NCBI GenBank assembly: GCA_028865615.1
Contig: JAGWJT010000002.1
Span: forward strand, 1 to 45,672
Reading direction: 5' to 3'
Length of the DNA stretch: 45,672 nucleotides
From: Patescibacteria group bacterium
Lineage (GTDB): Bacteria; Patescibacteriota; Minisyncoccia; Phycocordibacterales; PALSA-1337
Shown here: piece after piece, positions 1-45,672 of the stretch
Layout: each line of letters opens with the position of its first letter
How positions within the stretch are numbered: the stretch's first letter is position 1
Notes under the pieces: generated by a model
Seen by the model: the letters and a program-made list of their open reading frames with translations, nothing else
Databases searched by the model: none
Told to the model about the DNA's origin: nothing
Program-made: the position numbers and the translations under genes

Positions 1-16
1 TGTTTTAGATATGTTG

Positions 17-46
17 AAACCCCGCTCCGGTGATGCCGAAGCGGGG
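17..46 (-). terminator. possible intrinsic terminator for the minus-strand ORF ending at 63
   Basis: Stem CCCCGCT (20-26) / AGCGGGG (40-46). On the minus strand it is followed only by TTTC, so the T-tract is weak. Confidence 0.35.
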
Positions 47-62
47 TATCGTGATTTTGACG

Positions 63-623
63 TCAATCGTCTAGGCTCGCCATGATCTCGCCGAGAGGTC
101 GAAAGCGACTTTTGCCGGACCAGCCATTCAGCTTGCAATAATACTCATATCGTCCAACCTTGGTGCCGACGCCGACGAAGTGGGCATATCCGGCACCGTT
201 CATGGTGATGCTATGCGCCTCACCGTAGTCCAGGATGCGTTCCTCAATTCCAGAGACTTCCACCAAGGCAAAGCGACCGTTGGTCTGGCCGAACTCGCCG
301 GTCTCGATATAATAAACAAAGAAGTCGTCAGTTGGCGCCATCGCCGACACAGGGTCTCTCCGTTCGACTGGCGGCCGGCCTTTGCACCCGAGGATTTTGG
401 CGGCCCTTTCAACCGGTAGACGATGAGTCTCGCGGCTGCACATGTTCAATAGAGCTAATCTATACATACTTTCTGTCTCACTTTCTTTGTATGTACTTGA
501 ACCGTTCATCGGCCCAAGCAGTTGTCGCCGTTTTTGACGCGGGTACAACGCGGAAACCGGAAATATCCGGGCTCTGCGTTGTATCCGAGTCTGTATTACA
601 AAGAACCGGCCAAAGCTTAACAT
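63..623 (-). CDS. hypothetical protein; start uncertain (in-frame ATGs also at 509 and 467)
   Basis: 186-codon ORF. The C-terminal two thirds look protein-like (FFVYYIETGEFGQTNGRFALVEV...). The N-terminal 50 residues are Arg-rich and may be untranslated. No motif recognised. Confidence 0.4.
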   Translation of the reverse strand: MLSFGRFFVIQTRIQRRARIFPVSALYPRQKRRQLLGPMNGSSTYKESETESMYRLALLNMCSRETHRLPVERAAKILGCKGRPPVERRDPVSAMAPTDDFFVYYIETGEFGQTNGRFALVEVSGIEERILDYGEAHSITMNGAGYAHFVGVGTKVGRYEYYCKLNGWSGKSRFRPLGEIMASLDD

Positions 624-928
624 ATTTTAGTATTTTGTCAATCTCACCATGGTGAATTCTGCCGGTATTTCATTCAAGGGCTAGAAATAAACCGCGGGTA
701 CTGGCTGAACAGCCAGGTCTTTGACTTCGAGAGCCTCAAAACTCAAGTAGATATTTGAGATTACTTGCAAGTCGTTATAACAAAAAAGGAGCTGGAACAG
801 CTCCCCGGTCGGTCGTTCATTGCCTGGGAAGTCTGGAAACTTCAAAGGAGGCCGCTAGGCAAAGCCGAATAACCGCTGTCCACAGGCCACAAAGACCGGA
901 ACTCGGCTTGATGATACAATGTAGACGC

Positions 929-1735
929 ATGCCATCGACAACTGCCGCAACCAAGAAAGAGAAGATCCTCATCATAGAGGGAGATGGCGCTTTTGGCGAA
1001 CAGATCGAAACGGCTCTGCAGAAAGAGGGTTACGCAGTAACGCTAGTCAAGGAAGGCACCGCCGCCATGAAGAGCATGTATGATCAACTGCCGCACCTCG
1101 TGCTCTTGGATGTCGTCATCCCGGGCGCGGACGCGTACGATATCCTCTCCAAGAAACAGTCAGAGCCGCTCTTGGCAAAGATCCCCCTATTCCTGCTCTC
1201 CATACAGGGCGTGCCGATCAACATGTCGCTGGTGCCCAAAGGCAGCGTCACGGAATATCTCATGGCCCTACATGCTGATCCAAACGACATAGTCGACAAG
1301 GTCGATAGGATATTCGGCCATGAATCGATATCGCAAGAGGCCCCGGATCCGGCGACGGCGGCCAACAAGATCAAAGTCCTATGGGTAGAGGACGACAAGC
1401 TCATCAGCACCATACTGTCCAAGAAGCTCGTCTCGTCCGGCTTCGACCTTTTCCACGCCAAAGACGGCGAAGAGGCCATGGTAGCTCTGAAGCAGACCGT
1501 ACCGGATGTCATAGTCCTGGATGTCATACTGCCTGGCATGAGCGGTTTCGACATATTGCAGAAAGTCAAACAGGATCCCCAACTGGCCCGAGTGCCTGTC
1601 ATGATACTCTCGAACCTTTCCAAGCAGAGCGACATAGAAAAGGCACAGATCCTAGGCGCCCAGAAGTTCCTGGTCAAGGCGGCGGCCTCGCTCGATCAGA
1701 TAGTCAATGAGATCAAAGGATTGAAAAGACCGTAA
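929..1735 (+). CDS. tandem receiver (REC-REC) response-regulator protein without output domain
   Basis: Second half is a canonical CheY-like receiver (VLWVEDD...VIVLDVILPGMSGFD...MILSNLS...KFLVKA). The first half is receiver-like but degenerate (IIEGDG, LLSIQG). I start it at ATG 929 because TGaTACAAT sits 8 nt upstream. The track ORF begins at a TTG at 755. Confidence 0.75.
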   Translation: MPSTTAATKKEKILIIEGDGAFGEQIETALQKEGYAVTLVKEGTAAMKSMYDQLPHLVLLDVVIPGADAYDILSKKQSEPLLAKIPLFLLSIQGVPINMSLVPKGSVTEYLMALHADPNDIVDKVDRIFGHESISQEAPDPATAANKIKVLWVEDDKLISTILSKKLVSSGFDLFHAKDGEEAMVALKQTVPDVIVLDVILPGMSGFDILQKVKQDPQLARVPVMILSNLSKQSDIEKAQILGAQKFLVKAAASLDQIVNEIKGLKRP

Positions 1736-1758
1736 AAAGGTGATATCATCCGCCCACT

Positions 1759-4419
1759 ATGCCCGGTGACAAGAAAAAACCGGCTCGTGAAAGCGTACAT
1801 GGCGAGGAAAAGATCGTCGTCAAAGGCGCGCGCACCCACAATCTCAAGAACATCACCGTGGAGATGCCGCGGAACAAGATGATAGCCATAACCGGCCTGT
1901 CCGGATCCGGCAAGTCGTCTCTGGCTTTTGACACTATATTTGCCGAAGGCCAGCGGCGCTACATCGAATCGCTCTCTGCATATGCCCGCCAATTCCTGCA
2001 CAAGATGCAAAAGCCGGATGTGGACGAGATCATCGGCCTGTCGCCGGCTATTTCCATAGATCAGAAGTCACGCTCCAACAATCCGCGCTCGACCGTGGCC
2101 ACAATCACGGAGATATACGACTATATGCGCATCCTGTTCGCCCGCGTGGGCAAGCCTCATTGCCTAGTCTGCGGTCGAGAAATACATCGCATATCCAAGG
2201 AGGAAATCCTGGAAACCGTACTGAAGACGGTCACAGAGAGGACCACTAGGGCGAACAAGGTATTTGGAGTAGATATAGACAAAGCCAAGATCGTTATATA
2301 CGCTCCGGTCGTCGTCGGCAGAAAAGGCGAATATTATCAGATGCTCTACGACATGCTCGGCAAAGGTTATGATCGTGTCAGGATAGACGGCAAGGTCCAC
2401 AGGCTCCGCGATCAGATCATATTGGAGAAGAACAAGAAGCATGACATCGATGTGTTGGTCGACGAGATATTTATCAGCGAATTCAAAGACAAGAAACAGG
2501 CCGACGGCGCCCGAGAGCGTCTGTCCGAGGCGTTGGAAAGGGCGGTGCAAGAGGCGGACGGATTGATCAGGATAGCGTATCCTTGGTTGCCCTCGATTCG
2601 CTCGGCTCCGGTTCCCGAGGAGGAGCTTTCGCGTCCCGCCGACAACGAAACCTTGATGTCAGTCAAATTCATGTGTCCATACGATGGATTTTCGTATCCG
2701 GAAGTCGAGCCGAGACTGTTCTCTTTCAATTCGCCTTATGGAGCATGCTCCGTATGCAACGGCCTCGGCACGGAGAGCATATTCTCCGACAAACCCTGCC
2801 CGGAATGCAAAGGCGCCCGTCTGCGGCCGGAAGCGCTGCATGTCAAGATAGGCAAGTCGAACATAGTCGACGTCACGTCTCTATCTATAGAGAAAGCCGT
2901 CGGCTTCTTCGAGCGCATAGAATTGACGCCTGTAGAGAAAGAGATAGCCAAGGTTGTGCTCAAAGAGATCGAGGCGCGCCTTTCATTCATGGTCAATGTG
3001 GGCATAGAATATCTGACACTCGACCGCAGGGCACACACGCTCTCCGGTGGAGAAGCCCAACGGATAAGATTAGCTTCGCAGCTCGGTTCTGGGCTGGTAG
3101 GCGCGTTGTACGTATTGGACGAACCGACTATTGGCCTTCATCAACGCGATAACGATAAATTGATCAAGACTCTGCTTCATTTACGCGATATTGGAAACAC
3201 CATCGTGGTCGTTGAACACGATGAAGATACTATGTATTCATCCGATTATATCGTCGACATAGGACCGGGCGCGGGAGTCCATGGCGGGGAAGTCGTGGTC
3301 TCCGGATACTTGAAAGACTTGCTCGCGGCCAAGACCAACCGGTCGGGCTCCCTGACTCTGGCCTATCTACGCGGCGAGGAGAAGATAAGCAAGCCTATGC
3401 GCAGGCGCAAAGCCAACGGGCATATAAGCGTTCGCAATGCAGACATATTCAATATCAAGGACATGAACATCGACGTGCCCTTGGGGGTCTTCAATGTCAT
3501 CACCGGCGTCTCCGGCTCAGGCAAGTCTTCGTTCATGTACGAGATATTGCACAGGAATCTGCAGGCGCGTCTTGAGTTCATGCACCGCTCGGCCGAGACT
3601 TATAACTGCCGAGAATTTACGGGCGCCGAGAAAGTCGGCCGTGTCATACTGATAGACCAGTCACCCATAGGCCGCACGCCACGGTCAAATCCGGCCACAT
3701 ACACGGGCGCTTGGACCCATATCCGCGACCTTTTTGCTTCGGAGCCGGAAGCCCGCGCCCGCGGTTGGGGGCCTGGCAGATTCTCTTTCAATAGACCGGG
3801 CGGCCGGTGCGAAGCCTGCCAAGGAAACGGCGAGATAGCTGTGGAGATGCATTTCCTGCCGACAGTATACGTCACATGTGACATATGCGGCGGCAAACGA
3901 TTCATGAAGGAAACTCTGGACATCAAATATCGCAAGAAAAACATCCATGAAGTGTTGGAGCTGACTATAGAGGAGGCGCTGGAATTCTTCCGGGACATAC
4001 CGGCAGTAGAGGACAGACTGAAGACTTTGATGGACGTCGGTCTGGGATATGTGAAGCTCGGCCAGGCGGCCACCACTCTGTCCGGCGGCGAGGCTCAGCG
4101 AGTCAAGATATCGAGCGAGCTATACAGGGCTCATCTGCAAAGGACCATATACTTGCTGGACGAGCCTACCGTGGGTTTGCACTATGAGGACGTCAAGAAG
4201 CTCATAGATATCCTGCAAAAGCTGGTAGACAAGGGAAATACGGTAGTGGTCATCGAGCACAACCTGGATCTGATCAAAAGCGCCGATTACGTCATCGACA
4301 TAGGCCCGGAAGGCGGCGAGCGCGGCGGCAAGATAGTGGCTCGCGGCACGCCGGAGGAAGTGGCGCGCAACGACAAGTCTTATACGGGGCAGTATTTGAA
4401 GAAAGCGTTGAAGAAATGA
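1759..4419 (+). CDS. uvrA: excinuclease ABC subunit A
   Basis: 886 aa. Two ABC modules (GLSGSGKSS and GVSGSGKSS Walker A, LSGGEAQR twice), Cys clusters of the zinc modules, and a UvrB-binding-like segment (VVGRKGEY...RVRIDG). Confidence 0.95.
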
Positions 4420-4429
4420 TATGGATATA

Positions 4430-4463
4430 ATGCGAATCTACGAATATATCCGAATCTACAAAT
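4430..4463 (-). repeat. two ATTCG-type motif units (reverse orientation)
   Basis: The reverse complement reads ATTTGTAGATTCGGAT and TATTCGTAGATTCGCAT. This is the same family as 34841, 38568, 42117, 44156 and 45038. Confidence 0.7.
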
Positions 4464-4476
4464 AAGACAACCGGAC

Positions 4477-4500
4477 AAAAAAACGCCGAGTTGATCGACG
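4477..4500 (-). terminator. intrinsic terminator of the small minus-strand ORF
   Basis: On the minus strand: CGTCG-ATCAACT-CGGCG (one G.U pair) followed by TTTTTTT. Confidence 0.55.
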
Positions 4501-4521
4501 TGGATAGATGGCATACGGATA

Positions 4522-4719
4522 TTAGTCCCCATAGTATTTCATCAGACCGAACCTGATAAGCGAGACTGCATTGTCGCGAAGGCAGAACGCTCCTTTGATG
4601 ATCCATATTGATAACCAAATGGCACCAAATAAAACATACAGGCAGACGGCCAATGACGTTGATGGGTGGAAAATGTAGGTATAGTCTTTTTCCCTACGCT
4701 TGCTGAACAACAATGACAT
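4522..4719 (-). CDS. small hypothetical membrane protein
   Basis: 65 codons with one clear hydrophobic helix (LAVCLYVLFGAIWLSIWII). It has its own downstream terminator and lies in the uvrA-uvrC gap. Confidence 0.4.
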   Translation of the reverse strand: MSLLFSKRREKDYTYIFHPSTSLAVCLYVLFGAIWLSIWIIKGAFCLRDNAVSLIRFGLMKYYGD

Positions 4720-4781
4720 AACGAATTTGTGTTGATATTTTTTGACTTGCTAACATCTAATCGCTAGGATACTCTGCATTT

Positions 4782-6035
4782 ATGACTAGTCAAGGACTGA
4801 AAAAGCTGCATACGCCCGACACGCCGGGAGTGTACGTATGGCGCGACGCCAGGAAGCGGCCGCTATATATAGGCCGCGCCACTTCTCTGCGCGACAGGCT
4901 GAAAAGCTATTTTGCCGCCGACCTCATAGAGACTCGTGGTCCTCGCATAGTCGACATGGTCACGAAGTCGAAAACCGTGACATGGCAGGTTACAGACTCC
5001 GTCCTTGAAGCAATCATCCTCGAGAGCAAGCTCATCAAACGCTATCAGCCTCATTACAATGTCGATGAGCGCGACGACAAGAGCGACCAGTATGTGGTCG
5101 TCACCGATGAGGAGTGGCCGCGCGTCTTCACGGCCAGGGCAAGGGATTACGACGCCATGAGGAAGACCGGCGCTCTGCCATACAAGCCCAAGAAGATATT
5201 CGGGCCTTTCGTGCATTCCGGTCTGCTCAAAGACGCCCTCAAGATATTGCGTAAAATGTTTCCATTCAGGGACTTGAAAGCCGCCGATCCGAGGCACGAG
5301 GCTTTCTACCGCTCGCTCGGTCGATCACCAGGCACCAACAGTCGTGAAGCGCGTCAGAAATATCTGAAGACTATCGAGTACCTGATGATGTTCTTCGACG
5401 GTAGAAAAAAAGACATCCGTAAGAGATTGCAGACTGATATGAATGATGCGGTCACAGATATGCGTTTCGAGGACGCCGCCGTATATAAGAGGCTTTTGTA
5501 CGCTATAGATCACATCAATGACATCGCGTTGATAAAGAAAGAAGCCGGGAGCTGGGTTAACCGTCCGGCGGATAGAGTCGGGGGAAAGCCCGGGTTTAGG
5601 ATCGAGGCATACGACATAGCCCATCTATCTGGTACAAACGTAGTCGGTGCTATGACGGTCTCTGTCGACGGTCAGGCTGACAAAAGCGGATACAGGAAAT
5701 TCAAGATATCCAGACAAGCCAACGATGATATCGCCGGCTTGGCAGATATACTGTCACGCAGGCTCGATCATCCGGAATGGCCTTATCCTGACCTGATCGT
5801 AGTGGACGGCAACGAGATGCATCTGAACGCGGCCGAAGCTGTCCTCAAAGCGCGCCGCATTTCGATACCTATAGCAGCTGTGACCAAGGACGAACACCAC
5901 AAAGCTTCCAAGATCATCGGCCAAGCGGACACGACAAGGAGATTCAAAGATGCCATAGTGGCCATCAACGCCGAAGCTCACAGATTTGCCATCGCATATC
6001 ACAGGAGCATACGTACAAAAAGTCTGCTACAATAA
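4782..6035 (+). CDS. uvrC: excinuclease ABC subunit C, short form lacking the C-terminal (HhH)2 domain
   Basis: GIY-YIG N-terminus (GVYVWRD...PLYIGRATSLRDRL), a UVR-like helix (MRFEDAAVYKRLLYAIDHI) and an RNase H-like endonuclease domain (RIEAYDIAHLSG...EAHRFAIAYHR). The ORF stops 11 residues after the endonuclease domain. Confidence 0.85.
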   Translation: MTSQGLKKLHTPDTPGVYVWRDARKRPLYIGRATSLRDRLKSYFAADLIETRGPRIVDMVTKSKTVTWQVTDSVLEAIILESKLIKRYQPHYNVDERDDKSDQYVVVTDEEWPRVFTARARDYDAMRKTGALPYKPKKIFGPFVHSGLLKDALKILRKMFPFRDLKAADPRHEAFYRSLGRSPGTNSREARQKYLKTIEYLMMFFDGRKKDIRKRLQTDMNDAVTDMRFEDAAVYKRLLYAIDHINDIALIKKEAGSWVNRPADRVGGKPGFRIEAYDIAHLSGTNVVGAMTVSVDGQADKSGYRKFKISRQANDDIAGLADILSRRLDHPEWPYPDLIVVDGNEMHLNAAEAVLKARRISIPIAAVTKDEHHKASKIIGQADTTRRFKDAIVAINAEAHRFAIAYHRSIRTKSLLQ

Positions 6036-6042
6036 GGCCTCG

Positions 6043-6133
6043 CGGAGAATCGCATTTACATTCGTGCAAAGTGCTTTTGTGGCTATATTTTATGCGGTGT
6101 GACACGTTGCCCGAATGTACATGCGATTCTCCG
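6043..6133 (+). repeat. long hairpin element, family 2, copy A, directly after the uvrC stop
   Basis: Outer stem pairs 21 of 22 positions (6043-6064 with 6112-6133). An inner helix GCAAAGTG/CACGTTGC carries an A.G mismatch. Copies B (16280) and C (45642) share the inner part. Confidence 0.8.
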
Positions 6134-6145
6134 TGAAGCCCATTC

Positions 6146-7126
6146 ATGACCAAGAAACGAGTAGGCGTCATACGAGGCGGCCCCAGCGCCGAATACGAAG
6201 TGTCCCTAGGCACCGGCACAAATGTGCTGTCGGCATTGCATTTTAGACATGAAGATAAATACGTTCCAGTGGATATACTGATAGACAAGAGCGGCATATG
6301 GCACGTGGACGGAGCACCTGTAGAGCCGGACAACGCTCTGCGGCGCGTAGATATCATAGTGAACGCCTTGCACGGCACATATGGCGAAGACGGCAAAGTC
6401 CAACGTCTGCTGGAAGCTCACGGCATGCCATTCACAGGCTCTGGCTCCCTGGCATCGGCCGTAGCCATGAATAAGATTCTGACCAAGGAAGTGGCCAAGA
6501 AGCACGGCATAAAGTCGCCTTATTGGAAGGAGGTAAGTTCCGACAGGGTCAAAACAGATCCGGAAGCCGCCGCAAACGAAGTGTTCACTACTTTTTTGCT
6601 TCCAGCAGTCATCAAGCCCGCCGCGAGCGGATCGTCTGTGGGCGTATCGATAGTCAAGGATAGGGCCGGCATAGCCGACGCCTTGATCGCAGCGGCCGGA
6701 CACGGCCATGCCATCATGATAGAAGAATTCATTTCCGGCATAGAGGCTACATGCGGTGTCGTCGAGAGCTTCCGTGGCCAACAGCTGTACGCTCTTCCTC
6801 CTATAGAGATACGGCCGAAGACGGCATTCTTCGACTACAAAGCCAAATACACACCGGGTATGTCCGACGAAATAGTCCCGGCCAGGTTCGCCGACGAAAT
6901 AAAACGTGAGATAGAGAGCTTGGCGGCCAAAGTCCATGAAGTTCTGGGGTTGCGGCATTATTCAAGATCGGACTTTATCATCCATCCTCGGCGTGGCATA
7001 TACTTCTTGGAAGTCAACACTCTGCCGGGCCTGACCGACGGCTCGCTCATCCCAAAGGCTCTGCGCGCCGTCGGTAGCGATACGCATGAATTAGTTGATC
7101 ATCTGATCAGGTTAGCATTGCAATGA
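6146..7126 (+). CDS. ddl: D-alanine--D-alanine ligase
   Basis: 326 aa ATP-grasp protein. N-terminus KKRVGVIRGGPSAEYEVSL; C-terminus YFLEVNTLPGLT. Confidence 0.9.
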   Translation: MTKKRVGVIRGGPSAEYEVSLGTGTNVLSALHFRHEDKYVPVDILIDKSGIWHVDGAPVEPDNALRRVDIIVNALHGTYGEDGKVQRLLEAHGMPFTGSGSLASAVAMNKILTKEVAKKHGIKSPYWKEVSSDRVKTDPEAAANEVFTTFLLPAVIKPAASGSSVGVSIVKDRAGIADALIAAAGHGHAIMIEEFISGIEATCGVVESFRGQQLYALPPIEIRPKTAFFDYKAKYTPGMSDEIVPARFADEIKREIESLAAKVHEVLGLRHYSRSDFIIHPRRGIYFLEVNTLPGLTDGSLIPKALRAVGSDTHELVDHLIRLALQ

Positions 7127-7308
7127 AATCACCCAAGAAGCCAAAAGGTCTGACTTCGTTGGAGCGTTTCGTACACTTCCAGTGCGGTGCCTGTCATGGC
7201 TGGTGGGGAATAGGCGACGCACCGAATCGCAAAGAGTGGATCTGCCCGTGGTGTGGCCTGAAACAGTCGTTCGTAGATAAGACGCCGAAAGTGATGAAGT
7301 ATAGGTAA
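7123..7308 (+). CDS. small zinc-ribbon protein
   Basis: 61 codons. Two CxxC pairs (CGAC...CPWC). Its ATG overlaps the ddl stop (ATGA), suggesting translational coupling. Confidence 0.5.
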   Translation: MKSPKKPKGLTSLERFVHFQCGACHGWWGIGDAPNRKEWICPWCGLKQSFVDKTPKVMKYR

Positions 7309-7310
7309 GG

Positions 7311-7383
7311 TGGACCCGAGCGGTTTCGAACCGCTTGCCTCCGCTTTGCAAAAGCGGCGCTCTACCAATTGAGCTACGGGCCC
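7311..7383 (-). tRNA. tRNA-Ala (anticodon UGC)
   Basis: Folded by hand into a cloverleaf: acceptor GGGCCCG/CGGGTCC with G3:U70, anticodon loop TTTGCAA, T-loop TTCGAAA. CCA is not encoded. Confidence 0.9.
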
Positions 7384-7464
7384 ATTCTCTATGGTCCAAT
7401 CTGCTTGAACTACCGGCTTTCTAGTGATATCCACAGACTGTCCACGGAATGAGGATACACGACT

Positions 7465-7492
7465 TTGACGCTATATTCAATGATTGTATAAT
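7465..7492 (+). promoter_or_regulatory. sigma-70-like promoter for the Cys-rich mini-ORF
   Basis: TTGACG (7465-7470), 16-nt spacer, TATAAT (7487-7492). Confidence 0.55.
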
Positions 7493-7541
7493 TATCGCCT
7501 AGGTCGAGATTATCCGCCTAATCGACTAATTGATTACTATC

Positions 7542-7619
7542 ATGGCAGATGAACAGAAGTGCGAGTGCGGCCACGCCGCACACGATGGCAAATGCAGCCA
7601 GTGTGATTGCGAGAAGTAA
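7542..7619 (+). CDS. 25-aa Cys/His-rich peptide (MADEQKCECGHAAHDGKCSQCDCEK)
   Basis: ATG...TAA ORF too short for the ORF track. It has a near-consensus promoter 50 nt upstream and a strong terminator 20 nt downstream. It contains 5 Cys and 2 His in 25 residues. Confidence 0.45.
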   Translation: MADEQKCECGHAAHDGKCSQCDCEK

Positions 7620-7638
7620 ATATCTTCGTGCACGACGG

Positions 7639-7678
7639 AAAACCGCCTGATGCCGATCGGCAATGGGCGGTTTTCTAT
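7639..7678 (+). terminator. intrinsic terminator
   Basis: AAAACCGCC...GGCGGTTTT stem followed by TTTTCTATT. The loop contains the GCCGATCGGC palindrome. Confidence 0.7.
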
Positions 7679-7694
7679 TGCGGCTTTTTCTCGG

Positions 7695-7765
7695 TGGACC
7701 TACCGGGAGTCGAACCCGGGATTCGGCAATGCGAATGCCGCGTAATACCACTTTACTATAGGCCC
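7695..7765 (-). tRNA. tRNA-Ala (anticodon CGC)
   Basis: Acceptor GGGCCTA/TAGGTCC with G3:U70, anticodon loop TTCGCAT, T-loop TTCGACT. 71 nt. Confidence 0.88.
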
Positions 7766-7853
7766 TAGCGAGGAGCGAAATGAATATACCATATTCATTT
7801 CGTCCGAGCGACGGGCATATATAAGGAGCAAAGCGACGAATATAGGCCCATTC

Positions 7854-7969
7854 GCGGTACGCAGGAATGTTCGGTTGAGGGACCTTTCGAGCGCGGCTGG
7901 CGCTCGAACTGAACGATTTTCCAGCAGGAAAATCGTGTGTCCCGAAGCCGGAGCATTCCTGCGTACCGC
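7854..7969. repeat. structured palindromic element, family 3, copy 1
   Basis: Outer stem GCGGTACGCAGGAATG/CATTCCTGCGTACCGC encloses two hairpins (TTCGAGCGC-GGCTG-GCGCTCGAA and CGATTTTCC-AGCA-GGAAAATCG). The ~65-nt core is nearly identical to the reverse complement of 19651-19720. Confidence 0.85.
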
Positions 7970-7982
7970 CTATTTTTCAAAG

Positions 7983-8053
7983 TCGGGGTGCCGAGAATCG
8001 AACTCGGACCTCACGCACCCGAAGCGTGTATACTACCACTATACTACACCCCG
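7983..8053 (-). tRNA. tRNA-Pro (anticodon CGG)
   Basis: Acceptor CGGGGTG/CACCCCG, anticodon loop TTCGGGT, T-loop TTCGATT. Confidence 0.88.
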
Positions 8054-8105
8054 ATGAAGAGAAGATTAGCAGTTTTTGCCATTTCCGTCTATTCACGACT
8101 ATCTG

Positions 8106-8178
8106 TGGACCGTACCGGACTCGAACCGGTCACCTCACCCATGCCATGGGTGCGCTCTACCAGATGAGCTAACGGCCC
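8106..8178 (-). tRNA. tRNA-Ala (anticodon GGC)
   Basis: Acceptor GGGCCGT/ACGGTCC with G3:U70, anticodon loop ATGGCAT, T-loop TTCGAGT. Confidence 0.88.
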
Positions 8179-8208
8179 TTCTTCTGGTGCGGATAATCTA
8201 GCATGGAT

Positions 8209-8237
8209 TTGAGAAAATCTCAAAAATGTCGTAAACT
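8209..8237 (+). promoter_or_regulatory. promoter for the plus-strand tRNA-Pro/tRNA-Val pair
   Basis: TTGAGA (8209-8214), 17-nt spacer, TAAACT (8232-8237). The mature tRNA 5' end lies 10 nt downstream. Confidence 0.5.
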
Positions 8238-8246
8238 GCTTGCGAC

Positions 8247-8317
8247 CGGGCTGTAGTATAGTGGTAGTATACATCCATGGGGTGGATGCGGTCCGGGTTC
8301 GATTCCCGGCAGCCCGA
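8247..8317 (+). tRNA. tRNA-Pro (anticodon GGG)
   Basis: Acceptor CGGGCTG/CAGCCCG, anticodon loop ATGGGGT, T-loop TTCGATT. Confidence 0.88.
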
Positions 8318-8468
8318 ACGAAGTGAGGGATGCGAGCACGCGAAGCGTGCGAGAGGGAATCGAACGCCGCAGCGATGCCGAGCCAGCAGGCGAGGCCGCG
8401 AGGCGGTGCTCAGCCCGAGCCCGACTGGTCGGGCGAGAGGCGAGGGAGATTCCCGGCAGCCCGAACGA
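8301..8468 (+). repeat. 21-nt direct repeat (tRNA-Pro 3' end + ACGA) flanking a 126-nt GC-rich insert
   Basis: GATTCCCGGCAGCCCGAACGA occurs at 8301-8321 and again at 8448-8468. The second copy abuts tRNA-Val. The insert contains three short GC hairpins (8336-8350, about 8395-8407, 8420-8433). Confidence 0.85.
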
Positions 8469-8542
8469 GCACCCTTAGCTCAGTTGGCTAGAGCGCACCC
8501 TTCACACGGGTGAGGTCAGAGGTTCGAGCCCTCTAGGGTGCA
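8469..8542 (+). tRNA. tRNA-Val (anticodon CAC)
   Basis: Acceptor GCACCCT/AGGGTGC, anticodon loop TTCACAC, T-loop TTCGAGC. Confidence 0.88.
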
Positions 8543-8553
8543 CACGACGTTTT

Positions 8554-8662
8554 GGGAGCCATGCGGATATGCAATACATTCAAAACGAACAAGCAAAGTA
8601 ATCATCTGTCATAATCGTCTCGAATTTCGGCTTTGAATGTATTGCATATCCGCATGGCTCCC
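8554..8662. repeat. perfect 31-bp inverted repeat with 47-nt spacer
   Basis: GGGAGCCATGCGGATATGCAATACATTCAAA (8554-8584) is the exact reverse complement of 8632-8662. The spacer carries TGTCATAAT (8607-8615). The right arm contains the ATG at 8637. Confidence 0.9.
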
Positions 8663-8906
8663 TGCAAGTACCGCTTGCACCATGCCGCTGGCATACGCTA
8701 GTATACTCTTCGTAATGGACACAGTCGGCGACCTCTTAAAAGGCATAATGAACATTTGGGTGGAGATGCTCTTCGCCATACTTTCCATATTCCCGAAATT
8801 CATCAAACTGGCCCTATGGGCGCTCATGGCTATCATCATCCTTCCATGCGTATTCGTGGCCGGAACGGTCTATCCGGCTTGGGAGAAGTGGGGACAGGAA
8901 CTTTGA
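8637..8906 (+). CDS. small hypothetical membrane protein (alternative starts at 8682 and 8715)
   Basis: 89 codons with two hydrophobic helices (WVEMLFAILSIF, LALWALMAIIILPCVFVAG). Confidence 0.5.
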   Translation: MYCISAWLPASTACTMPLAYASILFVMDTVGDLLKGIMNIWVEMLFAILSIFPKFIKLALWALMAIIILPCVFVAGTVYPAWEKWGQEL

Positions 8907-8945
8907 ATCTCTGATCGGCCTGATTACTAATCAATCTAAACGAAA

Positions 8946-10361
8946 ATGACCAACAAAACAGGTGATACTGCCATCCTTCACCCGACTATATTCGTCATAT
9001 TCGGCATAACAGGCGATCTCGCCGCCAGGAAGCTCCTACCGGCTCTCCTTGGTCTGTACTCCAAGAAGATGCTGCCCCAACGCTGGTGCATCATCGGATT
9101 CTCAAGACGATCATTCAGCCGCGAAGAATTCCGCGATCTCATCCGGGGCCGGCTCAACATCAAGCCGGGACAATTCAAGGAAGAGGATGTCAAACATTTT
9201 CTGGACCACATAACCTATGAACAGGGCAAGTTCGACGAACCGGAAGCCTACGGACGCCTGGCCCTGCGCATCAAAGAGACCGACGACCGCTGGGGCCAGT
9301 GCTCAAATAAGCTCTTCCACTTGTCCGTGCCACCGGCCTTGTATGAGGGTATATTGCGCAATCTTTCCAGCTCCGGTCTTTCCGAACCGTGCGCGGACGA
9401 TACGGGATGGACACGCGTGCTCATAGAGAAGCCTTTCGGCAACGACATAGATCATGCTCGCAATCTCGACAAGCTCTTGGGCAAGCTCTTCAAGGAAGAG
9501 CAGATATTCCGCATAGATCATTATCTGGCCAAGGAAACTCTGCAGAATATCCTGGCTTTCAGATTCCATAACCACATGTTCGAACCTATATGGAACAAGG
9601 GCTTCGTAGACAAGATCCACATCAAGCTTTTCGAGCATAACGGCGTACTAGATCGCGGCGACACGTACGATCCGGTCGGTGCCTTGAAAGACGTCGGTCA
9701 GAATCACATGCTCATGATGCTGGCGGCGGTGGCTATGGACAAACCCAAGAGCTTCACTGCCAAGGACATACGCTTCGAGAGAGCCCGTGTTCTGACCAAG
9801 ATCCGCCATGCCCCTCTCCGATCCTCCAAGGATTGCAACAGGCGCGGCCAATACGAAGGCTACCGTTCGGAACCGGGAGTCGGTCCGGACTCGCAGACAG
9901 AGACATATTTCAGGTTGAAAGCATCCGTCAATTCATCCAGATGGAGGAATGTCCCTATATATCTCGAGAGCGGCAAGGCTATGGCAGAATCGAGGACGGA
10001 GATAGACGTATATTTCAAGGGGGGCAAGGGCAACGGCTCGACGGACCAGAACATTGTGACATTCAAGATTCAGCCAAATGAGGGCATCAAGATCAAATTC
10101 TTCGTCAAAACACCCGGTAGCACATTCAGCGTAGAGCCGAAGACTTTGAAGTTCCGATATACCGACGTACCTGCGGAACACTGGCAAAATCTGCCAAATG
10201 ATTATGAGCGGCTCATCAAAGATGCTTTCGTCGGCGACCAGACCTTGTTCGCATCCACTGACGAGATCATGGCTTCATGGAGATTCATCACGGCTGTCAT
10301 GCGCGACTGGTCGAAGCTGCCGCTCATCGGATATCCCAAAGGGGCCAAGGAAATCGCATGA
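8946..10361 (+). CDS. zwf: glucose-6-phosphate 1-dehydrogenase
   Basis: NADP-binding FGITGDLAARKL and the G6PD signature RIDHYLAKE. 471 aa. Confidence 0.92.
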   Translation: MTNKTGDTAILHPTIFVIFGITGDLAARKLLPALLGLYSKKMLPQRWCIIGFSRRSFSREEFRDLIRGRLNIKPGQFKEEDVKHFLDHITYEQGKFDEPEAYGRLALRIKETDDRWGQCSNKLFHLSVPPALYEGILRNLSSSGLSEPCADDTGWTRVLIEKPFGNDIDHARNLDKLLGKLFKEEQIFRIDHYLAKETLQNILAFRFHNHMFEPIWNKGFVDKIHIKLFEHNGVLDRGDTYDPVGALKDVGQNHMLMMLAAVAMDKPKSFTAKDIRFERARVLTKIRHAPLRSSKDCNRRGQYEGYRSEPGVGPDSQTETYFRLKASVNSSRWRNVPIYLESGKAMAESRTEIDVYFKGGKGNGSTDQNIVTFKIQPNEGIKIKFFVKTPGSTFSVEPKTLKFRYTDVPAEHWQNLPNDYERLIKDAFVGDQTLFASTDEIMASWRFITAVMRDWSKLPLIGYPKGAKEIA

Positions 10362-10403
10362 GCCACTATCCGACAAAGAACTGATCATAACCATCGAACT
10401 CAT

Positions 10404-11516
10404 ATGTCATTATCTATCGGAATAGTCGGTCTGCCGAACGTGGGTAAATCCACGCTCTTTAATGCATTGACCAAAAAGTCGGTGCCGGCGGAGAACTATC
10501 CGTTCTGCACCATAGACCCGTCGGTCGGCGTCGTAGCAGTTCCGGATGAGCGTCTGGGCAAACTCTCGACATTTTCACGATCCGAAAAGACTGTGCCCGC
10601 GCCGGTTGAATTCACGGACATAGCCGGCCTGGTCAAAGGCGCCTCCGAAGGCGAGGGCCTGGGCAACCAATTCTTGCAACATATACGCGAGACGGACGCC
10701 ATAGCGGAGGTGGTGCGCATATTCGAGGACGAAAATGTCATACACGTAGACGGCCGCATCGATCCGGTAAAAGATATCGAGGTCATCAACCTGGAATTGG
10801 TTCTGGCCGATCTCCAGACCGTGACAAAGCGCATAGGCAATATCTCCAAGGAATTGAAAGCCGGCAAGAAAGATGCCATGATCGAGGCGAAGCTCTTGGA
10901 GCGATTGAAAGCCGCTCTGGAGGCGGGGAAGCCGGCCTCGACCGTGGTGGCCGACGAATTTGAAGCGCCGATGTTGAGACAGCTGTGCTTGATAACATCG
11001 AAGCCGATCCTTTACGTGCTCAACAAGAAAGCCGGCGCGAAGAACTTGGACGAACTGGCGGTCGGCGGCACACCCGATCCTCGCTGGGCAAAACTGATGG
11101 ATCTATTCAAATCAACCGGAGCAGGTCATGTCATCGTCGATGCGGGTATAGAGAACGAGCTCAAAGACTTGGACGCCGCGGACAAAGCGGAGATGCGCGA
11201 AGGTTTGGGTGCGCACGACGACGGCGTGAACGAGCTCATAAAGAAAGGCTATGAATCGCTCGGACTGATCACTTACTTCACGACCGGACAGGATGAGACG
11301 CGGGCATGGACTATCAAAAACGGCTGGACAGCACCTGAAGCGGGTACGGCCATACATACGGACTTCAAGGAAAAATTCGTGCGGGCGGAGGTCATAGGCT
11401 GGCGTGAACTCCTCGACGCCGGCTCATATTCCGCCGCCCGCGACCGCGGCCTGGTGCGCACGGAAGGCAAGGAGTACGTGGTCAAAGACGGGGATGTGGT
11501 GGAGTTTAAAATCTGA
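10404..11516 (+). CDS. ychF: ribosome-binding ATPase YchF
   Basis: G1 motif GLPNVGKSTLFNALT and a YchF-type C-terminal domain (AWTI..G..AP.AAG.IH.DF...F). 370 aa. Confidence 0.92.
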   Translation: MSLSIGIVGLPNVGKSTLFNALTKKSVPAENYPFCTIDPSVGVVAVPDERLGKLSTFSRSEKTVPAPVEFTDIAGLVKGASEGEGLGNQFLQHIRETDAIAEVVRIFEDENVIHVDGRIDPVKDIEVINLELVLADLQTVTKRIGNISKELKAGKKDAMIEAKLLERLKAALEAGKPASTVVADEFEAPMLRQLCLITSKPILYVLNKKAGAKNLDELAVGGTPDPRWAKLMDLFKSTGAGHVIVDAGIENELKDLDAADKAEMREGLGAHDDGVNELIKKGYESLGLITYFTTGQDETRAWTIKNGWTAPEAGTAIHTDFKEKFVRAEVIGWRELLDAGSYSAARDRGLVRTEGKEYVVKDGDVVEFKI

Positions 11517-11559
11517 AATGGCAGGCCGGCACGGCGAAACATACACATCCATCAAAATC

Positions 11560-11624
11560 GAGGGTGTCGAAAAAAGTTGGAATCTGGCTAAAAATAAGGG
11601 ATTCCAGGATTTTTCGACACCCTC
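11560..11624. repeat. palindromic intergenic element, family 1, copy 1
   Basis: 25-nt arms GAGGGTGTCGAAAAAAGTTGGAATC / GATTCCAGGATTTTTCGACACCCTC around a 15-nt loop. A near-identical copy in the opposite orientation is at 40617-40684. Confidence 0.85.
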
Positions 11625-11734
11625 CACTTTAGGTGGTATGTATCGTCAGCGCCGCCGGGCGCTTTTATGTACCTTATGCCTTATCTGTAAATAACTCGCA
11701 ACATCGACCTGTTGGATGTATCATTGTGACCCAC

Positions 11735-12085
11735 ATGTCCATCTACCAACCCAACGGAACGATAGGCAAGGAACTGGCAGACGCATTGCTCGCTCTCGGC
11801 CTGCCAAAATCCGAGCACGAGGTATTCATGACCGTATACGAACTGAAGGACGGCGTTGCGGCACATTTTGTCGCTGACGCGCTGGATATTCCCAGGTCCA
11901 CGGCGTATTCAGCATTGAATAGTCTAGTCGATAGAGGCATCGTGATCCGGAAAAAGCACTCTGGCACTTCGGCATTCATGACAAGTCAAAAAATCATCGA
12001 CAATTACATAGAATCGAGGCATGCAACAATGCGCCAAGCCAAAGAGATTCTGAACACCACCGATAAAACAAGCCAAGATAGCTGA
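11735..12085 (+). CDS. winged-helix transcriptional regulator (TrmB/MarR-like)
   Basis: ALGLPKSEHEVFMTVYELKDGVAAHFVADALDIPRSTAYSALNSLVDRGIV resembles a TrmB-type wHTH. I start it at ATG 11735, which has TATCAT 10 nt upstream. Confidence 0.55.
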   Translation: MSIYQPNGTIGKELADALLALGLPKSEHEVFMTVYELKDGVAAHFVADALDIPRSTAYSALNSLVDRGIVIRKKHSGTSAFMTSQKIIDNYIESRHATMRQAKEILNTTDKTSQDS

Positions 12086-12132
12086 ATTTCCAGGGCTTTT
12101 TTCTTTGGCCGGTTTGAGATATGATTCATGCC

Positions 12133-15132
12133 ATGAATAGACAAAGCCGACCGCAGAAGATCGCGTCCTACGATCCGTCCAAGATAGAGAAGAAATGGCA
12201 AAAGAAGTGGGCTTCATCGAAGGTATACAAGTCGCAAGAGCGCAAAGTGCAAGGCGCAAACGGCAGTAAATATTACGTCCTAGACATGTTCCCGTATCCT
12301 TCGGGTGAAGGGCTCCATGTCGGACATCCGAAGGGCTACATAGCCACAGATATCGTGTCTCGCATGCATAGGATGCAAGGCAAGAATGTATTGCACCCCA
12401 TGGGCTTCGACGCCTTCGGCCTGCCTGCGGAGAATTATGCCATCAAGATGAAGATGGATCCGGCTGTGGCCATGAAGAAGAACGTGGCAAGGTTCAAGAA
12501 ACAATTGGAAATCATCGGCCTGGACTACGACTGGTCGCGAGAGGTCAATACGACGGATCCGGCGTATTACAAATGGACGCAGTGGGCATTCTTGCAGATG
12601 TACAAGAAGGGCTTGGCCTATGAATCGAACGAGCCGGTCAACTGGTGCCCGAAAGACAAGACCGTACTGGCCAACGAAGACGTGGAGAACGGCCTCTGTG
12701 AGCGTTGCGGCACGCCGGTAGAGAAGAAGCCTATGCGCCAGTGGGTCTTGAAGATAACGGATTATGCCGACAGATTGCTGGCCGATCTGGATGCGACTGA
12801 TGGATCAAGCAAGCCGCTCCTCGACTGGCCGGAATCCATCAAAGAAGCCCAGAGGAACTGGATAGGCAGGAGCGAGGGCGCGGAGATAGATTTCAAGATT
12901 AAAGATAGCGACAAGGTTATTAAAGTCTTCACCACGCGCCCAGATACGCTCTTCGGCGTGACTTATCTGGTATTGGCGCCAGAGCATCCTTGGGTCAAAG
13001 AGCTATTGCCTCGCGTCTCTAATAAAGCCGAAGTTGAAGTTTATATTTCTAAGACCCAGCATGAGACCGAGATCGAGCGCACGGATGCCAAGAGAGATAA
13101 GACCGGCGTGGAATTGAAGGGCGTCAAAGCAGTCAATCCAGCTAATGGCGAAGAAGTGCCTGTGTGGATAGCCGATTATGTATTGGCCGATTACGGCACC
13201 GGCGCCGTCATGGCCGTGCCGGCGCACGATGAGCGCGATTGGGAATTCGCAAAGAAGTTCGGGTTGCCTATTAGGCATGTTGTCGTCCCTGAACGCAAAG
13301 CTACAACGACAGATATTGCATTCCACGACGGAGAGTCTGTCATAAAGCGCAATGTCATAAGAGCAGTAGTTAAGCATTGGTCGGAAGATAAATATCTTGT
13401 CCTCAACTGGAATGAGCACGGCTGGAAGACTTTCATATCTGGCGGCATCGAGGATGGAGAGAGCTTTGTAGAAGCAGCCGTTCGTGAAATACGGGAAGAG
13501 ACGGGATACAAGAACATCAGTTTCATAGGAGAGATAGGCGGTCCGATCAGGGCGCTATTCTATGCCCCTCACAAGGATCAGAATCGAATAGATATACAGC
13601 AGGGTTTGCTATTCAAATTGAAAGACGGCGAACAGATCGAGGTGTCAGAAGACGAGCACAAAAAGCACACAGCGGAGTGGTTGCCTTTTTCCAAGGCAAG
13701 CGAGATATTCAATGCGACTCTTGTAGATCAAGTCTTGCTTGCTCGCATAGATAATCATCAGATGGGTGCATATACTGATTCCGGGGTACTCATTCATTCA
13801 GGAGAATTCGACGATAAAGCCTCTAGCATTGCAATGAAGGACATAACTGCCTTCGCCGGCGGGCGGTGGGTGACGCGATACAAACTCCGCGACTGGGTGT
13901 TCTCGAGGCAGAGATACTGGGGCGAGCCGATACCGCTCGTGCACTGCGAGAAGTGCGGCGTAGTGCCTGTGCCGGAGAAGGAATTGCCGGTAAAATTGCC
14001 GAAGGTGAATTCATATGAGCCCACGGGGACGGGGGAATCGCCTTTGGCGGCCATATCCAAATGGGTCAATGTCAAATGCCCCAAGTGCGGCGGTAAAGGC
14101 AGGCGCGAGACGAACACTATGCCGCAATGGGCCGGTTCGTGCTGGTATTATCTCCGATATGAAGATCCGAAGAATAAGAAAGCCTTGGTCGATCCAAAGA
14201 AAGAAAAATATTGGTCGCCCGTAGATCTATATGTTGGCGGAGCGGAGCATGCCACTAGGCATCTCATATACGCCCGCTTCTGGCATAAATTCTTGAAAGA
14301 CATAGGCGTCGTGTCGACTATCGAGCCATTCACAAAGCTCCAATCAGTGGGTTTGATAATGGGCGAGGACGGCAGGAAGATGTCCAAGCGCTTCGGCAAT
14401 GTGGTCAATCCGGATGACATCGTGGCAAGGTTCGGTGCAGACACCCTGCGCGTGTACGAGATGTTCATGGGGCCTTTCGACCAGAGCATCGCTTGGAGTA
14501 CCGATAGCATAGTCGGGGCGCGGAGATTCATCGAGAGAGTATGGAAACTGGTTTATAAAGCCGTATCGGAATATGGTTCCGAGGGAACTCGCGCAGGCCG
14601 CGAAGGCGGCCGAGCGCAGGCGCTGGACCAGCAGGGCCAGACAGCCGGTTCCCGAGAAGCCATTTCCGATACGGCTTCAAGAACAATAAACAAAGCCATC
14701 AAGAAAGTCACAGACGACATCGACGGCCTACGATTTAACACTGCTATAAGCGCCCTCATGATAGCCGCAAACGAATTGGAAAAGTTGGAGGCTGTGGATA
14801 GGGCGTCATTTGAAACTTACCTGAAACTGCTCGCTCCATTTGCGCCTCACGTCGCCGAAGAATTGTGGGCCGCTCTGGGCAACAAAAAGTCCATCCACAT
14901 ATCGCCATGGCCGCAATACGATCCGACCCTGGCCGTAGAAGAAGAACGGCGCATAATCATCCAGATAAACGGTAAGGTTCGCGGCTCATTCATGGCCAAG
15001 AATGGCGCTACCGATGCGGAACTGGGATCAGCGGCCAAACAGGCGCCAGAGGCTCGAAAATGGCTGGACGGCAAGGATATCAAGAAGATGATCGTGGTTC
15101 CAGGCAGACTAGTCAATTTCGTTATCGGCTAA
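12133..15132 (+). CDS. leuS: leucine--tRNA ligase carrying an inserted Nudix domain (alternative start 12121)
   Basis: HIGH region PYPSGEGLHVGH, CP1 editing domain TTRPDTLFGVTY, KMSKR, and the C-terminal anticodon-binding region. There are about 145 extra residues after CP1 containing GGIEDGESFVEAAVREIREETGY. Confidence 0.95.
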   Translation: MNRQSRPQKIASYDPSKIEKKWQKKWASSKVYKSQERKVQGANGSKYYVLDMFPYPSGEGLHVGHPKGYIATDIVSRMHRMQGKNVLHPMGFDAFGLPAENYAIKMKMDPAVAMKKNVARFKKQLEIIGLDYDWSREVNTTDPAYYKWTQWAFLQMYKKGLAYESNEPVNWCPKDKTVLANEDVENGLCERCGTPVEKKPMRQWVLKITDYADRLLADLDATDGSSKPLLDWPESIKEAQRNWIGRSEGAEIDFKIKDSDKVIKVFTTRPDTLFGVTYLVLAPEHPWVKELLPRVSNKAEVEVYISKTQHETEIERTDAKRDKTGVELKGVKAVNPANGEEVPVWIADYVLADYGTGAVMAVPAHDERDWEFAKKFGLPIRHVVVPERKATTTDIAFHDGESVIKRNVIRAVVKHWSEDKYLVLNWNEHGWKTFISGGIEDGESFVEAAVREIREETGYKNISFIGEIGGPIRALFYAPHKDQNRIDIQQGLLFKLKDGEQIEVSEDEHKKHTAEWLPFSKASEIFNATLVDQVLLARIDNHQMGAYTDSGVLIHSGEFDDKASSIAMKDITAFAGGRWVTRYKLRDWVFSRQRYWGEPIPLVHCEKCGVVPVPEKELPVKLPKVNSYEPTGTGESPLAAISKWVNVKCPKCGGKGRRETNTMPQWAGSCWYYLRYEDPKNKKALVDPKKEKYWSPVDLYVGGAEHATRHLIYARFWHKFLKDIGVVSTIEPFTKLQSVGLIMGEDGRKMSKRFGNVVNPDDIVARFGADTLRVYEMFMGPFDQSIAWSTDSIVGARRFIERVWKLVYKAVSEYGSEGTRAGREGGRAQALDQQGQTAGSREAISDTASRTINKAIKKVTDDIDGLRFNTAISALMIAANELEKLEAVDRASFETYLKLLAPFAPHVAEELWAALGNKKSIHISPWPQYDPTLAVEEERRIIIQINGKVRGSFMAKNGATDAELGSAAKQAPEARKWLDGKDIKKMIVVPGRLVNFVIG
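14561..14674 (+). repeat. 114-nt GC-rich imperfect palindrome inside leuS
   Basis: Terminal arms CCGTATCGGAA / TTCCGATACGG are perfect over 11 bp and extend imperfectly to about 30 bp. Internal hairpin GGCCGC-GAA-GCGGCC. The length is 38 codons. Confidence 0.7.
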
Positions 15133-15235
15133 ATTCGGGTACATTGTTGACAAAAGGGCAAGGGTAGTGGTAAGGTACTTGGGACAATATTCATAGATAA
15201 AGTCAGCTTTAATAGTAACCATCATAAGCAATCAA

Positions 15236-16279
15236 ATGGCCACTTCAAGCGTATCGTTCAAACCAAAACAAGTCGTCAAAAGGCTCTTAGTGAACCTGCC
15301 CGACAGAGCAAGGGATGTACTGACTTTACGCTTCGGACTGGGCAAGTCTACCGACCGCATGACCTTGGACGCCATAGGCCAGAAATATGGCATAACCCGT
15401 GAACGAGTGCGCCAGATCGAGGCTTATGCTCTAGGCGCCATACGCAAATCTGACGCTTATGCCGCCGAGAAAGCGGCTTTTGCGGAGCTTGAGACTCTAC
15501 TCCACAGTCTAGGCGGCATAGTGGTAGAAGATGATTTCTTGGGCCATGTCTCCAAAGATGAGAGCCTGAAGAACTGCATACACTTCCTATTGGTCATAGG
15601 CGAACCTTTCAAAAAGCGCAAAGAGGACGAAGACTTCAGGCATCGCTGGCATGTCAACGAAGAGTTGGCCGGCAATGTCGAAGAGGCCCTGCACAAACTC
15701 TATCAGAGCCTATCTACGGAAGATCTCCTACCGGAATCGGAGATGGTCGGCCGCCTGCTCCAGCATCTGGAGGATATCTCGGAAAAGTACAAGAACCAAG
15801 AGATCATCAAACGCTGGCTGGCCATATCAAAGAAGATAGGCAAGAATCCTATGGGAGATTGGGGTACGACGGATTCATCCAATATCAAGACCAAGGGCAT
15901 CCGCGATTATGCTTTCCTGGTAGTCAGGAAGCACGGCTCGCCTATACATTTCCGCGACGTAGCAAAACAGATAGAGAAGCTCTTCGCCAAGAAGGCCCAC
16001 GTCGCCACCACTCACAACGAACTCATCAAGGACAAGCGCTTCGTGCTTGTCGGACGAGGCTTGTACGCTCTGGCGGAGTGGGGCTATAGCCCGGGCATCG
16101 TGCGCGACGTCATAAGGAACGTCATAGAAAAGGACGGCCCGATGACCAAGGACGATATAGTGAGCAAGGTCATGAAAGAACGCTACGTCAAAGAGAACAC
16201 TATATCGGTCAATCTGCAGAACCCGAAATATTTCAAGCGCGATAGGGAAGGCAAGTATTCTGTGGTGTCTGCGGCATAA
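15236..16279 (+). CDS. sigma-70 region-4-like HTH protein with C-terminal HARE-HTH-like domain
   Basis: The N-terminus LTLRFGLG...TLDAIGQKYGITRERVRQIEAYAL is a region 4.2-type HTH. The C-terminus (RDYAFLVVRKHGSPIHFRDVAKQI...LVGRGLYALAEWGY) resembles the HARE-HTH of RNAP delta. Confidence 0.6.
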   Translation: MATSSVSFKPKQVVKRLLVNLPDRARDVLTLRFGLGKSTDRMTLDAIGQKYGITRERVRQIEAYALGAIRKSDAYAAEKAAFAELETLLHSLGGIVVEDDFLGHVSKDESLKNCIHFLLVIGEPFKKRKEDEDFRHRWHVNEELAGNVEEALHKLYQSLSTEDLLPESEMVGRLLQHLEDISEKYKNQEIIKRWLAISKKIGKNPMGDWGTTDSSNIKTKGIRDYAFLVVRKHGSPIHFRDVAKQIEKLFAKKAHVATTHNELIKDKRFVLVGRGLYALAEWGYSPGIVRDVIRNVIEKDGPMTKDDIVSKVMKERYVKENTISVNLQNPKYFKRDREGKYSVVSAA

Positions 16280-16381
16280 GCCCCGCAAGGAATGCATACA
16301 GCGTATGTGCAAAGTGCAATATGGTAGCATCGTGTCCGTTGGTACACGTTGCGCATGCGCTGTGTGCATTCCTTGCGGGGC
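16280..16381 (+). repeat. long hairpin element, family 2, copy B, directly after a stop codon
   Basis: 24-bp outer stem with 23 Watson-Crick pairs and 1 G.U. It has the same inner helix GCAAAGTG/CACGTTGC with the same A.G mismatch as copy A. Confidence 0.8.
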
Positions 16382-16395
16382 ATTGTTGCGAGAAG

Positions 16396-16448
16396 CACGG
16401 TAAAACGCTGTCCGTGAGCTCGGAGCGAGTGGACAGCGTTTTACCGTG
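16396..16448 (+). repeat. perfect 18-bp stem hairpin
   Basis: CACGGTAAAACGCTGTCC (16396-16413) pairs with GGACAGCGTTTTACCGTG (16431-16448). The loop is 17 nt and no T-tract follows. Confidence 0.85.
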
Positions 16449-16476
16449 CCAACCATGATTCTGCTATAATATCCCC

Positions 16477-17754
16477 ATGTCCTACGATCAGCTCGTAACA
16501 TTCCTGGACAGTGCATTCAGGTCATCCGTATGGCCGCAAGTAGCCCACTACGGCATTGTCTTGTCGCCTATAGCCATGGCTATCATCCTGGGTGTCATAT
16601 GGTGGGAAGTATGGGTCAGGTATGTCAGGATAAAACAATTCCTTGGATTGAAATATACTATCCTGGATCTCAAGCTGCCCAAAGACACTTTCAAGTCGCC
16701 TCTGGCTATGGAGACCGTCCTGCATTCCATACACAACACTTCCGACGGCAGTATGTATGCCCAATTTTGGAAGGGTGAAACCAGACCGTGGTATTCGCTT
16801 GAAGTCATATCCATAGAGGGAAACGTTAAATTCCTGATATGGACGGAAGACAGGCGCAAGAATAACCTGATGTCCGCGCTCTATTCACAGTATCCGGGAA
16901 TAGAGATCACGGAAATGCCCACGGACTATGCGGCCGATCTCCAATATGACGAGAAGACCATGAAAGTGCACTGCATGGAATTCAAATGCACAAAACCGGA
17001 TCCATATCCCATAAAAACTTATGTCGACTACGGTTTGGACAAGGACCCGAAGGAAGAATTCAAGATAGACCCGTTGACCCATATGATCGAGTGGCTCGGC
17101 AGCTTGCGGCCAAATGAACAAGCCTGGTTCCAATTCGTCGTCAGAGCGCACAAGGACGACCAGAGAGACCCGGAGCATTTCTTCAAAAAAACCGACTTGT
17201 GGAAAGCCGAGGCCGAAAAGATCAAAAACAAGCTTCTGTTGCGCAACAAAGAGACAAAAGTAGCCGGCCATGTAGTGGAGGGCTCCACATTTGCCCTTAT
17301 TCCTACATTCAGCAAAGGCGAACAGGAGATAGTCGCCGCTCTGGACAGGAGCGTGACCAAGCTGGCATTTGACGTGGTTATAAGAGCTCTATATGCCGCA
17401 CCGAGAGCTACGTTCGACACTCCGTATGGCATAGGCGGCCTTATATCCAGCATGAAGCAATTCAACACCGAACACTTGAACGGATTCAAACCGAACGGCG
17501 ACAAATGGACCCAGCAATTTGATTATCCTTGGCAAGATTACAAGAACACGCGCAGGCATTATCTGGTCAAGAAATTCCTGAAAGCCTACAGGCGCCGGTC
17601 CGCATTCTATCCGCCGTATGCGGCAAAGCCGGTCGTATTGAACACCGAAGAACTCGCCACCATATATCACCTGCCCGGTTCAGTGGCCGCCACCCCGGGC
17701 CTGGCTCGCGTACCTTCCAAGAAAGCCGAGGCCCCCGTCAATCTGCCGACATAG
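16477..17754 (+). CDS. hypothetical membrane-anchored protein
   Basis: 425 aa with one N-terminal TM helix (IVLSPIAMAIILGVIWW). TGcTATAAT lies 6 nt upstream of the ATG. The stop is 3 nt before the mltG ATG. No motif recognised. Confidence 0.7.
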   Translation: MSYDQLVTFLDSAFRSSVWPQVAHYGIVLSPIAMAIILGVIWWEVWVRYVRIKQFLGLKYTILDLKLPKDTFKSPLAMETVLHSIHNTSDGSMYAQFWKGETRPWYSLEVISIEGNVKFLIWTEDRRKNNLMSALYSQYPGIEITEMPTDYAADLQYDEKTMKVHCMEFKCTKPDPYPIKTYVDYGLDKDPKEEFKIDPLTHMIEWLGSLRPNEQAWFQFVVRAHKDDQRDPEHFFKKTDLWKAEAEKIKNKLLLRNKETKVAGHVVEGSTFALIPTFSKGEQEIVAALDRSVTKLAFDVVIRALYAAPRATFDTPYGIGGLISSMKQFNTEHLNGFKPNGDKWTQQFDYPWQDYKNTRRHYLVKKFLKAYRRRSAFYPPYAAKPVVLNTEELATIYHLPGSVAATPGLARVPSKKAEAPVNLPT

Positions 17755-17757
17755 CCC

Positions 17758-18744
17758 ATGAAATTCCTCGGCACCACTCTGTCTAAAGGCGTCATGAAGC
17801 GTACTGTCCAGATAACAGGGTCCGCTATTGCCGTGGCTGTATTCACGTCTTTGGCTATAGCCTATTACACTATGCCGCCAACTGGCTTTCCTTCAGGAAC
17901 CGTCGTAGACATCAGACAGGGCATGACCATGAATGAAGTAGCGGATCTCTTGTCGTCAAAAGGGTTGATCAAATCCCGGACTTTATTCAAAGCTTATGCG
18001 ACGCTGCTGGACGGCACGACCGGCGTCAAGCAGGGCGAATATGCTTTCTACTCCCCACAATCGTCCCTGGGCGTAGCATACAGGTTGGACAGGGGCCTTG
18101 AAGGATTTCCTCTGGCAAAAGTGACCATACCGGAAGGCGCGGATGCGGCCGAAACGGCATCTATCATATCCAGAGCAATACCGGGCTTCGATGCCAAAGG
18201 CTTTATGACGCTGGCAAAGCCGCAGGAAGGATATCTATTTCCGGATACTTATTTCTGGCCTACGAATCTGACTCCTCAAAAGGCCATATCAGACATGCGA
18301 TCCGTATTCGACGGCAAGATAGCGGCGATATCGGGAGATATAGCATCATCAGGCAAGAGCGAAAGCGATGTGATCAAAATGGCTTCCATAGTGGAGAAGG
18401 AAGCGGCCTCTACGACCGACAGGCGCATCATAGCCGGCATCTTGTGGAAGCGTCTCGACCAAGGCATGCCTCTCCAAGTCGACCCTACTCTCATATACAT
18501 CACCGGAAAACCATGGTCGCAATTGACGGTCTACGATCTGGCCACCACATCTCCATACAATTCTTACAAGTACAAAGGTCTGCCGCCGACGCCCATAGAT
18601 TCGCCGGGGCTGGATGCCATACGGGACACTTTGCATCCGACACAAACGCCGTATCTGTACTATCTTTCAGACAAAAGCGGCGTCATACATTATGCCAGCA
18701 CTCTTGCCGGACACGTGGCTAACAAGCAGAAGTACTTGGATTAA
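17758..18744 (+). CDS. mltG: endolytic murein transglycosylase MltG (YceG family)
   Basis: N-terminal TM helix plus ASIVEKEA, LQVDPT and YNSYKYKGLPPTPIDSPG motifs. Confidence 0.88.
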   Translation: MKFLGTTLSKGVMKRTVQITGSAIAVAVFTSLAIAYYTMPPTGFPSGTVVDIRQGMTMNEVADLLSSKGLIKSRTLFKAYATLLDGTTGVKQGEYAFYSPQSSLGVAYRLDRGLEGFPLAKVTIPEGADAAETASIISRAIPGFDAKGFMTLAKPQEGYLFPDTYFWPTNLTPQKAISDMRSVFDGKIAAISGDIASSGKSESDVIKMASIVEKEAASTTDRRIIAGILWKRLDQGMPLQVDPTLIYITGKPWSQLTVYDLATTSPYNSYKYKGLPPTPIDSPGLDAIRDTLHPTQTPYLYYLSDKSGVIHYASTLAGHVANKQKYLD

Positions 18745-18772
18745 AAAGCCTCCAAGACGGAATCCGGAGGCT
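18743..18772 (-). terminator. intrinsic terminator for the minus-strand ORF 18793-19176
   Basis: AGCCTCC...GGAGGCT stem, followed on the minus strand by TTTTT. Confidence 0.55.
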
Positions 18773-18792
18773 ACTAAGCATCGAGCTGATTA

Positions 18793-19176
18793 TCATCGGA
18801 CTTGGAATCCAAGCCATTTAGACCAATTGCGGATGAGACTGCCGCAATCCATTGCATCTTCAGCCATACTGCTCAAAACGATATCGTTAGCCCAAGTTCG
18901 ACAATCGCTCTTGCTTGCCGTCAAAAAACAACGTATGCCTTTGAGGCGAAATGCGTCCGTCGCCGACTGCGCGTCATTCATAGATATGCTATTGCAACAC
19001 ACTACGGCAATGTCAATTTTGAATGGAACGGGCGGTCTAACCTCAAGGAAACTGTGTAATCTTTTTAGATCACACAGAGAAAAGACGTTGCAATCTTTGC
19101 CTTCAAAAGCATGTTTCAACCTCAATGGCTCAATATTGTCATGCGACAGCACTACTATGTTAATGTTCATAAACAA
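18793..19176 (-). CDS. hypothetical protein, possibly a degenerate receiver-like fold
   Basis: 127 codons. The beta-alpha pattern (NIVVLSHD...IDIAVVCCNSI...RCFLTASK) is reminiscent of CheY, but no phospho-acceptor Asp is present. Weak call. Confidence 0.4.
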   Translation of the reverse strand: MFMNINIVVLSHDNIEPLRLKHAFEGKDCNVFSLCDLKRLHSFLEVRPPVPFKIDIAVVCCNSISMNDAQSATDAFRLKGIRCFLTASKSDCRTWANDIVLSSMAEDAMDCGSLIRNWSKWLGFQVR

Positions 19177-19218
19177 CCTCCGTTGCGGTTAATCCGCTAA
19201 TATGATTCCATGTAAACT

Positions 19219-20499
19219 ATGAAAAGACAACCTGCAAAAACCGGGACATCTCATACAAAAATCATAGTCGGCATGTCGGGCGGGGTGGATAGCTCGGTTT
19301 CCGCGGCTCTATTGAAGCGCGCCGGATACGACGTGACGGGCGCTTTCATCAAGGTCTGGCAACCAGATTGGATAGAGTGCAATTGGCGCGAGGAGCGGCT
19401 GGATGCCATGCGAGCGGCGGCACACCTCGGCATTCCATTCATGACTGTCGACTTGGAGCAAGAATACAAGCGCGGCGTCATAGACTACATGATAGCCGAA
19501 TATCGCGCCGGCCGGACGCCGAACCCGGATGTGATGTGCAACAGGGAAGTCAAGTTCGGAGCGTTCTGGAAGTGGGCGGAAGCACAAGGCGCGAATTTCA
19601 TCGCCACAGGGCATTATGCACAGATCATTTCGCTTCAAGGAAACATGGGTTCAGGGGCACGCGATTTTCCTGCTGGAAAATCACTCAGTTTCGGCGCCAG
19701 TCGCGCCGAAAAGTCCCCTTCACCCATGTTTCCTTTCAGCTCACGATATTCGTTGCTGACAAGCGCCGATGACAACAAAGACCAGACTTACTTCCTGTGG
19801 ACATTGAACCAAGACGACCTATCGCACGCGCTTTTCCCCATAGGCGGCATGACCAAGCCGGATGTGCGCAAACTGGCCAAGAAGTTAGGGCTGCCGAATG
19901 CCGACAAGAGAGACAGCCAAGGACTTTGCTTCATAGGCAAAGTGGATGTGAAGGAATTTTTGCGTCATTACATAGGAGATGATCCTGCGGCCGGGCCCGG
20001 AAACGTATTGGATGACAAAGACGAGGTCGTAGGTTCTCACAACGGTTCGCTGTTCTTCACTATGGGAGAACGGCATGGATTTGCTATAGATCGGACACAC
20101 AAAACACCGGACGACTCTCCGTTTTATGTTATCGGCAAAGACACAGCCGCCAATACCATAACCGTTTCCAATAAAAGAGGCTCAGCATCGCCCGGTGCCG
20201 TCAAGGAAGCAACATTGTCTAATGTCAATTGGATATCGCGGATTCCAAAAGATGGCGAAAAATTGATGGCTCGCGCCCGTTACAGAGCAGGGCTGTGTCC
20301 GGGCCACATTTTACTACCGTCGGCAGAATTAGAACCAAAATCAGAACGGTCTGCCGGTCAAGGTACGTCATGCGGAACGACCACATTCGAATTCGAAAGA
20401 TCTCAAGAAGCCATAACACCAGGCCAATCATTAGTCATATACAGCCAAGACGGCGCTGAATGCCTGGGGGGCGGGATCATAGATAAATATAAGATTTAA
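19219..20499 (+). CDS. mnmA: tRNA 2-thiouridine(34) synthase MnmA with a 33-codon insertion
   Basis: PP-loop VGMSGGVDSS, ATGHYA, NKDQTYFLW and CFIG. It is interrupted in frame by the repeat at 19637-19735. Confidence 0.92.
   Translation: MKRQPAKTGTSHTKIIVGMSGGVDSSVSAALLKRAGYDVTGAFIKVWQPDWIECNWREERLDAMRAAAHLGIPFMTVDLEQEYKRGVIDYMIAEYRAGRTPNPDVMCNREVKFGAFWKWAEAQGANFIATGHYAQIISLQGNMGSGARDFPAGKSLSFGASRAEKSPSPMFPFSSRYSLLTSADDNKDQTYFLWTLNQDDLSHALFPIGGMTKPDVRKLAKKLGLPNADKRDSQGLCFIGKVDVKEFLRHYIGDDPAAGPGNVLDDKDEVVGSHNGSLFFTMGERHGFAIDRTHKTPDDSPFYVIGKDTAANTITVSNKRGSASPGAVKEATLSNVNWISRIPKDGEKLMARARYRAGLCPGHILLPSAELEPKSERSAGQGTSCGTTTFEFERSQEAITPGQSLVIYSQDGAECLGGGIIDKYKI
19637..19735. repeat. structured palindromic element, family 3, copy 2, inside mnmA
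   Basis: 14-bp perfect outer stem AAGGAAACATGGGT/ACCCATGTTTCCTT encloses the same two hairpins as 7854-7969. It is 99 nt with no stop in the mnmA frame. Confidence 0.85.
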
Positions 20500-20513
20500 T
20501 ATATAATGCTTGT

Positions 20514-21356
20514 ATGTCTCAATTCACTATCACCAAATCAGACGGCACTAAACAGCCATTCGAAGAGAAAAAACTGATATCCTCCCTAAAGAGAGTCGGC
20601 GCCCCGGATGTCGCCATATCGGATGTCGTCAGCCAAGTAGAACATGGCATGAAAGACGGCATGACTACGCGTGATATATACGGCCAGGCTTTCGAGCTCC
20701 TGCACAAGCATTCCGGGCCGGCAGCGGTAAAATACTCCATCCGCCGCGCCATGTTGGAGCTTGGGCCGGACGGCTTTCCATTCGAGAGATTCGTGGCGCG
20801 GATATTCAAGGTGATGGGATACGAGACGCTGACTGATCAAACACTCTTGGGCGAATGCATCAGCCATGAAGTAGACGTGGTGGCATGGAAAACGGAATCG
20901 CTCGTATTGGTCGAAGCAAAATATCATAACGAGTTCGACCTAAAATCCGACGCCAAGGTCGCGCTTTACATTCAAGCCAGAAGGGAAGATTTGTCCGGAA
21001 CGATGTTCGACTACGGCAGCAAGAGGCGCCACTTCGACGAGTTCTGGCTGGTGACCAATACCAAGTTCAGCGATATGGCCATACGCTACGGCGAGTGCAA
21101 AGGCCTCAAGCTGGTGGGCTGGAATTATCCGTCGCATGGCAACCTTCATGACATCATAGAGCAGAATGGCCTGCATCCTGTGACGGCTCTGACCAGCTTG
21201 ACCGCCCAACAGAAACGCGACCTAGTCGGCCGCGGCGTCCTGGTCTGCATAGATATCATCGGCAATCCATCCGTTCTCGAAAACATCGGTCTTCACGGCA
21301 ACGCCCGCGAACGCGTCCTCGACGAGACCCAGATGGTCATAGAGCGGGCGAAATAA
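20514..21356 (+). CDS. ATP-cone domain fused to a restriction-endonuclease-fold (Mrr-like) domain
   Basis: The N-terminus ITKSDGTKQPFEEKKLISSLKRVG...TTRDIY is ATP-cone-like. The middle has FERFVARIFKVMGYE...HEVDVVAW...VLVEAKYH, a D...EAK nuclease-fold pattern. Confidence 0.6.
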   Translation: MSQFTITKSDGTKQPFEEKKLISSLKRVGAPDVAISDVVSQVEHGMKDGMTTRDIYGQAFELLHKHSGPAAVKYSIRRAMLELGPDGFPFERFVARIFKVMGYETLTDQTLLGECISHEVDVVAWKTESLVLVEAKYHNEFDLKSDAKVALYIQARREDLSGTMFDYGSKRRHFDEFWLVTNTKFSDMAIRYGECKGLKLVGWNYPSHGNLHDIIEQNGLHPVTALTSLTAQQKRDLVGRGVLVCIDIIGNPSVLENIGLHGNARERVLDETQMVIERAK

Positions 21357-21395
21357 TTGCACGATTGATGGCTGTGTTGTAATGTCTTCATCAGA

Positions 21396-21932
21396 ATGAA
21401 AGCTATACATTACAAACATTGGACGGAAATTGACAAGCAAATGCTGGAACAAACCAGGACTTTCAAGGATCTTGGCAGATTGGCTTTGAGCATCATGAGC
21501 CGTTTTGAACATGACATTGAGATGATATCGGGACCATATTCAACTGGTGGCGTCGGCACAAGAGAAGGTAACGGCATAGTATTTGAAGGTGTCATTGAAA
21601 TAATGATCTTGGAAAAAAAGCGGAACATATTCAGCCAGATGCCATTCGAGGAAAAGATCGCGGAACTCTACAAAAACTGGCGCATGGAAAATCCCCATAC
21701 CGATTATTGTATGCCAATACTCGAAGATTTCTATGAGCTTGTGTTCTCTTCAGGCAGGGTCAAGGTCTTGAACTTTATCCATGATTGGCAATCTTCATTC
21801 GGAGCCAGATGGGAACACGACGGTTGTTCGCGATGGAAAATCAAGCGGAAGTATCTGACGCCGGATCTCTCAAGACGAGCACTGGAACTCAACCAACCTA
21901 AAATCCATGAAAGCGCCAAGACACATAGGTAA
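21396..21932 (+). CDS. DUF4406-like protein (nucleoside deoxyribosyltransferase-like superfamily)
   Basis: ISGPYSTGG near the N-terminus and LNFIHDWQSSFGARWEHD near the C-terminus match my recollection of the DUF4406 pattern (I.GP...; W..S.GA..E). Confidence 0.45.
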   Translation: MKAIHYKHWTEIDKQMLEQTRTFKDLGRLALSIMSRFEHDIEMISGPYSTGGVGTREGNGIVFEGVIEIMILEKKRNIFSQMPFEEKIAELYKNWRMENPHTDYCMPILEDFYELVFSSGRVKVLNFIHDWQSSFGARWEHDGCSRWKIKRKYLTPDLSRRALELNQPKIHESAKTHR

Positions 21933-22455
21933 TGTCACGCTGGTTCTTAAAAGTGACGGGCCGAGCAAACGATTGTTGCTAGTTCTAAAACCTCCCAAGA
22001 GCAAAGCTGACGACAAGCGCAAACGCAAGCGCGTAGGGGCCGGATTGTGGGTCCCTCCGGGCGGAGGCACTGAGCCTACCGACAAGAGCCAGAAACATTC
22101 CGCCCAGAGAGAATTGCTTGAGGAGACAGGATTGCGTTATCCCATCAAGAATTTCCGAAAAGTCGGAGTCCTGAAAGGATTCAATGGATCTGAAAATGAC
22201 TTGCTCTGGTTGGTCCACTTGTATCTACTGGTAAAGCCGAGTAGCGATGCTCAGCAACCCATACCCGGAGACAATGTCATCAAAGCCAAATGGTTTCCGA
22301 CTTCTTCGTTGCCGTTCAAACGGATGCTCACTGGCGACAGGGATTGGATACCGAGGATCGTCAACGGTGAAATGCTTTCGATCATGATAGTCTTCAATGA
22401 GAACGGAAGCGACGTCAGGTCCAAGTCTGTCAAACCAGTCCGCTCTTTCAATTGA
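21907..22455 (+). CDS. Nudix hydrolase, MTH1/NUDT1-like
   Basis: Nudix box variant GTEPTDKSQKHSAQRELLEETGL. The C-terminal DRDWIPRIV resembles the D..W.P motif of MTH1-type enzymes. It overlaps the previous ORF by 26 nt. Confidence 0.65.
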   Translation: MKAPRHIGNVTLVLKSDGPSKRLLLVLKPPKSKADDKRKRKRVGAGLWVPPGGGTEPTDKSQKHSAQRELLEETGLRYPIKNFRKVGVLKGFNGSENDLLWLVHLYLLVKPSSDAQQPIPGDNVIKAKWFPTSSLPFKRMLTGDRDWIPRIVNGEMLSIMIVFNENGSDVRSKSVKPVRSFN

Positions 22456-22521
22456 CACAGCCGACCTCGCAGTCGGCTTTTTTATTCTTGGAATAATTGC
22501 TAATATGATCGACATAAAAGC

Positions 22522-23076
22522 ATGGCAAAAGACGATTTACTGGACATAGTTGATGAGAACGACAACATTGTCGGCCGCGATACTCGCGAAAATGTTCATG
22601 CAAAAGGATTGCTTCATCGTGAAATCCATATCTGGTTCATAACACCCGACGGCAAGATGATCTTCCAACATCGTGCAAAGGATAAAGATACTTATCCGGA
22701 TAAGCTCGATGCTACGGTCGGAGGCCATGTAGATCTAGGAATGAATTATAACGATACCGCAATCAAAGAGATGCTGGAGGAGACTGGCATACATTGCGAT
22801 ATGAAAAATCTGTACCCGCTTAGACTTATGCATTCGACTTCTATAGATGCTGACAGGAATATAATCAACAAGACTATCAGAATGCAGTATGGTTATATCT
22901 ATAGGGGCGATATAAATAGTCTTAAAGTGGAGAAAGGGAAAGCCGTCGGTTTTGAATCCTGGCCGATCGATAAGATATTCAATCTGACCGATGATGAGAA
23001 AAAGAGGTTCATTCCCTTGATATACAGCAATGAATTCTTGTCGTTATTCAGGGAACTAGAAAAGCTGGTAAGATAA
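22522..23076 (+). CDS. Nudix-fold protein, IDI/YfcD-like
   Basis: GLLHREIHIWFITPDGKMIFQHRAKDKDTYPDKLDATVGGHV...AIKEMLEETGI has an IDI-type layout. The Nudix box is degenerate (K for R). Confidence 0.6.
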   Translation: MAKDDLLDIVDENDNIVGRDTRENVHAKGLLHREIHIWFITPDGKMIFQHRAKDKDTYPDKLDATVGGHVDLGMNYNDTAIKEMLEETGIHCDMKNLYPLRLMHSTSIDADRNIINKTIRMQYGYIYRGDINSLKVEKGKAVGFESWPIDKIFNLTDDEKKRFIPLIYSNEFLSLFRELEKLVR

Positions 23077-23082
23077 ATAGCC

Positions 23083-23544
23083 ATGAAAAATAAACCGATA
23101 AAAATATACGTCCTCGGCAGCAGCCACTTCATGCAAGAGATGGTCAAATGTTCGGAAGAATTACGAAAGATGGGGTATGAAGGCTGGATACATGAAGATT
23201 ATGAGGCATTCGTCAGAGGGGATAAAAAGGATATAGTCAATAAATGGCAAAATGGCGAACACGCAGCCGTGAAGAGGGAAGAAAATTATTTAAGAGAGCA
23301 TTATCAACATATACTGCAGAGTGATGCGGTCTTGATAGTCAATGCCGAGAAGAATGGCATAAAGAATTACATCGGCGGCAATGTTCTTATAGAGATGGGG
23401 CAGGCATATGTGAACGATAAACGTATATATTTCCTATATGACATGCCGACTAATTCGCCATACTTGGACGAAATAGAATCTATGGACCCGATCTGTCTTC
23501 ACGGTGACCTGAATAACATAAAGAATCATGAAAAAACCAACTAA
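23083..23544 (+). CDS. nucleoside 2-deoxyribosyltransferase-like protein, paralog 1
   Basis: IYVLGSS...VLIVNAEKNGIKNYIGGNVLIEMGQAY...IYFL. The G..E.G.A core is typical of the NDT/Rcl fold. Confidence 0.5.
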   Translation: MKNKPIKIYVLGSSHFMQEMVKCSEELRKMGYEGWIHEDYEAFVRGDKKDIVNKWQNGEHAAVKREENYLREHYQHILQSDAVLIVNAEKNGIKNYIGGNVLIEMGQAYVNDKRIYFLYDMPTNSPYLDEIESMDPICLHGDLNNIKNHEKTN

Positions 23545-23995
23545 GAAAAACTCTGGCAAGAAGAAGACTATCGTCCTCTGTTCTAGCGCCTCTTTCTACA
23601 AACAAGTCTTGGATGTGCGCGACGCATTGAAGAAGCTCGGTTTCAAAGTGCTCGTGCCGCTCACGGCAGGCAAGATGGAGAAGTCGGGTGATTTCAAAGT
23701 TGAGACGTACAAGACCTGGTTCGCCGACTCGAATGCCTACGACCGAAAGAGATTCCTGACAAAGCATCATTTCGACAAGATAGCGGAAGGCGATTCCATT
23801 CTAGTCTTGAATTACGAGAAGAACGGCAAGCCTGGATATATAGGCGGCGCTGTCCTCATGGAGATGGGCGTGGCTCTGCATCTAGGCAAGAAAGTATATA
23901 TCCTGAATCCGATAGACGAGACCGTGGGGTACAAAGAGGAGATATTGGGCATGTTGCCGGTCATACTCAACGGAGATTTGAATCTGATAAAATAA
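23528..23995 (+). CDS. nucleoside 2-deoxyribosyltransferase-like protein, paralog 2
   Basis: IVLCSS...ILVLNYEKNGKPGYIGGAVLMEMGVAL...VYIL is clearly paralogous to the previous ORF. The two overlap by 17 nt. Confidence 0.5.
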   Translation: MKKPTKKNSGKKKTIVLCSSASFYKQVLDVRDALKKLGFKVLVPLTAGKMEKSGDFKVETYKTWFADSNAYDRKRFLTKHHFDKIAEGDSILVLNYEKNGKPGYIGGAVLMEMGVALHLGKKVYILNPIDETVGYKEEILGMLPVILNGDLNLIK

Positions 23996-23999
23996 TCGC

Positions 24000-24614
24000 A
24001 TGAACCCCGCGAAGCACGACGCCATGAGGAAGATCCGCGACGAGCTCATGGAGTTCAGGGCGTCGCCATTGTATGAATACCGCACGAGCAACCATTATTT
24101 TCCCGTGGTAGGCGAGGGCAGTCATGATGCGGCCATCATGTTCGTGGGCGAAGCGCCTGGCCAGAATGAAGCCAAGACGGGGAGGCCGTTCTGCGGAGCA
24201 GCGGGTAAATTCTTGGACACTCTCATAGAGGGCATAGGCTTGAAGAGGGAACAGGTCTACATCACCAATATCGTCAAGGACCGACCGCCGGAGAACCGCG
24301 ACCCGACACCGGAGGAGATAGCCATGTATTCGCCGTTCCTGGACAGGCAGGTCAAGATCATCAAGCCGCGCGTCATCGCCACTTTAGGCCGCCTCAGCAT
24401 GGGCTATGTCATGCGACGCTATGACCTCGACTTGGAGCTGGAGCCTATCAGCAAGATACACGGCAAGACTTTTGAGACGGCATTCATAGACGAGAACAAC
24501 GAACAGCAGCCACTCACCATCGTCACTCTATATCATCCAGCCTCGGCCCTCTACAACGGCGGCATGCGCGATACCCACAAGAAGGATTTTGAGGTTTTGA
24601 AGAAGTTTTTGTGA
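24000..24614 (+). CDS. uracil-DNA glycosylase, family 4
   Basis: MFVGEAPGQNEAKTGRPFCGAAGKFLD and a late HPAS motif. Confidence 0.85.
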   Translation: MNPAKHDAMRKIRDELMEFRASPLYEYRTSNHYFPVVGEGSHDAAIMFVGEAPGQNEAKTGRPFCGAAGKFLDTLIEGIGLKREQVYITNIVKDRPPENRDPTPEEIAMYSPFLDRQVKIIKPRVIATLGRLSMGYVMRRYDLDLELEPISKIHGKTFETAFIDENNEQQPLTIVTLYHPASALYNGGMRDTHKKDFEVLKKFL

Positions 24615-24825
24615 TATTAGACACCATCTCAATCGAAACACATAAACACAAGAGAGCCCTCTGGCTCTCTTGAAGTGACATGGCTACCAATAATGACGAA
24701 ACCTCATAAGGATCCATATCGTCGTAAAACAGCGTAAGTCTATCAGATTCCAGCCATTTTGCACTTGACAAATACATGATGTATATGCCACTATAGCGTA
24801 GGCTAACAATTGAACAATTAACATT

Positions 24826-25053
24826 ATGATCGCCAAAATACACTTAATCAAACTACGCTCTCGTGCTGCCGAAATTGATTGTAAGGAATTTATTACTGCC
24901 ATCATCGGCGCTGTAAATGGTTCGGCTCGATTGAACGAGGAGCAACGAGCGTTCATCGACACCGCAATCTATCATTCCGCCACCGGCGAATACAAGGATG
25001 GTTTGTGGGCTGCGGCAATGCCCATCGCTACTTACATAAACACTTGCAAATGA
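24826..25053 (+). CDS. small hypothetical protein
   Basis: 75 codons in an AT-rich spacer, followed by a good terminator. No motif recognised. Confidence 0.4.
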   Translation: MIAKIHLIKLRSRAAEIDCKEFITAIIGAVNGSARLNEEQRAFIDTAIYHSATGEYKDGLWAAAMPIATYINTCK

Positions 25054-25072
25054 CCGGCATTCAGATCACACG

Positions 25073-25104
25073 AGCGGCCGCTAGTAACAGTTGGCCGCTT
25101 TTTC
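25073..25104 (+). terminator. intrinsic terminator
   Basis: AGCGGCC...GGCCGCT stem followed by TTTTTC. Confidence 0.7.
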
Positions 25105-25135
25105 ATTCATGGCCTTTTCGTGCTAATCTCTTTGC

Positions 25136-26992
25136 ATGAAGAACAAATCGCATTTCGAAGACGGCCGCACATTCCTGGACTATTTGAATGCGACATACTC
25201 GAAGTTGCACAAAGCCTACGAGGATGATTTCTGGACGTCGTACATGGGCGATCACAGTGTGGACAAGCGCATGAATGAGGCCCAGACGGCTAGAGACGCG
25301 TTCAGGGCGGATCCGAAATTGAAAGCCGAGGCAGAGCGGCTGGTCAAGGAATCAAAAGGCAAGACTGCCAGCGACAGGAAAATCAAAGACAGACTCAAGC
25401 TCTGGATACATTTCTTCAGCCTCTATCAAGCGCCGCCGCATGCCGCCGCCATCAAGGCCAAGGCCACGGCATTGGATGCGAAGATAATGAAGATCCAAAC
25501 ATCCATCAAAGAAGGATACACTGATCCGAAGACAAAAAAATTCGTCAGGGCTTCGCACAATCGCATGCGATTCATTATGCGCACGCATCCGGACGAGGCC
25601 GTGCGCAAGGCTTGCTTCAAAGCGCTGGAAAAACTGCCTTTCAATACTATCGATGAATACATCAAAGTCATCGGTTTGCGCAACGAATACGCCCGCGCTC
25701 TCGGTTTCAGCGATTTCTATGAATACAAAGCCCGCATAGACGAGAACATGACAAAGAAGGAGCTGTTCTCTATCTTCGACAAGATATACAAGCGGACGAA
25801 ATACGCATTCAAAGACATACGCTCACTGGAAAAGCGTATGGCCCAAGAAGGCAAACCCGGCTTGCGCAGGCCGTGGAATATGTCGTACATGTTGGCCGGC
25901 GATTTCGCCAAAGAAGAGGACCAGTACTACAGATTCGAGGATGCCTTGTCCTACTGGGGCCGTTCCTTCGCGGCATTAGGTATCGGTTTCAAAGGCGGGA
26001 CCGTTAAGCTCGACCTGCTAGACAGGAAGGGTAAGCATCACAACGGTTTTTGTCATTACCCGACATTGGTTCAATACAAAAATGGCAAACGTATTCCCGG
26101 CTCGAGCGGCATAGCTTCCAACACGGTCTTGAATCAACCCGGGGCCAATGTCCGCAATATAGACGTCCTCTTCCATGAGGGCGGCCACGCCGCAGACAGA
26201 TTGAACTCTATGCAACCGGATGCGTGCATAAACTCCGAATATCCGCCATCCAGCGTCTCCTGGGCCGAGACTCACAGCATGTTCATGGACGCTATGTATC
26301 ACAGCATCGAGTGGCGCACCCGCTATGCAAAAGATGAAAAAGGGGAGCCGTATCCGTTCGATCTGTTCGAGAGGAAATTGAAAGCCATACAGCCATTGAG
26401 GCCGCTCGGCTTGATGTACATCATATTCGTGGTCTTTTTCGAGAAGGAAGTCTATGAATGCAAACGTTTGACGCGAACCAAACTCATAGAGATCGCCAAG
26501 CGCTTGTCACGCAAATATAGCGATTATTCCGAAGACACCATAAATATCCTGAATCTGCCGCACATATATTCTTGGGAGTCGTCCGCGTACTACCACGGCT
26601 ACGGCCTAGCCGAGCTCGGCGTATCGCAGTGGCGGGAATATTTTTACATGAAATACGGCTATATAGTAGACAACTCGAAAGTCGGAGCCGAGATGACGAG
26701 GATGTGGTCGTACGCGTCGCTGTATCCGGCCAAAAAGCTGGTCAAGATGGCTACGGGCAAGCCGTTGAGTCCCGAGGCATTTATAAGAGACGTCACCGAT
26801 TCATATGACACCGTCATAAAGCGAGCCGAAGCCAAGATAGAGCGGCTCAAGAAAGTCCCTCAATTCAAAGGAAAAATCGACCTGGACGGCCACATCATCA
26901 TAGTCCACGGCAAAAATAATATAACAGACAATTCCAAGGGCTTCGAACACATGGACAAGAAGTATCGTGAGTGGCTGAAGACAGTGAAATAA
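25136..26992 (+). CDS. zinc metallopeptidase, M3-like (oligoendopeptidase F-type)
   Basis: 618 aa with an HExxH motif (FHEGGHAAD). The family assignment is from overall size and layout only. Confidence 0.6.
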   Translation: MKNKSHFEDGRTFLDYLNATYSKLHKAYEDDFWTSYMGDHSVDKRMNEAQTARDAFRADPKLKAEAERLVKESKGKTASDRKIKDRLKLWIHFFSLYQAPPHAAAIKAKATALDAKIMKIQTSIKEGYTDPKTKKFVRASHNRMRFIMRTHPDEAVRKACFKALEKLPFNTIDEYIKVIGLRNEYARALGFSDFYEYKARIDENMTKKELFSIFDKIYKRTKYAFKDIRSLEKRMAQEGKPGLRRPWNMSYMLAGDFAKEEDQYYRFEDALSYWGRSFAALGIGFKGGTVKLDLLDRKGKHHNGFCHYPTLVQYKNGKRIPGSSGIASNTVLNQPGANVRNIDVLFHEGGHAADRLNSMQPDACINSEYPPSSVSWAETHSMFMDAMYHSIEWRTRYAKDEKGEPYPFDLFERKLKAIQPLRPLGLMYIIFVVFFEKEVYECKRLTRTKLIEIAKRLSRKYSDYSEDTINILNLPHIYSWESSAYYHGYGLAELGVSQWREYFYMKYGYIVDNSKVGAEMTRMWSYASLYPAKKLVKMATGKPLSPEAFIRDVTDSYDTVIKRAEAKIERLKKVPQFKGKIDLDGHIIIVHGKNNITDNSKGFEHMDKKYREWLKTVK

Positions 26993-27018
26993 TCCTAGAA
27001 ATTTGCTAGCATGTCCGC

Positions 27019-28917
27019 ATGACTTCATCGGAAATACGTACACGTTTCTTGCGTTTTTTTGATAAACGCGGGCATACGGTCATACCGTCTGCGTCGCTCG
27101 TCACATCGGATGAAAAAGGCATCACCAACCCGACGCTTTTCAACACGGCCGGTATGCAACCGTTGATCCCATATCTCCTAGGAAAACCGTACGAAAAAGA
27201 CGGCAAGGTCATCACTCGACTGGTCGACTCGCAGAAATGTTTGCGTACCACCGATCTGGATGACGTGGGTGACAAGCGTCACGCTACGTTCTTTGAAATG
27301 CTGGGGAATTGGTCGCTCGGCGATTATTTCAAACGCGAGGCCATAGAGTGGAGCTTCGAATTTTTGACTTCACAAACAGAGGGACTTGGCCTCGATCCGC
27401 ACAAGCTATACGTGACAGTCTTTGAAGGCGACCTCAATGCGCCACGCGATGATGAGGCCTCGGGAATTTGGCGTGAAATTTTCAAAAAAAATAATATCGA
27501 TTGTGGCGGTGACACTTCAAAAGGCGAGAAAGGCCGCATCTTCTTCATGCCGGCAAAGAACAATTGGTGGGAAGCCGGCGACAACGGCCCCTGCGGCCCG
27601 GATTCAGAGATGTTCTTTGACGCTATCGACAGATTCAAAGGCGGATTGATCTCGCTAGAAGACTATATAGACGCCGAAGACAAGAGCGACCTTGTCGAAG
27701 TCTGGAACGACGTATTCATGCAATATGAGAAAAAAGACGGCAAAGTCGTCGGCAAACTTCCCAAGCCGTCTGTTGATACTGGTGCTGGTTTAGAGAGATT
27801 GGCTATGACTATGCAGGGGGTGGATAATATTTATGACACGGATTTGTTGAAACCAGTGATGGATTTGATGTCCGATGATTCCTTGACTGTAAAAAATAAA
27901 CGAATAATTGCCGATCATTTACGCGCCAGTGCTTTTCTCATCACTGATGGTGTGACGCCATCCAACACCGATCGTGGTTATATTTTGCGCCGTTTAATTC
28001 GCCGCGCCATCGTAAATACAAGTGACAAAAAATTTGATAAGAGTGGCACGATCGCCGTAGTCGATGCATTGATTTCCACTTACAAGGATGCATATCCAGA
28101 CCTTGAAGCAAAAAAGGATCTTGTTGTGGAAACGATCACCACTGAGGCAGTGAAATTTGAAAAGACTATCAATGATGCAATACACGAGTTCAACAAACTC
28201 ATAAACGAGCAGGATGCTCATCAACTGACGGCAAATATAGCTTTTATATTATTCACTTCGTTTGGATTACCACTAGAGATCACTCTTGAACTTGCAACAA
28301 TAAAAAAACCAATCGCAGTTGAGGATAACATAAGCGAAAAATTTACTAAACTTATGTCCGAACACCAAGCCCTCTCCCGCGCCGGTGCCGAACAGAAGTT
28401 CAAGGGCGGCCTGGCGGATGCGAATGACCCGATGGTCGTCCGCTACCATACCGCTACGCATTTGCTCCATCAGGCATTGCACGACGTCCTAGGCGAAGAA
28501 ATCGGCAATCAGAAAGGCTCGAACATCACCGCCGACAGGCTGCGCTTCGACTTTACCGGAATCAAGCTGACGGAAGAACAGAAGAAGCGCGTCGAGGACA
28601 TCGTGAACGACAAGATAGCGGCGGCTTTGCCTGTGAACAAAATCGTGATGCCGCTTTCAGAGGCCGAAAAGACCGGCGCCAGGCACTTCTTCGGGGAGAA
28701 ATATAGCGACAATGTGTCCATTTACTTCATCGGGAAGGCCTCAAATCCGCCGGCCGTCGAGGATCTGGCAACCGCGTATTCCAAGGAATTCTGCGGCGGG
28801 CCGCATGTCTCCAATACCAAAGAGCTCTCCGGTCCGGAAGGGAAATGGCGGTTCAAGATACAGAAGGAGGAAGCTGTGGCTCAAGGCGTCCGCAGGATCA
28901 AGGCTGTTCTCGCGTAA
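27019..28917 (+). CDS. alaS: alanine--tRNA ligase, short form without the C-Ala domain
   Basis: N-terminus SSEIRTRFLRFFDKRGH, core FFEMLGNWSLGDYFK, editing-domain motifs HTATHLLH and CGGPHV. It ends at ...GVRRIKAVLA. Confidence 0.92.
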   Translation: MTSSEIRTRFLRFFDKRGHTVIPSASLVTSDEKGITNPTLFNTAGMQPLIPYLLGKPYEKDGKVITRLVDSQKCLRTTDLDDVGDKRHATFFEMLGNWSLGDYFKREAIEWSFEFLTSQTEGLGLDPHKLYVTVFEGDLNAPRDDEASGIWREIFKKNNIDCGGDTSKGEKGRIFFMPAKNNWWEAGDNGPCGPDSEMFFDAIDRFKGGLISLEDYIDAEDKSDLVEVWNDVFMQYEKKDGKVVGKLPKPSVDTGAGLERLAMTMQGVDNIYDTDLLKPVMDLMSDDSLTVKNKRIIADHLRASAFLITDGVTPSNTDRGYILRRLIRRAIVNTSDKKFDKSGTIAVVDALISTYKDAYPDLEAKKDLVVETITTEAVKFEKTINDAIHEFNKLINEQDAHQLTANIAFILFTSFGLPLEITLELATIKKPIAVEDNISEKFTKLMSEHQALSRAGAEQKFKGGLADANDPMVVRYHTATHLLHQALHDVLGEEIGNQKGSNITADRLRFDFTGIKLTEEQKKRVEDIVNDKIAAALPVNKIVMPLSEAEKTGARHFFGEKYSDNVSIYFIGKASNPPAVEDLATAYSKEFCGGPHVSNTKELSGPEGKWRFKIQKEEAVAQGVRRIKAVLA

Positions 28918-28965
28918 GGTGCGCCATCGATTTATCGAGGCCGCACCTTGTGTTATAATCTCGGC

Positions 28966-30126
28966 ATGTTCTTCTTCCGCAAGACTTCGGGAAAAACCAT
29001 TCTGATGATAGAGATCCAGAGTTCTCTAGTAAGGGCGTCGCTTGTTTGGTTCCGACCGGACAAACATCCATATATATTATACGACGGCAGCCGTTACGTT
29101 CCGCACGGCCACAAAGCCGGAAATGATCGGCTCGTGGCCGGAGTGCTCGAGGCGATAACCGAGTCTCTGGACGAAGCCAAAAGATACTATTCTTCTATCA
29201 AGAACGCCGGAACGTTCGATCATATCCCTAGGCACATATCTGAAACGCATTTCATATTGTCTTCGCCGTGGATGATCTCCAGAGCCAGAACTGTCTCGGT
29301 GGCTTTTGAGCACCCAACCAAGATAACCAGGAGATACGTAGAGGGATTGCTGGCAGCAGAGAGACGCAAGATAGACCCGGACGAAACTCATGACCACAAT
29401 GTATCCATAATCGAAGAAAAGATACTCGAAGTCAGGCTCAACGGCTATCCCATATCCGATTGGAAGGATAGGGAAGCCGCCAGATTGGATCTATCTTATG
29501 CGGTCACTGCCGGAGGGGAGACTATAGATAGGTTCCGCCGGGCGTGCAGTCGCATTTCCTGGCGGGATTCGATCTACTTTCATTCGTCGCTACTGTTGGA
29601 ATACGCGGGCATAAGCGCCATGAAGCCCGGCGAGCGTTCATATTTCATAGTCAACGTACACGGCAAGATGACTGACATGGCGTCTATCAAGGAAGGCGTC
29701 TGTGTTTTTTTCGGTTCTTTTCCTATAGGCGTGAGGACGATCATCAAAGATGTATCTTCCGCCATGAAAACAGACATGGGTACCGCCGAATCTGCCATCT
29801 CGCTTTACATAGGTGAAAAATTCGATGAAGCCCATTCCGGCTCGATAGCGGAAGCAGTGGGCAAAGCCTCATCCGCATGGATACGCGAATATGCCAAGAT
29901 GGCCACCGAGGCCGGATACTCCAACGGCTTGCCTATGAAAGCCATGATATACGCCAAAGATCACGAAGACCTGTTCGTCGAGGCTATACGTAGATCATAC
30001 CCGACGGAAAATCCCACGGTATTGTCTATGGATGACGTAGCGGAAAAAGTGTCATTCGATCCGCACGCCGAACAGCTCCGCATGGTGGGACTATACGCCA
30101 CAGCCATAGGAAGCCTTACGATGTGA
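28966..30126 (+). CDS. hypothetical protein, possibly a degenerate FtsA/PilM-like actin fold
   Basis: TGtTATAAT lies 6 nt upstream of ATG 28966. LMIEIQSSLVRASLV and FIVNVHGKMTDMASIKEG...FPIGVRTII resemble the phosphate-1/2 strands of ASKHA ATPases, but the glycine motifs are missing. Confidence 0.55.
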   Translation: MFFFRKTSGKTILMIEIQSSLVRASLVWFRPDKHPYILYDGSRYVPHGHKAGNDRLVAGVLEAITESLDEAKRYYSSIKNAGTFDHIPRHISETHFILSSPWMISRARTVSVAFEHPTKITRRYVEGLLAAERRKIDPDETHDHNVSIIEEKILEVRLNGYPISDWKDREAARLDLSYAVTAGGETIDRFRRACSRISWRDSIYFHSSLLLEYAGISAMKPGERSYFIVNVHGKMTDMASIKEGVCVFFGSFPIGVRTIIKDVSSAMKTDMGTAESAISLYIGEKFDEAHSGSIAEAVGKASSAWIREYAKMATEAGYSNGLPMKAMIYAKDHEDLFVEAIRRSYPTENPTVLSMDDVAEKVSFDPHAEQLRMVGLYATAIGSLTM

Positions 30127-30139
30127 TATCATCATATAT

Positions 30140-31507
30140 ATGCCAAAAAGAATCGAAGACATGGTACCGGGAAATAGACGTTCAATCAGGGAAGTGCCAT
30201 TGGAATCCAAGGCGCAGCGTGCGCACAATTCGGACAGGACCGGACCTTCCGAAAGAGAGACCGACATACCTATCCACCGCATACACCTCACGCCTCCGCC
30301 GGACAGGAAAAAACGCGTCGAGCGGCCCGACCGAAACCACAATAGACGCAGGATATGGCTGGCATTGGCAGTGATTGTCGTGCTGGTTATCGCTACCGCG
30401 GCGTTTGCGACGTCGTCTTCATTGGCCAAAGCTTCGTTCACGATCACGCCAAATATCTTGCCCGTACAGGCTGATTCGACCATAGTCGCCACGGGCACTT
30501 CTACACCTGGTTACCTGACTTATACCGTCATACAAGTGAGCGGCACAGCCACAACATCTGCATTGTCCGTAGACGGACCGTATGTTTCGACCAAAGCTAC
30601 CGGCAAGATCCGCCTATACAACGCTTATTCGGCTTCTAGCCAAAGGCTCATCGCCGGCACAAGGTTGACTGATGATTCCGGATTGATATACAGACTCACC
30701 GGCTCCGTGGTCATCCCGGGATACAAGGCTTCCGGCAAAGACAATATTCCCGGCACCATCACAGCCGCCGTGATCGCGGACCAGCCAGGCACCGATTATA
30801 ACGTGAGCGGCCGTGACAACATTAGCGACTTCAAGATCGTTGCATGGAAAGGCACTCCCAAATATGACTACTTCTATGGCCGACTTGTCTCTGATATTAC
30901 CGGCGGATTCGCCGGCATAAGGAAGACCGTATCCAAGAACGATCTGGCGTCTGCCGATGCAAAATTGCGTTCGGATCTGGCCTCAAGCCTGGGCGCAAAG
31001 CTGGTTCTGGAAGTCCCCACTGGGTACATACTGCTATCCGGGGCGACTACTTCCTCGTTCGGACCGGCCGTCGTCGGCGGGACCGTTTCCGGCAAAGCGG
31101 ACATATCGATGGAAAGCACTTTGTACGGCATTATATTCAAGACCTCCGATCTTGCAGAGAAACTATCGGGTAACAAAGCCGTGGAAGGGTTCTCTCCATA
31201 TGGGTATACAGCCCCCGGTCTGGATGATGTCTCTCTGACCATAACTAATCCGAGCACATTCTCGCCGGCAAAAGGCAACAGCCTCATAGCCAAAGTAGCG
31301 GGAAATTTCGATCTGGTAGGGACGGTTCCTGTAAATGAGATCCGGTCGAAATTGGCCGGCATATCCTTGTCCGACACTCGCAAAGTCCTTGCATCTTATG
31401 CTTCAGTGGTAGATTTGAACCAAAGTTCAGGCGAACTTTTCCCGGCTTGGGCATCCACAGTCCCTAAGGATCCTAGCCGCATATCCATAAAGATCAACGG
31501 CAAATGA
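30140..31507 (+). CDS. hypothetical single-pass membrane protein with large Thr/Ser/Gly-rich ectodomain
   Basis: 455 aa: basic cytoplasmic N-terminus, one TM helix (IWLALAVIVVLVIATAAF), then about 360 beta-rich residues. Confidence 0.65.
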   Translation: MPKRIEDMVPGNRRSIREVPLESKAQRAHNSDRTGPSERETDIPIHRIHLTPPPDRKKRVERPDRNHNRRRIWLALAVIVVLVIATAAFATSSSLAKASFTITPNILPVQADSTIVATGTSTPGYLTYTVIQVSGTATTSALSVDGPYVSTKATGKIRLYNAYSASSQRLIAGTRLTDDSGLIYRLTGSVVIPGYKASGKDNIPGTITAAVIADQPGTDYNVSGRDNISDFKIVAWKGTPKYDYFYGRLVSDITGGFAGIRKTVSKNDLASADAKLRSDLASSLGAKLVLEVPTGYILLSGATTSSFGPAVVGGTVSGKADISMESTLYGIIFKTSDLAEKLSGNKAVEGFSPYGYTAPGLDDVSLTITNPSTFSPAKGNSLIAKVAGNFDLVGTVPVNEIRSKLAGISLSDTRKVLASYASVVDLNQSSGELFPAWASTVPKDPSRISIKINGK

Positions 31508-31576
31508 ACGGTAAAAACCCCAAGCTATTGACTCCGGAACCATATATCTGCTAGTATTCAGAAACGCGCTCATCGC

Positions 31577-31798
31577 ATGGACAAAGTCGTCAAACCAAAG
31601 AACAACTCGACCGGCGTAGTCGTAGAGGCCCTGCCGGACACGATGTTCCGTGTTCAGGTAGACGGCAAGGATGCTATTATCATGGCATACTTGGCAGGCA
31701 AGATGAGGATGAACCGCATACGTGTCCTCGTCGGCGACAAGGTAGAGCTGACAGAAGATCCTTATGGGGGCAAGGCGCGCATTACAAGAAGGCTATAA
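31577..31798 (+). CDS. infA: translation initiation factor IF-1
   Basis: S1-like fold: [18 protein letters not shown]...[14 protein letters not shown]. Confidence 0.92.
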
Positions 31799-31826
31799 GC
31801 AAACTTTAGGCATAAAAATACGCAAA

Positions 31827-31943
31827 ATGCGAGTAAGAGCCGCAGTGAAGAAGATTTGCCCGAAATGCACCGTCGTCAGGAGAGGCGGGTATGTTTATGT
31901 AGTCTGCAAAGCCAATCCTCGCCACAAACAGAGGCAAGGATAG
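31827..31943 (+). CDS. rpmJ: 50S ribosomal protein L36
   Basis: Translated by hand: [38 protein letters not shown]. It is below the ORF-track size cutoff. Confidence 0.9.
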
Positions 31944-31970
31944 CATCCGCAATCATAATCCTGACTTTCA

Positions 31971-32351
31971 ATGAGAATACTAGGCATAACACTTCCGGAA
32001 AATAAGCGCATGGGCATAGCCCTCACGGCTATATATGGCATAGGCCGATCGCGCGCTTTATTCATCCTTGCCAAAGCCGATGTCGATCCCGACATAAAAG
32101 CCGGCAAGCTCACGGTCGACCAGGAAAACTCCATCCGCAAGATAATCGAGGGATTCAAGATAGAGGGCGATCTCAAGCGCGAAGTGGCTTCCAATATAAA
32201 GCGCCTGAAGGATATCAAGACCTACAGAGGCATACGCCACTCCAGACACTTGCCGACGCGGGGTCAGCGCACAAAGACCAATTCCAGGACGGTACGAGGC
32301 AACGTAAGGAAGACCATGGGATCGGGTAAGCGCAAGGAAGAGAAGAAATAA
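31971..32351 (+). CDS. rpsM: 30S ribosomal protein S13
   Basis: MRILGITLPENKRMGIALTAIYGIGRSRA. Confidence 0.93.
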   Translation: MRILGITLPENKRMGIALTAIYGIGRSRALFILAKADVDPDIKAGKLTVDQENSIRKIIEGFKIEGDLKREVASNIKRLKDIKTYRGIRHSRHLPTRGQRTKTNSRTVRGNVRKTMGSGKRKEEKK

Positions 32352-32383
32352 ACATCAGACTATAAACAGCAAAACCAACCAAA

Positions 32384-32818
32384 ATGGGAAAGAATCGACT
32401 AGTCACAAACGAGAATGGAACACAGGGATCGGAAGCCAAGCCGAAGGCGGCCGCTTCTTCTAGCAAGAAGCGCATCGAGTCCGGCATACTGCATGTCCAA
32501 TCAACATACAACAACACCAAGCTCACTCTCACGGACACATCGGGCAATGCTCTCATGTGGGGAACCAGCGGCGGCGCCGGATTCAAAGGCGCCAAGAAGG
32601 GCACTCCATTCGCGGCGGCCAAAGTCGGCGAAACCCTCGGAACGAAGGCCCAAACCTTGGGCATGAAAGAGATAGCAGTGGTGGTAAAAGGCGTCGGATC
32701 CGGCCGAGAATCCGCCATAAGAGGCTTCATAAGCAAGGGTTTCAACATCACGGCTATCAAGGATGAAACACCTATACCTTTCAACGGCCCCAAACCCAAG
32801 AAGCCTCGCCGCGTATAA
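32384..32818 (+). CDS. rpsK: 30S ribosomal protein S11
   Basis: GILHVQSTYNNTKLTLTDTSGN...GFKGAKKGTPFAA. Confidence 0.93.
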   Translation: MGKNRLVTNENGTQGSEAKPKAAASSSKKRIESGILHVQSTYNNTKLTLTDTSGNALMWGTSGGAGFKGAKKGTPFAAAKVGETLGTKAQTLGMKEIAVVVKGVGSGRESAIRGFISKGFNITAIKDETPIPFNGPKPKKPRRV

Positions 32819-32858
32819 GCTTTATATATCTTATCTATTTTAAAAACCATCGACTAAC

Positions 32859-33464
32859 ATGCAAATCGGTCCAAGATACAAAAAAGCCAGATACTTGGGA
32901 ATCCCTGTATTCCGCAAGACCCAGACCCAGAAGTACGCCTTGCGCGCCGAGCGCAAAACCAAGAAAGGCCGGGGCAGGGGAGGCAAGAGCGAGTTCGGAC
33001 GCCAGATGCTGGAGAAGCAGAAGGCCAGATACAGCTATGGCGTATCCGCCGGCCAATTTGCCAATTATGTCAAAGCCGCCCTGCGCATGTCCGGCGACAA
33101 TGCCAAGAATCTCCTGGGATTGTTAGAGGGCAGGCTAGACAACGTCATCGTCAGAGCCGGTTTCGCTCCGACCAGATCGGCGAGCAGACAGATGGTCTCT
33201 CACGGCCATATCTTGGTCAACGGCGACATAGTCAATATCCCTTCATATCAGGTCAGGATAGGCGACAAGCTTTCCATACGCGAAGGCAGCCGGAACAAGG
33301 GCCTTTGGACCAAGCTCGACGAAGAGATCAAGAGCGTCAAGACGGCGCCGTGGATCAAAGTAGACATCGACAAGAAGGAGATAGTCATAGCCGGCGAGCC
33401 GGCCGCGGATAGCGACGATCTTCTTTTCGACATAGGTTCAGTGCTGGAGTTCTATACACGCTAG
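32859..33464 (+). CDS. rpsD: 30S ribosomal protein S4
   Basis: The S4 domain RLDNVIVRAGFAPTRSASRQMVSHGHILVNG. Confidence 0.93.
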   Translation: MQIGPRYKKARYLGIPVFRKTQTQKYALRAERKTKKGRGRGGKSEFGRQMLEKQKARYSYGVSAGQFANYVKAALRMSGDNAKNLLGLLEGRLDNVIVRAGFAPTRSASRQMVSHGHILVNGDIVNIPSYQVRIGDKLSIREGSRNKGLWTKLDEEIKSVKTAPWIKVDIDKKEIVIAGEPAADSDDLLFDIGSVLEFYTR

Positions 33465-33511
33465 ACAAAATCGATTTTTGATATATTATTATACATTCAT
33501 TTCATAATCAC

Positions 33512-34489
33512 ATGTCCCACGACATCATCCTTCCCACAAAACCAAAGATAGTCAAAGAAGACGCTATGAGCGGAGTATATGAGATAGACGGCCTTTATCC
33601 CGGTTATGGCCATACTTTGGGCAATTCCTTGCGCCGCATAGTTCTGTCATCGCTCCCCGGCGCGGCAGTTACAAAGGTCAAGATCGCCGGAGCAGAGCAT
33701 GAATTTTCGGCCTTGAAAGGCGTCAAAGAAGACGTTATCGCTATCATCCTCAATCTCAAGAAGCTTCGTATCCGTCTCTCGGGCGATGAGTCGCAGGTTC
33801 TCACCCTCAAAGTCAAGGGCGCAAAAGACGTGTCCGCCAAAGACATAGACGCGCCTAGTCAAGCGGAGATCCTCAATCCGGACTTGCACATAGCTAGTCT
33901 GTCCGACAAATCAGCCGAGCTGGATATGGAGATCACGGTAGAAAAAGGCCTTGGCTACATACCGAAAGAGCTTTTGCAGAAGGAGCGCGTAGAGATAGGA
34001 GCCATCACTCTTGATGCCGCTTTTACGCCTATCAGAAAGGCCAATTACGAAGTGGAGAACATGCGAGTCGGCGACAGGACGGATTTCAACAGGCTGCGCA
34101 TGTCTATAGAGACCGACGGTACGATCACCCCTCGCGAAGCTCTCGAAAAGTCTATCGCTCTCATGATCCAGCAATTGAAAGCCATAGTGGGCTTTGTGGA
34201 AGAAGAACCCGTTCAGGAGGCGGCAGAAGAAACCGGTGACGCCGATGCGGTCGCGGCAGATGACAAACCGGCAAAGGAAGTGGACGCGGAGCTATTGAAG
34301 ACCAGGGTAGATGACTTGACTCTGTCTTCCAGGACTATCAAGGCTCTTACGAACGCCAACGTAAGGACTTTGGGCGGTCTAGCCAGGAAGAAGGAGTCCG
34401 ACATCATGGACATAGACGGCCTCGGCGCCAAAGGCATACAGGAGATCAAGAAATTATTGGCCCAACACGGTATTACCTTGAAACAGTAA
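33512..34489 (+). CDS. rpoA: DNA-directed RNA polymerase subunit alpha
   Basis: NTD GYGHTLGNSLRRIVLSSLPGAA and CTD LSSRTIKALTNANVRTLGGL. Confidence 0.93.
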   Translation: MSHDIILPTKPKIVKEDAMSGVYEIDGLYPGYGHTLGNSLRRIVLSSLPGAAVTKVKIAGAEHEFSALKGVKEDVIAIILNLKKLRIRLSGDESQVLTLKVKGAKDVSAKDIDAPSQAEILNPDLHIASLSDKSAELDMEITVEKGLGYIPKELLQKERVEIGAITLDAAFTPIRKANYEVENMRVGDRTDFNRLRMSIETDGTITPREALEKSIALMIQQLKAIVGFVEEEPVQEAAEETGDADAVAADDKPAKEVDAELLKTRVDDLTLSSRTIKALTNANVRTLGGLARKKESDIMDIDGLGAKGIQEIKKLLAQHGITLKQ

Positions 34490-34490
34490 A

Positions 34491-34841
34491 ATGAGACATC
34501 ATTCGAACGTCAGAAAATTCGGAAGAGAAAAGAACCAGAGGAACGCTCTCTTGCGCTCTTTGGTGCGCAATCTCATCCGCGATGGCAGGATCAAGACTAC
34601 CGCAGCCAAAGCCAAGGAACTTCGGCCTATGATAGAGAAGCTGGTCACAAAAGCCCGGTCGGCTTCGGTGAGCAGCCGCAGGATCATCGATTCGCGCATC
34701 ATGGGAGCGGATATGACCAAGAAGCTCGTCGACGAGATAGCCCCGAAGTACAAGACCCGAACCGGCGGTTACACCCGCATAGTCAAATTGCCGCGCCGCG
34801 ATCTGGACGGAGCCTTTATGGCTTTGATAGAGTTCGTCTGA
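34491..34841 (+). CDS. rplQ: 50S ribosomal protein L17
   Basis: MRHHSNVRKFGREKNQRNALLRSL. Confidence 0.92.
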   Translation: MRHHSNVRKFGREKNQRNALLRSLVRNLIRDGRIKTTAAKAKELRPMIEKLVTKARSASVSSRRIIDSRIMGADMTKKLVDEIAPKYKTRTGGYTRIVKLPRRDLDGAFMALIEFV

Positions 34842-34875
34842 TTCGTAGCATTCGGATATATTTGTAGATTCAAAT
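34841..34875 (+). repeat. two ATTCG-type motif units upstream of rplM
   Basis: ATTCGTAGCATTCGGAT and ATTTGTAGATTCAAAT. TAATAT follows, 6 nt before the rplM ATG. Confidence 0.7.
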
Positions 34876-34886
34876 AATATACATTT

Positions 34887-35231
34887 ATGAAATACACAAT
34901 AGACGCACAAGGAAAGAAGATAGGCAGAGTGGCCAGTCGGGCCGCGGCAGCCCTCATGGGCAAAAACTCCGTCTCCTTCGCAAAAAACAAAGTGGCGGAC
35001 GGACAAGTGGAGATCCTCAACGCTTCAAAGGCCGACCTTACCGCCAAGAAAAAGACCGACACCATCCATGTGACTTACACCGGCCACAGAGGCGGCATCA
35101 ACAGGGAGAGCCTGGGGAGGCTGATCGACAGAGCCGGAGCGGCCGAGGCTTTCCGCCGAGCCGTCCGCAGGATGATCCCCAACAACAAGTTGCGCGATGG
35201 GCGCATGAAGAATCTGATTATCAAAGAATAG
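34887..35231 (+). CDS. rplM: 50S ribosomal protein L13 (short)
   Basis: IDAQGKKIGRVASRAAAALMGK...MIPNNKL. Confidence 0.88.
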   Translation: MKYTIDAQGKKIGRVASRAAAALMGKNSVSFAKNKVADGQVEILNASKADLTAKKKTDTIHVTYTGHRGGINRESLGRLIDRAGAAEAFRRAVRRMIPNNKLRDGRMKNLIIKE

Positions 35232-35273
35232 AATCTGGATTCACGATACATGATTCAAGAATGAACACAAAAA

Positions 35274-35308
35274 TCTTGAATCTTGAATCTTGAATCTTGA
35301 ATCTTGAA
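35274..35308 (+). repeat. tandem heptamer (TCTTGAA) x5
   Basis: Five perfect head-to-tail copies end 4 nt before the rpsI ATG. An inverted copy (TTCAAGA) lies 20 nt upstream. Confidence 0.9.
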
Positions 35309-35312
35309 TCAA

Positions 35313-35723
35313 ATGACACCAACCACAAGTAAACAGAAATATTATGAAGCCGTCGGCCGCCGCAAGACCGCCGTGGCCCGCGTCAGGCTTTTCCCGGCCA
35401 AGGACATGAAGTACGAAGTGAACGGCAAGGAGCTCGCGGCTTATTTTCCCGTAGCGGAGCTACAGGCTATAGCCATAGAATCCATCGCAACGAGCAAGCC
35501 GGCCGAAAAATTCATGGTATCCGTGAAAGTCTCCGGCAGCGGCATATCTTCGCAGGCCGAGGCCATACGCCACGGCATCGCCCGCGCCTTGATCGTCTAT
35601 GATGCGGAACTCCGCGGCAAACTCAAGAAAGCCGGCCACCTCAAGCGCGACGCTCGCGCCAAAGAGCGACGCAAGTTCGGCCTCAAGAAAGCCCGCAAGA
35701 GCCCTCAGTGGTCGAAGCGCTAG
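35313..35723 (+). CDS. rpsI: 30S ribosomal protein S9
   Basis: YYEAVGRRKTAVARVRL...ERRKFGLKKARKSPQWSKR. I used ATG 35313 rather than the TTG at 35304. Confidence 0.92.
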   Translation: MTPTTSKQKYYEAVGRRKTAVARVRLFPAKDMKYEVNGKELAAYFPVAELQAIAIESIATSKPAEKFMVSVKVSGSGISSQAEAIRHGIARALIVYDAELRGKLKKAGHLKRDARAKERRKFGLKKARKSPQWSKR

Positions 35724-35773
35724 CAGGCCAGCATATTCCGATCCGGTTTTGTCTCGTCTTCAGATGTTCACAG

Positions 35774-35793
35774 GCCCCCTTGCGGGGGCTTTT
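35774..35793 (+). terminator. intrinsic terminator after rpsI
   Basis: GCCCCC-TTGC-GGGGGC followed by TTTT. Confidence 0.75.
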
Positions 35794-35829
35794 CGGTTGT
35801 ATTAGCATTTATCCTGAAAGGATCAAAAC

Positions 35830-35985
35830 ATGAACTTTGCAAATTCTGTGCCGGACTCGACTTTCAATGTCGATTCTGGCTTGCTGATCATGGCGGTCAT
35901 AGCCGCCGCAATTATAGTGGCCTGGTTTTTCAGGCCTTACTTCAAGAACAAAGCCGGAAAACGCCAGGAAGGGAGGCCGGTATGA
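35830..35985 (+). CDS. 51-aa single-pass membrane peptide
   Basis: Translated by hand: MNFANSVPDSTFNVDSGLLIMAVIAAAIIVAWFFRPYFKNKAGKRQEGRPV. AAAGGA lies 7 nt upstream. Its stop overlaps the next ATG (ATGA). Confidence 0.5.
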   Translation: MNFANSVPDSTFNVDSGLLIMAVIAAAIIVAWFFRPYFKNKAGKRQEGRPV

Positions 35986-36383
35986 ATCCTATACCAATGG
36001 ATTTGAACCACGGGATAATCATCGGCATTCTGTCAGCCGGCTCGTTGACCGTGATGTATCTAGCCTTCTATCCATTCGTTTGGCCGCGTATACAGTATGT
36101 GATGGACAGGCGAGCGCATAAATTGGAAGTCCGAATGGGCCATCTATATCACCACGTGGCAATGATCTGCGATCCGAACGGTTGTCGGTTAGCTATGCAA
36201 CATTGGGAGATGGCACGATGGATCGTCGTGATCGAGGGCGAAGACAAACTGCTCAAAGCCGGCTTCCACGGTGGCATCGAACGATTGAAACGTGAAGCCG
36301 TAAGATCCGAACGGCGTTATTACACAAAACAACGCCAGATGAGGAAACTCCTTCGGCGGGATTTGGCTCAGATCAACGACTGA
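35982..36383 (+). CDS. hypothetical membrane protein
   Basis: 133 aa with an N-terminal TM helix. GGGAGG lies 5 nt upstream. It is translationally coupled to the preceding mini-ORF. Confidence 0.6.
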   Translation: MNPIPMDLNHGIIIGILSAGSLTVMYLAFYPFVWPRIQYVMDRRAHKLEVRMGHLYHHVAMICDPNGCRLAMQHWEMARWIVVIEGEDKLLKAGFHGGIERLKREAVRSERRYYTKQRQMRKLLRRDLAQIND

Positions 36384-36423
36384 TCAAAAGAAAAGCCGAG
36401 CAAATCGGGTCATGAGTGTCTCC

Positions 36424-36456
36424 AAGCCGCGTCATTCGTGCGCGGCTTTTTGTTTT
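36424..36456 (+). terminator. intrinsic terminator
   Basis: AAGCCGCG...CGCGGCTT stem followed by TTTGTTTT. Confidence 0.65.
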
Positions 36457-36490
36457 GCAAAACGGCATTTTTCATATATAATCCCAACAT

Positions 36491-37069
36491 ATGTTCAAGA
36501 ATGACGAAGAACGCCATGACGGCGAGCCGGAGATCGTAACCGACGATATCGACGACACTGTCGTATCGGAAGAGGACGCCGCGGACACGATCAAAAGGCT
36601 CCGCAAAAAGCTCAAGAAGGCCGTAGAAGAGAAGCAGGGATACCTGACAGGCTGGCAGCGCGCCAAAGCGGACCTGGTGAACGCCAGGAAGCGCGACGAG
36701 GCTGACAAGGCTGAGTTCATCAAATACGCCAATGAGCGTTTGATAGATGGCCTCATCCCTGTCTTGGACAGCTTCGAGATGGCCATGGGCAACAAAGATG
36801 CCTGGGAAAAGGCGGACAAGAATTGGCGCATGGGCGTTGAATATATTTACAATCAGCTCAAGAGGGCCCTGAATGACGCAGGTCTGGAAGAGATAGACCC
36901 TACAGGCCAGAAGTTCGATCCTGCCCGCGACGAAGCGGCAGAGCATGTGCCCGTGGATTCGGAGGACAAAGACCACATCATCATATCGGTAGTGACCAAG
37001 GGTTATACCCTGAATGGAAAGCCGATGAGGCCGCCGAAGGTGAGAGTAGGTGAGTTTAAGAAGGCATAA
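36491..37069 (+). CDS. grpE: nucleotide exchange factor GrpE
   Basis: Coiled-coil N-terminus, DSFEMA, and the C-terminal beta domain VTKGYTLNGKPMRPPKVRV. TTGCAA-16-TATAAT lies 8 nt upstream of the ATG. Confidence 0.9.
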   Translation: MFKNDEERHDGEPEIVTDDIDDTVVSEEDAADTIKRLRKKLKKAVEEKQGYLTGWQRAKADLVNARKRDEADKAEFIKYANERLIDGLIPVLDSFEMAMGNKDAWEKADKNWRMGVEYIYNQLKRALNDAGLEEIDPTGQKFDPARDEAAEHVPVDSEDKDHIIISVVTKGYTLNGKPMRPPKVRVGEFKKA

Positions 37070-37082
37070 AAAGCCGCAAGCC

Positions 37083-37111
37083 TTGAAATCCCGCACCTTT
37101 CGGGTTAAAAT
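37083..37111 (+). promoter_or_regulatory. sigma-70-like promoter
   Basis: TTGAAA (37083-37088), 17-nt spacer, TAAAAT (37106-37111). Confidence 0.5.
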
Positions 37112-37126
37112 GCGCGTATAAAAACC

Positions 37127-37453
37127 ATGCTAGCGCCTTATAGACCACAATTCGTAGAGAAGATCCTTACGGACGCTTTGGGCCGTCAATACAAGGTCGT
37201 ATTCGCCATCTCCTACACCCCGGAAGGCTCAGCCCGCGGCCGCATCGTATCTGTCCAGCCGGTCCTGTCGCTTAGCGGCAACGCCATAACCAATAATGCC
37301 TCTGCCTCCGCTAATCTCTGCCTGCCTTGCACGCTTTCAGATAAAGGCATTCTCACGCCGTATCTTTCTCTTTTCATCTCCACGGTCTCGCCGTATTTCT
37401 CCACGGAATATCTCATAACCAGCCAACCTACGCGCGCTCCGTCCAAAAGATAG
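37127..37453 (+). CDS. doubtful hypothetical ORF (the region may instead be non-coding)
   Basis: 108 codons. The first ~45 residues look protein-like and the remainder is Ser/Leu/Thr-rich. A competing antisense ORF lies at 37213-37446. Confidence 0.25.
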   Translation: MLAPYRPQFVEKILTDALGRQYKVVFAISYTPEGSARGRIVSVQPVLSLSGNAITNNASASANLCLPCTLSDKGILTPYLSLFISTVSPYFSTEYLITSQPTRAPSKR

Positions 37454-37643
37454 AGGTGTGGCGCCTATGGCACACAATCTCATCATTTTCTGAAACTTAT
37501 TCCAATAAGGTTGCCTCCACAGAATGGCTCAAAATCGATGTTTTGGAAGACCAACCTTATCCCAATAAGATTCAGAAAGTTGTGAGTTGTGTATGTGTAC
37601 CGCCGCACCCTCTATGCACCCATGCGATGGTAAGAGAAAGATC

Positions 37644-37856
37644 ATGCACATCAAAATCAAAGTCAAAACGAGTTCGCGGACGGAGAAAGTAGAAAAGAGA
37701 GGCAAGGACGCCTTCACGGTATCGGTGCGTGAGCCAGCCGAGAGGGGAGAGGCCAACGACAGAGTCATCCGGCTATTGAGACGCCGATTCCCCGGCCGCT
37801 CCGTCAAGCTCGTCTCCGGACATCACAAGAGCTCCAAGATAGCGGAAGTCAGTTAG
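37644..37856 (+). CDS. DUF167 (YggU-like) protein
   Basis: MHIKIKVKTSSRTEKVEK...VSVREPAERGEANDRVIRLL...VKLVSGHHKSSKI matches the YggU pattern. Confidence 0.7.
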   Translation: MHIKIKVKTSSRTEKVEKRGKDAFTVSVREPAERGEANDRVIRLLRRRFPGRSVKLVSGHHKSSKIAEVS

Positions 37857-37878
37857 GTTCATTGAAATGGTCAGGAAT

Positions 37879-37904
37879 GAAAAAGCGGCAAAAGAATTCG
37901 CCGC
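37879..37904 (-). terminator. intrinsic terminator for minus-strand ORF 37989-38372
   Basis: The minus strand reads GCGGC-GAATTCTTTT-GCCGC followed by TTTTT. Confidence 0.55.
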
Positions 37905-37988
37905 CAGCATTGCTGCGGGCGGCGGGGAAATCTTGAGTGATGTTTGTATTGTTTGAGGTAATCACTTCACTACCTTCTATGGAGACAA

Positions 37989-38372
37989 CTAGGTGTTGAT
38001 GCTATAAGCTTCAAACCTTTTGGCGTCCATGGATTCCGCTAGCACATTCGAAGAATGGACTAGTTGGTTAATCCTCGCAATACTTTCACCTGAAAGTATC
38101 ATCCCGCTTTTCGGACCGTCCTCTTTCTTGGACACAAACGTGACCAAGAAAAGTCCTTCGTCCGATGGGCTAACCTTGACTGCACCGTGTTCAGTTTCGT
38201 GTTCGATTGGTTGGCCGCCGCGTGAATAGCAAGAGATCCACGCACAGAACATGAGATGTATTGCCTTTGCCGATACTATCTCGTATCTGTTCTGATTCCA
38301 GAGAATAACGATGACATCATCATTATTTTTGGGATTCTTGATCTTGCTAATACGGATTGGAGTTTCTTTCAT
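37989..38372 (-). CDS. hypothetical protein
   Basis: 127 codons, lower GC than its neighbours, with its own terminator. No motif recognised. Confidence 0.5.
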   Translation of the reverse strand: MKETPIRISKIKNPKNNDDVIVILWNQNRYEIVSAKAIHLMFCAWISCYSRGGQPIEHETEHGAVKVSPSDEGLFLVTFVSKKEDGPKSGMILSGESIARINQLVHSSNVLAESMDAKRFEAYSINT

Positions 38373-38567
38373 AATCTTATCATTCAGTTGATTGTTGAAT
38401 TGTTCACTACAGTATTGGACTCTTAGTCATTAAGGGCCCAATTGCTGGAGTGAACAGGTAGTGATTACCTTGTAAAAGAACTCATCCTGACTGGCTCAAT
38501 TATAGCACTTCCTGACTTGACTGTCAAGCTAAATCGTGATGTTATCAGAATATGCCTTAACAAAGCC

Positions 38568-38607
38568 ATTCGTAGCATTCGCATTGTACCTATTCGTAGA
38601 TTCGTAT
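38568..38607 (+). repeat. two ATTCG-type motif units upstream of dnaK
   Basis: ATTCGTAGCATTCGCAT (38568-38584) and ATTCGTAGATTCGTAT (38592-38607). Confidence 0.75.
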
Positions 38608-38637
38608 TAATTACCCAATAAACTTAATCAAACAATC

Positions 38638-40569
38638 ATGAGTAAAATCATAGGAATAGACCTGGGCACGACTTTCTCGGCGGTGGCCGTCATGGAAGCG
38701 GGAACGCCCAAAGTATTGGAGAACGCGGAGGGAGCGAGGACGACTCCTTCCATAGTTGCGCAGTCGAAGACGGGCGAGCGCCTGGTGGGGCTCCTGGCAA
38801 AGCGCCAGGCGGTGACGAACCCAAAGAACACCGTCTTCCAGATAAAGCGCTTCATGGGCCATAACTTCGACGACCCGGGAGTGCAGAAAGATATAAAGAA
38901 CGTGCCATTCGAGACCCGGAAGGCCGCTAACGGCGGTATAGAGGTCAAGCTTGGAGATAAATGGTTGAGGCCTGAAGAGGTCAGCGCCATGATACTGCAA
39001 AAGCTCAAGAATGACGCCGAGTCGCGCCTTGGCGAGAAGATAACGGAGGCCGTTATCACCGTGCCTGCTTACTTCAACGACTCGCAGAGAGCGGCTACCA
39101 AAGACGCCGGACAGATCGCGGGCCTCGACGTCAAAAGGATAATCAACGAGCCTACAGCCGCGGCCCTTGCCTACGGCTTCAACAAGAAGAAAGACGAGAA
39201 GATAGCCGTATTCGACTTCGGCGGCGGTACATTCGATATCAGTGTGCTCGAAGTCGGCGATGACGTCATAGAGGTCAAGTCCACCGACGGCGACAGTCAC
39301 CTGGGCGGTCGCGATATAGATGCCAAGATAGTCAATTGGCTGGCTGATACATTCATGAAAGAGAACGGCGTGGACCTGAAGAAGGATCCATTGGCATTGC
39401 AAAGGCTCGATGAAGCCGCAGAGAAGGCAAAGATAGAGCTCTCAACCGCCATGCAGACGGAGATAAACATACCGTTCATAACCAGCGGCGCGGACGGGCC
39501 GAAGCACTTGCTCGTACAGCTCACCCGTGCCCAGCTCGAGCAATTGACGAAAGAATTCGTGGATCGCGCCATGATGATAACCAAGCGCGCTATGGACGCC
39601 TCACCATTCAAGGTAGGCGACTTGAACGAAGTCATCCTTGTCGGCGGGCAGACCCGCATGCCGGCATTGCAAGCGGCGGTCAAGGCCTATTTCGGCAAGG
39701 AGCCTAACATGAGCGTCAATCCAGACGAGGTTGTGGCCGTGGGCGCGGCTATCCAAGGAGGTATCCTTGGAGGAGACGTGAAGGATGTGTTGCTCCTCGA
39801 TGTTATTCCTTTATCGCTCGGCATCGAAACTCTCGGCGGAGTAGCGACAAAGCTTATAGAGAAAAATACGACTGTGCCTACCAGCAGGTCCCAAGTATTC
39901 TCCACGGCGGCTGACAATCAGACAGAAGTGACCATACACATCACCCAGGGCGAGCGCCCTATGGCAAGCGACAACAAGTCTCTTGGCCGCTTCAACCTGG
40001 GCGGCATCGCTCCGGCTCCTCGCGGCATGCCCCAGATAGAGGTGACATTCGACATAGACGCCAACGGCATATTGAATGTGAGCGCCAAGGACAAGGCCAC
40101 GGGCAAGTCCAACTCCATCAAGATCACCGCGTCTAGCGGCTTGAGCAAGGAAGAGGTCGAGAAGATGAAAGCCGACGCCGCGGCCAACGAGGCCGCCGAC
40201 AAAGCCAAGTTCGAGGCCGTAGAGGCGCGCAATATCGCAGAACAGCTCATATTTACGACGGAGAAGGCCTTGAAAGACGCCGGCGACAAGGTCCCGGCCG
40301 AGCTTCGCAAGTCCATAGAAGACAAGACGGCCGACCTCAAGCGCGCCAAAGACAACGCCACGCCAGACGTAGCCGCTATCAAGAGCGCTACGCAGGCATT
40401 GTCGGATGAGATACAGAAGATAGGGCAGTATATGAATCAGCAGGCTGGCGGCAATCCGATCAACGACGCCATGAACAACATGAAGAAAAATCCCGGCGAT
40501 GCTGGCAACGGCGGCGACCAAGGCGGGGAAAGGAATGTGAAGGACGCGGAGTTCAAGGAGAAGAAGTAA
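38638..40569 (+). CDS. dnaK: molecular chaperone DnaK (Hsp70)
   Basis: [37 protein letters not shown], and an acidic C-terminus. Confidence 0.97.
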
Positions 40570-40616
40570 CGGTTAAAGTTCGGCTATCCGGCAGGGTGCG
40601 AGACATGCCACTACCA

Positions 40617-40684
40617 CCCGGGGTGTCGAAAAAACTTGGAATCCCTTATTTTCAGCCACATTCCAACTTTTTTCGACACCCCCG
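40617..40684. repeat. palindromic intergenic element, family 1, copy 2
   Basis: CCGGGGGTGTCGAAAAAACTTGGAATC...CATTCCAACTTTTTTCGACACCCCCGG. It is inverted relative to copy 1 at 11560-11624. Confidence 0.85.
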
Positions 40685-40795
40685 GATTTGATGAGATGTG
40701 TGAGATGTGTCTGTGTTTCCCTAACAAAAACAGCGCCGACTTGCGTCAGCGCCGTTGGGGAAACGACCGAGGGTCTTACGAAAGGATTTGGACAA

Positions 40796-41104
40796 TTAAG
40801 TCTGACGGAATCTTCTGACGCAGCCAGTGAAAACAGCCTCAGATATTGCACGTTTGTCTGGATCGGCAACCTCGATGCCTTGAGTGACGGTTTCGGCGTT
40901 TGGGCTTACCAAGACCACAATATCATTTGATTCAGCCGCTTGGTGAGCAAAATCCGAGGAATCAGTGATTACAATTGTCGCCGATTCGATTGAGCGTTTC
41001 CCGACTGATGCAAGGTAACGGTCAATACCGTCACTAACAGACCGAAGCACACCAGGAACAAACGTGCCAAAATGCATCTGTAAACTAACATGTTCATGAT
41101 TCAT
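40796..41104 (-). CDS. hypothetical protein
   Basis: 102 codons from ATG 41104, which has GAAAGGAAG 7-9 nt upstream. The track start at 41128 is a TTG. No motif recognised. Confidence 0.5.
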   Translation of the reverse strand: MNHEHVSLQMHFGTFVPGVLRSVSDGIDRYLASVGKRSIESATIVITDSSDFAHQAAESNDIVVLVSPNAETVTQGIEVADPDKRAISEAVFTGCVRRFRQT

Positions 41105-41273
41105 AGTATGGCTTCCTTTCAAAGCCAACGTTTACTCCAACGAACCTCTCGCACTCCGCCCATGCCGCGCGGCACGGAAGAAACGGCTTGCGAGGAACTG
41201 ATGGCAGTATAACACGAGAGGGTGGGTGGTGTCAAGTCGAAACTTGCGATATGTGCCGAAAAAAGCTACAATC

Positions 41274-42074
41274 ATGGCTACTAAAATGGACGAGAACAAA
41301 TTCAAGGAAAAACTGGACAAGATAGATCTGCTCAAATCCGAGATGGACAAGCTCGGCGTTATCGATCCTGCTCAACAGAAGAATATAGACGATTGGTATA
41401 GGGTCGAGCTGGCTTATACCTCTAACGCTCTGGAAGGCAGCACTCTGTCGCGCCAGGAGACCGCCCAAGTCATCGAAAAGGACATTTCGGTCGAAGGCAA
41501 GAGCCTCAAAGAGCTTATCGAAGCGAAGAATCACGCGGAGGCCTCCGATTTCGTCTTGAGATTCATAAGAGACAATAAGACGCGGCAGGCGATCGACCTC
41601 AAGACGATCCTGGATATCCACGGCATGATCCTTGCAAAGATCGACGAACCGAACGCCGGCAGGTTGCGCACTTTCCCGGTAAGGGTGACCGGCTCGACCT
41701 CGATCATGCCCAACTCTGCCAAGGTTCCGGAACTCATGGAAGCATTGATATCTTGGTTGCATGAGGATCACGTCCACCCAGTCGCAAAAGCCGTCGACGC
41801 GCATTATAGGCTCGTATCCATTCATCCGTTCTCGGACGGCAACGGTCGTACGGCACGTTTGCTCATGAATGCTATCCTCATGCAGAACGGCTTCTCGCCC
41901 CTCGTCATCCCCAAAGAAGCCAGGAAAGGATACGTGACCTCGCTCGAAAAGGCGCAAACCAAACAGGACACCGAGGATTATTACGTCTTTATGCTAGATA
42001 GGATGATCGAATCAATGGAAGATTACATCAAAGCCAGAAAAGGGGACGTGGAATTCACGCCATGGTTCGGTTGA
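41274..42074 (+). CDS. fic: Fic family protein (class II, with N-terminal inhibitory motif); start uncertain
   Basis: Fic motif HPFSDGNGRTARLLMN. An upstream SNALEG matches (S/T)xxxE(G/N). Confidence 0.88.
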   Translation: MATKMDENKFKEKLDKIDLLKSEMDKLGVIDPAQQKNIDDWYRVELAYTSNALEGSTLSRQETAQVIEKDISVEGKSLKELIEAKNHAEASDFVLRFIRDNKTRQAIDLKTILDIHGMILAKIDEPNAGRLRTFPVRVTGSTSIMPNSAKVPELMEALISWLHEDHVHPVAKAVDAHYRLVSIHPFSDGNGRTARLLMNAILMQNGFSPLVIPKEARKGYVTSLEKAQTKQDTEDYYVFMLDRMIESMEDYIKARKGDVEFTPWFG

Positions 42075-42116
42075 AAAGCAATATGCATATATCACATATT
42101 GCATTCCAATCATTGC

Positions 42117-42151
42117 ATTCGTAGCATTCGCATGAATTTGTAGATTCGTAT
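42117..42151 (+). repeat. two ATTCG-type motif units upstream of dnaJ
   Basis: ATTCGTAGCATTCGCAT (42117-42133) and ATTTGTAGATTCGTAT (42136-42151). Confidence 0.75.
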
Positions 42152-42158
42152 TACTTCT

Positions 42159-43139
42159 ATGAAAGACTACTACAAAACTCTTGGCATCGATAAAACCGCC
42201 TCGAAAGACGACGTCAAAAAGGCGTTCAGGAAATTGGCGCACCAGTATCATCCCGACAAGAATAAAGGTAACAAGGACGCAGAGGCCAAGTTCAAGGAAG
42301 CCAGCGAGGCATATTCCGTGCTAGGCGACGATAACAAACGCAAGCAATATGATATGTTCGGTTCGGCCGGACCAGGTGGGGCGGGCTTCAATCAGGGTGC
42401 CGGCGGCTTCAATGCCGGTGGCTTCCAGGGCGGTTTCGGCGGTGCCGGCAACTTCGGCGGCTTTGACTTCTCACAATTTACCCGCGGCGGCCAAGGCGGC
42501 TTCCACTTCAGCCAGGGCGGCATGGAATTCGATCTTGGCGACATATTCGGGGAATTCTTCGGCGGAAGCAGGGGAGGCGCAAGGCGCGTCAGGAAGGGCA
42601 GGAATATCACCGTGGACGTCGAGCTTTCATTCAAGGACTCGATATTCGGCGTGGAGAAAGAGATCAATGTCGGGGGCAAGAGGCTGGCCGTCACGATACC
42701 TCCGGGCATAGAGAGCGGGCAGGGATTGAGAGTGGCGGGCAAGGGCGAACCTGCGCCTGACGATAATGATGCTAAGGATAGTGTGCCGGGAGACCTGATC
42801 GTGCGCATTTGGGTCGCAGAGCATCCAAATATCCGCAAGGAGGGATTCAATCTGGTCATGGAGCTCGACATCAAACTCACGACTGCCTTGGCCGGAGGCA
42901 CGATCGATCTGGATACATTGGACGGCAAGATAGAGCTCAAGATCCCCGCAGGCACCAGCCACGGCGAGATATTGCGCTTGCGCGGCAAGGGTGTGCCTTA
43001 TGAGACTCGCGGCATATTCACCGGCAAAGCCCACGACAAGCGCGGAGACTTGCTCATTGTGACCCATGTGGCTATGCCCAAGAAGCTGTCTAGGAAAGCC
43101 CGGGAGCTCATAGACGAGCTCGGCAAAGAGGGGCTGTAA
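42159..43139 (+). CDS. dnaJ: J-domain co-chaperone, class B/CbpA-like (no zinc-finger domain)
   Basis: J domain with HPD (QYHPDKN), a long G/F-rich linker and C-terminal substrate-binding domains. The protein contains no Cys at all. Confidence 0.88.
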
Positions 43140-43169
43140 ATCAAGGTCGCACCTTGATATAATGTCAGC

Positions 43170-44138
43170 ATGACAAAGAAAACCCTTTTATCCGGCGTCA
43201 AACCGACAGGTCGGCCGCATATAGGCAATTATTTCGGGGCCATGAGACAGTTCGTGGAGCTCCTGAACAGCGGCGACTATAGCTGCTATTTCTTCATCGC
43301 CGACTATCATGCCCTCAATTTCATACAGAATGCAGAGGAGATGCGCAGGAATACCCTCGACCTCGCCATTGATTACCTAGCCATAGGCCTGGACCCCAAG
43401 AAGGCCGTCCTCTTCAAGCAGTCAGATATATCGGCGCATACCGAGCTATGTTGGATATTCGATACATTGGTGACCGTGCCATACCTCATGCGCGCGCATG
43501 CATTCAAGGATGCCGAAGCCAAGGGCAAAGAGGTCAATGTCGGCACATTCAATTATCCGGTTCTCATGGCCGCAGACATATTGCTCTACGATACGGATGT
43601 CGTGCCTGTCGGTCAGGATCAGAAACAGCACGTCGAATACGCTCGCGATATAGCACAGAAATTCAACAACGCGTTCGGAGGTCGCACCTCCGAAGGTTGC
43701 ACCTTCAAGCTGCCCGAGCCCAAGATATTGGAGAGTGTCGCTACCGTGCCCGGCATAGACGGCCGCAAGATGTCCAAGAGCTACGGCAACACCATTCCGC
43801 TATTCGCCAGCCGCGAAGAGATTGAGAAGGCTGTCATGTCCATAGTCACAGATTCATCGGGAGAGCTACCGGCTAACGTATATAATATTCATAAGCTGTT
43901 CAGATCAGAGGAAGAGTTGAAGCCCCTCTATGAGGCTAATAAAGGCAAATACGCCAACCTCAAGAAGGCCCTGATAGAGGATATAGATGCCTTCATCAAG
44001 CCTTTGCGCGAACACAGAGCAGAGCTGGCAAAAAACGAGAAGAAAGTCCATGAAGTCCTGGCCGCCGGAGCCGAGCGGGCCAACGCTATCGCGTCCAAGA
44101 AGTTAGAAGTTGTTAAAAAAACCATCGGTGTCAAATGA
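43170..44138 (+). CDS. trpS: tryptophan--tRNA ligase
   Basis: SGVKPTGRPHIGNY (HIGH region), GQDQKQH, KMSKS. TGaTATAAT lies 6 nt upstream of the ATG. Confidence 0.92.
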   Translation: MTKKTLLSGVKPTGRPHIGNYFGAMRQFVELLNSGDYSCYFFIADYHALNFIQNAEEMRRNTLDLAIDYLAIGLDPKKAVLFKQSDISAHTELCWIFDTLVTVPYLMRAHAFKDAEAKGKEVNVGTFNYPVLMAADILLYDTDVVPVGQDQKQHVEYARDIAQKFNNAFGGRTSEGCTFKLPEPKILESVATVPGIDGRKMSKSYGNTIPLFASREEIEKAVMSIVTDSSGELPANVYNIHKLFRSEEELKPLYEANKGKYANLKKALIEDIDAFIKPLREHRAELAKNEKKVHEVLAAGAERANAIASKKLEVVKKTIGVK

Positions 44139-44155
44139 CTACGACTTTATTCACA

Positions 44156-44213
44156 ATTCGTAGATTCGGATAAATTCGTAGATTCGTATTGTATCTATTC
44201 GTAGCATTCGCAT
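44156..44213 (+). repeat. three ATTCG-type motif units (six ATTCG pentamers) upstream of scpA
   Basis: ATTCGTAGATTCGGAT, ATTCGTAGATTCGTAT and ATTCGTAGCATTCGCAT. Confidence 0.8.
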
Positions 44214-44256
44214 TATTTAGATCAATTAGGTCAATTAGAAATTAGGTCAATTTTCC

Positions 44257-44979
44257 ATGCCGTTCACCGTCAAACAAGCTTCATTCGAAGGGCCGCTCGA
44301 TCTGCTTCTAGAACTCATAGAGAATCGCAAGCTATTCATAGGAGATATCGCACTGGCCAAAGTCACCGACGACTTCATAGAACATGTCAAAAACTTGGGC
44401 ATCATGCCCATGGGGGAATCGGCGCATTTCATCCTGGTGGCTTCTACATTGCTCCTCATCAAGTCCAAGTCGCTACTGCCGCAATTGGCCCTTTCGGAGG
44501 AAGAAAAAAGCGACATCCGCGACCTGGAGACACGCTTGAAGATATACAAACGCATCAAGGAAGCCGGCAAGTCCGTCCAAGAACTTTTCGGCAAAGATAT
44601 GATATTCGGCCGGTCGTCCGCGCGAGCTGTCGAGCCGGTCTTTGCGCCCGATCCGCAATTCACTCTGGACAAGTCGCTCGCATGCCTGAAGGAGCTGATC
44701 AACCGTCTACCGAAAAAAGAAGCTCTGCCGAAGCACATGGTCAAGAAAGTCATGTCCCTGGAAGATATGATCCAGACCCTGACCGGCCGTATCCAGAGCG
44801 CTCTCAAGATGAGTTTCCATGAATTCACGGCCGGCCAAAAAGGCGAGAAGGTAGGCGTCATCGTCTCTTTCCTGGCCATGCTCGAGCTGGTCAAGAACGG
44901 CATCCTGCACGTTTCCCAAGAATCACAATTCGGCGACATCACCATGGAAACCAAGGAAGTGGGCGTACCAAGGTATTGA
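44257..44979 (+). CDS. scpA: segregation and condensation protein A
   Basis: FEGPLDLLLELIENRKLFIGDIALAKVTDDF. Confidence 0.88.
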   Translation: MPFTVKQASFEGPLDLLLELIENRKLFIGDIALAKVTDDFIEHVKNLGIMPMGESAHFILVASTLLLIKSKSLLPQLALSEEEKSDIRDLETRLKIYKRIKEAGKSVQELFGKDMIFGRSSARAVEPVFAPDPQFTLDKSLACLKELINRLPKKEALPKHMVKKVMSLEDMIQTLTGRIQSALKMSFHEFTAGQKGEKVGVIVSFLAMLELVKNGILHVSQESQFGDITMETKEVGVPRY

Positions 44980-44981
44980 TT

Positions 44982-45077
44982 ATGCGAATCTACGAATAGT
45001 GGCGATGCGAATGCCGCGAATGAACGCAAACCACAATATTCGTAGCATTCGGATTGTCCCATTCGTAGCATTCGTAT
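44982..45077. repeat. ATTCG-type motif units (one reverse, two forward) upstream of scpB
   Basis: ATGCGAATCTACGAATA (reverse), ATTCGTAGCATTCGGAT (45038-45054) and ATTCGTAGCATTCGTAT (45061-45077). The last runs into TATAAT. Confidence 0.8.
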
Positions 45078-45092
45078 TATAATTGTGATGAC

Positions 45093-45641
45093 ATGAATCT
45101 CGCAGCCAAGATAGAAGCCATCCTTTTCTGGAAAGCCGAGCCTGTCGGCATCAAGAAGCTCGCTCAACTGCTCGACACGGACGCCGGTTCGATCAAAACC
45201 GGCCTGGCCGAGCTTGAACAGGCCTTGAATGGTAGGGGACTCGCCTTGGTCCAAACGGACGACGAAGTCATGCTTGGCACCGCCAAAGAGCTTTCGCCGC
45301 TCATAGAGAAACTGACCAAGGACGAGCTCACGCGCGACCTTGGCAAGGCGGGACTGGAGACGCTTTCCATCGTGCTCTATCAGGGACCCATAAGCCGATC
45401 GGACATAGACTACATCCGCGGCGTCAATTCCCAGTTTATCCTGCGATCGCTCCTTATCCGCGGCCTGGTCGAACGCATAGACAACCCGGCAGACCAGAGG
45501 AGCTTCCTATACAAGCCGACCATAGATCTCTTGTCGCACCTGGGCGTCTCCAAGATCGCAGACTTGCCGGAATACAATAAGGTCAGGGCCGACATCGAGT
45601 CGTTCAAGTTGTCGGTTCAGCAGCCACAGCCCGGCGAATGA
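45093..45641 (+). CDS. scpB: segregation and condensation protein B
   Basis: IEAILFWKAEPV...LETLSIVLYQGPISRSDIDYIRGV. Confidence 0.88.
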   Translation: MNLAAKIEAILFWKAEPVGIKKLAQLLDTDAGSIKTGLAELEQALNGRGLALVQTDDEVMLGTAKELSPLIEKLTKDELTRDLGKAGLETLSIVLYQGPISRSDIDYIRGVNSQFILRSLLIRGLVERIDNPADQRSFLYKPTIDLLSHLGVSKIADLPEYNKVRADIESFKLSVQQPQPGE

Positions 45642-45672
45642 TGTGCATACAGCATGAACTCAAAGTGCTTTT
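45642..45672 (+). repeat. start of a third family-2 hairpin element, truncated by the window end
   Basis: GCATACAGC is shared with copy B and CAAAGTGCTTTT with copy A. Like both, it starts directly after a stop codon. Confidence 0.55.

Follow-up and report, generated by a model that had tools for sequence, protein, structure and literature searches.

A palindromic repeat family of CPR/Patescibacteria with in-frame copies in mnmA and other genes, similar in kind to Rickettsia palindromic elements

Introduction

The mnmA gene in a 45,672-nt stretch of Patescibacteria DNA (the whole stretch is hereafter called the window) contains a 99-nt palindromic segment that leaves the reading frame open. 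This raises the question of what the segment is and what becomes of it when the gene is expressed. An earlier note, made from the letters of the window, had likened it to the selfish palindromes found inside coding genes of Rickettsia, with removal at the RNA level as an alternative. Here we describe the structure of the segment, its position in the MnmA protein, the same site in relatives and further copies elsewhere. The reading that we favor, with a probability of about 0.78, is a selfish palindromic repeat of the Rickettsia palindromic element (RPE) kind, dispersed in CPR genomes and translated in frame where it lies in permissive protein loops.

Results

Structure of the two copies in the window

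The features on which the analysis is based are the following.

19219-20499, + strand: mnmA coding sequence, 426 aa, the intact host gene (ORF list, Pfam, Foldseek)
19637-19735, + strand: palindromic element, 99 nt, core forward, MnmA residues 140-173 (sequence, fold, covariance models, pLDDT)
19637-19650, + strand: 5' arm of the outer stem, AAGGAAACATGGGT, copy-specific, perfect complement of 19722-19735
19651-19660, + strand: internal loop TCA, 5' half of the inner stem GGGGC, junction AC (fold)
19661-19684, + strand: hairpin 1, GCGATTTTCC-TGCT-GGAAAATCAC, with the loop CTGCT(G) kept family-wide (fold, covariation)
19689-19711, + strand: hairpin 2, TTTCGGCGC-CAGTC-GCGCCGAAA, with the apex GCGCC-AGT-CGCGC kept family-wide, helix 5 of the family alignment (fold, covariation)
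19713-19721, + strand: 3' half of the inner stem GTCCCC, internal loop TTC (fold)
19722-19735, + strand: 3' arm of the outer stem, ACCCATGTTTCCTT, perfect complement of 19637-19650
7854-7969, - strand: second copy of the element, in the gap between tRNA-Ala(cgc) and tRNA-Pro(cgg) (fold; covariance model, 98 bits)

The mnmA copy reads AAGGAAACATGGGT-TCA-GGGGC-AC-hairpin 1-TCAG-hairpin 2-A-GTCCCC-TTC-ACCCATGTTTCCTT. RNA folding of positions 19632-19740 gave -59.3 kcal/mol (z = -9.3 relative to dinucleotide shuffles, none of 200 of which folded as well), and the dominant fold was a three-way junction in which an outer stem of 14 bp and an inner stem carry two hairpins. Both hairpins that the earlier note had proposed were present, hairpin 1 pairing at 9 of 10 positions and hairpin 2 perfectly; in the family alignment, where hairpin 1 is helix 4, 98.5% of its cells were paired. 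The element scored 115 bits with R1, a covariance model built from four seed copies, and 95 bits with the broader model R2. The 14-bp terminal inverted repeat was fully complementary, and about 0.02 such pairs within 100 nt would be expected by chance per 45.7 kb. As a palindrome this repeat was read correctly, but it is not a transposon end common to the family: its arm sequence was not common to other copies, and it is a copy-specific stem.

The second copy (7854-7969, minus strand) had the same three-way-junction architecture (z = -10.7) and a core 85% identical to that of the mnmA copy, in line with the resemblance to its reverse complement that had been pointed out before. Hairpin 2 differed between the two by compensatory changes (CGG/CCG versus GAG/CUC). 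The outer stem of the second copy was a perfect 16-bp helix formed by GCGGTACGCAGGAATG and its complement, and had no similarity to the stem of the mnmA copy. A relative, L201, carried a copy of the element in the same tRNA gap. The two window cores were closer to each other (85%) than to their positional orthologues in relatives (66-78%), which suggests that cores may be exchanged within a genome. Other long hairpins occupied gaps after genes within the window.

Position of the insert in MnmA

The open reading frame at 19219-20499 encodes a full-length MnmA with the Pfam tRNA_Me_trans HUP, M (PRC-barrel) and C (C-terminal barrel) domains, and in the window protein the invariant alignment columns hold the PP-loop motif and both catalytic cysteines. 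The 99 nt at 19637-19735 cover codons 140-173 of this gene, keep the frame and contain no stop, as had been reported. Comparison with solved MnmA structures aligned query residues 7-137 with chain residues 4-136 and query residues 179-423 with chain residues 145-365. The gap between these blocks was 41 residues in the window protein versus 8 in the crystal proteins, a net gain of 33 residues that agrees with the E. coli-like spacing expected when the insert is left out. In this structure and alignment comparison, neither E. coli nor S. pneumoniae MnmA had the insert.

An AlphaFold2 model of the window MnmA had a mean pLDDT of 80.3 and matched structures 2hma and 2der in Foldseek with target-normalised TM-scores of 0.87-0.89. 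Residues 141-173 (pLDDT < 50) were placed between strands 135-139 and 176-180. In this model the insert is a disordered extension of a beta-hairpin tip in the catalytic domain, and structure prediction thus yielded the surface loop that the earlier note had thought worth looking for.

The mnmA site in relatives

The best MnmA relatives of the window protein were all from Patescibacteria or Paceibacteria. Among 120 relatives, the linker from GHYA to KDQSYF was 13 aa in many and approximately 50-52 aa in roughly twenty; the length classes were 13, 17, 21 and about 51 aa, and the long linkers comprised several peptide families. Alignment of orthologues thus identified the 33-residue insert as lineage-specific. 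Analysis of 83 mnmA loci as DNA revealed a plain linker of 45 nt and linkers of 93-219 nt in 27 loci. All 27 linkers of at least 90 nt were multiples of three and free of stops, many of the long linkers folded as long palindromes (z between -5 and -10), and the linker was exactly 159 nt in the window, in L001 and L003 and in four Saccharibacteria. Palindromic inserts at this site were thus spread over many CPR lineages.

These data bear directly on the alternative that the insert is removed or skipped, by a small intron, by RNase excision and religation or by ribosomal bypass, to give an MnmA lacking the loop. A compact and very stable fold in the mRNA would suit such a process, and bypassed mobile hairpin elements exist in yeast mitochondria. 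However, splicing or bypass would not require inserts to keep the frame or to be free of stops, and RNA-level removal is therefore unsupported by the 27 of 27 long mnmA inserts that do both. Inserts at eight other gene sites were likewise multiples of three and stop-free, with an estimated chance of about 0.05 per insert of being so if frame were irrelevant, and neither window element matched an intron or ribozyme in Rfam. Removal or skipping is accordingly a very improbable account of the insert. Because the long mnmA inserts universally keep the frame and lack stops, the insert most likely stays in the mRNA and would be translated as a disordered surface loop of about 33 residues, tolerated by MnmA and harmless.

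The same element as in the window was identified at the mnmA site of P0018 (L001) and P0071 (L003). The encoded peptide was partly frame-shifted between P0018 and the window, so that what is conserved is the fold of the nucleic acid rather than the peptide sequence. Within one MnmA clade, the core was forward in P0050/L204 (R1, E = 8e-6) and reversed in P0099/L011 and P0044/L205; when compared with L204, the L011 and L205 cores gave z = 5.2 and 7.8 as reverse complements versus 0.7 and 2.1 in forward orientation. P0028 encoded a reverse-frame peptide of the window's own element family. R2 missed mnmA inserts that are reversed or have diverged further (L011, L205 and L008), and their kinship is based on pairwise alignment and common loop motifs.

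The possibility that the insert is an ordinary lineage-specific expansion of a protein loop, with its palindromy incidental, draws on the variable length of the ATGHY-to-KDQSYF linker in many orthologues. Against it, the same DNA is present in non-coding gaps, the peptide changes completely with frame and orientation but the DNA fold persists (P0018 versus the window, L011 versus L204), and z-scores of -5 to -10 are unexpected for coding sequence. We give this explanation next to no credence.

Two loci of close relatives, L003 and L126, were mosaics of 100%-identical and about 78%-identical tracts, and within a short diverged tract the mnmA site carried a 114-nt insert in L003 and a plain 45-nt linker in L126. 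Chimeric assembly is possible, as it is for metagenome contigs in general; with this caveat, their sequences indicate that a recombined allele can bring the insert in or take it away. Taken together, the data from the mnmA site fit a history of old insertions, flips by recombination between arms, exchange of alleles and copies, and symmetry kept in place.

A family of covarying repeats

A search with R1 detected a further intergenic copy in L003 (L003:509-612), and the covariance-model searches also gave a copy at L038:9809-9901. We then scanned JGI metagenome contigs with a 20-base degenerate core pattern, which returned at least 120 matching stretches, and among the stretches listed R1 confirmed at least 82 plus 42, that is at least 124 copies. 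The pattern had no match in 2.9 million viral contigs, and the metagenome matches are therefore not attributable to chance. The family comprised at least 129 confirmed copies of approximately 95-160 nt with strongly negative fold z-scores. Several metagenome contigs carried two to four copies, with up to four per 13 kb, and contig L153 carried three inside 560 nt; the covariance models found the narrow family only rarely across 1.38 Mb of other CPR loci.

The copies are built around a conserved core of about 55 nt, ACGGATATTTTTCTGCTGAAAAATTCCTCGTGCTCGCGCCAGTCGCGCTCGCAAG, which forms the two hairpins. The closing stem was 5-43 bp long (median 19), almost always perfect and different in sequence from copy to copy. 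Many copies had an internal loop TTC(A/G)...TC(A/G) outside an inner stem of 4-7 bp, and a few had a third hairpin between the two. One subfamily kept an outermost repeat, TTGAATTACGAAAC, which also flanked unrelated cores.

Compensatory changes on both sides of a pair were found at 22 of 37 pairs among the four seed copies, and at 35 of 37 among 81 distinct copies drawn from the matches listed. These 81 copies had 90.1% of cells paired, compared with 64.3% in shuffles, and a covariation score of 0.597, compared with 0.14 in shuffles and 0.08-0.12 in slid controls. The commonest pair occurred in 24-37 of the 81 copies in the outer helices and in 62-80 of them at most core-hairpin pairs; per-pair counts were used for this comparison of core and arms, as ungapped identity is distorted by indels. 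Conservation of the core is partly forced by the 20 bases that the metagenome pattern fixes, but core positions outside the pattern were equally conserved and copies found independently of it behaved alike.

The covariance-model search proposed in the earlier note thus returned a large family with strong structural covariation. That note had also named what would speak against its reading: a homologous segment in distant orthologues, or the lack of further copies together with the lack of covariation. Both were looked for and neither was found.

No Rfam 15 family matched in the window at the gathering threshold, and searches with both elements at E values up to 10 returned only chance-level microRNA matches (E ≥ 0.1). 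A hammerhead ribozyme was considered, and its core motifs did not fit the junctions as read by eye. We conclude that the element represents a dispersed, non-coding repeat family of Paceibacteria-type CPR that is apparently undescribed.

Genomic contexts and host genes

Most copies were intergenic, and in-frame genic copies made up about 10% of the matches listed. The arrangement of the flanking genes, from crude gene calls among the matches listed, and the host genes of the in-frame copies were as follows.

Co-directional flanking genes, core forward: 38 copies
Co-directional flanking genes, core reverse: 19 copies
Convergent flanking genes: 15 copies
Divergent flanking genes: 6 copies
In frame: IF-2 (infB), between domain 2 and the IF-2 domain, opposite strand
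In frame: ArgRS (argS), DALR domain
In frame: Dus (dus)
In frame: class-V aminotransferase (Aminotran_5; cysteine desulfurase)
In frame: two PMT_2 membrane glycosyltransferases
In frame: Wzy_C/TPR protein
In frame: M/C domain junction of another MnmA
In frame at the canonical mnmA site: the window, L001, L003 and L204

The genic copies occupied loops of housekeeping proteins or linkers between their domains, some of them falling between Pfam domains. Reading the consensus by eye, we found one of the six frames of the canonical core to be closed, and none with the loop CTGCTGG; the frame used through the core differed between host genes. To catalogue host proteins, the translations of all six core frames were combined into one query against a word index; this gave 90 candidates and one weak match and was uninformative. 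A multi-copy family that covaries and sits in frame in several unrelated genes bears out the original comparison with selfish palindromes in Rickettsia coding genes.

Symmetry of the pairing and signals of mobility

Base pairs in the long arms of the matches listed consisted of 2415 Watson-Crick, 17 G:T, 34 A:C and 31 other combinations. Selected RNA helices usually tolerate wobble pairs. Here G:T was as rare as A:C, its wobble counterpart on the opposite strand, and the symmetry is thus one of DNA: the pairing constraint most likely acts at the level of DNA, or equally on the two strands, and not on an RNA from one of them.

This result weighs on the reading of the family as a functional structured RNA that is incidentally also present in coding regions. 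Such an RNA could be a small RNA scaffold, a site for RNase III, or an element that acts in termination or stability. The very strong covariation and the conserved loop and junction bases would be expected of such an RNA, as would the preference for gaps after genes (15 convergent versus 6 divergent), the 2:1 forward-strand bias in co-directional gaps and the long hairpins in other window gaps. The near absence of G:U, no commoner than A:C, argues against it, together with the occurrence of both orientations even at one gene site, the in-frame copies within unrelated ORFs and the failure to match Rfam even at E values up to 10. On balance a functional RNA is unlikely.

A DNA-level constraint could also mean that the core is a cellular signal, for example a protein-binding, uptake, replication or recombination site, which spreads because it is useful and leaves genic copies as by-products. 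Such a signal would account for the symmetric pairing, for a core conserved across many genomes with arms constrained merely to pair, and for the greater similarity of the window cores to each other than to their positional orthologues. It has no known cognate protein, however, close relatives differ in how many copies they carry and where, and a parasite restricted to certain lineages would better explain why the narrow family is rare in the 1.38 Mb of other CPR loci. We regard a cellular DNA signal as quite unlikely.

We also examined the copies and their surroundings for traces of mobility. No transposase recurred among 479 ORFs neighbouring copies, which clustered only as housekeeping orthologue groups, and these ORFs included no RAYT or Y1 transposase gene adjoining a copy. 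Flanking direct repeats showed an excess over control of 2-bp repeats and of a few of 4-6 bp (TATTCT, ACTCGC, TTCA); many were artefacts of the palindromic boundaries, and the signal was weak and ambiguous. The TTGAATTACGAAAC subfamily had a few possible target duplications of 6-7 bp. Comparison of the copies identified no terminal repeat common to the whole family. The arms were also considered as inverted copies of the target or as guides, and this was rejected, the longest words in common with the 250-nt flanks matching the control distribution. Owing to the lack of a transposase, a family-wide terminal repeat or a clear target-site duplication, we infer mobility from the distribution of copies only, and a non-autonomous element is the best-supported interpretation.

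Discussion

A selfish, RPE-like repeat that would be translated in frame in permissive loops accounts best for these data. Its pairing may be kept by selection for a structure-dependent step of transposition; alternatively or additionally, hairpin-templated correction, in which template switching occurs in quasi-palindromes, could keep the stems paired. Recombination between the two arms would flip the core, and homologous recombination of mnmA alleles would spread or remove the insert. One observation runs counter to the selfish reading: stems were still paired in apparent positional orthologues (the mnmA and tRNA-cluster copies), and a decaying selfish insert would therefore need a correcting mechanism or selection. 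The conserved core and the 2:1 orientation bias (38 versus 19, crude gene calls) would fit a function too.

More doubtful, but worth stating, is the idea of a new structure-defined DNA module, rather than one more MITE, that flips in place in the manner of a parvoviral terminal repeat and exchanges cores, and that is handled by a hairpin-specific enzyme or used by the cell. Candidates for the enzyme are a recombinase of the HUH or tyrosine type, or a repair pathway. In this view the long closing stem would stay fully self-complementary even as its sequence changes without restraint.

The closest parallels to the selfish repeat that we favor come from the RPEs (Ogata et al. 2000), reviewed together with in-frame MITEs in PMC10969869. 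Like the repeats described here, RPEs are hairpin-forming, about 100-150 bp long and present in many copies per small reduced genome; they are intergenic as well as in frame within unrelated housekeeping genes, where they persist as additional peptide stretches that the protein fold can accommodate. They differ in belonging to Alphaproteobacteria rather than Patescibacteria. In the present family the central double-hairpin core is conserved, the stems are copy-specific and both orientations occur at one gene site; in addition, its peptide varies with frame and orientation, unlike the conserved peptide that RPE families are described to encode. Because the host is a Patescibacteria bacterium, membership by descent is unlikely, and the relation is one of kind. 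In full-text literature with subscription journals outside its coverage, we found no description of such elements in CPR/Patescibacteria.

MITEs such as ERIC, Correia, Coxiella QMITE and those of Anabaena are likewise small, non-coding, multi-copy, palindromic and sometimes intragenic (PMC10969869). Conserved terminal inverted repeats, which define MITEs, were lacking family-wide here and an outer repeat was common only to the TTGAATTACGAAAC subfamily; in contrast to MITEs, there is no known parent insertion sequence. Hairpin and double-hairpin elements are also found in mitochondria, for example the sponge RHE (PMC2800124). By description, these and the double-hairpin elements (DHE) share with our family two adjacent hairpins and the invasion of intergenic regions, and DHEs also enter variable parts of genes; they differ in being organellar and in having no long copy-specific closing stem.

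Structure-dependent recognition of hairpins, as in REP/BIME-RAYT and IS200/IS605 systems, would explain both the sequence-free pairing and the strand bias observed here. REPs, however, are shorter and extragenic with a conserved tetranucleotide, whereas the present elements exceed them in length, lie partly within genes and are built on a core of two hairpins. DHEs, known from Allomyces, are short mobile units in mitochondrial genomes. The T-shaped ITR of adeno-associated virus has a long stem, two small hairpins and flip and flop orientations, and is a viral replication origin. It resembles our element in its three-way junction and two orientations, but it lies at genome ends and has a conserved stem sequence, and nothing here indicates rolling-hairpin replication. 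Integron attC sites were also considered and set aside: stem bases such as AGGAAAC...GTTTCCT and ACGAAAC...GTTTCGT did not fit RYYYAAC...GTTRRRY by eye, and no integrase was nearby.

What we rate as new is an RPE-like but architecturally distinct repeat family in CPR/Patescibacteria. In-frame selfish palindromes have so far been treated as peculiar to Rickettsia and a few other bacteria. An abundant CPR counterpart of distinct architecture suggests that unrelated reduced genomes tolerate invaders in essential genes, and insertion of repeats provides one concrete explanation for some of the length variation in the CPR proteins examined. For annotation, low-complexity loops of this kind should be read as repeat-derived, and helices that covary strongly in the absence of an RNA call for caution in the discovery of RNA motifs from metagenomes. 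The filled, empty and flipped mnmA alleles offer natural material on how palindromes stay symmetric. If the element were instead a structure-defined module, it would generate new protein loops widely throughout the very large CPR radiation.

Inserts in mnmA and its relatives

The linker between GHYA and KDQSYF of MnmA also carries inserts in Saccharibacteria. Analysis of four mnmA loci from this group (L047, L048, L054 and L075; linker at ~10388-10546 in L047) revealed an insert at the same site and a total linker of exactly 159 nt, as in the window. The hairpin-forming sequence of these inserts differs from the window element, and none of the four matched either covariance model of the element family. 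Additional inserts were identified in MnmA:

window ~20332-20370, residues 372-384: second, low-confidence insert (LPSAELEPKSERSAGQGTSCG)
L180:4900-6180: mnmA of a compared locus with two repeat-derived inserts

The insert at residues 372-384 is lineage-specific, lies near the C-terminal barrel and is partly common to a few orthologues. In L180, the canonical site is occupied by a palindrome other than the element family, and the M/C domain junction by a copy of the element family.

The second window copy of the element lies within a cluster of tRNA genes that has a counterpart in the relative L201:

window 7309-8543: six tRNA genes, of which three are for Ala (isoacceptors), two for Pro and one for Val
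L201:1741-2719: matching tRNA cluster

In both clusters the element occupies the Ala(cgc)/Pro(cgg) gap; the L201 arms have diverged yet are still paired.

A sub-variant of the element and a shared outer repeat

A sub-variant of the element contains an extra hairpin, and an inverted repeat was found around other cores:

L085:7845-7975, L101:5436-5565, L114:12258-12388, L179:2874-3006: sub-variant with extra hairpin
L113:3744-3850, L122:6528-6634, L188:11635-11771: TTGAATTAC(G/A)AAAC inverted repeat around non-family cores

The extra GC-rich hairpin (GCCCCCC..CACCTCGYGGTGAGGGGC) is inserted between hairpins 1 and 2, which suggests nested insertion or modular growth. The TTGAATTAC(G/A)AAAC inverted repeat also surrounds cores with no relation to the element family, and it behaves as a common shell around differing inner modules.

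We also compared L003:340-4250 with L126, contigs from different metagenomes. Tracts of 100% and ~78% identity alternate every few hundred bases, a pattern due either to homologous recombination occurring often in these populations or to chimeric assembly.

Other repeats between genes of the window

Six exact matches to the 14-mer ATTCGTAGCATTCG are present (0.09 expected), all on the + strand and confined to gaps between genes in the final 11 kb; ATTCGTAGATTCG variants often lie beside them:

34841, 38568, 42117, 44197, 45038, 45061 (+): exact matches
4421-4463, 42126-42160, 44164-44198: related copies

It looks like a promoter or operator motif common to several gaps. Many intergenic gaps are occupied by long hairpins:

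6036-6140 and 16280-16381: long near-perfect hairpins
8554-8662: hairpin with 31-bp perfect arms, directly after tRNA-Val
11550-11622 and 40617-40693: two copies of another palindromic element, in gaps after genes

The last two are 90% complementary to each other over 73 nt. The hairpins at 6036-6140 and 16280-16381 have unrelated stems and an identical apex-proximal motif (GTGCAAAGTG ... CACGTTGC). Since they thereby repeat the design of the mnmA element, a conserved apex on a copy-specific stem, a second family of such hairpins is probably present in this genome.
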